Assembly (NCBI GenBank): GCA_001643675.2
Contig: LSRY02000060.1
Span: 62,001-126,000 of the forward strand
DNA: 64,000 nucleotides
From: Monocercomonoides exilis PA203
Taxonomy: Eukaryota > Protista > Preaxostyla
Direction: 5' to 3'
The translations under genes and the position numbers were made by a program. How positions within the stretch are numbered: position 1 is the first letter of the stretch; the number at the start of each line of letters is the position of its first letter. The notes below the pieces were generated by a model. The model worked only from the letters and a program-made list of their open reading frames with translations, did no database searches and was not told the DNA's origin. This document shows positions 1 through 64,000 of this stretch, piece by piece.

Positions 1-1907
1 CAATATCCAATCGTTTTACAAGGCATCGTCTCATTAATTCCGCATAATTCATTCGAGTCATTTCCATTCTCTCCAACATAAATTGTTTTGTCCTTCAGCC
101 AATCCTTCTTTTCTATCTGCTGATTACCATTATAATAATAGCACACTCTCTTATCATTAGTATTTGTTGTGTAAGATTCGTAGAACGGATTGTTCGATGA
201 AAAAAGATTGTAATAATCTGAAAAATACACATCATGGCCATATGGAGTGGAAATTCTTGTACATCTGCAATCGTGGAAGAAGAAGAAATAGCAATAAATG
301 TTGTTGCTTGGAGCTGTTTTTTGACTCGTGTGAAAATCCAATCCTCCGCCACATGAATATGTAGAGCACGAAATGAACTGAATACTTCTCATTTTGAATG
401 CAGATGGAACACTTTGACAATACATCCCTCCGCCAATTGAACCTGTTGAGCACGAAGTGAATAGACACTCAAACACACAAGCACTCTCCCCTTTGCCGTT
501 TTCTGTTCCGACACATCCAGATCCAGAAACATAAAAAGTGTTAAGATAAAGTCCTCCTCCAAAACTTTTCGCTTTGCAATTCCGGAATTTACACCCACTG
601 ATCCTGACACATGACGAAATCGAATAAACATACATTCCTCCTCCAGTACTATTTTGTGCAGTGCAAGCATTGAATGAGTTGTTCTCAATCTTGATTGAAC
701 TGATCGAATAGCAAAAAATTCCTCCCCCATCAGAAGATGCAGTGCAGTCATTGAACGAACAAAATCTCACTGAAAGTGTTCCTGATGAAATACTATACAT
801 GTTTATCGCTCCTCCATTCGAAGCCCTATCTGTAACTGTGCTTTGATTTCCAGTGGTTTTTGAGCCATTCCACACGCACCAGGTGAATGAATTCGCCCCA
901 TTGTCTGTAATCTGCTGTCTCGCTGGTTTCGATGGATTCCCCTCGCTCCCGCTGACTGCAACATTCTGAGTGCGATAGCACCTGGTAAATGAGGTGTTCG
1001 AGGCAGACAACGAAGATGAAGGGCTGTTCAGCGATGGGACAATGCCCCCATCATAAACATCCCACACCGATGAAAACAAGCACCCACTCATCAGAAATGC
1101 TCTTTCGTTCAGCCCTTCAGCCAGATGTGTTGTTTTCGATGGATTTGTGGAGATGTTGAAGAATTCTAATTGGGAAAGAGAAACAAAGTGAAATGAGATG
1201 AATGGGGCTGAAGATACACAAAATGATGAGAATTGTGAAGAACAAACAGAAATGAAGCATTTCTCTGAAATCTCTCCTTCCACTGCTTTTGAAGAGAAAA
1301 GTGGAGGAAATATCTGTTCTGTCAAGGTTGAAGATGATCTGAGGGAAATGTTGGTGAACAATCCACAGCTCCCACACAAATCAAAGGGGGGTGTCTCTCT
1401 CTCAACTCCAATTACACATCCACTCACCTCAACAAAACTTCCATTTGATGCCCTGAGCACACTCTCCCCATCCATTTCCCTCAATCCCAATGAATTCAGT
1501 TTCATTGATGAATTGACCAAAACAACACTTCCCTCAACCCCACTCCCACCGCACACACCCTCCTTTCCCCACATTTTCCACTCTTCACAAAAACCCCATT
1601 TTCGAACTTTCCCAATCTCTCCCCTTCCTTCATTCCATTGTTTTGTGTATTTCTTCATCATTCTCCCTTCATTCCTGATTTCTCTCGCTCCTCCTTCTTT
1701 TCCTTCAATATATGTGTCGAATAAATTACTATCTCCATATTTGTTGTTTTGAGCCTTCTCTCGACATGTGCCTTCAGGATAATCCAATTCTCCTTCTTTC
1801 GCTGATTCCTCAACAAATCCTGCTCCATTACTTGCAGCACCCTTGCACACGCACCTCACACTAATTATCCACACGCAATAAAATATTCCTGACAACTTCA
1901 ATGTCAT
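1..1907 (-). CDS. Secreted/surface Cys-Ser-Gly-rich right-handed beta-helix (polymorphic-membrane-protein-like) protein, 5' part; runs off the window
   Basis: Manual translation from ATG 1907 (MTLKLSGIFYCVWIISVRC..., signal-peptide-like) is open to base 1 (>=635 codons). Repeated GGAI/GGGI/GGGM/GGGL motifs paired with CxFxxC, and YVGENGNDSNELCG...PCKTI at the edge. Absent from the ORF track, probably because there is no stop in the window. Confidence 0.85.
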   Translation of the reverse strand, partial: MTLKLSGIFYCVWIISVRCVCKGAASNGAGFVEESAKEGELDYPEGTCREKAQNNKYGDSNLFDTYIEGKEGGAREIRNEGRMMKKYTKQWNEGRGEIGKVRKWGFCEEWKMWGKEGVCGGSGVEGSVVLVNSSMKLNSLGLREMDGESVLRASNGSFVEVSGCVIGVERETPPFDLCGSCGLFTNISLRSSSTLTEQIFPPLFSSKAVEGEISEKCFISVCSSQFSSFCVSSAPFISFHFVSLSQLEFFNISTNPSKTTHLAEGLNERAFLMSGCLFSSVWDVYDGGIVPSLNSPSSSLSASNTSFTRCYRTQNVAVSGSEGNPSKPARQQITDNGANSFTWCVWNGSKTTGNQSTVTDRASNGGAINMYSISSGTLSVRFCSFNDCTASSDGGGIFCYSISSIKIENNSFNACTAQNSTGGGMYVYSISSCVRISGCKFRNCKAKSFGGGLYLNTFYVSGSGCVGTENGKGESACVFECLFTSCSTGSIGGGMYCQSVPSAFKMRSIQFISCSTYSCGGGLDFHTSQKTAPSNNIYCYFFFFHDCRCTRISTPYGHDVYFSDYYNLFSSNNPFYESYTTNTNDKRVCYYYNGNQQIEKKDWLKDKTIYVGENGNDSNELCGINETMPCKTIGY

Positions 1908-3189
1908 GCCTCTCCAACTGTTATCTTTTCTTTTTTCAGTCACAGACTAATATGGGTACTTCAACTATAAAAAAAAACATTCGAATTTCGTTGAATATCA
2001 TATTATTATATGAAAATAAATTTAATTCTTTGTTTGTTTTTCAACATTTATTTATGATCCGATGAATAATAGTGAATGATTCATCCATTTTTGTTTATGT
2101 TCTGATATTTCAGCCATCATTCTCCGTCCAGCGATATCTGCCTCTGAGATGGAACAACATATGATTAAGAGTATATAATTTTGATGATTGTATTTTCATG
2201 AGAAAAGGTATCAGGAAAAGAAATGACTTTTGTGAAGATTGATGAAAACAGATGAATGGAAGAGGTGCGAATGATGGAAGTTTTGCGATTCTGCACCACA
2301 TATAAATGTATGTCTTTTGGTGGATTATTTGTGATATTTTTATTTGAAGAGATTTTCGATGTTTTGAAAGAAATGATTGTTTTTGCCTCGATTAGCTGAA
2401 ATGGACACTTTTCACAGAAGGGATGGAATTTGTGGAACAAGGTTATATGAGTATTTGGGTTGGGATTTTGATGTGCTTTTCTTGAAGAAATAGATGGGAT
2501 TTCAGTTCAAGGGAAAGAGGCAGAATGAAGAAATGAGTGAAAATGGATATTTATTATTGAGACAAGGGAGCAGCAGGAAGGGATGCAATTTGCAATTGGT
2601 ATGTGACAAACTCTGTTTTATTGACTTTTTTCATGAAAATACAATTTGTTTTTTTTTTTTCTCATTTGATTGGATTTTGGAAGTTATTCGAGAAAATGCC
2701 GATAGATTCTGTTTGGCTGAAGATTTTTTTTTTTTGAAGAAAGAGATTGAAATGGGAAAATGAAGAAGAAAAGAACAAGCTGCATTGAAGATTATGGATA
2801 CAAATAATGGAAGAAGATGTTATTGAAACAATTCTTTCGAACGTTTTTGGTTCATCGTTCATCATCAACGTTTTGGAAGAGAAAATGGTTTTCTATTTGC
2901 TCATCAACTTATTCAAAGATGCGAGAAAGGCATGATTGAAAGGAAAAGAAGAAGGAATCTTTGTGCAGTTGAAGATATTTTCAATGCAAAAGCAAAGCAG
3001 GTTGCAATTGACAAGCGAGACAAAAAGAATAAGTGATTTATTCTCCCAACAAATTATCATTCCATTATATTTCAGTTTGTCTGTTTTTGCTTCGTCGGAT
3101 GGAGCTGTTGTCTCAACTTCTCTTTGCGATGCGCATTTTGTATGAGTTTTGTCTGTTTTGACAATCATCCTCACATTTCATTGTAAGCA

Positions 3190-3220
<31 letters not shown>

Positions 3221-3548
3221 CAACGTTTTTTATGATTGCACTTGCTTCGTGTTCATTTCGCACACCTGCACTTTTGTATTAAGATTATTTCACATTTTTG
3301 AGCAAAAAAATATTTTTTGAATTTTTTTTTTATCTTCATGATATTTTCTCCAAAAATCTCGCGAATGCAATTGAATTGAACAAAAATGATAATATTATTG
3401 TCACATAAGTAACATATGTAATAAGATAGCAACAGTGCTGGGGCATTTGAAGAGTTGTCAAAACGATTGATTGTTCCAACATTTTTTTGTTCGCTTTCTT
3501 GTTTGCTGTTTTTGCTCTGTTTCTGAGCTTTATGTGTTTTGTGTGCTC

Positions 3549-6500
3549 ATGGACAACGGAAAGAAGTTGACACCTACTGCACTGCCATCGCAGATAAAGC
3601 GTGTCAGGTCGCCGTTTGGGGGCAGAAGCACGCAATTGCGCTCGACGCCGTTCCAGCCTTCGAGCACAGCGAAGCGCGCTTCTGGGGCTGCAGGCGAGCA
3701 GACGAAGTTGCTGGATCGATATCTGACCCCTCTTCAAAGAGAGTATGTGATTGACTCAAGTGTGTGATTTGGGTATTTGTTGCTTTGTTTTTCGCGAGTT
3801 GGCTGTCTTCTGCGGGTGTGGGGTTTTTGTGCTGCACCAGCTGTTTCGGGACTGGTCTTTGAGGAGCAACGCGGGATAGAGGAAGACAGGGCTGGCGATT
3901 TGTGTGGCAGTTCCTTTGAATGATGGAAAGAAATGTGATTGAATTTTGTTTGGTGTATTTTTTTCAGGAACCCGCCGTCGCAGATTGACGACAGCGACTA
4001 CTTCATGAGCCGGGCGAGGCTGCTGGCATCGAGGAAAATAACGTTTGGGGCGATGGAGCGACGGGGGAGCTATTTTATGCCGATGGAGGGGAATATGTGG
4101 AGAGAGTCGCGAGGGCCGCTGGTGACGTTCACAAGGGAAGGGGTGAGGAGGCTGGGGGAGCCATTTGAAGAGATGATGGTGGCAAAGGAAACGAACTGGC
4201 CGGGGGGGGAGCAGATCATCCACAATCAGATGTGCATTGATGTGACGCTTGGAGATGTGGAAGAGATGCTGGGGAATGCGGCGCAGCGAGGAAGGAGAGC
4301 TGCTGCACCAGATACGAGTGGAGTATGCGTGTGTGTATGGCGAGCTGTGGAAGGAGCAAGAGGCGGGGGCAGAGCGGGAAGAGCGGCTGCGGGAAGAGCT
4401 GAAGAACAAGGAGGAAGATCTGTAGAGGACGAAGGCGAATGCGGCGCAGATGCTGAGCGAGACGTGCGTGAAGTACGAGGCTCAGGTAGCGGAGCTGGCG
4501 CAGCAAATCCGGGAGCTGAAGGAGCAGCACGAGGAAACGAAGCAGGAGATAGAGAAGCGGTACTCGGAGTTCAACATGCTGCTGCAGAAGATCCGGGACG
4601 ACGAGAGGATCTCGAAGCGGACGAGCGGGCTGGCGGAGCAGCTGCAGGAGAAGTACAAGATCATTCGAATGTGGGAGAGGAAGATCCTGGAGCTGAGCGA
4701 GAAGAATAACGAAGAGGTGAAGGAGCTGCAGGAGCAGCTGGTGGCGATGAAGGAGAAGGCAGCGCTGATTGATGTGGGGATTGAGAAGGAGAAGAAGCGG
4801 CGGACGCAGCAGGGCGGGGTGGTGAGCGAGGACAGCGAGGGAACAGGGTCAGGGGCAGATTCTGGAGCAGGGGCAGGGGTGCCGCTTGCCACGCCTTCTT
4901 CGTTGTCGTCTGCAGGGGGTGTGGTGATTCCGTCTTCGGCGTCGTTGATCCTGCCGTCGGGGCTGTGTGAAAAGTGCCAGGAGAAGCTTTCAGAGATCAT
5001 TAACGATGGAAGTGCTGTGATGCTTGGGCCAGACCTGAATGGGAAGGGGGTTGTTGCAAAAGTGTGGCGCGGGGTGAGTGTTGTGGGAGAAGCAAACAGC
5101 GGAGGAGGAGGAGGTGGTGGAAGAGTAGATGCAACGGTGCAGCAGAAGATGAACGAGACGGAGAAGGAAAATGAAGATGCTGATAGCGCTGTCGAAAGTG
5201 CAGGAGCAGACAATAAGCGAGCAGAAGGCGCTGTTCAAGGAGGTGATTGAGAAGTAGCAGACGGCGCTTGCGCAAAAGAAGCAGGAGCAGAAGAAAATGA
5301 AGGCGTCGTATGAAGAGAAGGTGGAGCGGCTGGTTGTTCAGGTTCGGGAGCTGGAGGAGCAGGTGTTGCGGGGGGAGATTGGCGGAGGCAGGGAAAGCGG
5401 GGCAGAGGAGAAAGGGGGGGGAGGGAGGGATGGGGCGGGGAGGAGGAGGAGGAGGAGGAGCAGAAGCGGAGGGGGAGAATACGAGGAGGCAGAGGAGGTG
5501 GAAAAGGCAGAAGAAAGAGATGCAAGCGCGGTGAACAGGATTCCGCTGTCGCTGCATGAGGATGCGAAGAGAGAGCGGGAGGACTGGATCCCAGCTGGGG
5601 CAGAGGCAGGGGCAGGGGCAGGGAAGGCGACTGTTGTGCAGCGGCTGTACATGCTTCTTGAGCAGACGACAGACAGCAGAGACCGGGAAGAGTCGGAGTG
5701 GCCTGTTACTTCGCGTGGTGGAACGGTGACACGGCAGCCAGGAGCAGGCACGGTGCCTTTGCCAAATGGGAAGACAGAGATGAAGTAGCTGATGAGCGCA
5801 GTGTCAGGGTCGCTGGTCCATGTGGCGTACGAAACGGCGCATGTGCTTCGGATTCCGCCCACGCGGCGGTCGTCAGTGCCGATGGAGCGGCTGCTGACGC
5901 CGCTGAAGACGGGGCTGCAGCCGTCGCTGGTGTGGACGCTGTCGACGATCCGGGGGATATACGGAGACAAGATCGCGGCAGACATGGGCGGGGGCAGTAC
6001 CGGGTGGGGAGAGGCAGGGGCGGGGAGGCAGGAGTTTGGGGACTTTGTGTGCATGTGGCTGGGGGAGAAGCACGCGGCGCAGAAAAAGAGCGAGGCGGAG
6101 CGGTGGGCGATGGTGTACGGGGTGGAGCTGTTCCGGAAGGACTTTGCGGAGGTGTGGCTGTTTGGGAAGTTTGTGCGGGAGGAGTTCACGGAAGACGAGC
6201 TGTCGTTCTTCCTGTTCTCCAAACCATCACTGTTTGAAAGAGGTGACGCCAAAGGAGTCCATGGAGGAGAGCGAGAACTTTCTGATGGTGTCGTTCTGAA
6301 TACTTACGATGTGCTCAGCGCAATGTTCAAAGGTGCGTTGGAGAAGAAAATTAAGATGTTTTTTTGGGGAGTTTGAATGTCTGCTGCGGAGAAGTGAGAG
6401 GCGAAAATATCAGTGTTTCTGGCGTTTTTGATAAACCACTACTGGGCAGAGACAGCGAAGTTGAAGCAGGTGATGAAAGCGCTGCATGATGCGATTCGTT

Positions 6501-7114
6501 GAGGCGATACATCGACTTCATCATCAGATGCAGCTTACAGAGGGACCACGAACAATGGGAAGAAGTATCTTCTGTGTGTGTGCTATCCGCAAACTCCACA
6601 GGCGCTGTCACAACGTTTCTTCCTGGATGCATACCGGCTGTCGGGCTGCTGTCTACCATTATATGCATCTGTGCTGGAGGTGTGCAAGCGAAACGTCTTC
6701 TTCACGCTGTGTGTGCTGTTTCTGGATGTGTGCGACGCGGCAGACCGGCGGGCGCCTCTGACGGCGTCTGAGAACAGCGCAGTTGTGAAGACGATGAGCC
6801 GGCACCTGGCGCTGCTGAAGCCGGCGCTGGACGATCGGGTGCGGGTGCTTTCGGGGGTGTCTGCGGGGGTGTCGGGAGGGGTGCTGACAGGGGCGGGGCT
6901 GAAGCGGAGGGTGGAGGCGGTGCAGTCGGCGGTGGGGAAGAAAGAAGGGCGGCGGGCGCTGTTCCGGATGGTGCGGCTGCTGGTGGAGCTGGTGGGGCTG
7001 CCATTGGGATGCATACGGCAAGCAGCACAGTCTTTCAAGGCGATGGCGTTGAAGAGGGAGGGAGAAGGAGACAATGCTTTATCATCAGCTTCATTATCAT
7101 TGTCAACATCGTAG
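3549..7114 (+). pseudogene. GC-rich coiled-coil protein pseudogene
   Basis: ATG 3549; in-phase GT-AG intron 3743-3967 (or 3760-3840 plus 3902-3967). Coding-like GC-rich sequence with frameshifts near 4260 and 5170 and in-frame TAG at 4423, 5255 and 5786. A homologous decayed copy lies at 57900-59760. Confidence 0.7.
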
Positions 7115-7718
7115 CGATTGTAGCCTTCTTTTCCTTATTCTTCCTCTTCTCCGATTTCCAAGTTAAACATTTTTATTGCCTTCAGATGATGCAAACGGAT
7201 TGTTTTAACTTTTGGAAATGGAAATGTTGAAGAATGAATAAACAGGCAGAGGAAAGCGTTTGGGTTGAATGTTTCTCTTAACCTGAAGCAGCATCAACAT
7301 CGTTGTTTGCTGGTTTTGTTGTATTTTCAACATTCTCTGAAGGTTTCTGATTTTCCTTGAAAGCAAAGGAAGCATTGAGAAAACACAATTTTCTTTTTGC
7401 CAATGAGCTGAAAAGAGGTTGTTTTTCTCAAAACAATCAAAAGAATGAATGGAGAATTTGAAACAAAAAATATTTGTCAACTCATTTTGGGAAGAACTTT
7501 GGTGAAAGAAAGAAGGAAACGGAGAAATTCATAATTTATAATATTTTAGTTATTTTCATTTAGAAAAACAAAAATTGAATCTTATTTTTGTTGTTATTTC
7601 TTCGCTTCATTTTGATGAATTTGGATAATAAATCACTTTAAGCAAACATATGAATATTAATTTTTGTACCGTTGATTGAAATGAAAAAATAAAAAGATAA
7701 AAATTTCGATGAATTTCT

Positions 7719-9169
7719 TCAAATGTAAACAGAATAATCAGAAATATTCAATGATAAAAAATAATTATAATTTCCTTTAAAGAACTCTAAAGTTTCATGA
7801 AAGCTGGTGATGACATCTTCGTATCCTTCTTCCTCCATTTCTTCAAAAAACTTCCTTTTCGTTGCATTTCTTTTCATTTCTTCCTTTTCATCTTCATTCT
7901 TTTTTTCCAATCGATTTGAAACGCTCATAAAGAATTGTAAGCAATCATATACTATTTCTTTATTCATCGTTGGTTGATGAATTTCCTCTAAAAAGGCATT
8001 GGAAACTCCTCCTTTCAACAAGTCCTCGACTTTCACAACTCTTCTTTCTGCTGCATTAAATAAGGAACAAATGCACCAATCGCTGATTTCTCTTTTATTT
8101 TGTCTTGCTGCTCTATATACCTGAACAATGCTGATGAAAAGACCAACAAATTCTTCATTCCTCAATTGACAACTGAAAAAATAAATCGCTAACGTTTGGA
8201 TCCATCTCCTGATTACCAGCACTTCATTCGCTTCTTCTTTGTTCATTTCCTCTTCTTTCTTCTTCCAATCCACATTTCTTGTCAGCTCTTCCAATTCTTT
8301 TGTTGCTTCTCTTCCAAAATGCATCTCATTCAAAATCTCTCCCTCCAAGCTATAGTCAACCCGATGTCGGTAAATCAAAAAGTCCCAAGTAGACTGATAG
8401 GCCAGTTGTGAAAGATTTCTGTGTTTCTGCTGATGTTCGATGATTTCTGTAATCTCCTTCAAATACAGTTCTCGTTCGATAAACTAATAAGAAATAAGAG
8501 GGGCAAAAAAGTTAATATAATAAAATTGAAAAAGAAATGTTCACACCAAAAATTGAGTAATACAACTCAAAGCCAACAAAGCCATTTCCACTTCTTTCTG
8601 AGCCTCCTCATTTTCCTCTTTCTTCGAGGCAACTTTCAAAAGACAAGGTACACAAATTGAAATCATTTCAGGCGATATGCAATAATTCAACAATATATCG
8701 CATTCACAAAGGTTAACAAGAAGCTTTTCATTCTTTTCTTCTTTTTTCTTTTCTTCTTCAATAATCATTCTCTCAAATCTTCTCAATTGAGAATGATTAA
8801 CACAACTACTCCACTTGTTTTTCAGCGCTTTGCAATATCCAATGCTCTTCAACAACAAAATTTCATTTTCCAACGGTAGCTTCTTATCTTCATTCATTTT
8901 GTTTATTTTATTGAACATTTCTTCAGCGTAAACAGATTCTAATTCTTCTTCGTTCATTCTATCAACAAGTCCATTCATTTCTTCGATAATTTGTTTTTGC
9001 CCCTCACAACCACAGCATTCCAATTTACGAAATAATTCTTCCAAAATTATGTTAACGAACAAAGGTGGTGCTTTCAAGCAACATTTAATATTCACAAACT
9101 CGAAAATTTCTCTGCAAGGGAAAGCTCCTGAACATCATTATTGGTTTTTATTTCATCATATATTTCCAT
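7719..9169 (-). CDS. Lineage-specific alpha-helical multigene family protein, copy 1 (3 exons, ~441 aa)
   Basis: Exons 9169-9100, 9037-8547, 8483-7719; introns 62 and 63 nt, GT-AG, in phase. Family motifs CVPCLLKVA..KEE.EE.QKEVEMALLAL, H.NL..LAYQS.W, EMEEEGYEDVI. Confidence 0.85.
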
Positions 9170-11139
9170 TCTGTTTATTGACTCAAAGATTAATTTATTG
9201 TAAAATATCGCATACAAAACAAAAAGCAAAAACAACAAACAATGTTGATTATTGTTGGAATATAAATACAGCAATACAACAAGAATTCCTTTGCTTTTAA
9301 AAAAAAATATGAAATCGAAATCACAAAGAAGCCAACGATATAGGCTATTTTAAGCAAGCAAGAAAGAGTTTAATTTCTTTCTGATCAAGCTAACAATAAT
9401 TTATTTTTAGGATCTGGATTGAATTTCGATGAAATTTTGAACGCATTGGAAAATATCCAACATGTTTAGCATTGAATATTAAAAAAATATCTATTTAAAC
9501 ATTCTGATCCACATGAAGAAGAAGCGAAAAAACTTTGAAAAGAACAAAACAAAGAAGAGACAAAAAAGCAACAGTTTGTTCATTAATCGTGTGTGTGCTT
9601 CAATGCCCTTTTTAAATCAAAACATATTTGTATTTCAATTTTGACACTCACATTTTGTTTCATCTGGAAGCTTTCCTTCATCGAAATGATTTTTTCTGTT
9701 ATTTCAGAGTGTTTGCTGGTTTCCATGAATGTTTCAAATTTAATGTGTTGAGAAAAGTTATATGATATCTGGATAATTTTGTTATTAGTTTGCTTCTTGA
9801 ATGGGTTGTGCAAGCTGAAGGAAGATTGATGGAAGGGAATCAAGCTTTCAATAATTCACATTTTTGATGGTGCTCGAGCGCATGATAATTGAACGCATAA
9901 GAGAATTTATCAAGACAACATTGGGCTGCATTGTTAGTAGAGCATTGAAAGAGATTTTATTCCAAAAGGCTTGGAGGATGAGAGAAGATGAAGAAATTCG
10001 AGATGGAAAAGGGAGGTTAATTCAATATGCGAAACCAAGCACATGGGGAATTTTGAGAACGTTGAAATCTATTAAAAACTTCGTGGAAATGCCAATCGAT
10101 GCGTTTTTTTCTGTAAAGACGCTTGTTTCATTTTTCGGAAAATCATCATTTTGGGTTGTTTTGATGGCTGTTGTTGATTCACCGATTTCGGTGTGGATTT
10201 CGAGGCAAACCTTGAAGCCACATGGAAGAAGAAGAAACGAATCAAAAAGACAGAACAGATAACGATAGAAATGTTTGATCAAATTATGTGTGCAATTCGT
10301 TAGATGTTGCATTTGAACAATTTTTATTTAAATAAGAAAGAAAGAAAGAAAGAGAACAAGAATAAAATAACTCAAACTTTTTTTCAATGATAATTTCTAA
10401 TTTTTTTCTTTTCTATTATATCTCTTTTTTTCTTTCATTTTTAGTGTTGCACAGAAGTTCTTTTGACTTTTGCAAATAAAAAACAAATGGTTGAGAAGAA
10501 ATGATAAAAGGCAGACTGCTTCGATCAGAGGGGCGAGAAGAAAATCTTAATTTTTTTGAAAAATGGTATTACCTCATTTATTGATGAATATTTTTATCTT
10601 TTATTTCTTTTTCTATCTTTTATTTTAAAAATTTTCAATTAACTTTGTGAACTTAAAAAACTTCACTCAAAAACGGATTCGTCTTGCAGATCCTTATCAA
10701 TTCAGACTCAGCATCTTGCAGTAACTTGCGAAGACACTCATCCTCATCGTATTTGTTGGACTGTGTTTTTTTTGACAGCATCTGCTATTGAATGTGTCTT
10801 TCTTATTTCTTTCCATCAAAATTGTTGAATCGCTCAGGATATCGCTTATATAGCAGCTGGATGGAAAGAAGACGCATTAGCAGAATGGAAATGCTGCTGC
10901 ATTCCGCTGAGTCTGCTTGCAGATGCGAAGGGGAAGGAGGAGTAGGAGGAGGAGAAAAAGAAGGAGAAGGAGAAGGAGAAGGAGAAGGGAAGAAGAAGAA
11001 GAAGAAGTTGAGAATAGAGTTATCAGGCCGTTTGGAATGAGAGTGGAGGAAATGGAGAGAGTTGAGGGAAGGAAATAAAGAAAAGGAAGAAAGGACTAAA
11101 AAGAAGAAAAAGATAATCACTATCATCATCAACTATTTA

Positions 11140-12160
11140 ATTGGTGACTTCATTGTCATTTTCTACTGCAGCTTCTGCTCCTTCCTCCACTCTTTTCGTT
11201 CCTTCTTCGTCTTGTTGTATTGCTTCTATGAACCGTCCTTAGTCTGCCCTCTTCCTCCTCCTCTTCTGCCTTCTCCTCTTATGATCCCACACAACATTTC
11301 CCTCTCTCTCCCAAGACATTCACACGCTCTCCTCTTCGGCCCTGTCGGCTGTGACAAGTCAGCACTGTTTGTATTGTTTCTGGGAGAGACTATCTGTTTG
11401 GAAGGGGAAGGTTATTTGAGGTGAAAGGTAGCTTATGTGCCTCGGGTGTGTAAGTTAAAATGGATAAAAATGAAAATAAATGATTTTTTGTTATTTATCA
11501 TTTTTTTTTCATTTCTAAATCAATGATAACCATATTATCATCATTTCTTTTGTTCTAAATATATTTTTACCTACCTCTTTCTCATATTCATCGTATGTCC
11601 TTTTATCCGTCATTTTCAACTCAGATTCCCTTCATCTTCAATGAAACCATCAAATCCAACAACCTCTTCTACACTCCCTTCATCCTCTTCCTCCACTCCA
11701 TTGTCATTCAAGCATTCTGTCTGGAACAAGACTTGGCCATTCTTTCAGGCGGAGATGAAGCAAATGTGGGCGAAAGAGGATACAACCTGTCTGGCGGGCA
11801 GCGAATGAGGATAGCTCTGGCAAGGGCTGTCTATTCATCGGCTGAGGTATTTGTGTTGGATGACATTTTGGCGAGTGTCGATGCTCATGTGGGACAAGCA
11901 CTAGTTGCAAAGTGCATCAACCAGCTGCTTAAAATAGAAGACTATCTTGTTCATCACACACCACATTAAAACATCTGCCTTATTTTGACACAGCCATCGC
12001 GATGAAGGAGGACGGAAGAATCAGAAAGACATGGAAGGCAGAGGAGTTTGCAGGGGTTGTGAAGGAGATTGGCGCGTTGGTTGAGGAGAATGAAAATGGT
12101 ATTGAAGAAGAAGAGGTGGAAGGAGAAAGGGAAAACATGGAAGATGGTTATAAAAGCAAT
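11140..12160 (+). pseudogene. ABCC/MRP-type ABC transporter nucleotide-binding-domain fragment
   Basis: Degenerate Walker A GPVGCDKS, TGA at 11422, intron-like gap to ~11625, then GERGYNLSGGQRMRIALARAVYS..VFVLDDILASVDAHVG (signature, Walker B, D-loop). Frameshift near 11940; no membrane domain recognised nearby. Confidence 0.85.
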
Positions 12161-12238
12161 TGAAAAAAAAAGACTGAAGATTCTGTTAGCATGACTTTGT
12201 CATCCTCATCATTGTCTTCTTCTAATTCTTCTTTTTCA

Positions 12239-12240
<2 letters not shown>

Positions 12241-12320
<80 letters not shown>
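12241..12320. repeat. (ATT)n microsatellite
   Basis: About 26 perfect ATT units read directly. Confidence 0.95.
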
Positions 12321-12677
12321 TAATAAGTGACAGACAAGGCAGAAAATGATTTGTCAGGTCAGACAGGTTTAAACAAATTAAATAAATAAATAGGAAATGT
12401 TCACTCATCCCCTCTTATTTTGTCAAATCCGATTCTAGTACAAATAATACTTTGCGTTCATAGAATCCATAACAACAATCTTTGAAAAATAAAGCGTTAT
12501 TTCTCTTCATTATTACGAATCAAAAATATTAATGCAAAAAATGACTGTACGATCACATATATTTATATGACAATTTAGAGATTATGTTTTCCGAATTCAT
12601 CATCTATGCAAACTTACGCGTATTCAATACGAATGATTAAAATTTCATTATTTTCCGAGTGCAATACATTTTTGAAA

Positions 12678-14071
12678 ATGCAAGAGATAGGTAACGCAAA
12701 ACATTTCACTGGTTTGCATTCATAAATGCATTTGGAATTTCGATAATTGCATTTCTTTCTATTTTTCTTTTTTGAAGAATTGTTTTCTGAACTTGAACAT
12801 TGCAATGAAGATGAACAAAGAAAGAAAATCAGAGAAATGAATTTGTTAAAAGAAGAGATGGTTGAAGAAGAATTCGCATCCGTTTTTTCAGAAGAACTGT
12901 TCAAAAAAATAGTCAAAATGCTTGAGGAAAAGAAAATTTCTGTGGATTGCATTATTCTGTTGTTGAAGAATGTCGGATATTGCAGCGCATTAAAAGATCT
13001 ATCAAGGAGCAACTTTTATCGTTCTGAATTGAACAATAAAGTTCAAAAGATGATTATTGAAGAAGAAAAGAAAAAAGAAAGAAAGAACGAAAAGCTTTTG
13101 GCTGATCTCAGCGAATGCTATTTGTTTTTAAGCCGGTTCTTCTCGAAAGAAATGATTTCAATTTGTGTACCCTGTGTTCTGAAAACTGCATTGAAAAAGG
13201 AGGAAAGCAAAGAAGCACAAAAAGAAGTGGAAATGGCTTTGTTGACTTTGCGCAATGTTAAATATAATGTATGAATTGTTGTTTTTCATTTTTAACGTTT
13301 CTGAATTTCTTTCTCTTTTTTTAGGACATTGGAAAAGAACTGTATTTGAATGAGATCAAAGAGATAATCCTGCATCATCAACAACACAGAAATCTAACCC
13401 GGCTTTCCTATCAATCAGCTTGGGAATTTTTGATTTGCAGATTGGACAATGATAAAAGCTTGAAAAAAGTTTTTGTGAATGAACTGCATTTTGCGAGAGA
13501 GGCAGCAAGAGAACTTGAAGAGCTGTCGAAACGTGTGGATTGGAAGAGAGGAAAAGAAACCAAAGAAGAATACATTTTATTGAGATGGTTCAGAACGTTC
13601 GATTATTTCTTTAGGGAATGCAAATTGTGGAACGAAGAATTTGTTGGGCTCATCAACAGCATTGTTCAGATATTTGGAGCGACAAAGGATAATTACCAAT
13701 ATATTTGCATTCGGTGTATTGATGCATTAATATCTGCAATAAAAGTGAGAATTGCGATAGTTGAAGGCTTATTGAAATGCAGGGCAATTGACACTTTTTT
13801 GGAAGCGATTCAGCATCCAACATTAGATGAATGTGTGGTGTGTAAAAGCTTGGAAGTTTTTATTGAAATTTTAAAGAGATTGAAAGAAGAGGTAGACGAA
13901 GAAATAGAAAAAGCAAAAAGAAAATCAACTAAACGGAAGGTTTTTGAAAAGATGGAAGAAGAAGGATATGAAGATGCTATTGCATGCTTTCATGGAATAT
14001 TGCATTTTCTTTACAGAAAATATTATTGTGGACTATCGTCAAATATTTCTGATTATTTTGTGAATGTTTGA
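12678..14071 (+). CDS. Lineage-specific alpha-helical multigene family protein, copy 2 (3 exons, ~423 aa)
   Basis: Exons 12678-12711, 12778-13268, 13325-14071; introns 66 and 56 nt; same motifs and intron phases as copy 1. Confidence 0.88.
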
Positions 14072-14816
14072 GGAAATGAAATTCCTCGTATTTTATGACT
14101 CAAAATGTTTGTTTTTCTTTTTATCATTTCGTGAAATTGAAAATAATCATTTAAGAATATTTAAATTTTTATTTTTGTTTCGCTTCATTTTGATGAAATG
14201 AAGGGAAAAAGAGAGAGAGAATTAAAATGCCTTCTATTTTCTTCTTTTTCAAATGATTTGTCTGCTCTTCAAGTTTTTTGAAATAAAAATCAGTGAGTCA
14301 TTTATCATCCATCAACTTGAAATGTCTCTTCTCCGTTCCTTTGATTGGTTTTGTGTTCCTTTTGCTTCTTCCCCTGCTATTCCTTATTCCACTTAATTTC
14401 AGACTATTGAAACAAAAAATCATAACTTCATGATGAAATAGAAATTTTCGAGACGAAAATGAATAAAAAGAAACAGGATGCTTTCTTTTGCAAACTTGTG
14501 AGTTAAATGTTGCTTCTCAACCACAAAGGTCCTCTTTCTTTTTCTGTTTCACCTTACAATGTGACTCTTCAAAAAGTCATATCCAAAAAAAATGTTCAAT
14601 GCCAATTTTTTTAATGAGCAAGATCAATATTAAAAAAACAAGAAATAAAGTGGATGAAGATATAACATTTTGAAAATTGGAATAAATATTCTGTCAAAAA
14701 TTATTTCATTTACCCATATCTTCATTCTTCTTCAGAAAAGTTTACATCAGATAACATAATTTTGATTGTAGCATCTGCAGTTCATAAAATAATTCAATTC
14801 AAAAGTTGAAGAAATA

Positions 14817-16372
14817 CACTGCTCATCAGAATTATGTGATCCTGATGAAGTTTCTTTATTTTTTTACAACAAAAGCATAAGTCAAAAGCGAAAATATATC
14901 TATCAGTGAATAACAAAATGACATTTAAGATTTATCAGTTTTTGTTTTTAAAAAAAGACTTGATCAATATAAAAAAACGTTTATTTTTATATTTTGCAGG
15001 AAATTATTTTCAAAAAAATGTGATCCGGAAAAAAAGGTTAATTTGCGAATGATGAAAGTATTAATACAAAAAAAGAAATAATATACAAACAAAACAAAAT
15101 GACAAGAATTACAAAGGGCTCGATTCAAAAGAAAATACATATACTGCGCGATCAAGGAAAAGGAAGAAACGAAATTGCTCGTATATTGAATATTTCAGTC
15201 AATACTTCAAAAAAGTACTTGAAAACAAACCATATTCAATCAAAACGGCTTGTCAGACGCAAACTCGGAAGGCCACTTATTCTTACGCCTGCTCTGTTGA
15301 GGAAAGCTAAAAAAGAATCAAAATGCATGAAAATTCGAAGAGCCAGAGATCTAACCGATTATCTTGGTGTAAATTGCAGCAATTCCACTGCTCATCGACT
15401 ATTGCGCTTAATTAATAGAAAATATACTAAGAGAAAAATCAAACCTTATTTATCAAAGAATGCTTGTGAGAAGAGAAACGAATTTGCGGAAAAACATTTA
15501 AGGGATGATGAATTATGGGAACTTACGATCTTCGCAGATGAAAAAAAATTCAATTTATTTGGATCAGATAATACAAGAATGGAATGGATTGAAAAAGATA
15601 ATGAGGAAATTTTCGATCATCAAAGTCAGAATAAACATGAAAAAATAAATATATGGGCTGCAGTGGGTTTTAATTTCAAATCACCAATCGTTTTTGTCAG
15701 TGAAACAATGAATTCTGAGGAATATTGTCGTATTTTGAAATTTTCATTAATTCCTTATGCACGCAAGCGATTCAAAAATTATTGGAGATTTATCCACGAT
15801 AATTCACCAATTCATCGATCTTTAAAGGTGCAAAATGTTATCAAAGAATTTTCAATAACCAGCGGAGAATGGCCTCCTTATTCTCCAGATTTAAATATCA
15901 TCGAAAATGTGTGGAGCATTTTATCTAGGATAGTTTTCAAAGATGGAAAACCAAAGAAAAATGTGAATGAGCTGAAACAATCAATTTTGGATGCCTGGAA
16001 TGAAATTGAAATGGATATAATAAATAAACTTGTTCATTCGATGTACAAACGCCTTAAAACAGTTATTTTGAATGAAGGAGGATCAATCAACTATTAATAT
16101 ATTTTTATTATGTTATTGGCATTAATTTTTGAAATTTAACTTTTTTTTGAAAATTCAGATCACATATTTTTGACAAATAATTTTTTCTATTTACAGGAAA
16201 ATCGTTCTTTTTTTATCGTTTTTAAAAAAAAGAGGGAAAAAAATTATCTCTATTGCAAAGCATTAACGTGTTTGATAATAATAATAATTGAATGTGATTT
16301 TTTTTCCTTTCATTACTGTTGCTTCACATTTTCAATTTTTGTAAGTGGATCAGTTATTTTTGATTGTCAGTG
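14817..16372 (+). mobile_element. Tc1-family DNA transposon (IR/DR type), 1556 bp
   Basis: TA at 14815-16 and 16373-74; ends CACTGCTCATCAGAATTATGTGATCC and GGATCAGTTATTTTTGATTGTCAGTG (19/26 inverted match); inner ATGTGATC motifs at 15018 and, inverted, at 16158. Confidence 0.85.
15099..16097 (+). CDS. Tc1 transposase, DD34E, intact (332 aa)
   Basis: N-terminal HTH, GRP linker, IFADEKKF, FIHDNSPIH, WPPYSPDLNIIENVW; 34 residues between the second D and the E. Confidence 0.95.
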   Translation: MTRITKGSIQKKIHILRDQGKGRNEIARILNISVNTSKKYLKTNHIQSKRLVRRKLGRPLILTPALLRKAKKESKCMKIRRARDLTDYLGVNCSNSTAHRLLRLINRKYTKRKIKPYLSKNACEKRNEFAEKHLRDDELWELTIFADEKKFNLFGSDNTRMEWIEKDNEEIFDHQSQNKHEKINIWAAVGFNFKSPIVFVSETMNSEEYCRILKFSLIPYARKRFKNYWRFIHDNSPIHRSLKVQNVIKEFSITSGEWPPYSPDLNIIENVWSILSRIVFKDGKPKKNVNELKQSILDAWNEIEMDIINKLVHSMYKRLKTVILNEGGSINY

Positions 16373-16649
16373 TAATAACTTTTGACTGCTATTTCTGTAC
16401 TTCCATTGAAGGTGATGGAATTGAAAAGGAAAGAAGAATGAAAGGATGAAACGGATACTTTCGTGTGAGATAAATGATGCGCTGTGAAGTGACTGAAGTT
16501 TGTGAAATTTAAAAGGAAGAAGATAATTTCCCTGTGAAAAAGATGGAAAATACTGAATCAACATTTCTGATAAATGATTTGCGAAATGTTCTTGAATAGC
16601 TAAAAATGCTGTGAAGTTAATAAGATGAAGTGAGGGATGATAAAAGATC

Positions 16650-18720
16650 AAATGTTCAAGAAGAAGAAATTGAAGGAGAAGGAGAAGGAGATGCAGAATA
16701 AGAAGAAAGAGGTTTGTATGAGTTTTCTATTGCTTTTGGAGAAGACTTGAAAGAATTGAGCGAAAATGCATCTAAAATCTGATAAATCAAATATCAAGGT
16801 GAAAAAATAGAAGATGATCTTTCTATCAGTGAAAAATTGAAGAATTTGGTTGTTTCCCTCTCGTATTTGGTTTCTCGTTGGCTTTTTCGTTTCCCGCTTG
16901 CAGTTGAGGAACCTTTTTTGATATATTTCTTCCATATCCGTCGTATTATTTGCTTGCTCTTCATCTTCTTTTCTTTTCTTTTCAGATCTTGTTCAGTTCA
17001 CTCCTGAAAGTGGTTATTCAACAGGTAAACAAATTGCTTCAATTCTTCTCCTTCTTTTCCTCTTCCTTCCTCATTCTTCCCGAGCTGCGCCAATAGCACC
17101 CATAGAAGATTCATCGCCTCTCCTTCAGCATGCTCTGATTTCTCCCTCTCTTCAGCATCTGTGCTATCTCTTCCAGACACACACACACACACTCACTCAC
17201 TCACGCAAACTCACACAAACGCACAAACATGCAAACACACACCACAATCACCTCCGTTATTTTTCTCTTTTTCTCTCTTTTTCTCTCTATTCATCTTTCT
17301 TTCTTTCTTTCTTTCTTTCTCCCTTGTAATTTAGTATTCTGCAGAGCTCTCAGCGAATATTATCGTGCACAATGTGTGTGTCTTCCCCTCCAATCGAACA
17401 GAGAGAATGCAAAAATCAATGGCAAAGAATGGTTAACTCCATTGGAATTGTCTCAATTTCGATGTTACAACACAACAGATGCTTCATCATTGCAGCAGAG
17501 AGGTAGAAGATGAGGAAGGAGATGAAGAAGGCTCAACTGAGGAAAAAGGTTGAATTTGAAAAGTCTAATCCAGAGGTGGAATGTCAGACAACATATTTGG
17601 CCTTTCCTCTTTTTTTCCCTTCAATCAGATTATCCACTCTTCATTGTTTCACTTCTTCTTGTCCTAACTGCTTGCCTATTCCAGCTCCGTTCACTTCCAG
17701 AGCATATCTTCGTTCTAATGCTGCTTTTTTTAAAGCTCTTCTTCCACTTCTAGGAGAATCGCTCCAGCTGTAACTCTCCCAAACAATCCGCCCAAACACA
17801 CGCTTCTCTCTTTCTTTTTGCTCAAATTCAATTTCTTTCTCATCTTTGTAGGTTTGTTTCATTCTTTTTCCTTTTCTTCTTTTCTATTATCTCTTTCAGT
17901 CTCATCTGCATTTTTTCAAGATAGCCCTTTCTTCTTCTTTGGTTTTTAATTTTTGGATTTTCTTTTGTGAAAAAGATTGTCTTCAAAAGATATATCCGTT
18001 TTCTGTTTCTATTTGATCTCCTTTTTCTTCTTTCAGTTGAACTCTTCTTGTTATGCTCTCTTTCTTTTCATCAAAAATTTTCGTTTCTTTCGAAAATGAT
18101 TTTCACAGACAAAATTTTCATTCTTTTCTCAGTCTGAAGCTCATTTTTTCATTCTGCCTCTTCTTTGTCACCTCTGCCATTTCTCCCTGTACCCCTCATT
18201 CTTCTTCTCCTCCTCCTCCTCCTGATTTTCTGTCAATTTTGCTTCTACTTCAAGTTGACGTTTGCAAAAGACGGACCAGTTTCTGTTGTTTCTTCGTCAT
18301 CTTCCTCTTTGTTATTGTTTGATTTTGCGACTGTTCTCCTCTTTCGAATTGGTTGCGGAATTTTCTCGCCTTCTTTTCTTCTTCCTGTATTCTCCGTCAA
18401 GTTGTTTGTTGAACGCGTCAATTTCTTTGGCTCGGCCCTTTTCGTGCCCATCATCCTCGTCAATGATCCAGCCATCTTTCTCGATAATTCCGAACGGAGC
18501 TTCGATTTCTTTCACCTTACGCTCCTCCTCTTTCATCTTTTTATTTGTATCTCTTGGCTTTGCTCTTCTGAATGGAGGCGTATCACATTCTTCATCAAAT
18601 TCTTCGAGCTCGCCTTTCTTTTCTATCATAATCTCCTCTCCTTTCCATTCTCTTTTTCCTCTTCAGCTGCTTTGCATTTATATAAACATGATTTCTTCTT
18701 TCATCAAAAATATCTCATTG
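16650..18720 (-). pseudogene. Decayed charged (E/K/R-rich) protein-coding fragments, product unknown
   Basis: Successive short minus-strand ORFs (18312-18629, 17641-17862, 16998-17192) with protein-like composition, separated by stops and frameshifts. Confidence 0.35.
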
Positions 18721-19250
18721 TAATTCAGTTTTCTTGTCTGACCTCCAAAATCTCTGCTCAAAATTGTTCTTTTCCTCTCCTTTTTTCTTCAATTCATGAA
18801 ATAATCCAAAAATCTGTTCTTTCAAACCTTTATTTTTCTCAAGCCTGATGCAAACGCAATGTATTCATTCAAAAATAAAACTTTTCATTTGGCTTGCTGA
18901 GGATGAATCGAAAAGACGAAGCAAACGACACCGTAATGTTAATGCAAATGGCTGATAAACTTGATGGAAAAGTCTTCCTTTGCCTTTACTCCTCCATTCT
19001 TCAATATTTCCGTTTCTAACCAAAATAAAAATAGTTCAAATCATTCAGAAAGCATGCACTCGCTCAATAGAAAAGAAGAAGAAAAGGAAGAAGAAGAAAA
19101 AAAAGAAAAAGAAAAAGAAGAAGAAGAAGAAGAAGCAACTGTTGCGTCTGATGAGGCTGGTGAGTGAGAACGAGTATAGCTTCGATGCAAAGCAGATGGA
19201 AAGTCCGAAGATGAATGCAAATAGGAGGGATAAGCAGCAGCAGAAGAGGA

Positions 19251-19338
19251 GAAGGAAGAAGAAGAAGAAGAAGATGGAAAAGAAGCAAAAGGATCAGAAG
19301 TGAACATAGCAGCGAACGAGACGAATATTCTCTTCCTC
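19251..19338 (+). repeat. Dispersed ~85-bp repeat, second copy at ~37041-37127
   Basis: GAAGAAGATGGAAAAGAA(G/A)CAAAAGGATCAGAAGTGAA(C/T)ATAGCAGCGAACGAGACGAATATTCTCTTCCTCT at both sites. Confidence 0.85.
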
Positions 19339-19497
19339 TTCTTCCTCTTCTTCCTCTTCTTCCTCTCAACCTTCCAACCATCGCTCCTCTTCTCTCTCTT
19401 CCTCCTTCCAAGTTCCTCCTCTTTCTCTCTCCTTCAGCAAGTTCAAACAGAATTCTCATTCATCCAAGACAATTCTTCCTTCCATTGCAAATCTTCC

Positions 19498-19564
19498 TTC
19501 TTCTTCTTCTTCTTCTTCTTCTTCTTCTTCTTCTTCTTCTTCTTCTTCTTCTTCTTCTTCTTCC

Positions 19565-19595
<31 letters not shown>

Positions 19596-19630
19596 CTTCT
19601 TCTTCTTCTTCTTCTTCTTCTTCTTCTTCT

Positions 19631-19671
<41 letters not shown>

Positions 19672-19724
19672 TTCGTCTTCGTCTTCTTCTTCTTCTTCGT
19701 CTTCTTCTTCGTCTTCTTCTTCTT
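19498..19724. repeat. Compound (TTC)n/(GTC)n microsatellite
   Basis: Over 40 TTC units, then ~13 GTC units, then mixed units. Confidence 0.95.
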
Positions 19725-19796
19725 TTGTTTCCTTTCTTTTTCTGACTTTACAAAGACAATTTCCAAAAAATCAGAAATAGAAAAAGCACTTTGGAT

Positions 19797-21220
19797 TTAA
19801 ACATCTGCAAAAAAATCAAAAATATCCAACGATATATAATCATGATGTTTCTCGTTGAGAAAATCAATTGTTTCATAAAAATTTGTGATGATTTCTTCGT
19901 ATCCTTCTTCTTCCATCTTTTCAAATAATTTCATTTCCACTTCTTTTCTTTTTCCTTTTTCCTTTTCATCATCCGTATTTTCTTTCAATTTCTTTGAAAC
20001 ATTTATAAAAAACGAAAAGCTTTCATATGCCACTATGTCATTCAACGTTGGCTGCAGAATTTCCTCCAAAAAGAGATCAATAGCTCCTATGTTCATCAAG
20101 TGATCAATTTTGACATTTCGATTTTCTGATACTTTTCCTAATGAATAAAGGCATAGACGGTTTGTATATGGGTAATTATCCCTTGATGCTCGAAACATCT
20201 GAACAATGCTGCCTATTAGCTCAACATATTCTTCACTCCACAATTTACAGCAGCTAAAAAAAACCTCCAATATTTTGAGCCATCTTTTCAAAATAAGCTC
20301 TTCTTTCATTTCCTTCACTTTCCTTTCTCCTTTTCCCTCTTCTTTTCTCTTTAAGTCAACGCTGTTCGATAGCTCTTCCATTTCAGTCGACGCTTCTTTA
20401 ATAAAATGCAATTCATTTACAATCACTCCTTCCAAGTCTTCTTCGTATTCGAATTCGTACATCAAAAACTGCCAAGCAGATTGATAAGCAAGTCGTGTCA
20501 GGTTGTGATGCTCTTGATGATATTGGACTATCTCTTTGATTTCATTGAGGCAAAGTTCTTTTTCAATTATCTAATTAAAATCATTTAAAAAAATGACATC
20601 AAAAATGAAATAGAAGTGTTCAGACATGATACCCTGGAATGTTACTCAACGCAAGCAATGCAATTTCCACATCTTTTTGTGATTCTTTGCTTTCATCTTT
20701 ATTCAACTTAACTTTCAGAAGACAAGGCACACAAATTGATAAAAACTTTGAAGAAAGCCAGCCTCTATGCAAAAGACAGCATCCGCAAAGATCCGTCAAA
20801 AACTTTTCATTTTTCACTTCATTCTTCTTCTTTTCATCAGTTATCAACTTTTTGAATCTTTTGTTCAACGAAGTTTTATCAATGCCAAAAGCCCATATAA
20901 ATTTCAAAATTTTCCAACATCCAATGTATTTCAACAACAGAATGGCATTTCCAAAATTCAATTTCTTTTCTTCAATCATTTTGTCCATTTTGTCGAACAG
21001 AACTACAGTATAAATATATTTGAATTCATCTTTATTCATTCCATCAATTATTTCATTCATTTCCTCAATTTTCACTTTCTGCTCTTCCTCATCGCAATCT
21101 TCCAGTTCGTAAAACAATTCTTCAAATAAAAAATAAAGAAAGAAAATCTAATCAACTGGAATTCGAGTACGGTAATAGATGCAAACTATTGAACATTTTT
21201 GTGTTGTCTGTCTCCTGCAT
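19797..21220 (-). CDS. Lineage-specific alpha-helical multigene family protein, copy 3 (3 exons, ~433 aa)
   Basis: Exons 21220-21187, 21119-20626, 20570-19797; introns 67 and 55 nt; family motifs present. Confidence 0.87.
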
Positions 21221-21740
21221 TTTTTTAAAAAAAAAGTGTTTTAGAAAGCAATAACATTTCATCCATTCACATTGAACGAGTTCATGTTTGGGTAGTAGAA
21301 ATAAATGAAATATAAATACTCCAAAACAGGAATAAAAAGATGTGCATCCATACCGTACTTTCTTGCATTTGCATTTACAGCAAGTGAAAATAATAATAAC
21401 CAATGTTAATTCTTTTAAATTTTTTCGTAATGGCTGCTAAGATCAAATGGTTTGTTTAAATTGAATTTGCTGCAGAATTCTTGCATTTTTGAAAAGTTCA
21501 ATGATTTGTTCCAGACTTTTTTGTAATCGTATTATTACAAAACTGACATTGCAGTGCTATATTGAATGTTGAAATTATAAAAAGTTGAGAAAAATCTTGA
21601 TAGAACTGTGTGGAACAAAATCCATTATGCAAAAAATTTCGTCCCATATCAGTTTACAAAATGAGCGTTCGACGAGTTGGTTTTTTCTCTTAAATTATAA
21701 ATAATATTGCATGTGATAAAAAATGACAACGATTGAGATA

Positions 21741-24364
21741 CAGCGTGTGCCTTTCCCGATCCAAGTGCAAAACCCAATCTGTAATAAAAAAGAATAAACA
21801 GTATTTTCAAAATGAAAATAGAATTTCAACTGAATATTTCAAACTGCGCTCATTGTTTTACAATAATGTAACTCTCAGCCCATTAACGATGAGCTTGAAT
21901 GTCAAAAACGATTCATTAACTGTAAATCAAAAACTTATGAAAGTTTCATATTTCAATACAAAAAGCAAAAAAAAGTGTTTGTTCGTTTTTGCACATTATC
22001 AATTTGTTATCAAGTACATTATTCCGAGACATTTGCATTATTTTGACTTTCCTTGCATCTTAAAAGCTTATATTTCTTTTTGATCAAATCCATAATGAAT
22101 AATTAAATGCAAAGAATTTCCTTTTCAACAGTTTCATAGAGAAGTTGCAGCAAACAAATATATAGTTTTTGAGTCGCCATTAAAAATATTTGCTGTTTTA
22201 CAAAACTTTCATATTAAATTGCAAACTGCAGTTAAAGGAAAAAATATATCAAAAGGAGCTTGGTTTCGAGCAAAAAAGGCGGAAAAGGAAGGAAGAGAAA
22301 TCGGACGCGATGGACACCCATTAATTATAACGGATAATCAGCTGGAAACAATTGAGAATCAAGTGTTGGCTCTTTTGTCGGAGCAAGCCACTGTTCGTGT
22401 CAGAGATATTCAATCGATGGTGTGTGATTGTTTTGTTTCAACTTTTCCAATCTATAATTTCATTTTTGTATGTTGATTCACTTGAAAAAAGTTCAGCTAC
22501 TGATCAGGATCCGAAAAAAATCAACAAAAAGACTGCCGATAAACTGCTTCGAAGGAGTTGCATACTTCATACAGTTGTTTCAAGACAAATGAAAATAAAG
22601 AAAATTGAAGCACGATCACATGACAAAGTGAGAGCTTGGTTCACTGAATTATCATCTCTCATTTCGGAGTTTAATATTTGTTCTTCTAATATTTTCAACT
22701 TTGATGAATTATCTTTGTCAATTGGTGAAACAACATCAAAACTTGTTGTCAGCCTCAAAGGACAAAATCCAATTGCTCCTAGATCTCCTCCTAAAAGGGA
22801 CTAATTCCACTTAGTGCATGCGTATTGCCGCGGTTGGTTCATCATTTCCTAGCTATCTTCCTTTTCCTTCGAAAGATCTTCCTTCAGAATTATCTTCTCT
22901 TTCTTATTTCAACATCCACTTTATTCCAGCTTATTCCGGATGGATCACTTAAGAAATATTTAAATCCATCATGTTGAATAACTGGTTTCCAATCAACATC
23001 AATAAATTAAAACCATCTCCAACACACAAATCTCTTCTTCTTATGGACAACCACCGAACACATTTCGACTAGGACGTTTCAAAAATTGGAAAAGATAAAT
23101 GAATTATTCTTAAAATTCTTCCCTCCAAACATGACACATCTTCCACAACCATGCGATTCGTGTGTGTTTTCTCAATTGAAAAATACTCTTTACAACAAGT
23201 TTTGTACACCAAACCCGTTTTCAATGAGCCGTTACAGATCTTCGTTAGCAGAAGCACTTCCTGATGCAGCTGCAACTGCATCAGCTCCATCAACCATTCG
23301 ATCCTCTTTCATATAAACAGGTGTTTGGCCTATTATATCAGCTCATGTGTTGGAAAGGATAACAGGATCTCCCCAAACAGATAGCAACACATAATCTTCA
23401 TCGTGCGTTTGAACTTCTCAATGGAAAGAAAAACTTCTTGGAGAATTTTCTCCGAAAAAGGAAACGCGAAAAAATGAAAATCAACAAGAAAGAAATTACG
23501 AGTCTTCCATAAAAGAGCAATCTTCATCCATCGATACATCTTCTTCATCTTCTCAGCCTCAAGCAATTAAGAAAATTTTGGACGGACATTCTGAAAATAA
23601 AATAACAACAAACAAAAAATCGCTTGATGAATTAGAGGATCAAATAAAGGATACGTTGAATCATTTGCTTTATCAACAAAATCAATATGAACTAGCAAAA
23701 ATTTAAAAAAAACCAGACAAAAGATAAAAAACGTTCACCAAAACATTCCAGAAAAGAACTTCGTTGCTTTACAAAAGAGAACGATCAGAAACATCTTAGC
23801 AAAGTGATTTGAAGGAATAGAAAAAAAATCCTCATTCGCAATGATGATAATTAAGGAACAGCTAAAAATGCTCACAAAGTTTAGGTTGAAAAATTCTTGA
23901 AGCCTCCAAGATTGCTTTCACCTGTTTGTTGCAAGAAAGAAAAGGAAATCAGAGAAAAATATTATGAAAAATTGAAAATTACGAAATAATATTATCGAAA
24001 AACGTTTATAACAATATTCTCATAACGAGAGTTGCTTTTGATAAGCTTTTCTTTTCTGTTTATTCTTTCATTCCATCTTTTCATTCATGCAAAAGAAACA
24101 GAAAGAGCAATAGAGGAATCTTTCACAAGTTTATATTCAAAAAATCGAATTTCAAAAGAAAATTGCAACGGATTTGAAAATTTTATATAATTTGATCAAA
24201 GACTTTTGAAAGGCCATGAGTGTCAAGTTTTGCATGGGGAAATCATTTTTAAAGAAATCAGGTTAATCAATACCAAAAAATGAAAGTCTCAGTCAAACGA
24301 GTGATTCAGAAAAGTTAAGAAAATGGATCTGGCTTTGCACTTGGATCGGGAAAAGCACCCACTG
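21741..24364 (+). mobile_element. Decayed pogo-like (DDE_1) DNA transposon A, 2624 bp
   Basis: ~39-bp TIRs: CAGCGTGTGCCTTTCCCGATCCAAGTGCAAAACC and GGCTTTGCACTTGGATCGGGAAAAGCACCCACTG; TA on the left, TT on the right. Broken transposase ~22200-23400 with IFNFDE, SGWIT, LLMDNH, THLPQPCD. Confidence 0.88.
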
Positions 24365-24628
24365 TTTGCTGTTTTCTGTCATTCAATAAATCTTTCTTTG
24401 TTCTTTTTGTATGGAATGGAAAATGGATGTTCATTCGAAACTTTATCGTAAATTAATCTCTTCCTTCAAATTATATTTCTTGTAATTGTTGAAATCAATC
24501 GTTTCACCAGAAGAAAAAAAAATTTTTTTTTAAGCATAACGAATTGAAAAATTGTTTTTTATCAAAAAATCAAATTATCTTTAAATATGTTTAAAAAACA
24601 TAATTATTGTTTAAAGGAACTTGTTATA

Positions 24629-26686
24629 GGGTCAGTTATTTATCGTGACCTTTTTTTTAACGGTGCCGAAATATTTAAATATAAAATTAAAATTCCCACT
24701 TTTAATATATTTATTAACATTATCAGTTTATAAGCAAACCCTGAAAATTTAGATGATTTCATTTGAATACGAAGCCTATTTCCATTGGGGGGGGGGGAGA
24801 TGGAGGGGTGAATCCCTTCCATCGAAAAAAATAAATAAATAGGTGGGTGACAAGGGGTATAAAACCATTTAAATTCGTATTGAATGTAAATAAAAATTTT
24901 ATTTCAATGAAAATTGAAAATTTAAATTAATAAATTAATAAATTGGACTTAAGATCATAACCATAATAAAAAAATGAAAATTGCTGTGGAACAAAAGAGA
25001 ATTGCTGGACAAAGGAAATTACGTGCTGTAATGAAATCTTTCGATTACAGAAGGATTGACAATCGGCTGGAACGGATAGCGCGCATTGTGGTTGATGGAG
25101 TTGTCAGGATAACAGACGCTATATACTCCATGGAATTCTCACGAAAAAGGATCAAAAACGCTGTTCGGGCGCTGAGAAGCAAAAGGGTGGTTTCAAAAGT
25201 TGGAAGACCGCAATTTGTTATAGGAGACAAAGAACAAATTGTGTTGGATGAAATTACCATTGAATCAAGATGTGGAAGCTGTTTGCCTTTTTGGAAAGTT
25301 CGCGAACTGGTTCGAAGTTCTTTAATTATTAATAATTCTAATAAATATATTCGATGGATATTGTGATTAATGATACAGATGACGAAGACGCCAAATTCAT
25401 TAACATTTCAATGGAAACGGCTTGCCAATTTGTGAAGCGCCATCCAGAGCTGAAGAGAAGTTCGCCGAAAAATGTTGATGTTAATCGCCTTGCGGTGTCG
25501 TGCCAAAGTGTTCTGCAGCCCTGGTATTCATTATTGGACGGTCTGCATGAAAAAAATGAATACTGCAAAAAACTAATATTCAACATGGATGAGTCATTAA
25601 TGAGAGTTCCAGCCACTTCAAAGCTGAACATGGTTCATCCAAAAAATGAAAATCCAGGATTTTTCAAAGAACTACCTGAAATGACAAATTCTTCTCTTGT
25701 TGCTGCTGTGGCTGCTGATGAATTTGCACTTCCTTTTGCGATTCAATGGCCTAGCAAGAGTCTTCCTGATGAAATGAAGACGCTGCTGTCAGAGACTCTG
25801 GATATCTGGCCGAACGGAAGTGGTTGGATGGGCTGCAATCAATTCAAAAAGAACGCACTTACAACACTTCTTCAAGGAATTATCGATCGCAGAAAGCGCA
25901 TGTCACTGGAAAACTCTCGCTGCTTGTTTCTCATCGACTCATCCATTTCTCGAGCAGATCCTACGATCTGGAGAGAACTTCAAAAAGAAAATATCGACGT
26001 CGTCACCTTCATTCCTCACAGCACACATATCGCACAGCCTCTTGACAGAAAAGTCTTCGCTGTTCTCTAAACATAACTGCAAACAAAATGTGATCCTCCA
26101 TTTTCGTGGACATCTTCATTAAAAAGAACAACTCTTGTAGATGTTCTCCCTTAAGCAATTCATTACGCCCTCTCACCTGCTGTCATTAAAAAAGCCTTCG
26201 CAACGAGTGGAGTTCTTCATAACGAATCTGGGCCGATTCTCATGAAGCCTCCAGAAACATCGGAATATCAATTTTCAACTCATTCAAACAGATTCGACTT
26301 CTATGGCAAGTTAATTACTGATGAGAAGCTGCTGAATGATTGGAGTGAACATTTAGGAATTAAAGAAGAAGAAAAAGTTGAAAAAGAAGAAAAAGTTGAC
26401 GATGAAAAGAATTCTTCTAAAGAAATGAAAAAAGAAGAGCAAAAAGACGATAATGAGTTTGAATCTTTGGTTGAAATGAAAAAAATAAAGAGAAAATTTG
26501 AAGTGAAAGAAGATGATCATGAAAATGAAAAGGAAGAAATCAATGGAATTGAAAGAAAAAAAGGAAAAAGAAAAGTTATTCGAAAATTTATTTCGTCATT
26601 TATGTTTTTTTTATTTTTACAAAATTTTTTTTCACATCAAAAAAAAGGTCCCAATAAAAAAAAGGGTCCCGATAAATAACTGACCC
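24629..26686 (+). mobile_element. Pogo-like DD35D DNA transposon B, 2058 bp, transposase inactivated
   Basis: TA|GGGTCAGTTATTTATCGTGACC ... GGTCCCGATAAATAACTGACCC|TA. Transposase from ATG 24974, intron donor 25310 with expected acceptor read as CG at 25352-53; IFNMDES, FLIDSS, HIAQPLD; stops at 26068, 26074 and 26152. Confidence 0.92.
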
Positions 26687-27154
26687 TACATGATTTTGTA
26701 GAACAAAGATTTATCTTTTTGTTTGATTATCAATGTTGTCTTTTTAACTTTAATTGAGATGTATTTGTTTAATATTTAAAAATTATTCGTTTGAAATAAT
26801 GAAGATTGATGTATTAAATGCGTTTGAAAAAATCAATGATGTTTAATAATGTTATACATACATATTGATAATAAAAATAATTATAATAAAGCTAATGAAA
26901 ATAAAATTCAAAATCAAAACAGAATCTGTGTAGAAATATTATGAATAATAATAATAATAATAATAATTATCGTAACTTAATTCTTGCGTTTCACCATCGC
27001 TTCAAATTAAAGCAACCTTCTTATTCCGATTACACATTTATACATCGTCTCAAAAGGAATAATTTTCGAACTCAAAAAAAAAAAAAAAATAAAAGTGAAA
27101 AAAAAAAAGGGAAAAAAAAAAAAATAAAAGCTTTAATGTGAATTAAGAAAATAA

Positions 27155-30137
27155 CTAATACTTAGAAAGACGATTATAGTCTCTCTTTTTTCGACGAACA
27201 CAAAAGATAATGATAAATGTTCCAACACAAATTACAGCGACAAAAGCAATTACAATCAGAACTATTGCAAAAGTTGGAAACATTTCTTTTGCAATAAAAA
27301 TTTTCACTCCGTCCGACCAGCTTTCGCCTCCATCAACAGAAACATGTAAAATCACAAACAATGGATTTGAATCTTCAAAATTCGAAATATCTATTTCTCC
27401 TTTTGAATAAAATTTAAATTGAGAAGTGCTGTTTGACTCCTTCTTTGATTCCAATTCAACTGAAATTCCTTCTTTTGAGTTTTCATCTGTTCGCTCGCTT
27501 TTCCCAATCCACAAAACTGGTGTTTTTAAAGGATACAAGTAATAACCTTTGAATTCTATTTGTGGAAAAAGCAATGGCTTCTTTCGCAATATAGAAGAAT
27601 AGTTTGGTTCGATGCGCGTTGCTGGGAAGAATTCGCATTTTAATGCTTGAGTGCTTGACGTTGAATGTCTTTTGCAGCTTTCATCGCACAGCCACTGCGG
27701 GCGAACATTATTTGGGTTTGTAACATCAATCAGCGAGGTTTCACAAGAAATGTCAACTAAAACAAACATGTTATCGTCATCTTTCTCAATGTTATTCATG
27801 AACATGTCATTATCGCTTTTAACTTTTGAACCTTTCGCTGCATAAATTGCTGCATGAGTATTGTTTGAATATTCTGTAGACGAAGAAGAAAGAAGGTACT
27901 CGCTTTGTTCATCTGATACAGCTGAGATTTCCAAGTCATTCGCTCCAGCAATCGATATTGCGCTTCCACAAGGCATCACAGGCCAGTCATATGCATTTGT
28001 TGAAACTGAACTATTGCTTTCAATTTTCGCTTTGCATTCGTTTAATGAAAATTTGGAATTTGTTATTGAATGCAAATATCTAGCTTCATTCTTCAACATT
28101 TTTCATCTCTGAATCGCAGTTTCGCTGTGAAAACATATTTCGCTGTTGCTAGCTGAATTTCTGTTCTTCTTCTCGCGAATCATAAGTGCTCCTCCGTCTG
28201 TGCTTGCTTTGTTTCCAGTAAAATTGCTTTTGTCTATCGATAACTTCTTTCGCTGTGTTCCGTCGCACTCAAACGTTTCAAGAAAGATGGCTCCTCCTTC
28301 TGCGGCTAAGCAATTGGAGATGCTGCAACCGATAATACATATCGAAATATATGAATCAGAAGAAGGTAAATTGTGAGAAATAGTTGAGTCAGGACAAGTC
28401 ATAAAATTTGAGGTATTTTTCGGAATATAATCTGCAACAAAAATTGCTTCTCCGCGTCCGCTTTTATCGGTATTTCCAACTTGAATAGCTGTGCATTTTT
28501 CAATTGTAACATCTCTTAATTCAACTGATTTTACATCCAGATTCACAAAGATAGCGCCTCCACTCGCTCCGTTTAGCGAAATTAACTTTGTGCAATTTAG
28601 AAACAACAAATCTGCGCATTCAATAACAACTCCGCCACTACGTTCGTCTGCAAGTGAGGTATGGTTCGCAATAACAACATTATCACCGTAATATCCCACT
28701 GTCAAATTCACGTTCTTCACTTTTCGTGCAAATATCATGGCACCAGAATTGTTTGGCTCATCTTTTTGTGAATGCTCACAATTTTTTTCGTTCCCTTCCA
28801 TTTTGCATTCTAATATTTTCAGCAAAGTCATCTCGTTTTGCCAATCTGCAATTGGTTCAGCTGCTACGCATCCTCCATCAGCCCCAAAACAATTCTCAAA
28901 AGAACAGCTGGAAATTGTCGTTTCATCAACGTCGGAACAAATGATTCCAGCGCTTGCAAGATTTGATGCCAGGTTCTTAAAAGAGCATCCCGCAACATCA
29001 AACTTGCTGAACCCCACAACATGCAAAAACACCTTTGAAACTTTTTCGTCCTTTTTCACCGCTTTCCATTCTCCTTCGAAACAGCAGCCCGAAACAAAGC
29101 ATGTTTGACCTTCTTTGATTCCCTTACCAAAAGCATAAAGGGAACTGCTCTGACTTCCGCACACGCCTGTTATGTTGCATTTTTTGCACACAATGGAACG
29201 CCTAGTGTATATGCGCCCACTAAAGTTTTGCTCCATTTTGGTTCTTATTCCTGAATTGCAATCAGAGAAAGTACACTCATATAACTCAATTGGTTTTTCT
29301 TCAGTTGCCATTTCTTCTCTGAATAAAGAAATAAACACTCCAGCTCCTCCTCCACCATCATTCCCCGAAGCTGCTTTTGTATCTCTAAATTCGCAATATT
29401 CAATTGAACATTCAACGACATTTCCGCCAATGAATAGCGCTCCTCCTTGTAACGCTGAGAGATTCTTGAAAACTGTAAACTCTATATATGCAGTGTAGAT
29501 ATCGTCAATGATAAGTCCGGCTCCTTTTCCATCTATGAAGCGATATTCAAAGCATGAATATATTGTTTTTGAATCTTTTTTGCATGAAGATATGAACAGT
29601 GTACTTGTACCATAAATTGACAAGAAGGATTCAATTGCTGGTTCGTTCCCTGTTCCAAGAAAAGTACAGCCCAAGATTTGCACGTATTGAACATTCCTTG
29701 CTTCGAGTATTGGAGATTTAGTAGTTGAAAATTAGCAATTTTTAAAGCTCACTCTTGAAAGAATAAAGAAAATAATATCAAAGAAGGTTTATCTTTTAAA
29801 TAAAAAATGCAAACCTGTGTATCTTATTGAAAGAAAGCAATGGACGAATTTCGTCTTGTGTCGAAAAAATGAAACTCTCATCAGAATTCTGTCTGAAATA
29901 AATATCAACTCCATCATTTTCATGGCTTGATGGCAGTTGTTCATCTTTAACATTTTCAGGAAATATTTCAACTTTTGATTCAGAGTCTAAAATCTCAAAC
30001 AACCCCGCAAATGTTTTACATGGAACCGAAATGTCAGAAAGGCAATCTGCATCATTACCGGAAGAAAATTTCAGCGAAAGAGTTGTCAAATCCATCGTGG
30101 TTAAATGGACAATAAATCCAATTGTTAAAAAAAGCAT
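27155..30137 (-). pseudogene. Type I membrane beta-helix (GGAI-repeat) surface protein with two premature stops
   Basis: ATG 30137 with signal-peptide-like start; 61-nt intron 29814-29754 restores frame; in-frame TAA 29734-29732 and TGA 28105-28103; GGALF/GGAIF/GGALM repeats; C-terminal TM helix and tail RRKKRDYNRLSKY. Confidence 0.8.
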
Positions 30138-30477
30138 TAAATCACTCAAATGATTTTGATATATATTCTACGCAAGCTAAATTAATGAACCATTATAGCG
30201 TGATTTTCAAAGATTTTTTTAACGTTGAATCCCACCCATTTTATTTTAATAAAATTTCTAAACGTATTTTGATAATTTCCTAACTGGTAATCAAGATTGT
30301 GAATAATAACAATTATTAAATTATAATATGAATGTTGTATTCTATTTTTTAAATTTTTTCTTAATGATAATTGATATTTTCATATGATAATGTGTAACAA
30401 AAGTTCATTAAATATAATTAAAAAAAAATAAATTTTAATCACAGATTTAAATAATTTTTCTATTCTTTTCTTTCATT

Positions 30478-30479
<2 letters not shown>

Positions 30480-30532
<53 letters not shown>
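30480..30532. repeat. Poly(T) tract, ~53 nt
   Basis: Homopolymer read directly. Confidence 0.95.
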
Positions 30533-30540
30533 GAAAAATT

Positions 30541-30887
30541 CAGATACTGTATAAAATACCTATCATCGCACAAAACAACGGACAAGATCGATAATAAATA
30601 TATGCAAACTCATTTGATATACAAATCTTTCAAAATAGCTCCATTTGTGTTTACAGAAAATTATTTAAAAAATCTCGGAGAAACTCAAAATCATATTTCT
30701 CCGAGAAATAAATAATAATTTTGTGTGAGCACAAATGGAGCTATTTTGAAAGATTTGTATATCAAATGAGTTTGCATTGTTGAGATATATTTTGAGGAAA
30801 ATTACCAGAATTATTACTCTTGCGGTTATTGAGATATCGATCTTGTCAGGTATTTTGTGCGATGTCAGGTATTTTATGCGATATCTG
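30541..30887. mobile_element. Foldback MITE, 347 bp
   Basis: Outer ~53-bp imperfect IR (CAGATA...TATCTG|TA); perfect 48-bp IR 30602-30649/30730-30777; central 11-bp IR 30673-30683/30696-30706. Confidence 0.85.
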
Positions 30888-32361
30888 TATATGGTATTCA
30901 TTGAAATAGAATAAAATTTATATGGCATGATTTCATTTATTATATAACTGTTTTTTATGATAATGATTTTGTGTGGAAACGTTTTCTCATGAAATCGAAA
31001 TAATTTGAAAAATCTTATTTTTCAAATTATTAATGGGATACGATCAAAATAATTATTATTGTTGTTAAAAATCATAAAACCGAGATCCGGTTGTGCAAAA
31101 GATAAAAAAACGTTTTCAATGATTGAGATGTTTATTTAGGAAATGGAAAGGTGAAAATTGCTTCGGGATACATCCTTCTTATGAAATTGGAATAAAGAAA
31201 AATAAAAAAATAGTATTTATTATTTTTGTCAAAAACATATTTCCTCAAACTTTTTTCACACAGCACGTGCTTTAAACAACATATATAATTAGAATATAGT
31301 GTTATTAGTGAAATTTGCAAAATGCTATATTGCACTATTATACCCATTTGAGTGATGTTTTTCAAAAATAGGATCAAAAATTTAAAAAATTGATTCATTG
31401 ATTTTTTTTATAAAAAAAAAGTCTTCTTTGAGAAATAATATATTATTGATTAAAAAAATGGGGCAAAATATTTTGCTCCAAGCATTTTCATTGAAAAATT
31501 ATAAACTTTTCATTGAATATTTTTTATCAAAAAATATTATAAAAATGGTTCTATTTTTTTGACAAATTCAGAATGTCACAAAACTTTTTGTTTTAATTTC
31601 AACGATGTCTGTTTACGGATATGTAAATCCAAATTTTTTAGAAATCTGAGACAGCGAAACAAAGTTAGAAGCGAAACATTTTTTTCATGCTTTGTGCATA
31701 AAAAGCTTGAATGTCCGTATTTTCCCCCAAATAACATGAAATTTTCTGAAATCCATTCTCGAAATTAATTAATATTTACAGTTATAAATTATTTTCGAAA
31801 TTGAAATATCCATTTTCGAATTTGAATTATTCTTTTTCGAAATTGAATAACGATTGGTGTATATTCGAAAAAAATTTTCATAAAAAAGGCAGTTTTGGTT
31901 ATATTTTTGTTATTTAAATATGACATTTTAAAGGGAAAAATGGATTATGAATATAACCGATCTTCAGTTGGGGCAAAATATTTGAATCAATGAAAAATAT
32001 AATAATTTGTTCCAAACAATTTCTGCAATTGAAAAATTGAAATTCTGGCATTATCGTGCCAAATGAAACATAGAAATATAAAAAGCTTGAGAAAAATATT
32101 TGTTTGAGGAGAATGTGACTAAATTTTCATTGCAAAAAATTTCTTCCCACTTTATATGATAAGAAAAAATTCGAAAATAACTCCTATTAAGGTAAAATGA
32201 TCAATGGGACTATTTTTTTCCAGTTCACCCGGAAAAGCACATGACGTTATCTCTGCTTCAGCTACAATTCTCTGTGCAGCAGCATCGTTTGTACTCGTTT
32301 ATTATCCTTCTTATTGAAGCACTTTTCCACACAAACTGAACATGACGTTTTGACAATTAGA

Positions 32362-33821
32362 ATGAAACAGGGTTCTGCAAAATTGACCAAAGACGAAAAC
32401 CGAGAAACGGCTATTACGTATATGTTTACAAGTTTGTTCATCTTCCCTTTTGATTTAATTGCTGTGAAATTTCGTGTATTTTAATGAATTTTTTCAATCT
32501 TATCAGAATTGTTTTCCGAACTGGAATATTGCATCGAAGATGAGCAAAAGCAGAAAATAAAAGAGATGAATGAAGTAATGGAACAGATGGATAAAGATGA
32601 ATTAAAATCAGTTTTCACGAAAGAACTGTTTGACAAAATATCCAAAATGATCGTAGAAAAGAAAATTTCAGTGGAAAAAGCCATTCTGGTGTTGAAACAC
32701 ATGGGATATTTGAAAATGCTGAAAAGCATTAGCAGCTTAAGGAATGGTGCATGTATATTGTGCGCGCGATTTGAGATTATGATTGAAAAAGAAGAGAAGA
32801 AAAAAAAAGAAAAGGATGAAAATCTGCTGATTGATCTTTACGAATGCTGCCTTTTGCTTGAAGATGGAATCGTTTCGAAATTGTTGCAAGTCTGTGTGCC
32901 TTGTCTTCTGAAAGCTGCATTGAAGAAAGAGGAAAACGAGGAAACGCAAAAAGAAGTGGAAACGGCTTTGTTGGCATTGAGTTGCATTGATGAATATACT
33001 GTATGAGCATTTCTATTTCCTTTTTGATATTATTGTTTTTTCACTTGTTTTTTTGCAAGAGAATAAAAAAAAAGCTGTATTTAAATGAGATCAAGGAGAT
33101 AATCCAATATCATCAGGAGCACCACAACTTAACACAACTTGCTTATCAGTCAGCGTGGAAGTTTTTGATATACAGGCTTTATTATGAAAGAAGTTTGGAA
33201 GATGTTGTTGTAAACGAGCTTCATTTTATGAGGGAAGCAATAAAGGAACTGAAAGAGCTGATGAAATGTATTGATGATAAGAGAAAAGACGAAAAAAGAA
33301 TAAAAGAAACAAATGTGAATGAAATGATAAGGAAATGGCTGGAATATATTAGGGGTCTTCATTGCTTCTTCCGTTTCCACGACAAAGAGAAAGTCGATTT
33401 GACTGGGTGCATTGTTAAGCTTTGCAGGGCAACAAGAGATGGGCACACAGAATTTACTCAATTTTGTTTGACATTTTTTGATAATATTGTCAGTGACCTG
33501 CTGGTTTTATCTGTTGATGTATTGCTGCAGAACAATATTTTTGATCTTTTTATGGAAGAAATTCAAAAAGCATCGCTTGAAGACAAGATTGTGTGGAACA
33601 GTTTGCGAATATTTATTGAAATTTCAAGAAGATTGAGGAGAAATATGTATCTCAGAGCAGAAGAAGCTAAAAGAAAGATTACAATAAGGGGGTTGCTTGA
33701 AAAGATGGAAGAAGAAGGATATGAAGATACCATCACAAGCTTTCGTGTGCTAATTCCTTTTTTTGACAAAAAATTTTGTCGACTGTCGTTGGACATTAAT
33801 GATTATTTTGTGAATATTTAA
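32362..33821 (+). CDS. Lineage-specific alpha-helical multigene family protein, copy 4 (3 exons, ~441 aa)
   Basis: Exons 32362-32431, 32507-33000, 33060-33821; introns 75 and 59 nt; family motifs present. Confidence 0.86.
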
Positions 33822-35251
33822 CCAAATTCTTTTCGTTTGATTTTGTGAATGTTTTACAAATTTCTTTTTATTTGATTTTGTGACTTTAACATTATTTTTT
33901 TCTTTTGAAACTGTTTCCTTTATAAGCAAACTGTTATTTGCGTTCTCTTTCAATTGAAAGTTTTTGATGAATTATTTAATGCATAATCAGCTAATGATGT
34001 AAATGTTCGAGGAACCGAGAGATATCGATTTTTGTAACTCAAAAATTATTATTTTTTTCTTTTGTTTGAGTTTTTTTTCTGTTGTAGGAAATAAAAAAAT
34101 TAATGAGTATTTTCAAATGATGTTTTTGCTTTCTTTTTCAAAAAAGAAAAATGAAAATTCTTTTCTGTTTGTTCCATCAAGAATCTTCTTTGAATGGATT
34201 ATTGCTCTCCATTTTCTTCAAAAAACAAGTTTCATATTTTTGTCAAATGTTCAATTGTTCAGTTATTGCTTCTTGGATTATCAGGTTTGTTCTGTTAATT
34301 CTCTTTCTTGCTGCATTTTCAATGAATTCAAAAAGGAAAAAAGAGAAGAACGAAATGACAGTTCATGAGAAGAAGGTGAGAGAAATGAAGAGCAAATGTT
34401 TGCGATTGAAAACAGATTTCAGCATCATTTGTGCAGAATTATACAGCAATAAATCTGACAATGAAGAAGAAGCATTACAATGCAATTCAAAAACAGGTTG
34501 AATGAAGAAGTTTCATGATTGAATTCTCTTTTTCTCTTTCTCTTTTCTCTTTTCTCTTTTGCTCAAAATCTTTCTTTGTTGTTCAACTGACTATCGTATC
34601 ACTGCTTTTCACATCCAATTCATTCATCGTCTAAAAGCTACAGAATGTTCATAAATCTGAGGTGCACGTTGGTTTCTTTGAAGAAACAGAAGGAAGAAGA
34701 AGAAGAATCTTTAGAGGCATTATTCGTGTTCTCTTTCAATGGTTCAGAAGAAACGGCCATTGCAGATGAGATAGAAGAGATAGACGAGACAGAAGAAGAG
34801 AGCGAGCTGCTGTTGGATGCAGCAGACACAGTCGAAAGAGAACGTATTAACTTGTCCAGAAAGAGAGACTGTCTGTGTGTTATCGATTACTCCGTCTTCG
34901 GTGCAAACAGCCTCTGCTTCTTGTCTCTCTCTTCTGCTGATGCTCGCATCTTCCGAAGAAGGCAAAGAAGAAGACGATCTACTTCTCGTGTTCATCGTAC
35001 AGAAACAGCAGCAGCTCCTTCATGCTCCGAGCATCTGACGGTTTTGCTGGCACATGCATCTTTCCTCCTTCCTTCAGCTTGTCTCGCTAATTTTCTTGTA
35101 AGCACAACGATTTGAATTCGAGATTTTGGTTTGTCAGTTGCAACAGATCGGAAAAAATCTCACTCAAAATAACAAGAACTTTTGCAAATCAACTGATTGA
35201 ATAATTTATAACATCGCATTATTGCAATTGAGGGAAAAAAACGAATTTCTT

Positions 35252-36630
35252 CTATTCGAATATTCCCTTTCCGAAATACACCACAGGGATATCAAAAAAG
35301 CCTCCTTCTTCCAATTTTTCATCCAACACCCTGCTAAGCATCTTCCATCTATTCTTATCATTTTCACAATTCTTTATGATACTTAATTTTTTTTTATATT
35401 CTGAAATTAAAAAAAGGCAGCATCTTAAAACCACGCTTTCCAGTGTAAGTTGGTTCATTCCACTGGCAATGAAATCTACAGCTCCAGCTCTCAAAAAGTC
35501 ATCAATGTTCATTTTTCCCATTGTTACCATATCAGTTATGATTATAATGTTCTTTAAAACAACATCACTGTGAAACCCATTCGCTTCTTTGCAAATTCTT
35601 GCAGTGCATCTAAATAGTCCAACAATCTCTTCTCGCCGATTATGATAGATTTTGTAAAAAATGTGAAGCGTTTTCATCCATCTTTTAATAGTCAATACTT
35701 TTTTCCATTCCTTTTCGCTTTTTTCTTTCGTCGTCCAATTCACAAAGCGTTCCAGATTTTCCAATTCCTGAGTTGCTTCTCTCATAAAATGAAGCTCATT
35801 TAAAATCAAGCCTTCTAATTTCCTTTCGTGATAATATCTGTTAATTAAGAATCCCCACGCAGACTGATATGCAAGTTGTGTTAGATTGTTATGCTCTTGA
35901 TGATATTTAATTATATTTGTTATCTCATTCAAATAGTAATCTGTTTGAACTTTCTGATAAGGTTTACAGGAAATTAATAAAAATGAGGGGTAAAAAAAGA
36001 TAACAGATCACACCACAAAATGTCCAATACTGCTCAATGCTAGTAAAGCATCTTCCACATCTTTTTGCGCTTTCTCGCTTTCCTCTTTGTTAATCGCAAC
36101 TTTCATTGGGCAAGGTACACAAATTTTGTGTGGCACATATCCAACTCCATAATCATAAAGCAAACAATAGCATTCACAAAGATCAAGTTTTATTTTTCCA
36201 TTCTTCTCGTCGTTCTCAATCAATTCTGAAAAACAATTGCTAAGAGCTGATTTTTTGAAGCCAGAAATCCTCAACCCTCTCAACGCTTTGCAGTATCCCA
36301 TGTGTTTCAACAATAGAATTAAATTTTTCATGGACAGTTTTTTGCACGTCACAATTTCGTACAATTCATCGAAGACTTCTTTCGTTAAAACAGTTCTTAA
36401 TTCGTTATCTTCAAAAGAATCCAATAACTGGTTCATTGTCATGATTTTTAAATTTTGATCCGAAATTTGGTAAACTCTCAATCGAGAAAACATTTCTGTT
36501 CAAAAAATGAAAATAAGATAAATGCAAAATGTCGAAAATATTAATTAGTTAATATGCTTAATTAATAAAAACTGTAAAATAATTTATTGAACATACCGCA
36601 AAATTCTTTTAAAAGAGGAGATTGCTGCAT
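35252..36630 (-). CDS. Lineage-specific alpha-helical multigene family protein, copy 5, most divergent (3 exons, ~405 aa)
   Basis: Exons 36630-36597, 36495-36014, 35953-35252; introns 101 and 60 nt; HQEHNNLTQLAYQSAW, EKLEEGGFFD. Confidence 0.83.
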
Positions 36631-37116
36631 TGACTTTCAAAGTTATTGCATTTTGAAGAAAAAAAATTATAGGATATTCATCATTTCAAAATCATAAATA
36701 TTCACCAAAAGAGCTCATTTTATTTTGTGTTAATTCAAAATCCAAAAGAATATCATCAGTCAGTTCAAAAATTTCATTGATTTTTTATATACGTAATAAA
36801 AAATTTAATTGTATTTTTTTTCAAAAAATATAAACAAATTATTCTGCAGCTGTCAATACTAATTTGATATTTAGATAAAAATTTGAAGTTAACTTTCTTT
36901 CTTCTTTCTTCTTCTTCACTTTCTCTTCTTCAATGCATTCTTCATTTTCTCCTCCTCCTCCTTCTCATTCTCGAAATATCCTTACTGCCTTTGCTGCTGC
37001 TCGTATTCGACTCAAAGAGAATATCCAATGCTGCTGAAATGGAAGAAGAAGAAGAAGAAGATGGAAAAGAAACAAAAGGATCAGAAGTGAATATAGCAGC
37101 GAACGAGACGAATATT

Positions 37117-37240
37117 CTCTTCCTCTCTTCCTCTCTTCCTCTCTTCCTCTCTTCCTCTCTTCCTCTCTTCCTCTCTTCCTCTCTTCCTCTCTTCCTCTCT
37201 TCCTCTCTTCCTCTCTTCCTCTCTTCCTCTCTTCCTCTCT
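37117..37240. repeat. (CTCTTCCT)n 8-bp tandem repeat, ~15 units
   Basis: Read directly; gives the REEERKRG repeat in the ORF track. Confidence 0.92.
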
Positions 37241-38070
37241 TCTTCCTCCTTCGCCTCCTCCATTTCCCACTGCTTCTTCTTCTTCTTCTTCTTCTTCTTC
37301 TTCTTCTTCTCTGCTACCACTTTTATCCGCAGAACAAACGTGCTTTCAACAATCTTCTCATCGCGTAGCTCCCGAAACACTGAAGATGATGTTGGCGCGG
37401 ATGGCTCAAATGGCTTGGGCTTTGTGTAGAGGCAGTCAAATGTGGTGGCAAGAAAAGTGCTCTGAAAAATTAATGCATGAGTATTGTTATGAAAATGAAA
37501 TTAAACAGATTAAAATAAAGGAAGAGAATTATCAAATTTGTTGAAAATTTTAAGAGAAATACATCATTTTTGGGGGGGGATAAAAAATATGAAAGTTTTT
37601 AATCTTTAAGTTTATCCATCAAAGAATATGGCTCAAAAATATTGTCTCTTTCTCTTTTAACTTTTTGCAAGATAACCACAAAAATACAATTGCAATCATT
37701 CTTCATCCTTCTTCAGGACACACCTTTTGCTTCTCGTCTGAAGGTGGAGCAAGCCTTTCTTAGTCTAATCAGCTTCGCCACCACCCTCTCCTCATCAACG
37801 TCTTCATACCGCAGACGCACAGGCAGGGCGGGTATTTCTTTGCGGAAATGTCCCAATCTGCAGCATTTTCGGGTTCTAAATGACACAATTCAGCTGCTCT
37901 GTGAAATGCTCCTCTTCTGTCCTCTCCAGCCCAATCTTCGCATTCGGATCTGCAAACACAAATGCATCTTCTTTTCGCAGAATGCAGCGCTTCCGCGGAG
38001 GGCTGCCTTATTCTTCTGATGGAGGGCGATACAGACACCGTGTTACGCCTGTAGTGGAAGGTGGGGTGGA

Positions 38071-38186
38071 GAAGAAGAAGAAGAAGAAGAAGAAGAAGAA
38101 GAAGAAGATGATGATGATGATGATGATGTAGAGGAGGAGGAGGAGGAGGAGGATGAGGAGGAGGATGAGGAGGATGAGGAGGAGGA
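38071..38186. repeat. Compound (GAA)n(GAT)n(GAG)n microsatellite
   Basis: Read directly. Confidence 0.92.
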
Positions 38187-39646
38187 AATTGAATTAAAAA
38201 TTCCTATTTAATCATTTGAAATGCGTGAAGAATTTTTGAAACCATTTGATGAATTTAGCCCATCAGCATTTCCAACAGCAGAATTCAAATTGAAAATAAT
38301 TATAATAATAATAACATCAGTTGCAATGGCTGTCTCTGTGAATCGCAGTTTTATAATGTTTATAACCAATTCAATAAAAGGTGAATATGATCAGAAATGT
38401 TTTCAGCAAAGATTTTGTTGTTGATAAATCCATTTGATGAGTTTCAGATCTGAAATGTCTGAAATGACTTGTATTTCTCCTGACGACCGCACAGAATAAA
38501 TAAAAAGAAGGACAGATGTATTGCTTGATGGTAATCCTTTCATTTTTATATGCTTGTGAAATTAGATGTGGTTACAGAAGTCCAAATGAGAATTTCTTGC
38601 TTGATCAAAAATAATTGAGAAGATGCAAAAATAATTCTTGATCAACGAATCAGAATGCCTTTCGTTCTCTTTATCCCTTTGGGATAGAAGCTGAATTCTC
38701 TGATTTACAGCTTCTGACTTTTCTCTTAAATTGATAAAAATATTATTTGTTCTTATGCTCCCTGAATGATGCTCATTAAGAACATGCATTTGTTATATTC
38801 CTCTTCCAATCATGTTTCATTTGAAATAAAATGGCTTTCACCGTACCAGGTGTTTAATAATCCACAAAGAAAAAAAATATGAAGAATGTGCGTTCACTTT
38901 TGCTTCGAAAAGAATATATCTCGAAATCATTTCTGTTGGAGATGATCATCATTGCTTTTCTTCAAATAATCCATTTCCAAATCCAATGAACCATTTTCGC
39001 AATGAAACAACTTTGCTGCAATATTCATCCATTCTGCTTGTTTTTGCTCATGCTCTAATGCAAAGATTGGAATATTCTTTTGTTCTGCAAATTCATTTTG
39101 TTTTTCAGAAACTCATTTCTTTGAATCTTTTGCAATCCTATGAGTCATTTTGAAACAGATGCAAACATTAGCAATTCATGAAAAATGACAAGAAGGCTTG
39201 TATCATGTGCCCACTTTTTCATTCATGTTCTTTTTCCCAAAAATGCAATAAAGCACTTTCTCTTCAAGAACTGATATTTCCTCTTTTCGAATTCTCTTCC
39301 ATTAAATTTCCATTCCAATTACAAAATAAAATTTGTTTCAAAGCCTTGAAGCAATGTCTTCACGAAAGAAGAGCTCCTCGCTTCATTTTCACAAAACCGA
39401 AATCAAACAATTTTTTGTTGGTTCGATCAAATCGAATCAAAAGATTCACTTTTCTTGCTTAAACAGCCAATCCAAGACATTTTGTTGTGCTCTCTTTTGC
39501 ATTCCATTTTGTCAGGCAAAAGCACTTGCATAGAAATTCCTATCTATTTTATTTTTCTTTATTTTCAACGATGTTTGTATTATCCTTTTGTATTCTTGCT
39601 TGCCAAGCTTTACCCTTCATTTTGAACATTCTTTGCAACAAATAGA

Positions 39647-41100
39647 ATGAGTTTGCTTTATGATGATGAGCCTGATAACAGAATTCTGGCAGTGACTCGA
39701 ACCGAGAAGTTTTCAAGTTTGCTTTTTTATTTGGATTGAATAATGAAGAATGGATTTTAACATTTGAATACCTTTTGCAGAATTGCTTTGTGAGCTGGAA
39801 ATTAGCAATGAAGTTGAACAAAAACAGAAAATTGAAGAAATGAATTCAATGATTGAAAAAATGAATAAAGATGATTTCAGAAATCTTTTCACAAAAGAAC
39901 GATTCGATAACATTCATCAAATGATTGAAGAAAAGAAGCTGCCAATGGAAAATGCAATTTTGTTATTGAAGCACGTGGGATATTTGGCAGTGCTGAGAGA
40001 TATGGAAAGTTTTAATTTTAGTAAATCATTATTGAGCAAACGATTTGAAAAAATGATTGTTGAAGAAGAAAAGAAAAAAGAGGGAAAAAATGAAAAGCTT
40101 CTGGCTGATCTTTGCGAATGCTTTGTTTTGCTCAATCAATTTTGCATTTCCAAAGAATTGCTATCAATCGTTTTGCCATGCCTTCTGAAAGTTGGACTGG
40201 ATAAAGATGAGAGCGAAGAAACGCAAAAGGAAGTGGAAATGGCTTTTCTGGCGCTGAGCAACATTAACGAATATGCTGTTTGAGCACTTCTGTCACATAT
40301 TTGAAGCTATTTATTTTTCTTTTTTTGCTTTTAAACAGATAATCGATAAAAATATGTATTTTAGTGAGATGAAAGAGATCATCCAGCATCATCAAGAGCA
40401 TAACAATCTGACGCGGCTTGCCTATCATTCTGCGTGGGAATTTGTGATTAAAAGATTTTGCCTAGACGGAAGCTTGGAAGATGTTATTTCGAACGAGCTG
40501 CATTTTGCGAAGGAGGCAATAAAGGAGTTAGAAGAACTGATGAATTGCGTGGATTGGAAGAGAACAAAAGAGGAAAGAGAAAAAGAATCGCAAGAAGAGA
40601 AGGTTTTATTGAGATGGTTGCTAACATTGGAGTATTTCTTGGGCTCGTGCTTATTGTGGAATGAAAAATATTCAGAGCTTATCAGATGCGTTGTTCAGGT
40701 ATATCAAACAGCAAAAGGGAATAATGAGGAAATTGGCAGTCGATGCATTTATTCATTGAGCATGGCAGCGAAAAATAGAGCCATGAAGAATGAAGACTTG
40801 CTGAACGGAGGAGCTGTAAATGCTATTTTGAAGGAGAATCAGCTTCCAACAATGGATGATGTCAATACGCAAATAAGTTTAAAATTCTTGATTTCGATTA
40901 CAGGGAGACTGAAAGGAAAGAAGAAAGAAAAAATGAAAGAGGAGCACAGAAAAGGGTTGAAAAGGAAGATGTTTGAAAAGATGGAAGAAGAAGGATACGA
41001 AGATGTTATCACAAGCTTCCATGGGATATTTGTCTTGCTTGAAGGCTGTTTATATCCATTTATATCATTAAATGTTTGTGATTATTTTGTAAATGTTTAA
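39647..41100 (+). CDS. Lineage-specific alpha-helical multigene family protein, copy 6 (3 exons, ~442 aa)
   Basis: Exons 39647-39716, 39781-40277, 40339-41100; introns 64 and 61 nt; family motifs present. Confidence 0.87.
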
Positions 41101-41674
41101 GAAAATGAAATTTAATGAATTTTTAAACTCAAAAGTGATGCTTTTCTTTTTTCATCATTTCGCAAAATCGAAAATCATCAGTCATTTGAAGTATCATCAA
41201 AATATCTTTTTTTTTTTTTTTTCACACGTTGAAATGAAGCATAAAGCAACAATAAAAAAAAAAGAAAAAAGAAAAAAAGAAAAATAAAAAATCTTCTCTT
41301 GCTAAAAAAAAACTTTAAAACAGCATCAAAACTCTGACAACTGAAAATATGAACTTAACATGCAAAAATTGGAAAGAAAAAAAATGTTTCAATTTTTGAA
41401 AATCTCGAATAATTCAACAAATCATTTACAAACAATTCTCAAAACTCTTTGAATCACACTGAAAACTCACAAAATACACAAAATGTTTGCTTCAGCCAAG
41501 TGAAGGCAACACTTAAACATCCAAATAAAAACATGAAAAAGCAAAGAAAAGAAGAAACTTCCTAATAAACAATTTCTCCATTTCAAAATTAATAAAAATA
41601 TAAAACAAAAAATTAAATAAAATAAAAAAGGAACAAAAAAGCATTTTGATTATTCTCTTTTGGCTGACTGCTTT

Positions 41675-44179
41675 TCACAGAAGCCAAGAAAACGACCCCC
41701 TTTGAAGAATCTGCTGCCAAGTCTCGTGAATAACGGAATTGATACCTGGCTCGTCAAATGCATGATCGCCTGCACTTTGTTTTGCCTTTTCGATTTCTTC
41801 TTCTTCTTCTTCTTTTTCTTCTTTCCTCTTTTTTGCTTCCTCTTCCGATCTTTTCCTTTCTGCTTCTTCTGCTTCTATTTCTTCTCGTTCCTCCTGATCA
41901 TAATGTGCATTGATCTCGTCTATTGCTGCACTGAGCTCTTCTGGTTTCAGTCCTTTCAATGCGATCTCAGCAAGCCTCTGTTCTTTCTCTTCCTCTCTCA
42001 TTTCTCTCTTCTTCGCTTTCTTTGCCTCTTTCGCTTTCTTCTCCTCTTCCTTTTGCTTTTCCCGCATCTTCTCCATTCTCCGCCTCTCCCACTCTTCTGC
42101 CCTTCTTTCCTGCTCTTCTCTGCTCCTCCTTTTCCGCGCTGCATCCTGCCACACAAACAGCTCTTTCCTCAAATCCACATTCCGCTCTATCCACTTCACA
42201 TCCCCTTTCACCAGATACAGCGCTGCCCAGAATGCAACCAGCACAACCACAAACCACACCACCATCGGCACCAGCGACAGCGCCATGTTCCTCTCCATTT
42301 TGTGTGCCCGCTCAATCAGCTCGTCTGTCACCACCACAGCCGACATGAACCGCTCTGCCCCTTTCCACGCCTCTCCATTCGAAGCACCAGGATCAAACAC
42401 CCCAACCCCATCCAAGCACAGAAGAGGGATCAGAACAATGGCAATGCCAATCACAGATCCAATGGCAATTCCTGCAATGCGAATGCTTTTGCTGCATAGA
42501 ACAGAATATTCATGCTCCTTCGATGGCCTCATGAAGAACACAAACACATGAATCAGAACGATCGTTGGAAAAAGAGGAACAAGTGCAACTGTCCACGAGT
42601 TTGTGGTGTTAACTGTTTGTTGTCCGTTTGGATTTCAAATAAATTTCCAAATGGCAAATGGAATAATTATAAATGAATGAGATAAATTTATAAAATAAAA
42701 CATAACAAATAAGTCACACAGCACAATTCGTGAAAGAATAGCACCCAAGCTGTTATAACACCACATATCGCAATCAATAAAATAACTCCATCCAAGTCAT
42801 CATCACCATAGCAAGCAACCCAGTTATCGACTGGAGACATGAAAAAAATTTCTCCAAGCAAAGCGAAGAGCAACCACAAAGAACTTTCAAACACTGACGA
42901 GTTTGGTTCTGTTGTTGATTGTCCGCTTTCTGCGTGTTCCTCATCAGCTGCTGATTGGCTGAAAACTCCTCTGCTTTCTGCATCACTTTTTTTGGAATCA
43001 ACAGCTGAACGTGACTTGGCCATCGGTCCATCAACCAACCTGTTGCGAATGTTGGGTGTGTAATTCTCGCCATTCATGAAATTGTCCATTTTCAAACACA
43101 AAAGATAATTGACAAAAGGGAAGCATGCCAAATAAATACCAACAAAAATTAACTTGTACCGAACTTCCTTTCGCTTCGTCAAATACAGAAACAAAAAGCC
43201 AAAATGCATCAGCAGCAGTGCCATTACAACAGTGAACTGCAATTTTGATTGAGATAAACTGAACGAAAACACCGATCTTGTAACTTTGTTTGAAACCAAA
43301 TTAGAAACATTCGGATCAGACAATTTGTCGAAAACAGGACCCCGAATAAAATTTGTTGAATAAAATATCGCAAAGAAGAAGAGGAACAAAAACGATGCCA
43401 ACGATGCCCACGTAACTGTAAATAGAAGAAGACTTGTTTTTGGATGTGTTATCGATTCTTTAAGATGATACACATCATTCCATATGCCTCGCTTGGTATC
43501 AAACAACGCCTTCGCAAAAGTTCCGTACATTTTGATCGTATCTTTCCAGCCTTTCGGACTCAGGCCAAACCTTATTCTGTCCTCCTTATTCTGCTGCAAA
43601 AAAAAAAAAATTAATAAATAATATTTGTATTTCTTCTCATCTCGACCTCTTCAAAGTTGCTCAATATTCAAACCATTTCATTGCCTGCATCAAGTGTTTC
43701 AAGGTCTTGAAACTCGTTCTGGTTCAGATAAATGTTATCCTTCAATCGAGGAAGCTCTTCAAAAACAATTTCGCGCCAGAACCTAACAATCATTAGATGT
43801 CAATAAATACAGAGAAGAAAATCAAAAAGTTCTGTCAAAACTCTTCTGTATTCAATATTAAACGAAATTGCTTCGACGTGCCCATTAGACTCATTTTTGT
43901 TTTCGTGTCGCATCGCCTAAAAATCCTGAAATCATAAACAATAAAAATAATAATAAATCAAAACGAATTCACACTTTTTCCATATCTCTTCCGGAACATC
44001 TGTTTCACCAAAGATTTTGTTCAATCAAATCAGCAAATCAGTCATAATAAAAACACACTTTTAATGTTAAACTGATCGCAAGAATCGTTTGACGAGCAAC
44101 TTAAAGATGCATTTTCGTCATGCAAATTAACATAAAATATATCCTCATGTAAATTAACCTTCTCTTCTTTTCTCTTCAT
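41675..44179 (-). CDS. F-box domain multi-pass membrane protein with charged coiled-coil C-terminus (6 exons, ~716 aa)
   Basis: Exons 44179-44059, 43999-43975, 43925-43842, 43782-43674, 43593-42720, 42612-41675; all five introns GT-AG and in phase (2151 nt in total). Spliced N-terminus FNIKNVPEEIWKKIFRRCDTKTKMSLMGTSKQFRLILNTEEFWREIVF fits the F-box consensus; about 8-10 hydrophobic segments follow. Confidence 0.75.
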
Positions 44180-44689
44180 GAAAAAATAAAAGCATTGATC
44201 TGACACATAAGTAGTTATTTATGGAAAAACTCTTTCAAAAATGATATATTTTTTTAAAATTCCTTCGTTTATTTCTTCATTATTTTCATTAAAAAAAATA
44301 AAAATAAAAAAATAAAAATAAAATAAAATAAAATAAAATAAAATAAAAGAAAAGAAAAGAAAAAAAGAAAGAAACATGAAGAAAAAATATGAAAGGATAA
44401 TAAAACAATATCAGACTCCTTATTTTCGAATGAAACGAAAAATTATTAAAAACTTTGAATTGATTCAAATTTCAATTTTGGAAAAAAAAGTTCAATAAGA
44501 ACAAATCCGGTGAAATCAAAAAAATGATTTTTTTGTCGAATTCAATTGATGGTTATTTTATTATAATAAAAACAATATCATAACTTGTGATGATTAAAAT
44601 TTGAATATTTTTATTCAAAAATTATGGGAGGAAATTATAAAAAAACACTCTGTATTGTTTTTATCGTACTTTGAGAAGCGGTTTAAAAT
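44180..44689. promoter_or_regulatory. Candidate bidirectional promoter between two divergent intact genes
   Basis: 510-bp very AT-rich spacer between ATG 44179 (-) and ATG 44690 (+), with an (AAAAT)n/(AAAAG)n tract at ~44292-44373. Function is inferred from position only. Confidence 0.45.
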
Positions 44690-47600
44690 ATGGCGAGCGA
44701 AGAGAGCATGTCGATGTGTTCGACATCTAGCGGGACGATGAATGATTATACTCAAGCGGAAGAGTTCAGCAAAATGGAAACATTTGGCTTTTCCCTTTTT
44801 TTCCCTCTTTTCCATCAACCGAAGCATCCAAGCAAAACATGGGAGATTTTCGTATGGGCGTTCACAGTGATTCAGATGGTTACGCTCAGTTTCTTTCGAA
44901 TTGACGTTTCCACGCAAAAAGTGAACACAGTTTCTTTGGTTTGTGATTTTCATCTTTAAATTTTTTCCTTTGAGATTTATTTATCATTTCGTAATCCTAA
45001 CTTCGATCCTGATATCTTTTTGGGGGAATTTTTATTCATGAAACTGTCAGTGCGTTGGCTTTCCAGATGGAACGTCTCTTGGATATTTAGCAGGAAATTA
45101 CGTTTCGTTTGTAATAATAGGATGTGCAATCTATTTGGTGTTGCTTGTGATGTGCCTTGCTATAACGGCGATCTTGCAAGGTGCTATTTCAGGCTCGCAG
45201 CCGTGGGTCATTTCGCTGTTACGTTGGATTGTGCACTTCACATACACCATCTTATTTATCCCATTGACTTCAATATGCATTACTGTATTTGATTGCTATA
45301 AATCTGAGGGACAAATGGTTCATCGGGGATTTGAAGGAAGCTGTTCGGGTTCATTCTTGTCCATTTTGGGATTTATTGTTTCAATTATTGTACTGGGCTT
45401 TCTGCTGTTATCTTCAATTTTAATAAACAACATGATATACAACCACAATCCGAAGCATGGTGGGCTATGGTCATCACCACGTGGTTTGTGGCAAGCGGTG
45501 GATTCGTCTATTGTGTTTGGGTGTGTGTTTGCAATGCGAACACTGATTGAATGGCCTTTCTGGCGAGGAGTGGTGACTGTTGGATCTTCTCTAGCGATGA
45601 TAGTGTATTTTGTGTATATTCAGCCGATATACAAACTGAACGGGAATCTGCTGATGGCAAGTAAGTGGTGCTTATTTGGGTTCTTGAGACTGTTCGATGA
45701 AATTTTGTATGCAATTGAAGGAGCAACAGGCAACTGGATTGTTACTATCGTGCTTCAAGTGGTTGTGCTGATAGCTGGAATCGTTGCATGTGCAGTGCTG
45801 TTGCCGAAGATTGGCCAAAAGATGAGAGAGAAGAAGTATCTGCTGACAGCTTTTGGCAGCCAGCTGTTGGACATCTACACGAAAAATCCATCTTTGGCTC
45901 TGCCTCCGCTGAAGAAGCCAGAAAGAGTGGAGCCCTCGCTTCGCTTTATCCAACAGAAAGAATATGATTCGATGATGTATTTGACATTTGCAGACTACGT
46001 CTACACACACGCACTGAAGTCGAACCCGAACGACAGCATGCTTTGCTTCCAGTATGCGACGTTTCTGCTGTCCTACCGCAAAAACTACATGAAAGCCAAT
46101 ACACTCATCCAGAAGGCGCGGTCGCTTTCTCCAGGCGTGTTTCTGAACTTTGTGCTGTTCTGCAAGGCGAAAGAGAACGGCGGGCGTGCAAACGGGCAGA
46201 ACGGCGGGAACGGGACAGGCAACATGAACACATTTGCATTCACGACGCTGATGGCAAAGGCAGAGAAGCACCATGAGCAGGCAGTGAGTTCGATGAAGGA
46301 CTTCTTCGAGAACATTACATCGATGCAGCCAGACTACAAGGCGATTCCGGGTCTGCTGAATTCGATTGTGAAGAACGAAGAGATTTCCAGAAAGAGCTAC
46401 GAAGAGCTGATTGCGTCGCACGAGCAGAACACAGGTGTGCTGCGGAGCTATGCGCGCCTGCTGCTGGACATCTACGACGACGAAGACGAGGCAGAGATGA
46501 TTCTGAACCGGGCAGAGCAGATTGAAGAGGACTACGGCTTCAGCGAGTCGATGACGCACACACACACCGGAAGCTTCAACGAAGGGTCGTTTGGGATGGG
46601 CGATGCATACGAGATGAGCGGGAGGAGAAGCGCAAGGGGAGACAGAACGGGTGCAGAACATGAGGCGAATATGCCTCGCGTTGTGAGGCGGGGAAGCTTT
46701 GAGGTGAATGCAGGGAGTGTTAAGGATGGCACCAACGGAGACAAAGGAGCAGAGGGTTCTTCATTGGAAGCGCAGAATTTGGAAGGAGATCGCGAATCTC
46801 TTGCGAGAAGCGAGGCGCAATGGCAGCAGTCTTCGAGTGGGATGAGAAGGCATCGCACAACAAATCGGAGGAGGAGAAAGAAGAAGAAGAAAGAGGCAAC
46901 AATTGTTGATCTGGTGGTAGGGGGGCATGGGGAGCAAGGGAATCGTGAAAGCGAATACAACAGGTTGAAATTCATTGAAATAGGTTTGCATATGCTGAAC
47001 ATTGGCGTGCTTGTTGGAGCACTTATTGTGTATGTGATAAAGACAAATGCGTATCAGAGCAATCTGCAGACGCTGCGGAATGTGTGCGACTTGTCTTACC
47101 ATTCCGCGCGTTCAGCCACAATCGGGTACAACTACTTAATATACGACAAGAGATACAACTACACCGATCCACCAAAGACGGATGAATGGCCGACGGGAAT
47201 GATTCAGAGGAAAGATCTGCTGAAGATGATGGAGGAGACATCGGAGAACTTGGCCTCGATGCTGGGCAGAATCCACCAGTCGACCTCAAACTTGGAGGTG
47301 TGGGAGACAGCAGATATCAGCACGTATTTCTTCACCATCGCCACAAAGAACATAACTCACCCAGACGGAAGTGTGGAGGAAGTGATCGACACCAAAAAGC
47401 AGATCCTGCGCTCATCATCGATGTTGGAGGTTGTTGCCACAGTCTCTCAAATGATGCATCACCTGTTTCTCACAAACATATCGTCTCGTCCTCAGGATCC
47501 TGATTTTCTGTCAAACATTCAGTATTTGACGTTCAACTGCCCAGTGCCAATATTGGACGGCGCAAAAAGAGTTATCATTTATTACTATGAAATTTTGAAC

Positions 47601-50600
47601 AAGCAGTGCGACGAAATTATGCTTGTCTTAATAATCATTCTTGTGACATCTCTTACTCCCCTCACAGTCATACAACTTTTGGTCTACGTGTTGTACACCT
47701 GGAAATCAGTGAAGAATCGGATGAGGGCATATCAGACGATGCTGGACATGCCGAAGAACAAGATGCAGAGTGTCATTCGCCGACTTCTGAGAGACGAGGA
47801 CGAAGAAGACGACTTCACGATCAACGTCGAGATGGGAGAGAGCATGGAGACGAGGACATTTGACAACTACTTGGACAACAACGGCATGCACAACGATGAT
47901 AACAGCCACAACGGAGAGTTCTTGGAAGATCCTGGCGCGTCTGCGTTGCGCGAAGAAGGAGACGAAAGTGGAAAAGATGACAGTTCACAGAAAGCTGTTT
48001 GCAATTCTCCACAGACATCTCAACTGGATGGCAAAGGGCCGAGTGAAATCAATACACATCCAATATTTGTGAGGCAGCAATCGATGGAGTCTCAGCAGAA
48101 GAGAAAGGCTTCTTTCAGGCAAAACGCACCCGAAACGGAACTTTCCAATGAGAAGCCAGCAACTTCCACGCTTTCGAGTGCTGGGTTTTCGATGGAGTCG
48201 TTAAACGACACTCCGTTTGCGATGGAGTCCTCGAGTTCTTTGTTTGATGAGCATCTGACGACAATTCCTTCGACACCAGGTTTGCAGCTGCCAACGCCAA
48301 TGGTCGGCGAAGAGAGCCCAAAGGGAGCACAAATAACTGAACGAAGCAACGGAGCAAGGAAAACACCACAGCCACCGCTGTCGAATATCGATCTTTCTTT
48401 GGGCAAACCGAAAGTGGAGTCGGAAGGAGGAGGAGCAGGAGCAGCAGAAGTTCTGACTAATCGATCGAAGAATAACTCAACCCCTTCGAATAATCTGCAG
48501 TTGGACTCATTTGGGATGGGGTTTGTTGAATACGAAGGTGCGTCAGTTGTAACAAGTGCCACTCCCACCCGAAGCGCAACAAGGACGCCAGTGAACCAAG
48601 TGTTTGGAAATACACTGGCTGCCCCGCTGACAATCAAGCCGCTTGGCATCAATCTGACTGACGAATTGAACAACGCACCGCCATCTCCTCTTTTTATGCC
48701 GCAATCTCCTCTTCTCACGGCACGGTCTTCTCTTCTCACTCCACGAACTCCTCTTCCCATTCCGCAATCTCCTCTTCTTGTGTCACAATCTCCTCTTCTT
48801 GTGCCGCAGTCTCCTCTTCCCATTCCTCAGTCTCCTCTTCTCGTGTCGCAATCACCGCTTGTTCCGCCTCTCTTTTCAAACATCGATATCGATTCCATCA
48901 ACAGCAATGGAAACAACAGCCAGCCGCACTTTGGTCTGACGTCTACAGCCTCGTTCTCCATCCAGCACGCAGTGTCTGAATACGAAACGGGGTCTCTTTT
49001 CAACTCGGCGCAGGTGATGCAGCCTCTATCGCCAAGAAATCTGTCTCCACAGAACAGGGCATTGACATACAGCCAGAACCTGTCGTTTCCGCAGATAGAA
49101 GTACCTACTCCGATGCATGCTGTCTCAGAGGCACAACTGAAGACTGATCGAAGCATGTTTGATGGACATTTGACGCCTACGCAGGCACAGCAGCAACAAC
49201 AACAACCGCAGCAGCAGCCTCAAGAACAACAACAGCAACAACAAAATGGAGCAACTGAAATGAAATACATGATTGATTACGATGATAGCGATGAGTCAGA
49301 AAAGGACAAGCAGATGGGGCTGATCAGAAACGTCATTGAAGATGCAGCGTGGGAAGAAGGAATCGAAAAGGAGATAGAGAAGCACGAAGCAGCATACAAA
49401 CAGTTGCCACGTCCGATATCAAAATTAGTTGTATTTACCGTGTTATTTTCAACATTGATTGGCTTAACCACAATCATATTTTCTGTTCTTATCATATCCT
49501 ACGATGTCAGGAGCTACAGGCCAATATCTGCGAACATCATTCTTTCTGGAATGCGTGCTTCAATCTTGTTCCAAATCCAGTTTCTTCTGATATCCATTCT
49601 TCAGCCGCTTCCGCTGCTGGAGACGAACCAATCAATCACGTTTCCGAGATCGTGCAATCCAGTCATGTACAACTCTTCCCATTGCTCTGGTGATCCACTC
49701 ACTGCACGCGGCATGCTGGTTCCGATGTCCAATTACTTCGAGGCAGTGCATTTGGGGTGCCACTTCGGAGATTCGGAGTATTCGCACGCAGATGATGTCA
49801 CATACGATGAAGTGACTGTGTCGCGGATGAAGAAGGAGTTCAATGTGAAGACGCTGCTGGACGATACAGAATGTTTCCTTGCTAATTCTGATGACTGTTC
49901 TCAGGTGAATCCTATGCGGATATACGGGGTGCATGGGCATCTTTACGGACTCACATCGCTTTTGGCGCGGATGAGAATAAACGTGGAGAGGATTTCGAAG
50001 ATGGATGTTGAAAACATCACGTATTTAACCCCTGAAGCACGATTCATTTTGAATGGCCTTCGAAACGACATTGTGGGAGGTATAAACAAGATGACGAATA
50101 TGATTTTGACTGAAGGAAAGGAAGAAGTGCATAAATCGGTTACTATTCTAGTCATTGCGTTTATATTGTTTTCTATTTTATTCATTATTTCAATGTTTGG
50201 AAATTCAAGGACGTGGGCGATTGAAGTGACGTTTGTTGAGAATGTTTCTTGGAGATTGCACCACCTGCTGCCAATCAAAGAAGGCGAAAAGGAGATTGAG
50301 ATGATTTCATCGATGGTGACCGGACACGACTCGTTCGACAAAGGAAGAGAAGCAATTCTGGATGCAGCACAGCAGCTGGTAACATCAGTCAATCAATATG
50401 AACGACAAGAAGTTGTGATGGATGCGTTCTATCAGCTTTCATCAACAGTATTGGCAGCTTTCAATGAGGAGGAAAGAGAAATGGTAGCGAGGAATTATGC
50501 AAACATTGAAAAGCACAAAAGAGAGCATTTGCTGTTGAGACAGAGGCTGACGCTGATTGGAGACCAGCTTCGCTCAAAGAACGATGCAGTGAAATCAATT

Positions 50601-50747
50601 GGAAAGAGGAAGCTTATTTCTTTGTTTGACATGCACTTCACAGACGAAGATATCACCTTTGCAGACACTTGTTTCGAGATGGATGACAACAATCAGAATA
50701 ATAATGATAATAACGAAAACGAGAACGAAGACATCGATGATCTGTGA
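44690..50747 (+). CDS. TmcB-like large polytopic membrane protein with TPR-like region and C-terminal hemerythrin-like domain (~1981 aa)
   Basis: Exons 44690-44938 and 45051-50747 (112-nt phase-0 intron). N-terminal TM bundle; TPR-like YEELIASH..NTGVLRSYARLLLDIYDDEDEA; two TM-flanked modules; long S/P-rich linker; C-terminal VTGHDSFDKGR...AFNEEEREM..NY..IEKHKREH...FDMHFTDED. Confidence 0.85.
48697..48868 (+). repeat. Intragenic 21-bp tandem repeat encoding QSPLL-type heptads
   Basis: About 8 units of CAATCTCCTCTTCT-type sequence: PQSPLLT ARSSLLT PRTPLPI PQSPLLV SQSPLLV PQSPLPI PQSPLLV SQSPLVP. Confidence 0.85.
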
Positions 50748-51897
50748 AGAAAATGAAAATATTACCTTTTTTTTTCATTGTTTATAGTCTGTTTTTCTCA
50801 AATTTTTGGCTGCAAAAAGTTGTATGGCCATTTTTTAGTGTAGTTATACTAGAATTTTTATTTCAGCTAGTTTTTCTATTCAATTTTTATATCTTAATTT
50901 ACATCTTAATTCCATTGTCTAATATGTATTTCTCATAAGATGCTCTTTGAGAGCTCTTGTTTTTCAACCTTCATGTATCTCTCATTGTGTTCTAAATTAT
51001 TTGTTGATTCATTAAGCATTCGCATCTGTCAATAATGAAATTTGAAGTTCTATTTTTGAAAGTTTAATTTATTTCATTCATTTCACTTTGGTATGAAAAT
51101 AAGTACTTTTTTAATTTCATTTTGTCATTTTATAGTTTTTATTATTTTGTTATTTATTCTTCAATCTTGTTATCTGTTCTTCATTAGTTCTTCTTTTGAA
51201 CAAAAACATCTAAATTCATTTGTTTCCACGAGAATGTATTTTCCTGTGACATCACCATAAACTATGATTTACTGTTGTTTTGAAGATTTTGCTTTTGTTG
51301 AGTGAAAATCGTTAAAGGAGAATTGCTTTTTATTGTTGTACATCACTTTTTACTGAACAAAAATTCATATTTTTTTTTTCATTTTGTGAATTTTAAATGC
51401 TTTTAAATTTTATTTTGAGTAAGTTCGTCTTATTTCACAACTTTTCGATTCAAAATTAACACCTATTTTATGAGGTATTTTGATTATTTACCATTTTTAT
51501 TTTTCATGGGTGTGCTTTAACTGAGCAAAGCTATATTTTATCAAGATTTGATTCATCATTTCCTATTCTTTTTTATTTTTAAGTCGTATTGATGTTTTTT
51601 AAAATATTGTGAAAGAATACTGAATTTCAACAAACTCCAAAAAGCAATTTGAAAAGGAAAAAAAAAAAAATAAAAAAATAAAAAAATAAAAAAATAAAAA
51701 AATAATAATAAAAAAAAAAGATACAAAGACGCGAATGAATGAAACTGAAAAAAAAAAAAAAAAAAAAAAAAAAATAATTTTTTCCTGATGAATGAGCTTT
51801 GTTTGCGAAAATAAAAGAAATTTAATATAGAACAAGAAGTGCAATTCATTTCGATAACATATCATCCATTCAATGAGAATAAAATCAAAGGATAGAT

Positions 51898-52246
51898 TTT
51901 GAACAAAGTCTTTTGTTTGATGAAGAATGAAATGCCAAAATTACAGATGATCTGTTTTTGTCAAAGGAAATGGAGGCATGGTTGCAACTCCTTGATGTTC
52001 CAACAGAAACAAGAACCATCACGATATTAAGAGTGTATACAGTTTATATTGGTGAATTGGAAAATCCAACACATGAAGAAAACACATTTTTAAGGAAAAA
52101 AAAAAGAGTCACAGATGGAAGCAAAAATCAGGATCACGATGTATTAATTGGAGAAAATTCAAATGAGAAAAGAAATATTTATAAGCTTTATTGGCTTGCC
52201 AATCATCCAGGATTAAATATGAATCTTGATTAAAGAAGAAAATCTG
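51898..52246 (+). pseudogene. Tyrosine recombinase (Crypton/DIRS-like) pseudogene, 5' part
   Basis: KEMEAWLQLLDVPTETRTIT...RVTDGSKNQDHDVLIG...LYWLANH resembles degenerate box I TGxR and TKG; it continues in frame at 63865 once the Merlin element and one TSD are removed. Confidence 0.55.
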
Positions 52247-52530
52247 GGCTAATGATAACTTGACGTAGTCGCTCAAATTTTGTTTTTATTAAGATTTTTT
52301 TTGCATAATAGTCAATAATGTGATTAACTAAAAGAAGTCAGCTCCGAAAATTCGAACAATCTTTTGTTTTCAGAAAAACACATTTTTTCAAAAAAATCCC
52401 ATAATATAAGTTTTTTTATTTTTTTAATTTAAAATTAAATAAAATAGAACCTATTTTCAAATGGTATGAAAAAAAATTTGATTTAGAAATAACTATTTGA
52501 CGTAGAAAGTTGCTTTTGAAAAAGATAATA

Positions 52531-53296
52531 TCAAAATTGGAAATCATCCTCAAACGATGATGCATCACCTCCATCTCCAGCTCCAAAAGGATCGATATCA
52601 TCATCCATGTTATCTTCAAATTTAATGACTGGAACATCATCATCACTTGTTTCTTTATGATCACTTTTTTCATCATCATCAATCTCCATTGTGATATCTT
52701 CCTCGGTCTCACTTTCTGATTCTTCATCGTTTTTGTTTTTTGTTGGTTTGTATTGAAAGACATGAGTTAGAAATTCATTTATAGTCAAATTTTCATCTCT
52801 TTTCCCAATGAAACTCATCAAAAAATCATCAATGAATCTTTCTTTGACTCCTGTTCGAGGGAAACTTGTTCTGAGCAAGCTCCAAGTTCCATCCATCAAA
52901 CATGTGCAAATTCCAGAGAGAGCATCACGAAAGTTGTATTTGTAACATACAGTTAATTGCTTATATCCCAACGTCTCCAGACACTGATATGCTTTCCATT
53001 CATCGGAGTATATCATCGTTCCTTCAATCACATTTGCCTGGATGATAGGAATTAAAGTGTTTTTCTTTCTATTTTTCACTCGTAGCAGTAAACATTTTCC
53101 TTTCTTTCCTTCAACGTTCCTTTCAATCATGCCAAATATCCAAATTTGTGCTTTTTTCTTTCCCTTGTGATATTTTCTTTTCGTTAATATGGCTTCGTCA
53201 ATCTCCACAATTGTTTCTTCACCGCCAAGCTTTTGAAATTTGTCACAGCATACGAGGCTAAACTTGCACGAGCAATTGAATAATAATAACTGACAG
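52531..53296 (-). pseudogene. Merlin transposase, C-terminal catalytic half
   Basis: KLGGEETIVEIDEA...KRKYHKG...WIFGMIER...TLIPIIQANVIEGTMIYSDEWKAY; the usual VNH and IE motifs read VCY and MD; 1-nt frameshift near 53240. Confidence 0.9.
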
Positions 53297-53474
53297 ATAT
53301 GGGTGATTCTTTTTGAAAAGTCGCTATGGATCAAAAATCAATCCCATGAAAGTTAATAAAAAAACACTCCGTTACCATAATACAAATGAAAATATAAAAC
53401 TCACACAGTGATGTTAGTAGGCTCATAACAAACTTCTTTATGAGAAGATATATTCTTTTTCAAAAAATTATGCA

Positions 53475-53924
53475 CAGTCTAAACCGGATATAATCACGTC
53501 GGTTTTTGCACAACTTTTTGTGACTATATCCGATTGTGATTACACACGATGATGCTTCACACAGAAAAAAATAAAAATTTATAAATAAATTAATTAATTT
53601 TGGGTCATAATTTTCATTTTTGGAAATTCTATCCAAATACACTTTTTTCACTTGCGAAATTAATTTTTTGCATCAATGCATATTGCTTTAACTTATTTGA
53701 GTATAATTTTGAAAACGCGAAATTTTGAGATTTTTGATCAAAAAATCGATTTTTCAATGAAAAAATCACCCATAATAATAAAAAATGTGATTATATATTT
53801 TCATCCCTGTGATGATATGCGATGAAAAATGAATGAAAAACTATCAAAAAATATCGGTGCATAGAAAAATGTGACTATAAACGAATGTGATTATATTCGA
53901 CGTGATTATATCCGGTTTAGACTG
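53475..53924. mobile_element. Pogo/Tigger-type MITE, 450 bp
   Basis: Perfect 27-bp TIR CAGTCTAAACCGGATATAATCACGTCG; flanks CA and TA; several internal GTGA(T/C)TATA motifs. Confidence 0.9.
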
Positions 53925-54252
53925 TATCAAATTTTTTGATCAAAATTTGAATTTTTGCTTTTCTATGTGAAAAGGGTTTTATTGCTTGAACTATTTTGCA
54001 CTTGTTGATTCATAAAATGCACAAGGTTTTTATCGATTTTATTTCATCAAAAATTAGAGATTCGTTAATTAATCAAATTCTTATTTGATTAAAAATTTTC
54101 ATTGCACAGAATGTGCCTGGAATTTTAATAAATGCGTAGATTACTCCCACAAGTTTGATAAATATGAAAAACATACATATCAAAAGGTTTTCATTCAGCT
54201 TTTATTTAAATGTTTTATTTTATTATTCTAATAAAATTATTCATTATTTTAG

Positions 54253-54780
54253 CTTGGAAAGTTTGCTGCAGATTTCAGAGCACCGTTTGTGAAGGAACTG
54301 GCGATCTGGGGTTGCACAATAGACTCGTTTGAAGGAGAAGAAGATCTTTTGTTGAGGGTTGTGAAATACCAGAGCGAGACGATATTAGTTTCTTCAGTTG
54401 CAGACAATCATGGAGATTGCAAGCAATGTGGAGGATTTGAAGCGCCTTGTGAGTCTTTGAGTGAAGGAGTTCAACACATCATACCATCACGCTATTCGCA
54501 GCTGTTGATATCGGAGCAAACAATCATCAACGGAGAATGCTGTGTGCAGAATGTTAGCATTCACTCATTGGAATCAACTTCAGCTGCTTTGGTGTATCTG
54601 AACTCAACAATTGTTGGGGATGTGGGAAGTCTAATCACAACTGCAGGGAGAATTCGTATAGAGAGAGCAAAGTTCACCTTTGGCCAGTCGTATGCGCACT
54701 CTAGCTGCGCTGCTGTTAACGGCACTAATGGAGAGCACTCGTTCTCCTTTGAAAATTTTGCATCGTCTTCTGCCTTATAG
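54253..54780 (+). pseudogene. Internal fragment of a large Cys-rich surface protein
   Basis: Follows an acceptor-like TTTTAG; ETILVSSVADNHGDCKQCGGFEAPCESLSEG resembles the YV...G.D...CG....PCKT motif of the gene at 1-1907; no start codon; ends in TAG and microsatellites. Confidence 0.65.
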
Positions 54781-55189
54781 GTCGTCCTGACATCCTCGTT
54801 TCCTACCGAGCACCATTTTCTTCAGAAGTCCCTCTTTCCGTGCAATTCAACCATCCTTTCTCTTCTTCTCCTTCTACTCCTTCTTATGCATATTATTATT
54901 ATTATTATTATAATTATAATTATAATTTTATTCCATTCATTCACCATCACACAAATCATCAAACTCATTTTATTCTTCTCATTCTTCTCATTCTCATCGC
55001 ACTGCAAGAATATTAATCGAACCTTCTTCTTCTTCTTCAAATTCTTCTTCTTCTCCTCGTTCTCCTTCTCCTCCTCCATTACCACCACCACCACCGCCGC
55101 CGCCACCACCACCACCTCCTCCTCCTCCTTCTTCTTCTTCAACTTAAAACCTGAATGAGTTTCAGAAACCTCCATCGCGTGTGTCCCCT

Positions 55190-57830
55190 TGCCACATTCA
55201 CCGTCGCTCCTCTTCTGTAAACTTCTCCTCTCATTCTCCTCTCCTCAGCTCTGATCATATCTCTCTACTTCTTCCATTGCAGTTACTCCATTTGTGCCAT
55301 CTTCTTCTTTGAAATCTTCAACAGTTTCTACCACAATTCCTTCTCGTCTATCAAAACCATCAGCTTCTGCTGCACCTTCTGCTTTCTCCTCTCCCTTAGT
55401 CACACTCTCTCAAGTGCCTGTATCATCCAGCAAGAAAACACCTCTTTCTCCTTCTCTTTCTCTTTCTCCTTTTCTCTCTCTTTCTCCTTCTGCTGTAAAA
55501 AGGAGATCCACAACCCCTCCTCCCACATCATCAGCAAACACTTATCGCCCTGTGCCTCAGACTGTTCCTGTTGCTTCAACTTCACCTCGTCCTGTGTTCT
55601 CTTCTACTGCTTCCTCTTCTTCTTCCTCTTCTTCTCTTTCTTCTGTTCCGTCAACCTCTTTCTTTTCCCAAGAACATTCGGTCTTTTCTCCACAAACAGC
55701 TGAAATTGATGAGCTTCACAACTCGTCAAAGCCTGCAGCATTTTCAATTGTTCATTCGGATGACTCTTCGAAAGGACAAACTCTTCAGTAATCCTCTTCT
55801 CCTTCTCCTTCTTCCTCTTCCTCTTCCTCTTCTTCTCTCACTCCAATATTATCTGCTGCTGCTGCATCATCTTCCTCTTCCTCTTCCTCTTCCTCTTCTC
55901 TTCTATCATCAACCTCTCTCTCTCTCAATCAACCCCCTCATTAAATAGCTCTTCTCGCAGTGTTCTCCGTCAAACCGCTCCGCTTCGCCCGCTCATCAGC
56001 CATAATTCAGCACAATATTATTCTCTTCCTTCATCTCAAGCAACTTCACTTCAACCTCTGCGCTTCTTAACTCCTCCAATGCCTCCTTCTCAGCCTCCTC
56101 CTTCTCATCCTCCGCCTCATCCGCCTCCACCTCTTTCCAACCCTCCTCCTCCTCCTCATTCTCTTCCTCCACACACGCTTCCTCCTCCTTCGAAGTCTCC
56201 TCCACCTGTTCCTCTTTCTCCTTCTGCAAGCATACTGCCTGCTTCATTTGTGTCTTTCTTTGGTACCACACAAACAAATGCTCCTTCTTCTTCGCCTTCG
56301 TTGTCGTCTTCTTCTTCTTCAGTTGGATCAACAGATGATGCAAAGATGAATTCTCTTAAGACAGGCTCTGGTTCTTACACTCCAACACCAATGTGCTCAA
56401 ATGCTGATGTTCCAGCTTCTTTCTCTTCCATCTCGTCAATTTCTTCTTCTTCTTCCAACCAGCACCCAATCTTCTCTTTCGACTCGTTCTGTTTCGATGA
56501 ATGAGTAGCCAACAGCAGCCACAACTCCGTTTTCAATGGTATCTGCTGAATTTTCGATGTCCCCTTCGCTCAAAAGACAAAGCAACGGAACCCCACAAAG
56601 ATCTGCTTATACTCCTCCTTCTTTCTCAGCAAGAAATATGCCTACAGATTTTGCGTCTGATTTTGCTCCTTCTTCTTCTTCCACTTCGAATTCTTCGAAT
56701 TCTTCTTCTTCTTCTTTGTCTTCCTCTTCTGCTTTCTCAAAGCCAAATCCTCGTTCAATCAACAAGGGATCATTCACTCTTGATATCTTTTCATCATCAT
56801 TACCTTCTTCTTCTTCTTCTTCTTCTCTGTTTGGACAGCCTTCTTCAATAAGATACTCAACCACACCGCCATTTGATTTCTTTGACAGAAAGATTTATGC
56901 TGATCTTTCCAAAAACTCTCCTTTCTCTTCTTCTCGAACACAATCGTCATCATCATCAACATCGTCATCTTCATCATTGTTCATGCCTTTCTCAACTTCA
57001 TCATCAATTTCTTCTTCTTCTTCTTCTTCCTCTTCTTCCTCTTCTTCTTCCTCTTCTCCTTCTCCTTCTGATGCATTAAACATTCCAATTTCACAACATT
57101 TCATATCAATTTGTTCAAAGCAACATTTATCTTCTTCTTCTTCACCCTCTTCACCTTCTTCACCTTATTTACTATTATTTGCTCAGAAATAAGCAAAAAG
57201 AAAACAAAACATTCTCAATGTTGACTCCATATTTGTTTCTTTCAAAGAATTTTTTGAAAGAAATTGATTGTAAAAAGAAACAGGAAATAGATGGAAAATG
57301 AGGTTGGTTGATGAAGCAAAATCAAATTTTGAAGAAAAATTGAGAATACAAAAATCGATAAATAAAGAATAAAAGAGAAAGAAGAGAAAGAGGGGTTAGA
57401 GGAAGAAGAAGAATAGAAGAAGAAGAATACGATAAGGATAATGCAAATATCAATGAAGAACATGGAAAGGCTTCGCTATTAACTCCCACAGCTACGCCAT
57501 CGTCTGCAGAAACTGCACCACTCATTGCCCATCCTCAAGAGAAAGACCAAAGAAGGTCGCTTTTTTGAGTTGCTCCTTCACAGCTTCAGCCCCAACAGCA
57601 CTCCCGGAAGCCGCACAATGTGGAACAAATTCAACCGCCCTTCTTTCTTCTCTTTCACCAACTGCACAATCAAAACATGCAGCTTTAGCACAAACTATTC
57701 CCACGTCACCTTCGATGCTGTGTAAAACTCATACTCCAAGTTGACCGATGCCATCTTGCCGCCTTCTCAATCACATAATTCAAAGACTGCAGAGCAGGAT
57801 TTTGCAGGTTAGCTTCATCACAAACATCCG
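55190..57830 (+). pseudogene. Ser/Pro-rich low-complexity protein fragments
   Basis: Chain of Ser-rich reading frames (55294-55791, ~55950-56504, 56536-57192, 57525-57725) separated by stops and frameshifts. Confidence 0.45.
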
Positions 57831-57899
57831 GAAGCTGCTTCTTCTCTGAAGTTATTCAGCAGAAACCACAGAAACACATACGCTTCCGCATCCCTTTTC

Positions 57900-59760
57900 T
57901 CCTGCTGCATCTCCTCAAACAACCAAAAGACACTTATATCTCTTCTCCGACACCTCTTCTACCACAATTCAATTATCAGGAAAACTCCAATTCTCCTCCG
58001 GTTTACTCCTTCTGCACGAATTCCCCAAACAGTTCCATCTCTGCAAAGTCCTAACGGAACAGTTCTTCCCCACACATCCTCGCACACATCACCGCCTAGT
58101 TATTCTTTTGCACCGCTTGCTTCTTCCCCAGTTACATGAACACAAATTCACCAAACCCCTATCTCTGCACGCCCATCCCCATTCAAAGATCTGCTGAAAT
58201 AAAGTCTCCGCATTACCCCCGGATCCTCGACAGCTTCCATATTAGCTAAGACTGCAGACCTATCTTCAGCAACTTCAACAAACGTTTCATCTTCACAGAC
58301 GACCGCCGCGAGTGTGGCACCCGAAGCACACGTGCTGATTTTCACGTTTCTTGTTCCAGCGACACAGACGCTGCACTCATCTGTCACTCCCACGCCATCG
58401 ACACAGCCTGCAAAGGCACCCTTCCTGCCCAGACACCCCTACCCTCAATCCACCAGGAGATGTAATAGATCACTCCGATTCTTCCCTGTCTCTGCTTTCT
58501 GTCGTCTGCTCAAGAAGCATGAACGGGCACAACACAACGTTCGCACTCCATTTACCTTTCTTTACCACTGTTGGAACCACAGTTTTCATCCAATCATCCC
58601 GCTCCCTCTCTTCGGATCGTTGTGCTGAAACAGCGGAATCCTATTCACTGCGCTTACATCTCTTTCTTCTGCCTTTTCCACCTCCTCTGCCTCCTCGTAT
58701 TCTCAGCCGAAACTTCTATTACTCATCCTCCTCCTTTCTCCATCCATCTCTCTCACCCCTTTCTCCTCTGCCATTCCTTCCCTACTCCCTCCAAAGTCCA
58801 CTTGCACCTCACGCTCTTCCAGCTCCCTAACCTGAACAACCAGCCGCTCCACCTTCTCTTCATACGACGCCTTCATTTTCTTCTGCTCCTGCTTCTTTTG
58901 TGCAAGCGCCGTCTGCTGCTTCTCAATCACCTCCTTGAACAGCGCCTTCTGCTCGCTTATCGTCTGCTCCTGCACTTTCGACAGCTCCATCAGCATCTTC
59001 GTTTCCTTCTCCATCTTGTTCATCTTCTGCCTCACACTTGCATCCACTCCTCCTTCACCACCACTGACACCAATACCACCATTGGCCCCGCACTGTTCTT
59101 CTCTGATCTCTCGCTGATCAATGATCTCGTTCCCTCGCTTCCGCATCCTCCGTCTCCTCCTCCATCACCACTATTTGCCTCTCTCTCTGCACTCGCCAGG
59201 CTCTCCACTTTCACAGAAAGCTCCTTCAAGCTTGGATTCGGGCCAAGCATCACAGCGCTGCCACCACAATGCTCGCTTCAAACTTCTCTTTGTGCTTTTT
59301 ACACAGCCCAACAGCGGAATCAACGAAGCATTAGACAGAATTTTTCGTCCACATACAGACATTAACAAAGAAGATGTCGCAAGGGAAACTTCAATTTCCT
59401 GCATCGACCTCTTGCTGTACCAACTCACCACCACGCCCTGCTGCGCGCATCGATTCTTCACTTCTCAATCCTCATATAAATCAGTTCCACCTTCTCCTTC
59501 ATCGTCACCAGCTGCTCCTTCACTTCCTTCACCTGCATCACCTCTGAGTTGTGCTTCTCGCTCAGCTCCGGAATCTTCCTCTGATCCATCCAGATGATAT
59601 TGGCCTTCTCCTTCATCTGCTCTGTCAGCCCGCTCATCCGCTTCGCCTCCTTTTCCTTTTCCAACTTCTTCTTCTTCTTTTCTTTCTTCCAGCAAATTCA
59701 GCACTATCGCTGCAGGCGACAGAACCACATCTTTCATCATCAGCCCCTCTGCCCCACAGC
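57900..59760 (-). pseudogene. Decayed paralog of the coiled-coil gene at 3549-7114
   Basis: VQEQTISEQKALFKEVIEKQQTALAQKKQEQKKMKASYEEKVERLVVQVRELEE is nearly identical at DNA level to 5197-5360; similarity extends from the ~4600 to the ~6200 equivalent positions. Confidence 0.85.
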
Positions 59761-60186
59761 CTCCAGCGCCTTTTCCGCAAACTCTCCTGCTTCATTCGCT
59801 GCAACCATTCACCTCCTCATTTTGTTGCACAGCTTCATCACTCCGCATGTCTCGACTGCTTCTATCGGTTCTCCAGCCATTCAATGACCAATGAAGCCAG
59901 GGATGGACAGGAGTATTGCAGATTGGCAGAAACGCATCCACATCAACCGCTGTTAATAACAGCTTCTTCGACGACTTCTTTCTCGGTAAATCCTCAAGTG
60001 ACGGGAGCAAAGCTACAAGAAGAATGAAAAGCATCAAACATTGAACGGACATTGCATGTTCTGTACAGCAGAGCACAGCAAGCCAATATTGAAACCTTGC
60101 AGCGTGTGCAACATCAGCAGCGACAGGAGCAGTGACAGCTTCATAACCATGCAGCTTTTGCAGCTCAGCTGCTTTCTTCACAACTA

Positions 60187-62203
60187 GGTTAGTGTTTTTA
60201 TTGGCACCATTTTTTTATTGGCACCAAATTTTTGAAGTGATAAAATTCAAAAAACACAGACTCAATTAGCAAAAATAAACAAAACTTGGGTCAAATATTC
60301 TTCGAATTTTTCTTTTTCCAGAACTTTGATCTGTAGAATTTTCTTCTTCGATATTTTCCAAATCATCATGCAAAATTCTTCTAAAAACTCTTTTCTTCTT
60401 TGACTTAATTGGAAGAGTATCTTCGATGTTTTCTGTTTCTTCTTCGGCTTCGGAACATTTCGCACTTGTTCGAATAAATATATCTTCTTCCCACTTTTCT
60501 AAGAAATCCTCATTTGTGAGCAGTTTTCCGTAAAAATCAAAACGATTTGAATAAGTGGGCAAAGGAAATGAAGAGTGTTTGGGCAATTTACGTAAAACTG
60601 GTCCTGACGATCTGAACAAAACACCACTTGCATCAAATGCATTCTTTATTACTGATGGTGCGAATGCAGAGTGAAGAGCTTGAGGAAGGATGTCTGCCAA
60701 AGCCTTTCTGTTGGAAGAAGCTGTTGAAGATTGAGGGATTTCTATTGATGAATTTAAAACCGATTTAAGAACGGCAAAAACACCTCTATCGAGAGGTTGT
60801 GAAATATGTGTTGTGTGAGGAACAAATGTGATGACATCCACATTCGATTCCATAAATTTTCTCCAAATTATAGGGTTTGCACGAGAGCTGTGCGAATCGA
60901 CGAATAGCAAACATCTCTCTTCCGTCAATTTCATCCTTTTCTTTCTTTCTAATATTTCTGGAAGAAGAACACGCAAAGAGTATCTTTCGAAGAGAGAAAA
61001 GTTCATCCAACCGTTTGTATTGCTCCACACATCAAGCGAAGGAGACAGCAGAGGTGTTAACTCTTCCGGAACATTGGAACTTGGCCAAAGCACAATTGTG
61101 GGTAAAGAAAAGCCATCCGATGCAACAGCAGCTACAAGCGTCGCGTTTCGCACCCTCGAAGGAGCAAGGCAATAGGCTGAAGGAGACTCTGAGGATGTTG
61201 CAACAAGTTTTTGTGAATTTTCGGATAATCTTAGTGATGTTTCGTCTACATTAAAGATTAACTCCCTTCGGTATTTATATTTTGAATGCAAATCATCAAG
61301 CATTTCGTACCAAGGCTTTAAAACGTCCTGACAAGATGCGGCAAGACGTTTTGAATCCAAAATTTTTGGCTTTTGTAATTTCAATTCGGGCTGATTTCGC
61401 AAGAAGGAATAAGCAGCTGATTTTGAAATTTCTTTTTTTGGTGAAGCATCTTCGAAAATCTCTGAATCTTCATCTTCAATCGCATTTTCAATCTTAATAG
61501 AATCAAATAAATATAAAAGAAAAATATTTTGCAAACCAATTCTTTTGTTTTTTTCACTGTAAGATTTGTTCCACACTTTGCTTCAATTTTAATAACGTCT
61601 GTAACAATTTCCTTTTTTTCTTTACGCAGCAATGACGGTCTTCCCACTTTGGCAACATCCCTTTCACTTTTCACAGCCTTCACTGCATGGATGAGTGTTT
61701 TTTTTGTAAATTCACCGAAGTTGGTTGCATCCACAAGCCTGGCTTTTCCGTCGATTAGAATTCGCGCCATCCTCTCTAGTCTATTTTCATAAATGCGATA
61801 GTCAATTGATGCCATTTCTGCTTGCATTTTTCTTTTTCCTTCTTCAGCTTTTTTTTTGATCATAAAAAAATCAATCAATTTTTTGGGTAATGATCAAAAA
61901 AAAAGTCCATTTTAAGCAGCCAGAAGACATTTCAAGTTTTGATATATGAAGTATTTACTCTTAAAAATTTTTGTTTATTCAATTTGTTTTTAAAAAGAAT
62001 TTGTCATGTTTTTTTCATACGATAATTTCACTAACATATTTAACTGTTGCCCCGAAATTAAATAAGCACATCTGTTAATCCAATGACGATAAAAACAATT
62101 GTTTGTACACATAATATTTGTTCCCAATATCAAATTATATCTTTCACAAAGAAATAGAAAAAAGGTGCCAATAAAAAAAAAGGTGCCAATAAAAACACTA
62201 ACC
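60187..62203 (-). mobile_element. Pogo-like DD35D DNA transposon C, 2017 bp, apparently intact
   Basis: TA|GGTTAGTGTTTTTATTGGCACC ... GGTGCCAATAAAAACACTAACC|TA, perfect for 22 bp, with a second TTTATTGGCACC copy at each end. Confidence 0.95.
60266..61863 (-). CDS. Pogo-like (DDE_1) transposase, 2 exons, ~517 aa
   Basis: Exons 61863-61537 and 61492-60266; 44-nt GTTTG...TAAG intron; IFNVDET, NGWM, LFVDSHSSR, HISQPLD; 35 residues between the second and third D; no internal stops. Confidence 0.9.
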
Positions 62204-63254
62204 TATCCTCAGCCGCCTAACGATTTCATTCATCGATGCTGCTTCAAGCGTTAAAGAAGCCTCCACCTTCTAGGCATCCGAAGGGTAAATTGGTAGTACA
62301 GACGAAAATGCTAATAACTGTTCATTCCCTGTAACCTTCTTCTCTTCTCTTATTGGATTACGGAATGGTCAAAAAGATCTGCGTGCTGCTTCACTCGAAG
62401 AAGACGAAAAAGACAAAGGCGCTGAGCGAAGAGACAACTGAATTGCTTCCACTATCGCAAGAAGCTTATTGAAACAACTTAACTCACAAAAATACAACAT
62501 CTTCTATCCCACATACACTTGATCAATGTTCAAATAAGAACGTCAAACATCACAGAAATTTATTTTTTCGATCTGATTGAAAAAAGGAACAGAATTTCTT
62601 TTAGAAGGAAATTGAAATGAGAAGAAAATATGAATAAAATAGAAAATGAAAAGTTGAAAACTATTTAAGATATGATTCATGATTTGATTCAAAACATTAG
62701 ATACCATTTCTGTTAAGAATTTTATATAAAAGTTCATTTAATTTTGAGAAATGACATGTTATTCTTCATTTATTTTTGATTTCATTTCCAATTGCTCAAT
62801 GTTAACAACTTTTTGTATTTCTTTTAATTTCAATGATGAAAGAATAGATGAAAATTTCCTATTTAATAATTTCTTTTCAAAATAATCAAATTAAAACAAG
62901 TTAAAATCTATCTGTTATTTAACATAGGAAAATAATTAATGTGGAGCCTCAATTCAAAAAAATAAAACGTTTATATGAACAGTTGAAATGAAAACAAAGA
63001 AATGTGAACAAAATATTAAGTTGCTACAAAAAACAAGAAAAACAAAATTTAATAACATTGATATGATTTGACAGAGAAAACATTATATGAAATCTGTTTT
63101 ATAGAAACGTAATATTCGGAGATAGGGTAGCAAAACTGAAAAGAATAATACTCAGCAATATATGATGGTAATGGAATGATCAACATTTTTTGATCATTTT
63201 TGATCTTCTTTTCAGATCAGTTAAACGTTTGCGACTTTTCAAAAAGAATAACCC

Positions 63255-63585
63255 ATATCCTGCTCACATTAGTTAATAAACTTGTTTGATAAATTTGTTT
63301 TCCAATATGTAAAAATAAAAAAATTCGTATAATGATCCTAATTTCCAAATGACCTCTGTTAAATGCTGTTTCAGATAGCAATGAAATACGTTTTGAACAT
63401 TTTTTGCACTTCCATCTTCTTCTGTGTCCAACTTTCTCAACCTTCATGATTGTTCTGCAATTTGCACATAATTTAGGATGAAACACATGCAAAACCTCCA
63501 TTAACCAATTCCATGTTACGTCGTTATCCCTTGAAATATTCAAAATAAAAAATATTTCATCTTTTGTATCATTAATTTTTCTCAT
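63255..63585 (-). pseudogene. Merlin transposase, N-terminal half (zinc ribbon and HTH)
   Basis: ATG 63585; CANC...WKCKKCSKRISLLSETAF; ends ...TNVSRI at the insertion junction. Confidence 0.85.
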
Positions 63586-63864
63586 CTCGTTTCAAAACTG
63601 TTTTTTTTTGATATATTTTCAAAAGAGAATTTTTTATATTTATGTTATTAAATATTGAATTTCGAACTTCATGTGCACAAATTTGATCACACCCATTAAT
63701 TTAAATGTTTCTATTTGAATTTTTATTCACAAAACACATTTTTGAATTTCATATTTTCGACCCTGGATGTATTATATTTATATTTATAAACAGTTAAGTG
63801 TTTGAATTTTTGTATTTTTTGAACTTTTCAATGAATACGTTAAGTTATCATATGCCAAAATATG

Positions 63865-64000
63865 ATTGAAATCTCAGCGAAACTCGATAGAAAGAGAAAA
63901 CTTTGAATTTTGGCAAATATGCAATGACAGTTAGATTGCACAAACGGGAGTAACCGGCTGGTTATCCAAATAATTATTTCAGTTTTCACTCTATTCGTTC
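63865..64000 (+). pseudogene. Tyrosine recombinase pseudogene, 3' continuation; runs off the window
   Basis: ...AMTVRLHKRE*PAGYPNNYFSFHSIRS contains the box II HxxR motif, in frame with 51958-52246. Confidence 0.6.

Follow-up and report, generated by a model that had tools for sequence, protein, structure and literature searches.

What can a hemerythrin domain bind once the ligands of one of its two irons have gone, and what would it do at the end of a large membrane receptor? The question is raised by MONOS_3747 of Monocercomonoides exilis, a gene that a sequence-only reading had taken to encode a TmcB-like receptor ending in a half-site hemerythrin domain, possibly a mononuclear metal or redox sensor. 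The organism is a mitochondrion-less gut protist, and the accessible part of its genome paper describes it as anaerobic, its set of genes for oxygen stress being enlarged (PMC6759080), in line with the anaerobic host that this reading had supposed. Our preferred answer, to which we give a probability of about 0.45, is that the domain would form a one-metal site with an arginine in the second iron's place, and that the occupancy or redox state of this site would tune receptor signaling.

The window, by which we mean the whole 64,000-nucleotide stretch analyzed, corresponds to C59:62001-126000 of the 82.3-Mb, 101-contig M. exilis assembly, and the hemerythrin domain sits at the 3' end of its long frame 45135-50747. 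The gene has one intron, and its two-exon translation is identical to the database protein P0081, whose 1981 residues agree with the length of ~1980 estimated from the letters; a 112-nt intron is the sole single-intron model that gives this protein.

44690-44938, + strand: exon 1 of MONOS_3747, residues 1-83 (translation matches P0081)
44939-45050, + strand: intron of MONOS_3747, 112 nt, GT..AG, phase 0 (P0081 match; RNA contigs)
45051-50747, + strand: exon 2 of MONOS_3747, residues 84-1981 plus stop (P0081 match; RNA contigs along its length)

The intron junction is present in RNA contigs from three of four runs of one study, and contigs from all four runs span 50102-50750 with 0 differing letters; these contigs attest the transcript and its splicing rather than its expression level, and MONOS_3747 is an expressed, spliced gene. 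Since the RNA contigs carry no differing letters, and since paralogs show the same pattern, an assembly or sequencing error at the codons of Arg1849 and Ala1886, the two residues that replace the missing histidines, is ruled out.

Around the gene, membrane-protein coding frames at 41675-43599 (minus strand) stand head-to-head with MONOS_3747, and frames at 52531-53334, 60266-61878, and 63217-63585 (minus strand) resemble DDE transposases by eye (IS1595-like, pogo/DDE_1-like). A recent duplicate of MONOS_3747, MONOS_15063 (P0076; G000:C59:212712-213044, minus strand), is 96% identical and lies on the same contig; as annotated, it stops at the equivalent of residue ~1460 and so has neither the hemerythrin domain nor the second outer domain.

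The receptor itself can be partitioned as follows.

44846-45824, + strand: N-terminal multi-pass membrane block, residues ~53-341, ~7-8 helices (approximate; hydropathy, conserved in the alignment)
46200-46532, + strand: TmcB/TmcC TPR repeats PF25474, residues 467-577 (E=1.3e-16)
46971-47699, + strand: first TM - outer domain - TM module, residues 724-966 (hydropathy)
47700-49412, + strand: long inner loop of low complexity containing Pro/Ser repeats and poly-Gln (poorly conserved)
49413-50213, + strand: second TM - PilJ/NarX-like four-helix outer domain - TM, residues 1538-1804 (model; structure match)
50214-50285, + strand: LxxLLP linker joining the last TM helix to the N-terminal loop of the hemerythrin domain (in the half-site clade described below, 87-95% conservation of Leu, Leu, and Pro)
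50286-50684, + strand: half-site bacteriohemerythrin domain, residues 1829-1961 (profile matches, AlphaFold2 model, structure matches)

The assignment to TmcB, which the first reading had made by eye, is upheld by the TPR match (61.1 bits against a cut-off of 27) and by the membrane blocks. MONOS_3747 resembles TmcB/TmcC proteins (PF25474) in having TPR_TmcB above cut-off after an N-terminal multi-pass block, delimited by hydropathy windows in the protein and its paralogs, and more TM-flanked modules beyond it. TmcB proteins commonly, though not by definition, also carry PAS and/or class III cyclase domains. Unlike those proteins, MONOS_3747 has neither at E<=1 in Pfam (though a very divergent PAS domain could escape Pfam), as the first reading had also found, and ends instead in hemerythrin; across the M. 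exilis genome the PAS_9 profile has 0 matches, and class III cyclase occurs at four loci, none of them a TmcB locus. Word-based searches for TmcB relatives outside the oxymonads returned oxymonad proteins only, a result of the tool's limited sensitivity rather than a sign of absence.

The first outer domain follows a Lys-rich stretch and a first TM helix and has no Pfam match. The inner loop is conserved at its two ends only, with column conservation of 0.16-0.23 across residues 1001-1500. The second outer domain likewise has no Pfam sequence match, but in a model of residues 1525-1962 (pLDDT 86) the TM-sensor helices run unbroken, as in bacterial chemoreceptors. Its TM-sensor-TM layout resembles that of the PilJ/NarX sensory domain (PF13675); 128 of its residues align to the PilJ sensor 8wdf with an rmsd of 2.3 A and a Z of 12.3, a score within the span open to helical bundles by chance, and its nearest named Atlas cluster is PF13675 PilJ at 0.85, which is a lead only. 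It differs from PilJ/NarX, besides the missing Pfam match, in a conserved Cys and inserts. Homology between the two outer domains was considered and is unsupported by hhalign (probability 3.6%). This predicted topology would make MONOS_3747 a membrane receptor of the TmcB family that crosses the membrane ~11-12 times, its outer domains resembling those of chemoreceptors and no enzyme being attached, and the domain layout would place the hemerythrin tail in the cytosol.

That the last ~150 residues contain a hemerythrin domain is borne out by structure prediction. The AlphaFold2 model consists of four long helices and an N-terminal loop at a mean pLDDT of 93.7; its best structural match is DcrH-Hr (2avk; Z 17.5, rmsd 1.9 A, 131 aligned), followed by 4xpw (Methylococcus Bhr; Z 16.1) and 1hmd (invertebrate Hr; Z 15.9), whereas non-hemerythrin helical bundles reach Z <=12.7 only. 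Foldseek puts the same hemerythrin entries on top. Judged by this model, the C-terminal domain of MONOS_3747 is a true hemerythrin fold. In sequence, the domain matches hemerythrin models but falls below the curated cut-offs of TIGR02481 (E=4.8e-12, 46 bits against 51.75) and NF033749 bacteriohemerythrin (E=6.8e-11, 42.4 bits against 84) and below that of PF01814 (18.6 bits against 25.3), and a PDB sequence search gives weak matches only (E about 0.6).

The positions that matter to metal and oxygen binding are listed below, numbered as in invertebrate hemerythrin, with codons in window coordinates; counts refer to 40 members of the half-site clade.

50337 (codon), + strand: Asp22 (hemerythrin alignment)
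50346-50348, + strand: position 25, the Fe2 His25 site, here Arg1849 (AGA; Arg in 38/40)
50457-50459, + strand: position 54, the Fe2 His54 site, here Ala1886 (GCT; variable in the clade)
50460 (codon), + strand: Phe55 (hemerythrin alignment)
50469 (codon), + strand: Glu58, Glu1890, bridging
50472 (codon), + strand: Glu59 (hemerythrin alignment)
50481 (codon), + strand: Met62 (hemerythrin alignment)
50514 (codon), + strand: His73, His1905, Fe1
50526 (codon), + strand: His77, His1909, Fe1
50538-50564, + strand: RQRLT..D motif in helix C, clade-specific (clade alignment)
50622 (codon), + strand: position 97, the Trp97 site, here Leu (hemerythrin alignment)
50625 (codon), + strand: position 98, a pocket residue, here Phe (hemerythrin alignment)
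50634 (codon), + strand: His101, His1945, Fe1
50649 (codon), + strand: Asp106, Asp1950, bridging
50469-50651, + strand: the five kept ligands Glu58, His73, His77, His101, and Asp106 (39, 40, 40, 39, and 40 of 40, in that order)

Available portions of two sources on hemerythrins have Fe2, the O2-binding iron, bound by the histidines of helices A and B, and Fe1 by the histidines of helices C and D (PMC2556348, PMC9388753). By this assignment, both Fe2 histidines are replaced in MONOS_3747 (Arg and Ala), and the three Fe1 histidines and the bridging Glu58 and Asp106 are retained, so that the claim of a loss confined to exactly the Fe2 ligands stands. A misalignment that masks alternative ligands is ruled out at the sequence level, since helices A and B hold no other His; the one further His in the domain, in TGH, lies in a loop and is unconserved. 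Set against O2-binding hemerythrins, the domain thus keeps the fold, the Fe1 histidines, and both bridging carboxylates and lacks the Fe2 histidines, Trp97 with an aliphatic residue 98, and scores above the curated family cut-offs.

The half-site is not peculiar to one gene. Sequence searches find 36 matches to the hemerythrin domain in the genome and the TIGR02481 profile finds 58, and TPR_TmcB has 69 profile matches (in each case matches, not exact gene counts). Among 46 distinct M. exilis domains, 26 lack the Fe2 histidines, 8 have all seven ligands and Trp97, 7 keep His25 only, 3 keep the Fe2 pair but have Asp/Glu at position 101, and 2 are partial or aberrant; at least 8 loci thus retain the full di-iron ligand site. 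These full-site domains end long frames C-terminally, and most such frames have a TPR_TmcB match 3-5 kb upstream, an architecture read from the coordinates of TPR and hemerythrin matches in shared long frames. Across the whole sequence library, HMMER recovers 65 relatives, the named ones from M. exilis, Blattamonas nauphoetae, and Streblomastix strix and the rest from unnamed metagenome or run contigs; the weakest of the 65 carry canonical hemerythrin motifs, and the one named among these is bacterial.

In a tree built without the ligand and pocket columns, half-site domains of the three genera fall on one side of a branch with 99/98 support, a second tree of the hemerythrin domains gives the same picture of this clade, and rooting with canonical bacterial domains makes the full-site state ancestral. 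Because sister loci keep the full di-iron site and the branch is recovered without the ligand columns, the half-site domains are, by these phylogenies, a derived clade. A single origin of all oxymonad hemerythrin domains received weak support (80/50).

Several members depart from the common pattern. Three M. exilis loci (L044, L053, and L054, at G000:C91:576515, C25:1074464, and C2:778105) are mirror variants, in which the Fe2 pair is kept and His101 has become Asp/Glu. Three others (L024, L026, and L027, at G000:C2:90960, C58:1199922, and C58:1644283) carry His25 (codon CAC) while nested inside the Arg clade, where it is probably a regained ligand to judge from their placement. Three near-identical full-site copies (L035, L036, and L038) lie on one contig, G000:C47; in L038 the domain is interrupted by an in-frame TAG, and the frame of L035 is short, and G000:C47:1198392, like some other long frames, may hold more than one hemerythrin-like stretch. 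The Blattamonas protein P0014 (3353 aa) contains two TmcB-hemerythrin units, one His25-only and one half-site, and may represent two neighboring genes fused by annotation. In four proteins (P0037, P0041, P0045, and P0049) an insertion separates helix B from helix C.

Conservation was assessed in 40 clade members (Monocercomonoides, Blattamonas, Streblomastix, and metagenomes) thinned to <60% identity, with a mean identity of 33% and a median column of 37.5%. Against this background the retained ligands are near-invariant (see the list above), so that two findings that would have refuted the first reading, a missing hemerythrin fold and unconserved ligands, are both absent, and the second-shell Asp22, Phe55, Glu59, and Met62 are conserved at 95-100%. 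Trp97 occurs in none of the 40, versus 8/8 full-site paralogs and 12/14 bacterial domains, and position 98 is Phe/Tyr in 35/40. The RQRLT..D motif (Gln 40/40, second Arg 39/40, Asp 37/40) is absent from bacterial and full-site domains. Position 25 is nearly fixed as Arg, whereas position 54 varies freely (V13 Q8 T7 E4 S3 A2 Y2 H1), and a fixed Arg25 beside a free position 54 points to a selected replacement rather than random loss.

These data bear directly on the suggestion that the domain is a decaying or metal-free relic without function, for which its scores under the family cut-offs and the broken or truncated state of some paralogs might speak. The dN/dS of the MONOS_3747 domain against 16 measurable paralogs is 0.08-0.24, which together with the conservation across genera rules out neutral decay; with ligands near-invariant in three genera and a spliced RNA, the relic explanation is already largely refuted and retains a very small probability. 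The half-site is a real, expressed, selected, family-wide state.

What the half-site holds is a matter of inference from its residues. Under the one-metal reading, His73, His77, His101, Glu58, and Asp106 would hold a single divalent ion at the Fe1 position, most likely Fe2+, with Zn or Mn possible. The conserved Arg25 would occupy the Fe2 cavity and pair with the two carboxylates, the loss of His54 freeing room for it, and the change of Trp97 to Leu and of Leu98 to Phe/Tyr would reshape the O2 pocket, the enlarged residue 98 closing it. Such a domain would lack classic two-iron O2 binding. The three nested His25 paralogs imply that Arg25 is not always required.

A second metal might nonetheless be bound through the bridging carboxylates, water, a substitute residue, or a partner subunit, forming a labile di-iron site responsive to redox state, NO, or peroxide. 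We regard this as unlikely: both bridging ligands are retained, position 54 is Gln/Glu in 12/40 members, and position 25 is His in a few, but Ala54 and Arg25 of MONOS_3747 are non-ligands, position 54 is Val, Thr, Ala, or Ser in most members, and a cationic Arg would be expected to disfavor a second metal. On these residues, the domain probably holds one metal and serves a role undescribed for studied hemerythrins.

Three His and carboxylates are able to support reactive mononuclear iron. A single iron with an open position could accordingly react with O2, NO, H2S, or peroxide and make the domain a mononuclear gas or oxidant sensor or an enzyme, and the anaerobic host with its enlarged oxygen-stress gene set (PMC6759080) would suit such a role. 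We consider it improbable, because residue 98 is enlarged to Phe/Tyr in most of the clade and because exogenous ligands of hemerythrin are described, in the portion of the sensor review at hand, as binding Fe2 by way of a tunnel to that iron (PMC9388753), the very site lost here.

How the single metal might act is suggested by DcrH, whose N-terminal loop shifts in order with redox state (PMC9388753). In MONOS_3747, the equivalent loop is tethered to the last membrane helix by the short conserved linker. The shape taken by the bundle and this loop could depend on metal occupancy or oxidation state, and the receptor or a partner-binding surface (the RQRL motif, the TPRs) could be gated in this way. 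A pseudo-hemerythrin with a permanent structural metal (e.g., Zn2+), serving only as a docking or dimerization module that relays a signal from the PilJ-like outer domains, would account for the same evidence and is a close, somewhat less likely rival. The O2 site and its pocket are both gone, the highly conserved RQRL motif is new and limited to the half-site clade, and a receptor with outer sensor-like domains and no enzyme needs an output surface. The conserved second shell argues against it, as do the sister genes that vary their ligands in the manner of metal-chemistry tuning (His54 lost alone, His101 lost, His25 regained), neither point being decisive. Conservation of the ligands fits a sensing metal and a structural metal alike, and a buried, saturated site may be too slow in metal exchange for sensing.

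A wider version of the one-metal reading, which we hold to be somewhat doubtful, is that a bacterial hemerythrin was joined to TmcB receptors in oxymonads and there gave rise to an array of domains, some with the full di-iron site, some one His short, and some with one metal and an Arg plug, that these last would be a new mononuclear hemerythrin reporting iron level or redox state, and that the family would be the main metal- and oxygen-sensing receptor system of a mitochondrion-less eukaryote. Characterized hemerythrins are defined by their di-iron centre, and a conserved, expanded clade that retains just the Fe1 ligands, with Arg fixed at the Fe2 site, would represent a one-metal hemerythrin occurring in nature; its 135-residue domain is small enough for direct testing beside full-site paralogs of the same genome. 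The ~58 hemerythrin and ~69 TmcB matches are candidates for metal, redox, or oxygen sensing in a mitochondrion-less anaerobe. The sequence-only reading, right about the half-site, was silent on this family, its full-site sisters, the conservation of Arg25, and the PilJ-like domains.

Both parts of the architecture, TmcB receptor and hemerythrin, are known, and no description of the half-site was found. Searches on the TmcB-hemerythrin architecture, mononuclear hemerythrin, loss of His25/His54, and oxymonad sensing returned nothing relevant from a literature that excluded most subscription papers, which within that scope agrees with the earlier view of the architecture as undescribed; neither the fusion nor a mononuclear form appears in the available parts of the hemerythrin surveys (PMC2556348) and the sensor review (PMC9388753). 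The accessible text of the M. exilis genome paper mentions hemerythrin solely as an oxygen-stress protein (PMC6759080), and the hemerythrin in that set may belong to the TmcB receptor family. Dictyostelium tmcB is a regulator of the cAMP pathway, as cited in the available parts of PMC8516963 and PMC12750705. Among sampled metamonads tmcB was reported from Carpediemonas only (PMC8516963), in contrast to the 69 TPR_TmcB matches in M. exilis.

Iron-binding His are lost in 18% of bacterial hemerythrin sequences, but 63% of these changes lie in helix C, which contributes Fe1 His, and they are scattered, according to the part of the survey available (PMC2556348); bacterial changes thus mostly affect the opposite half of the site from that lost in MONOS_3747, where the Fe2 pair is lost jointly, with a fixed Arg, in one conserved, expanded clade. 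Among the closest known systems are the bacterial hemerythrin sensors. With DcrH of Desulfovibrio vulgaris, with Bhr-DGC, and with Bhr-HD-GYP, as the available text presents them (PMC9388753), MONOS_3747 shares the hemerythrin fold, with DcrH-Hr as its best structural match, the signature spacing, the C-terminal position on a membrane receptor, and an N-terminal loop that connects to the remainder of the receptor. Unlike them, it lacks the Fe2 His pair, has changed Trp97/Leu98, and has no MCP, GGDEF, or HD-GYP output, its host protein being a eukaryotic TmcB-type receptor.

FBXL5 and plant BRUTUS carry iron-sensing di-iron HHE-type hemerythrin-like domains in ubiquitin ligases. MONOS_3747 is possibly like these proteins, so far as the accessible part of PMC12022348 describes them, in that a four-helix bundle, through its redox state or the occupancy of its metal site, would control a eukaryotic signaling protein; it is unlike them in that its domain, with a single metal predicted, is nearer to the bacteriohemerythrins that bind O2.
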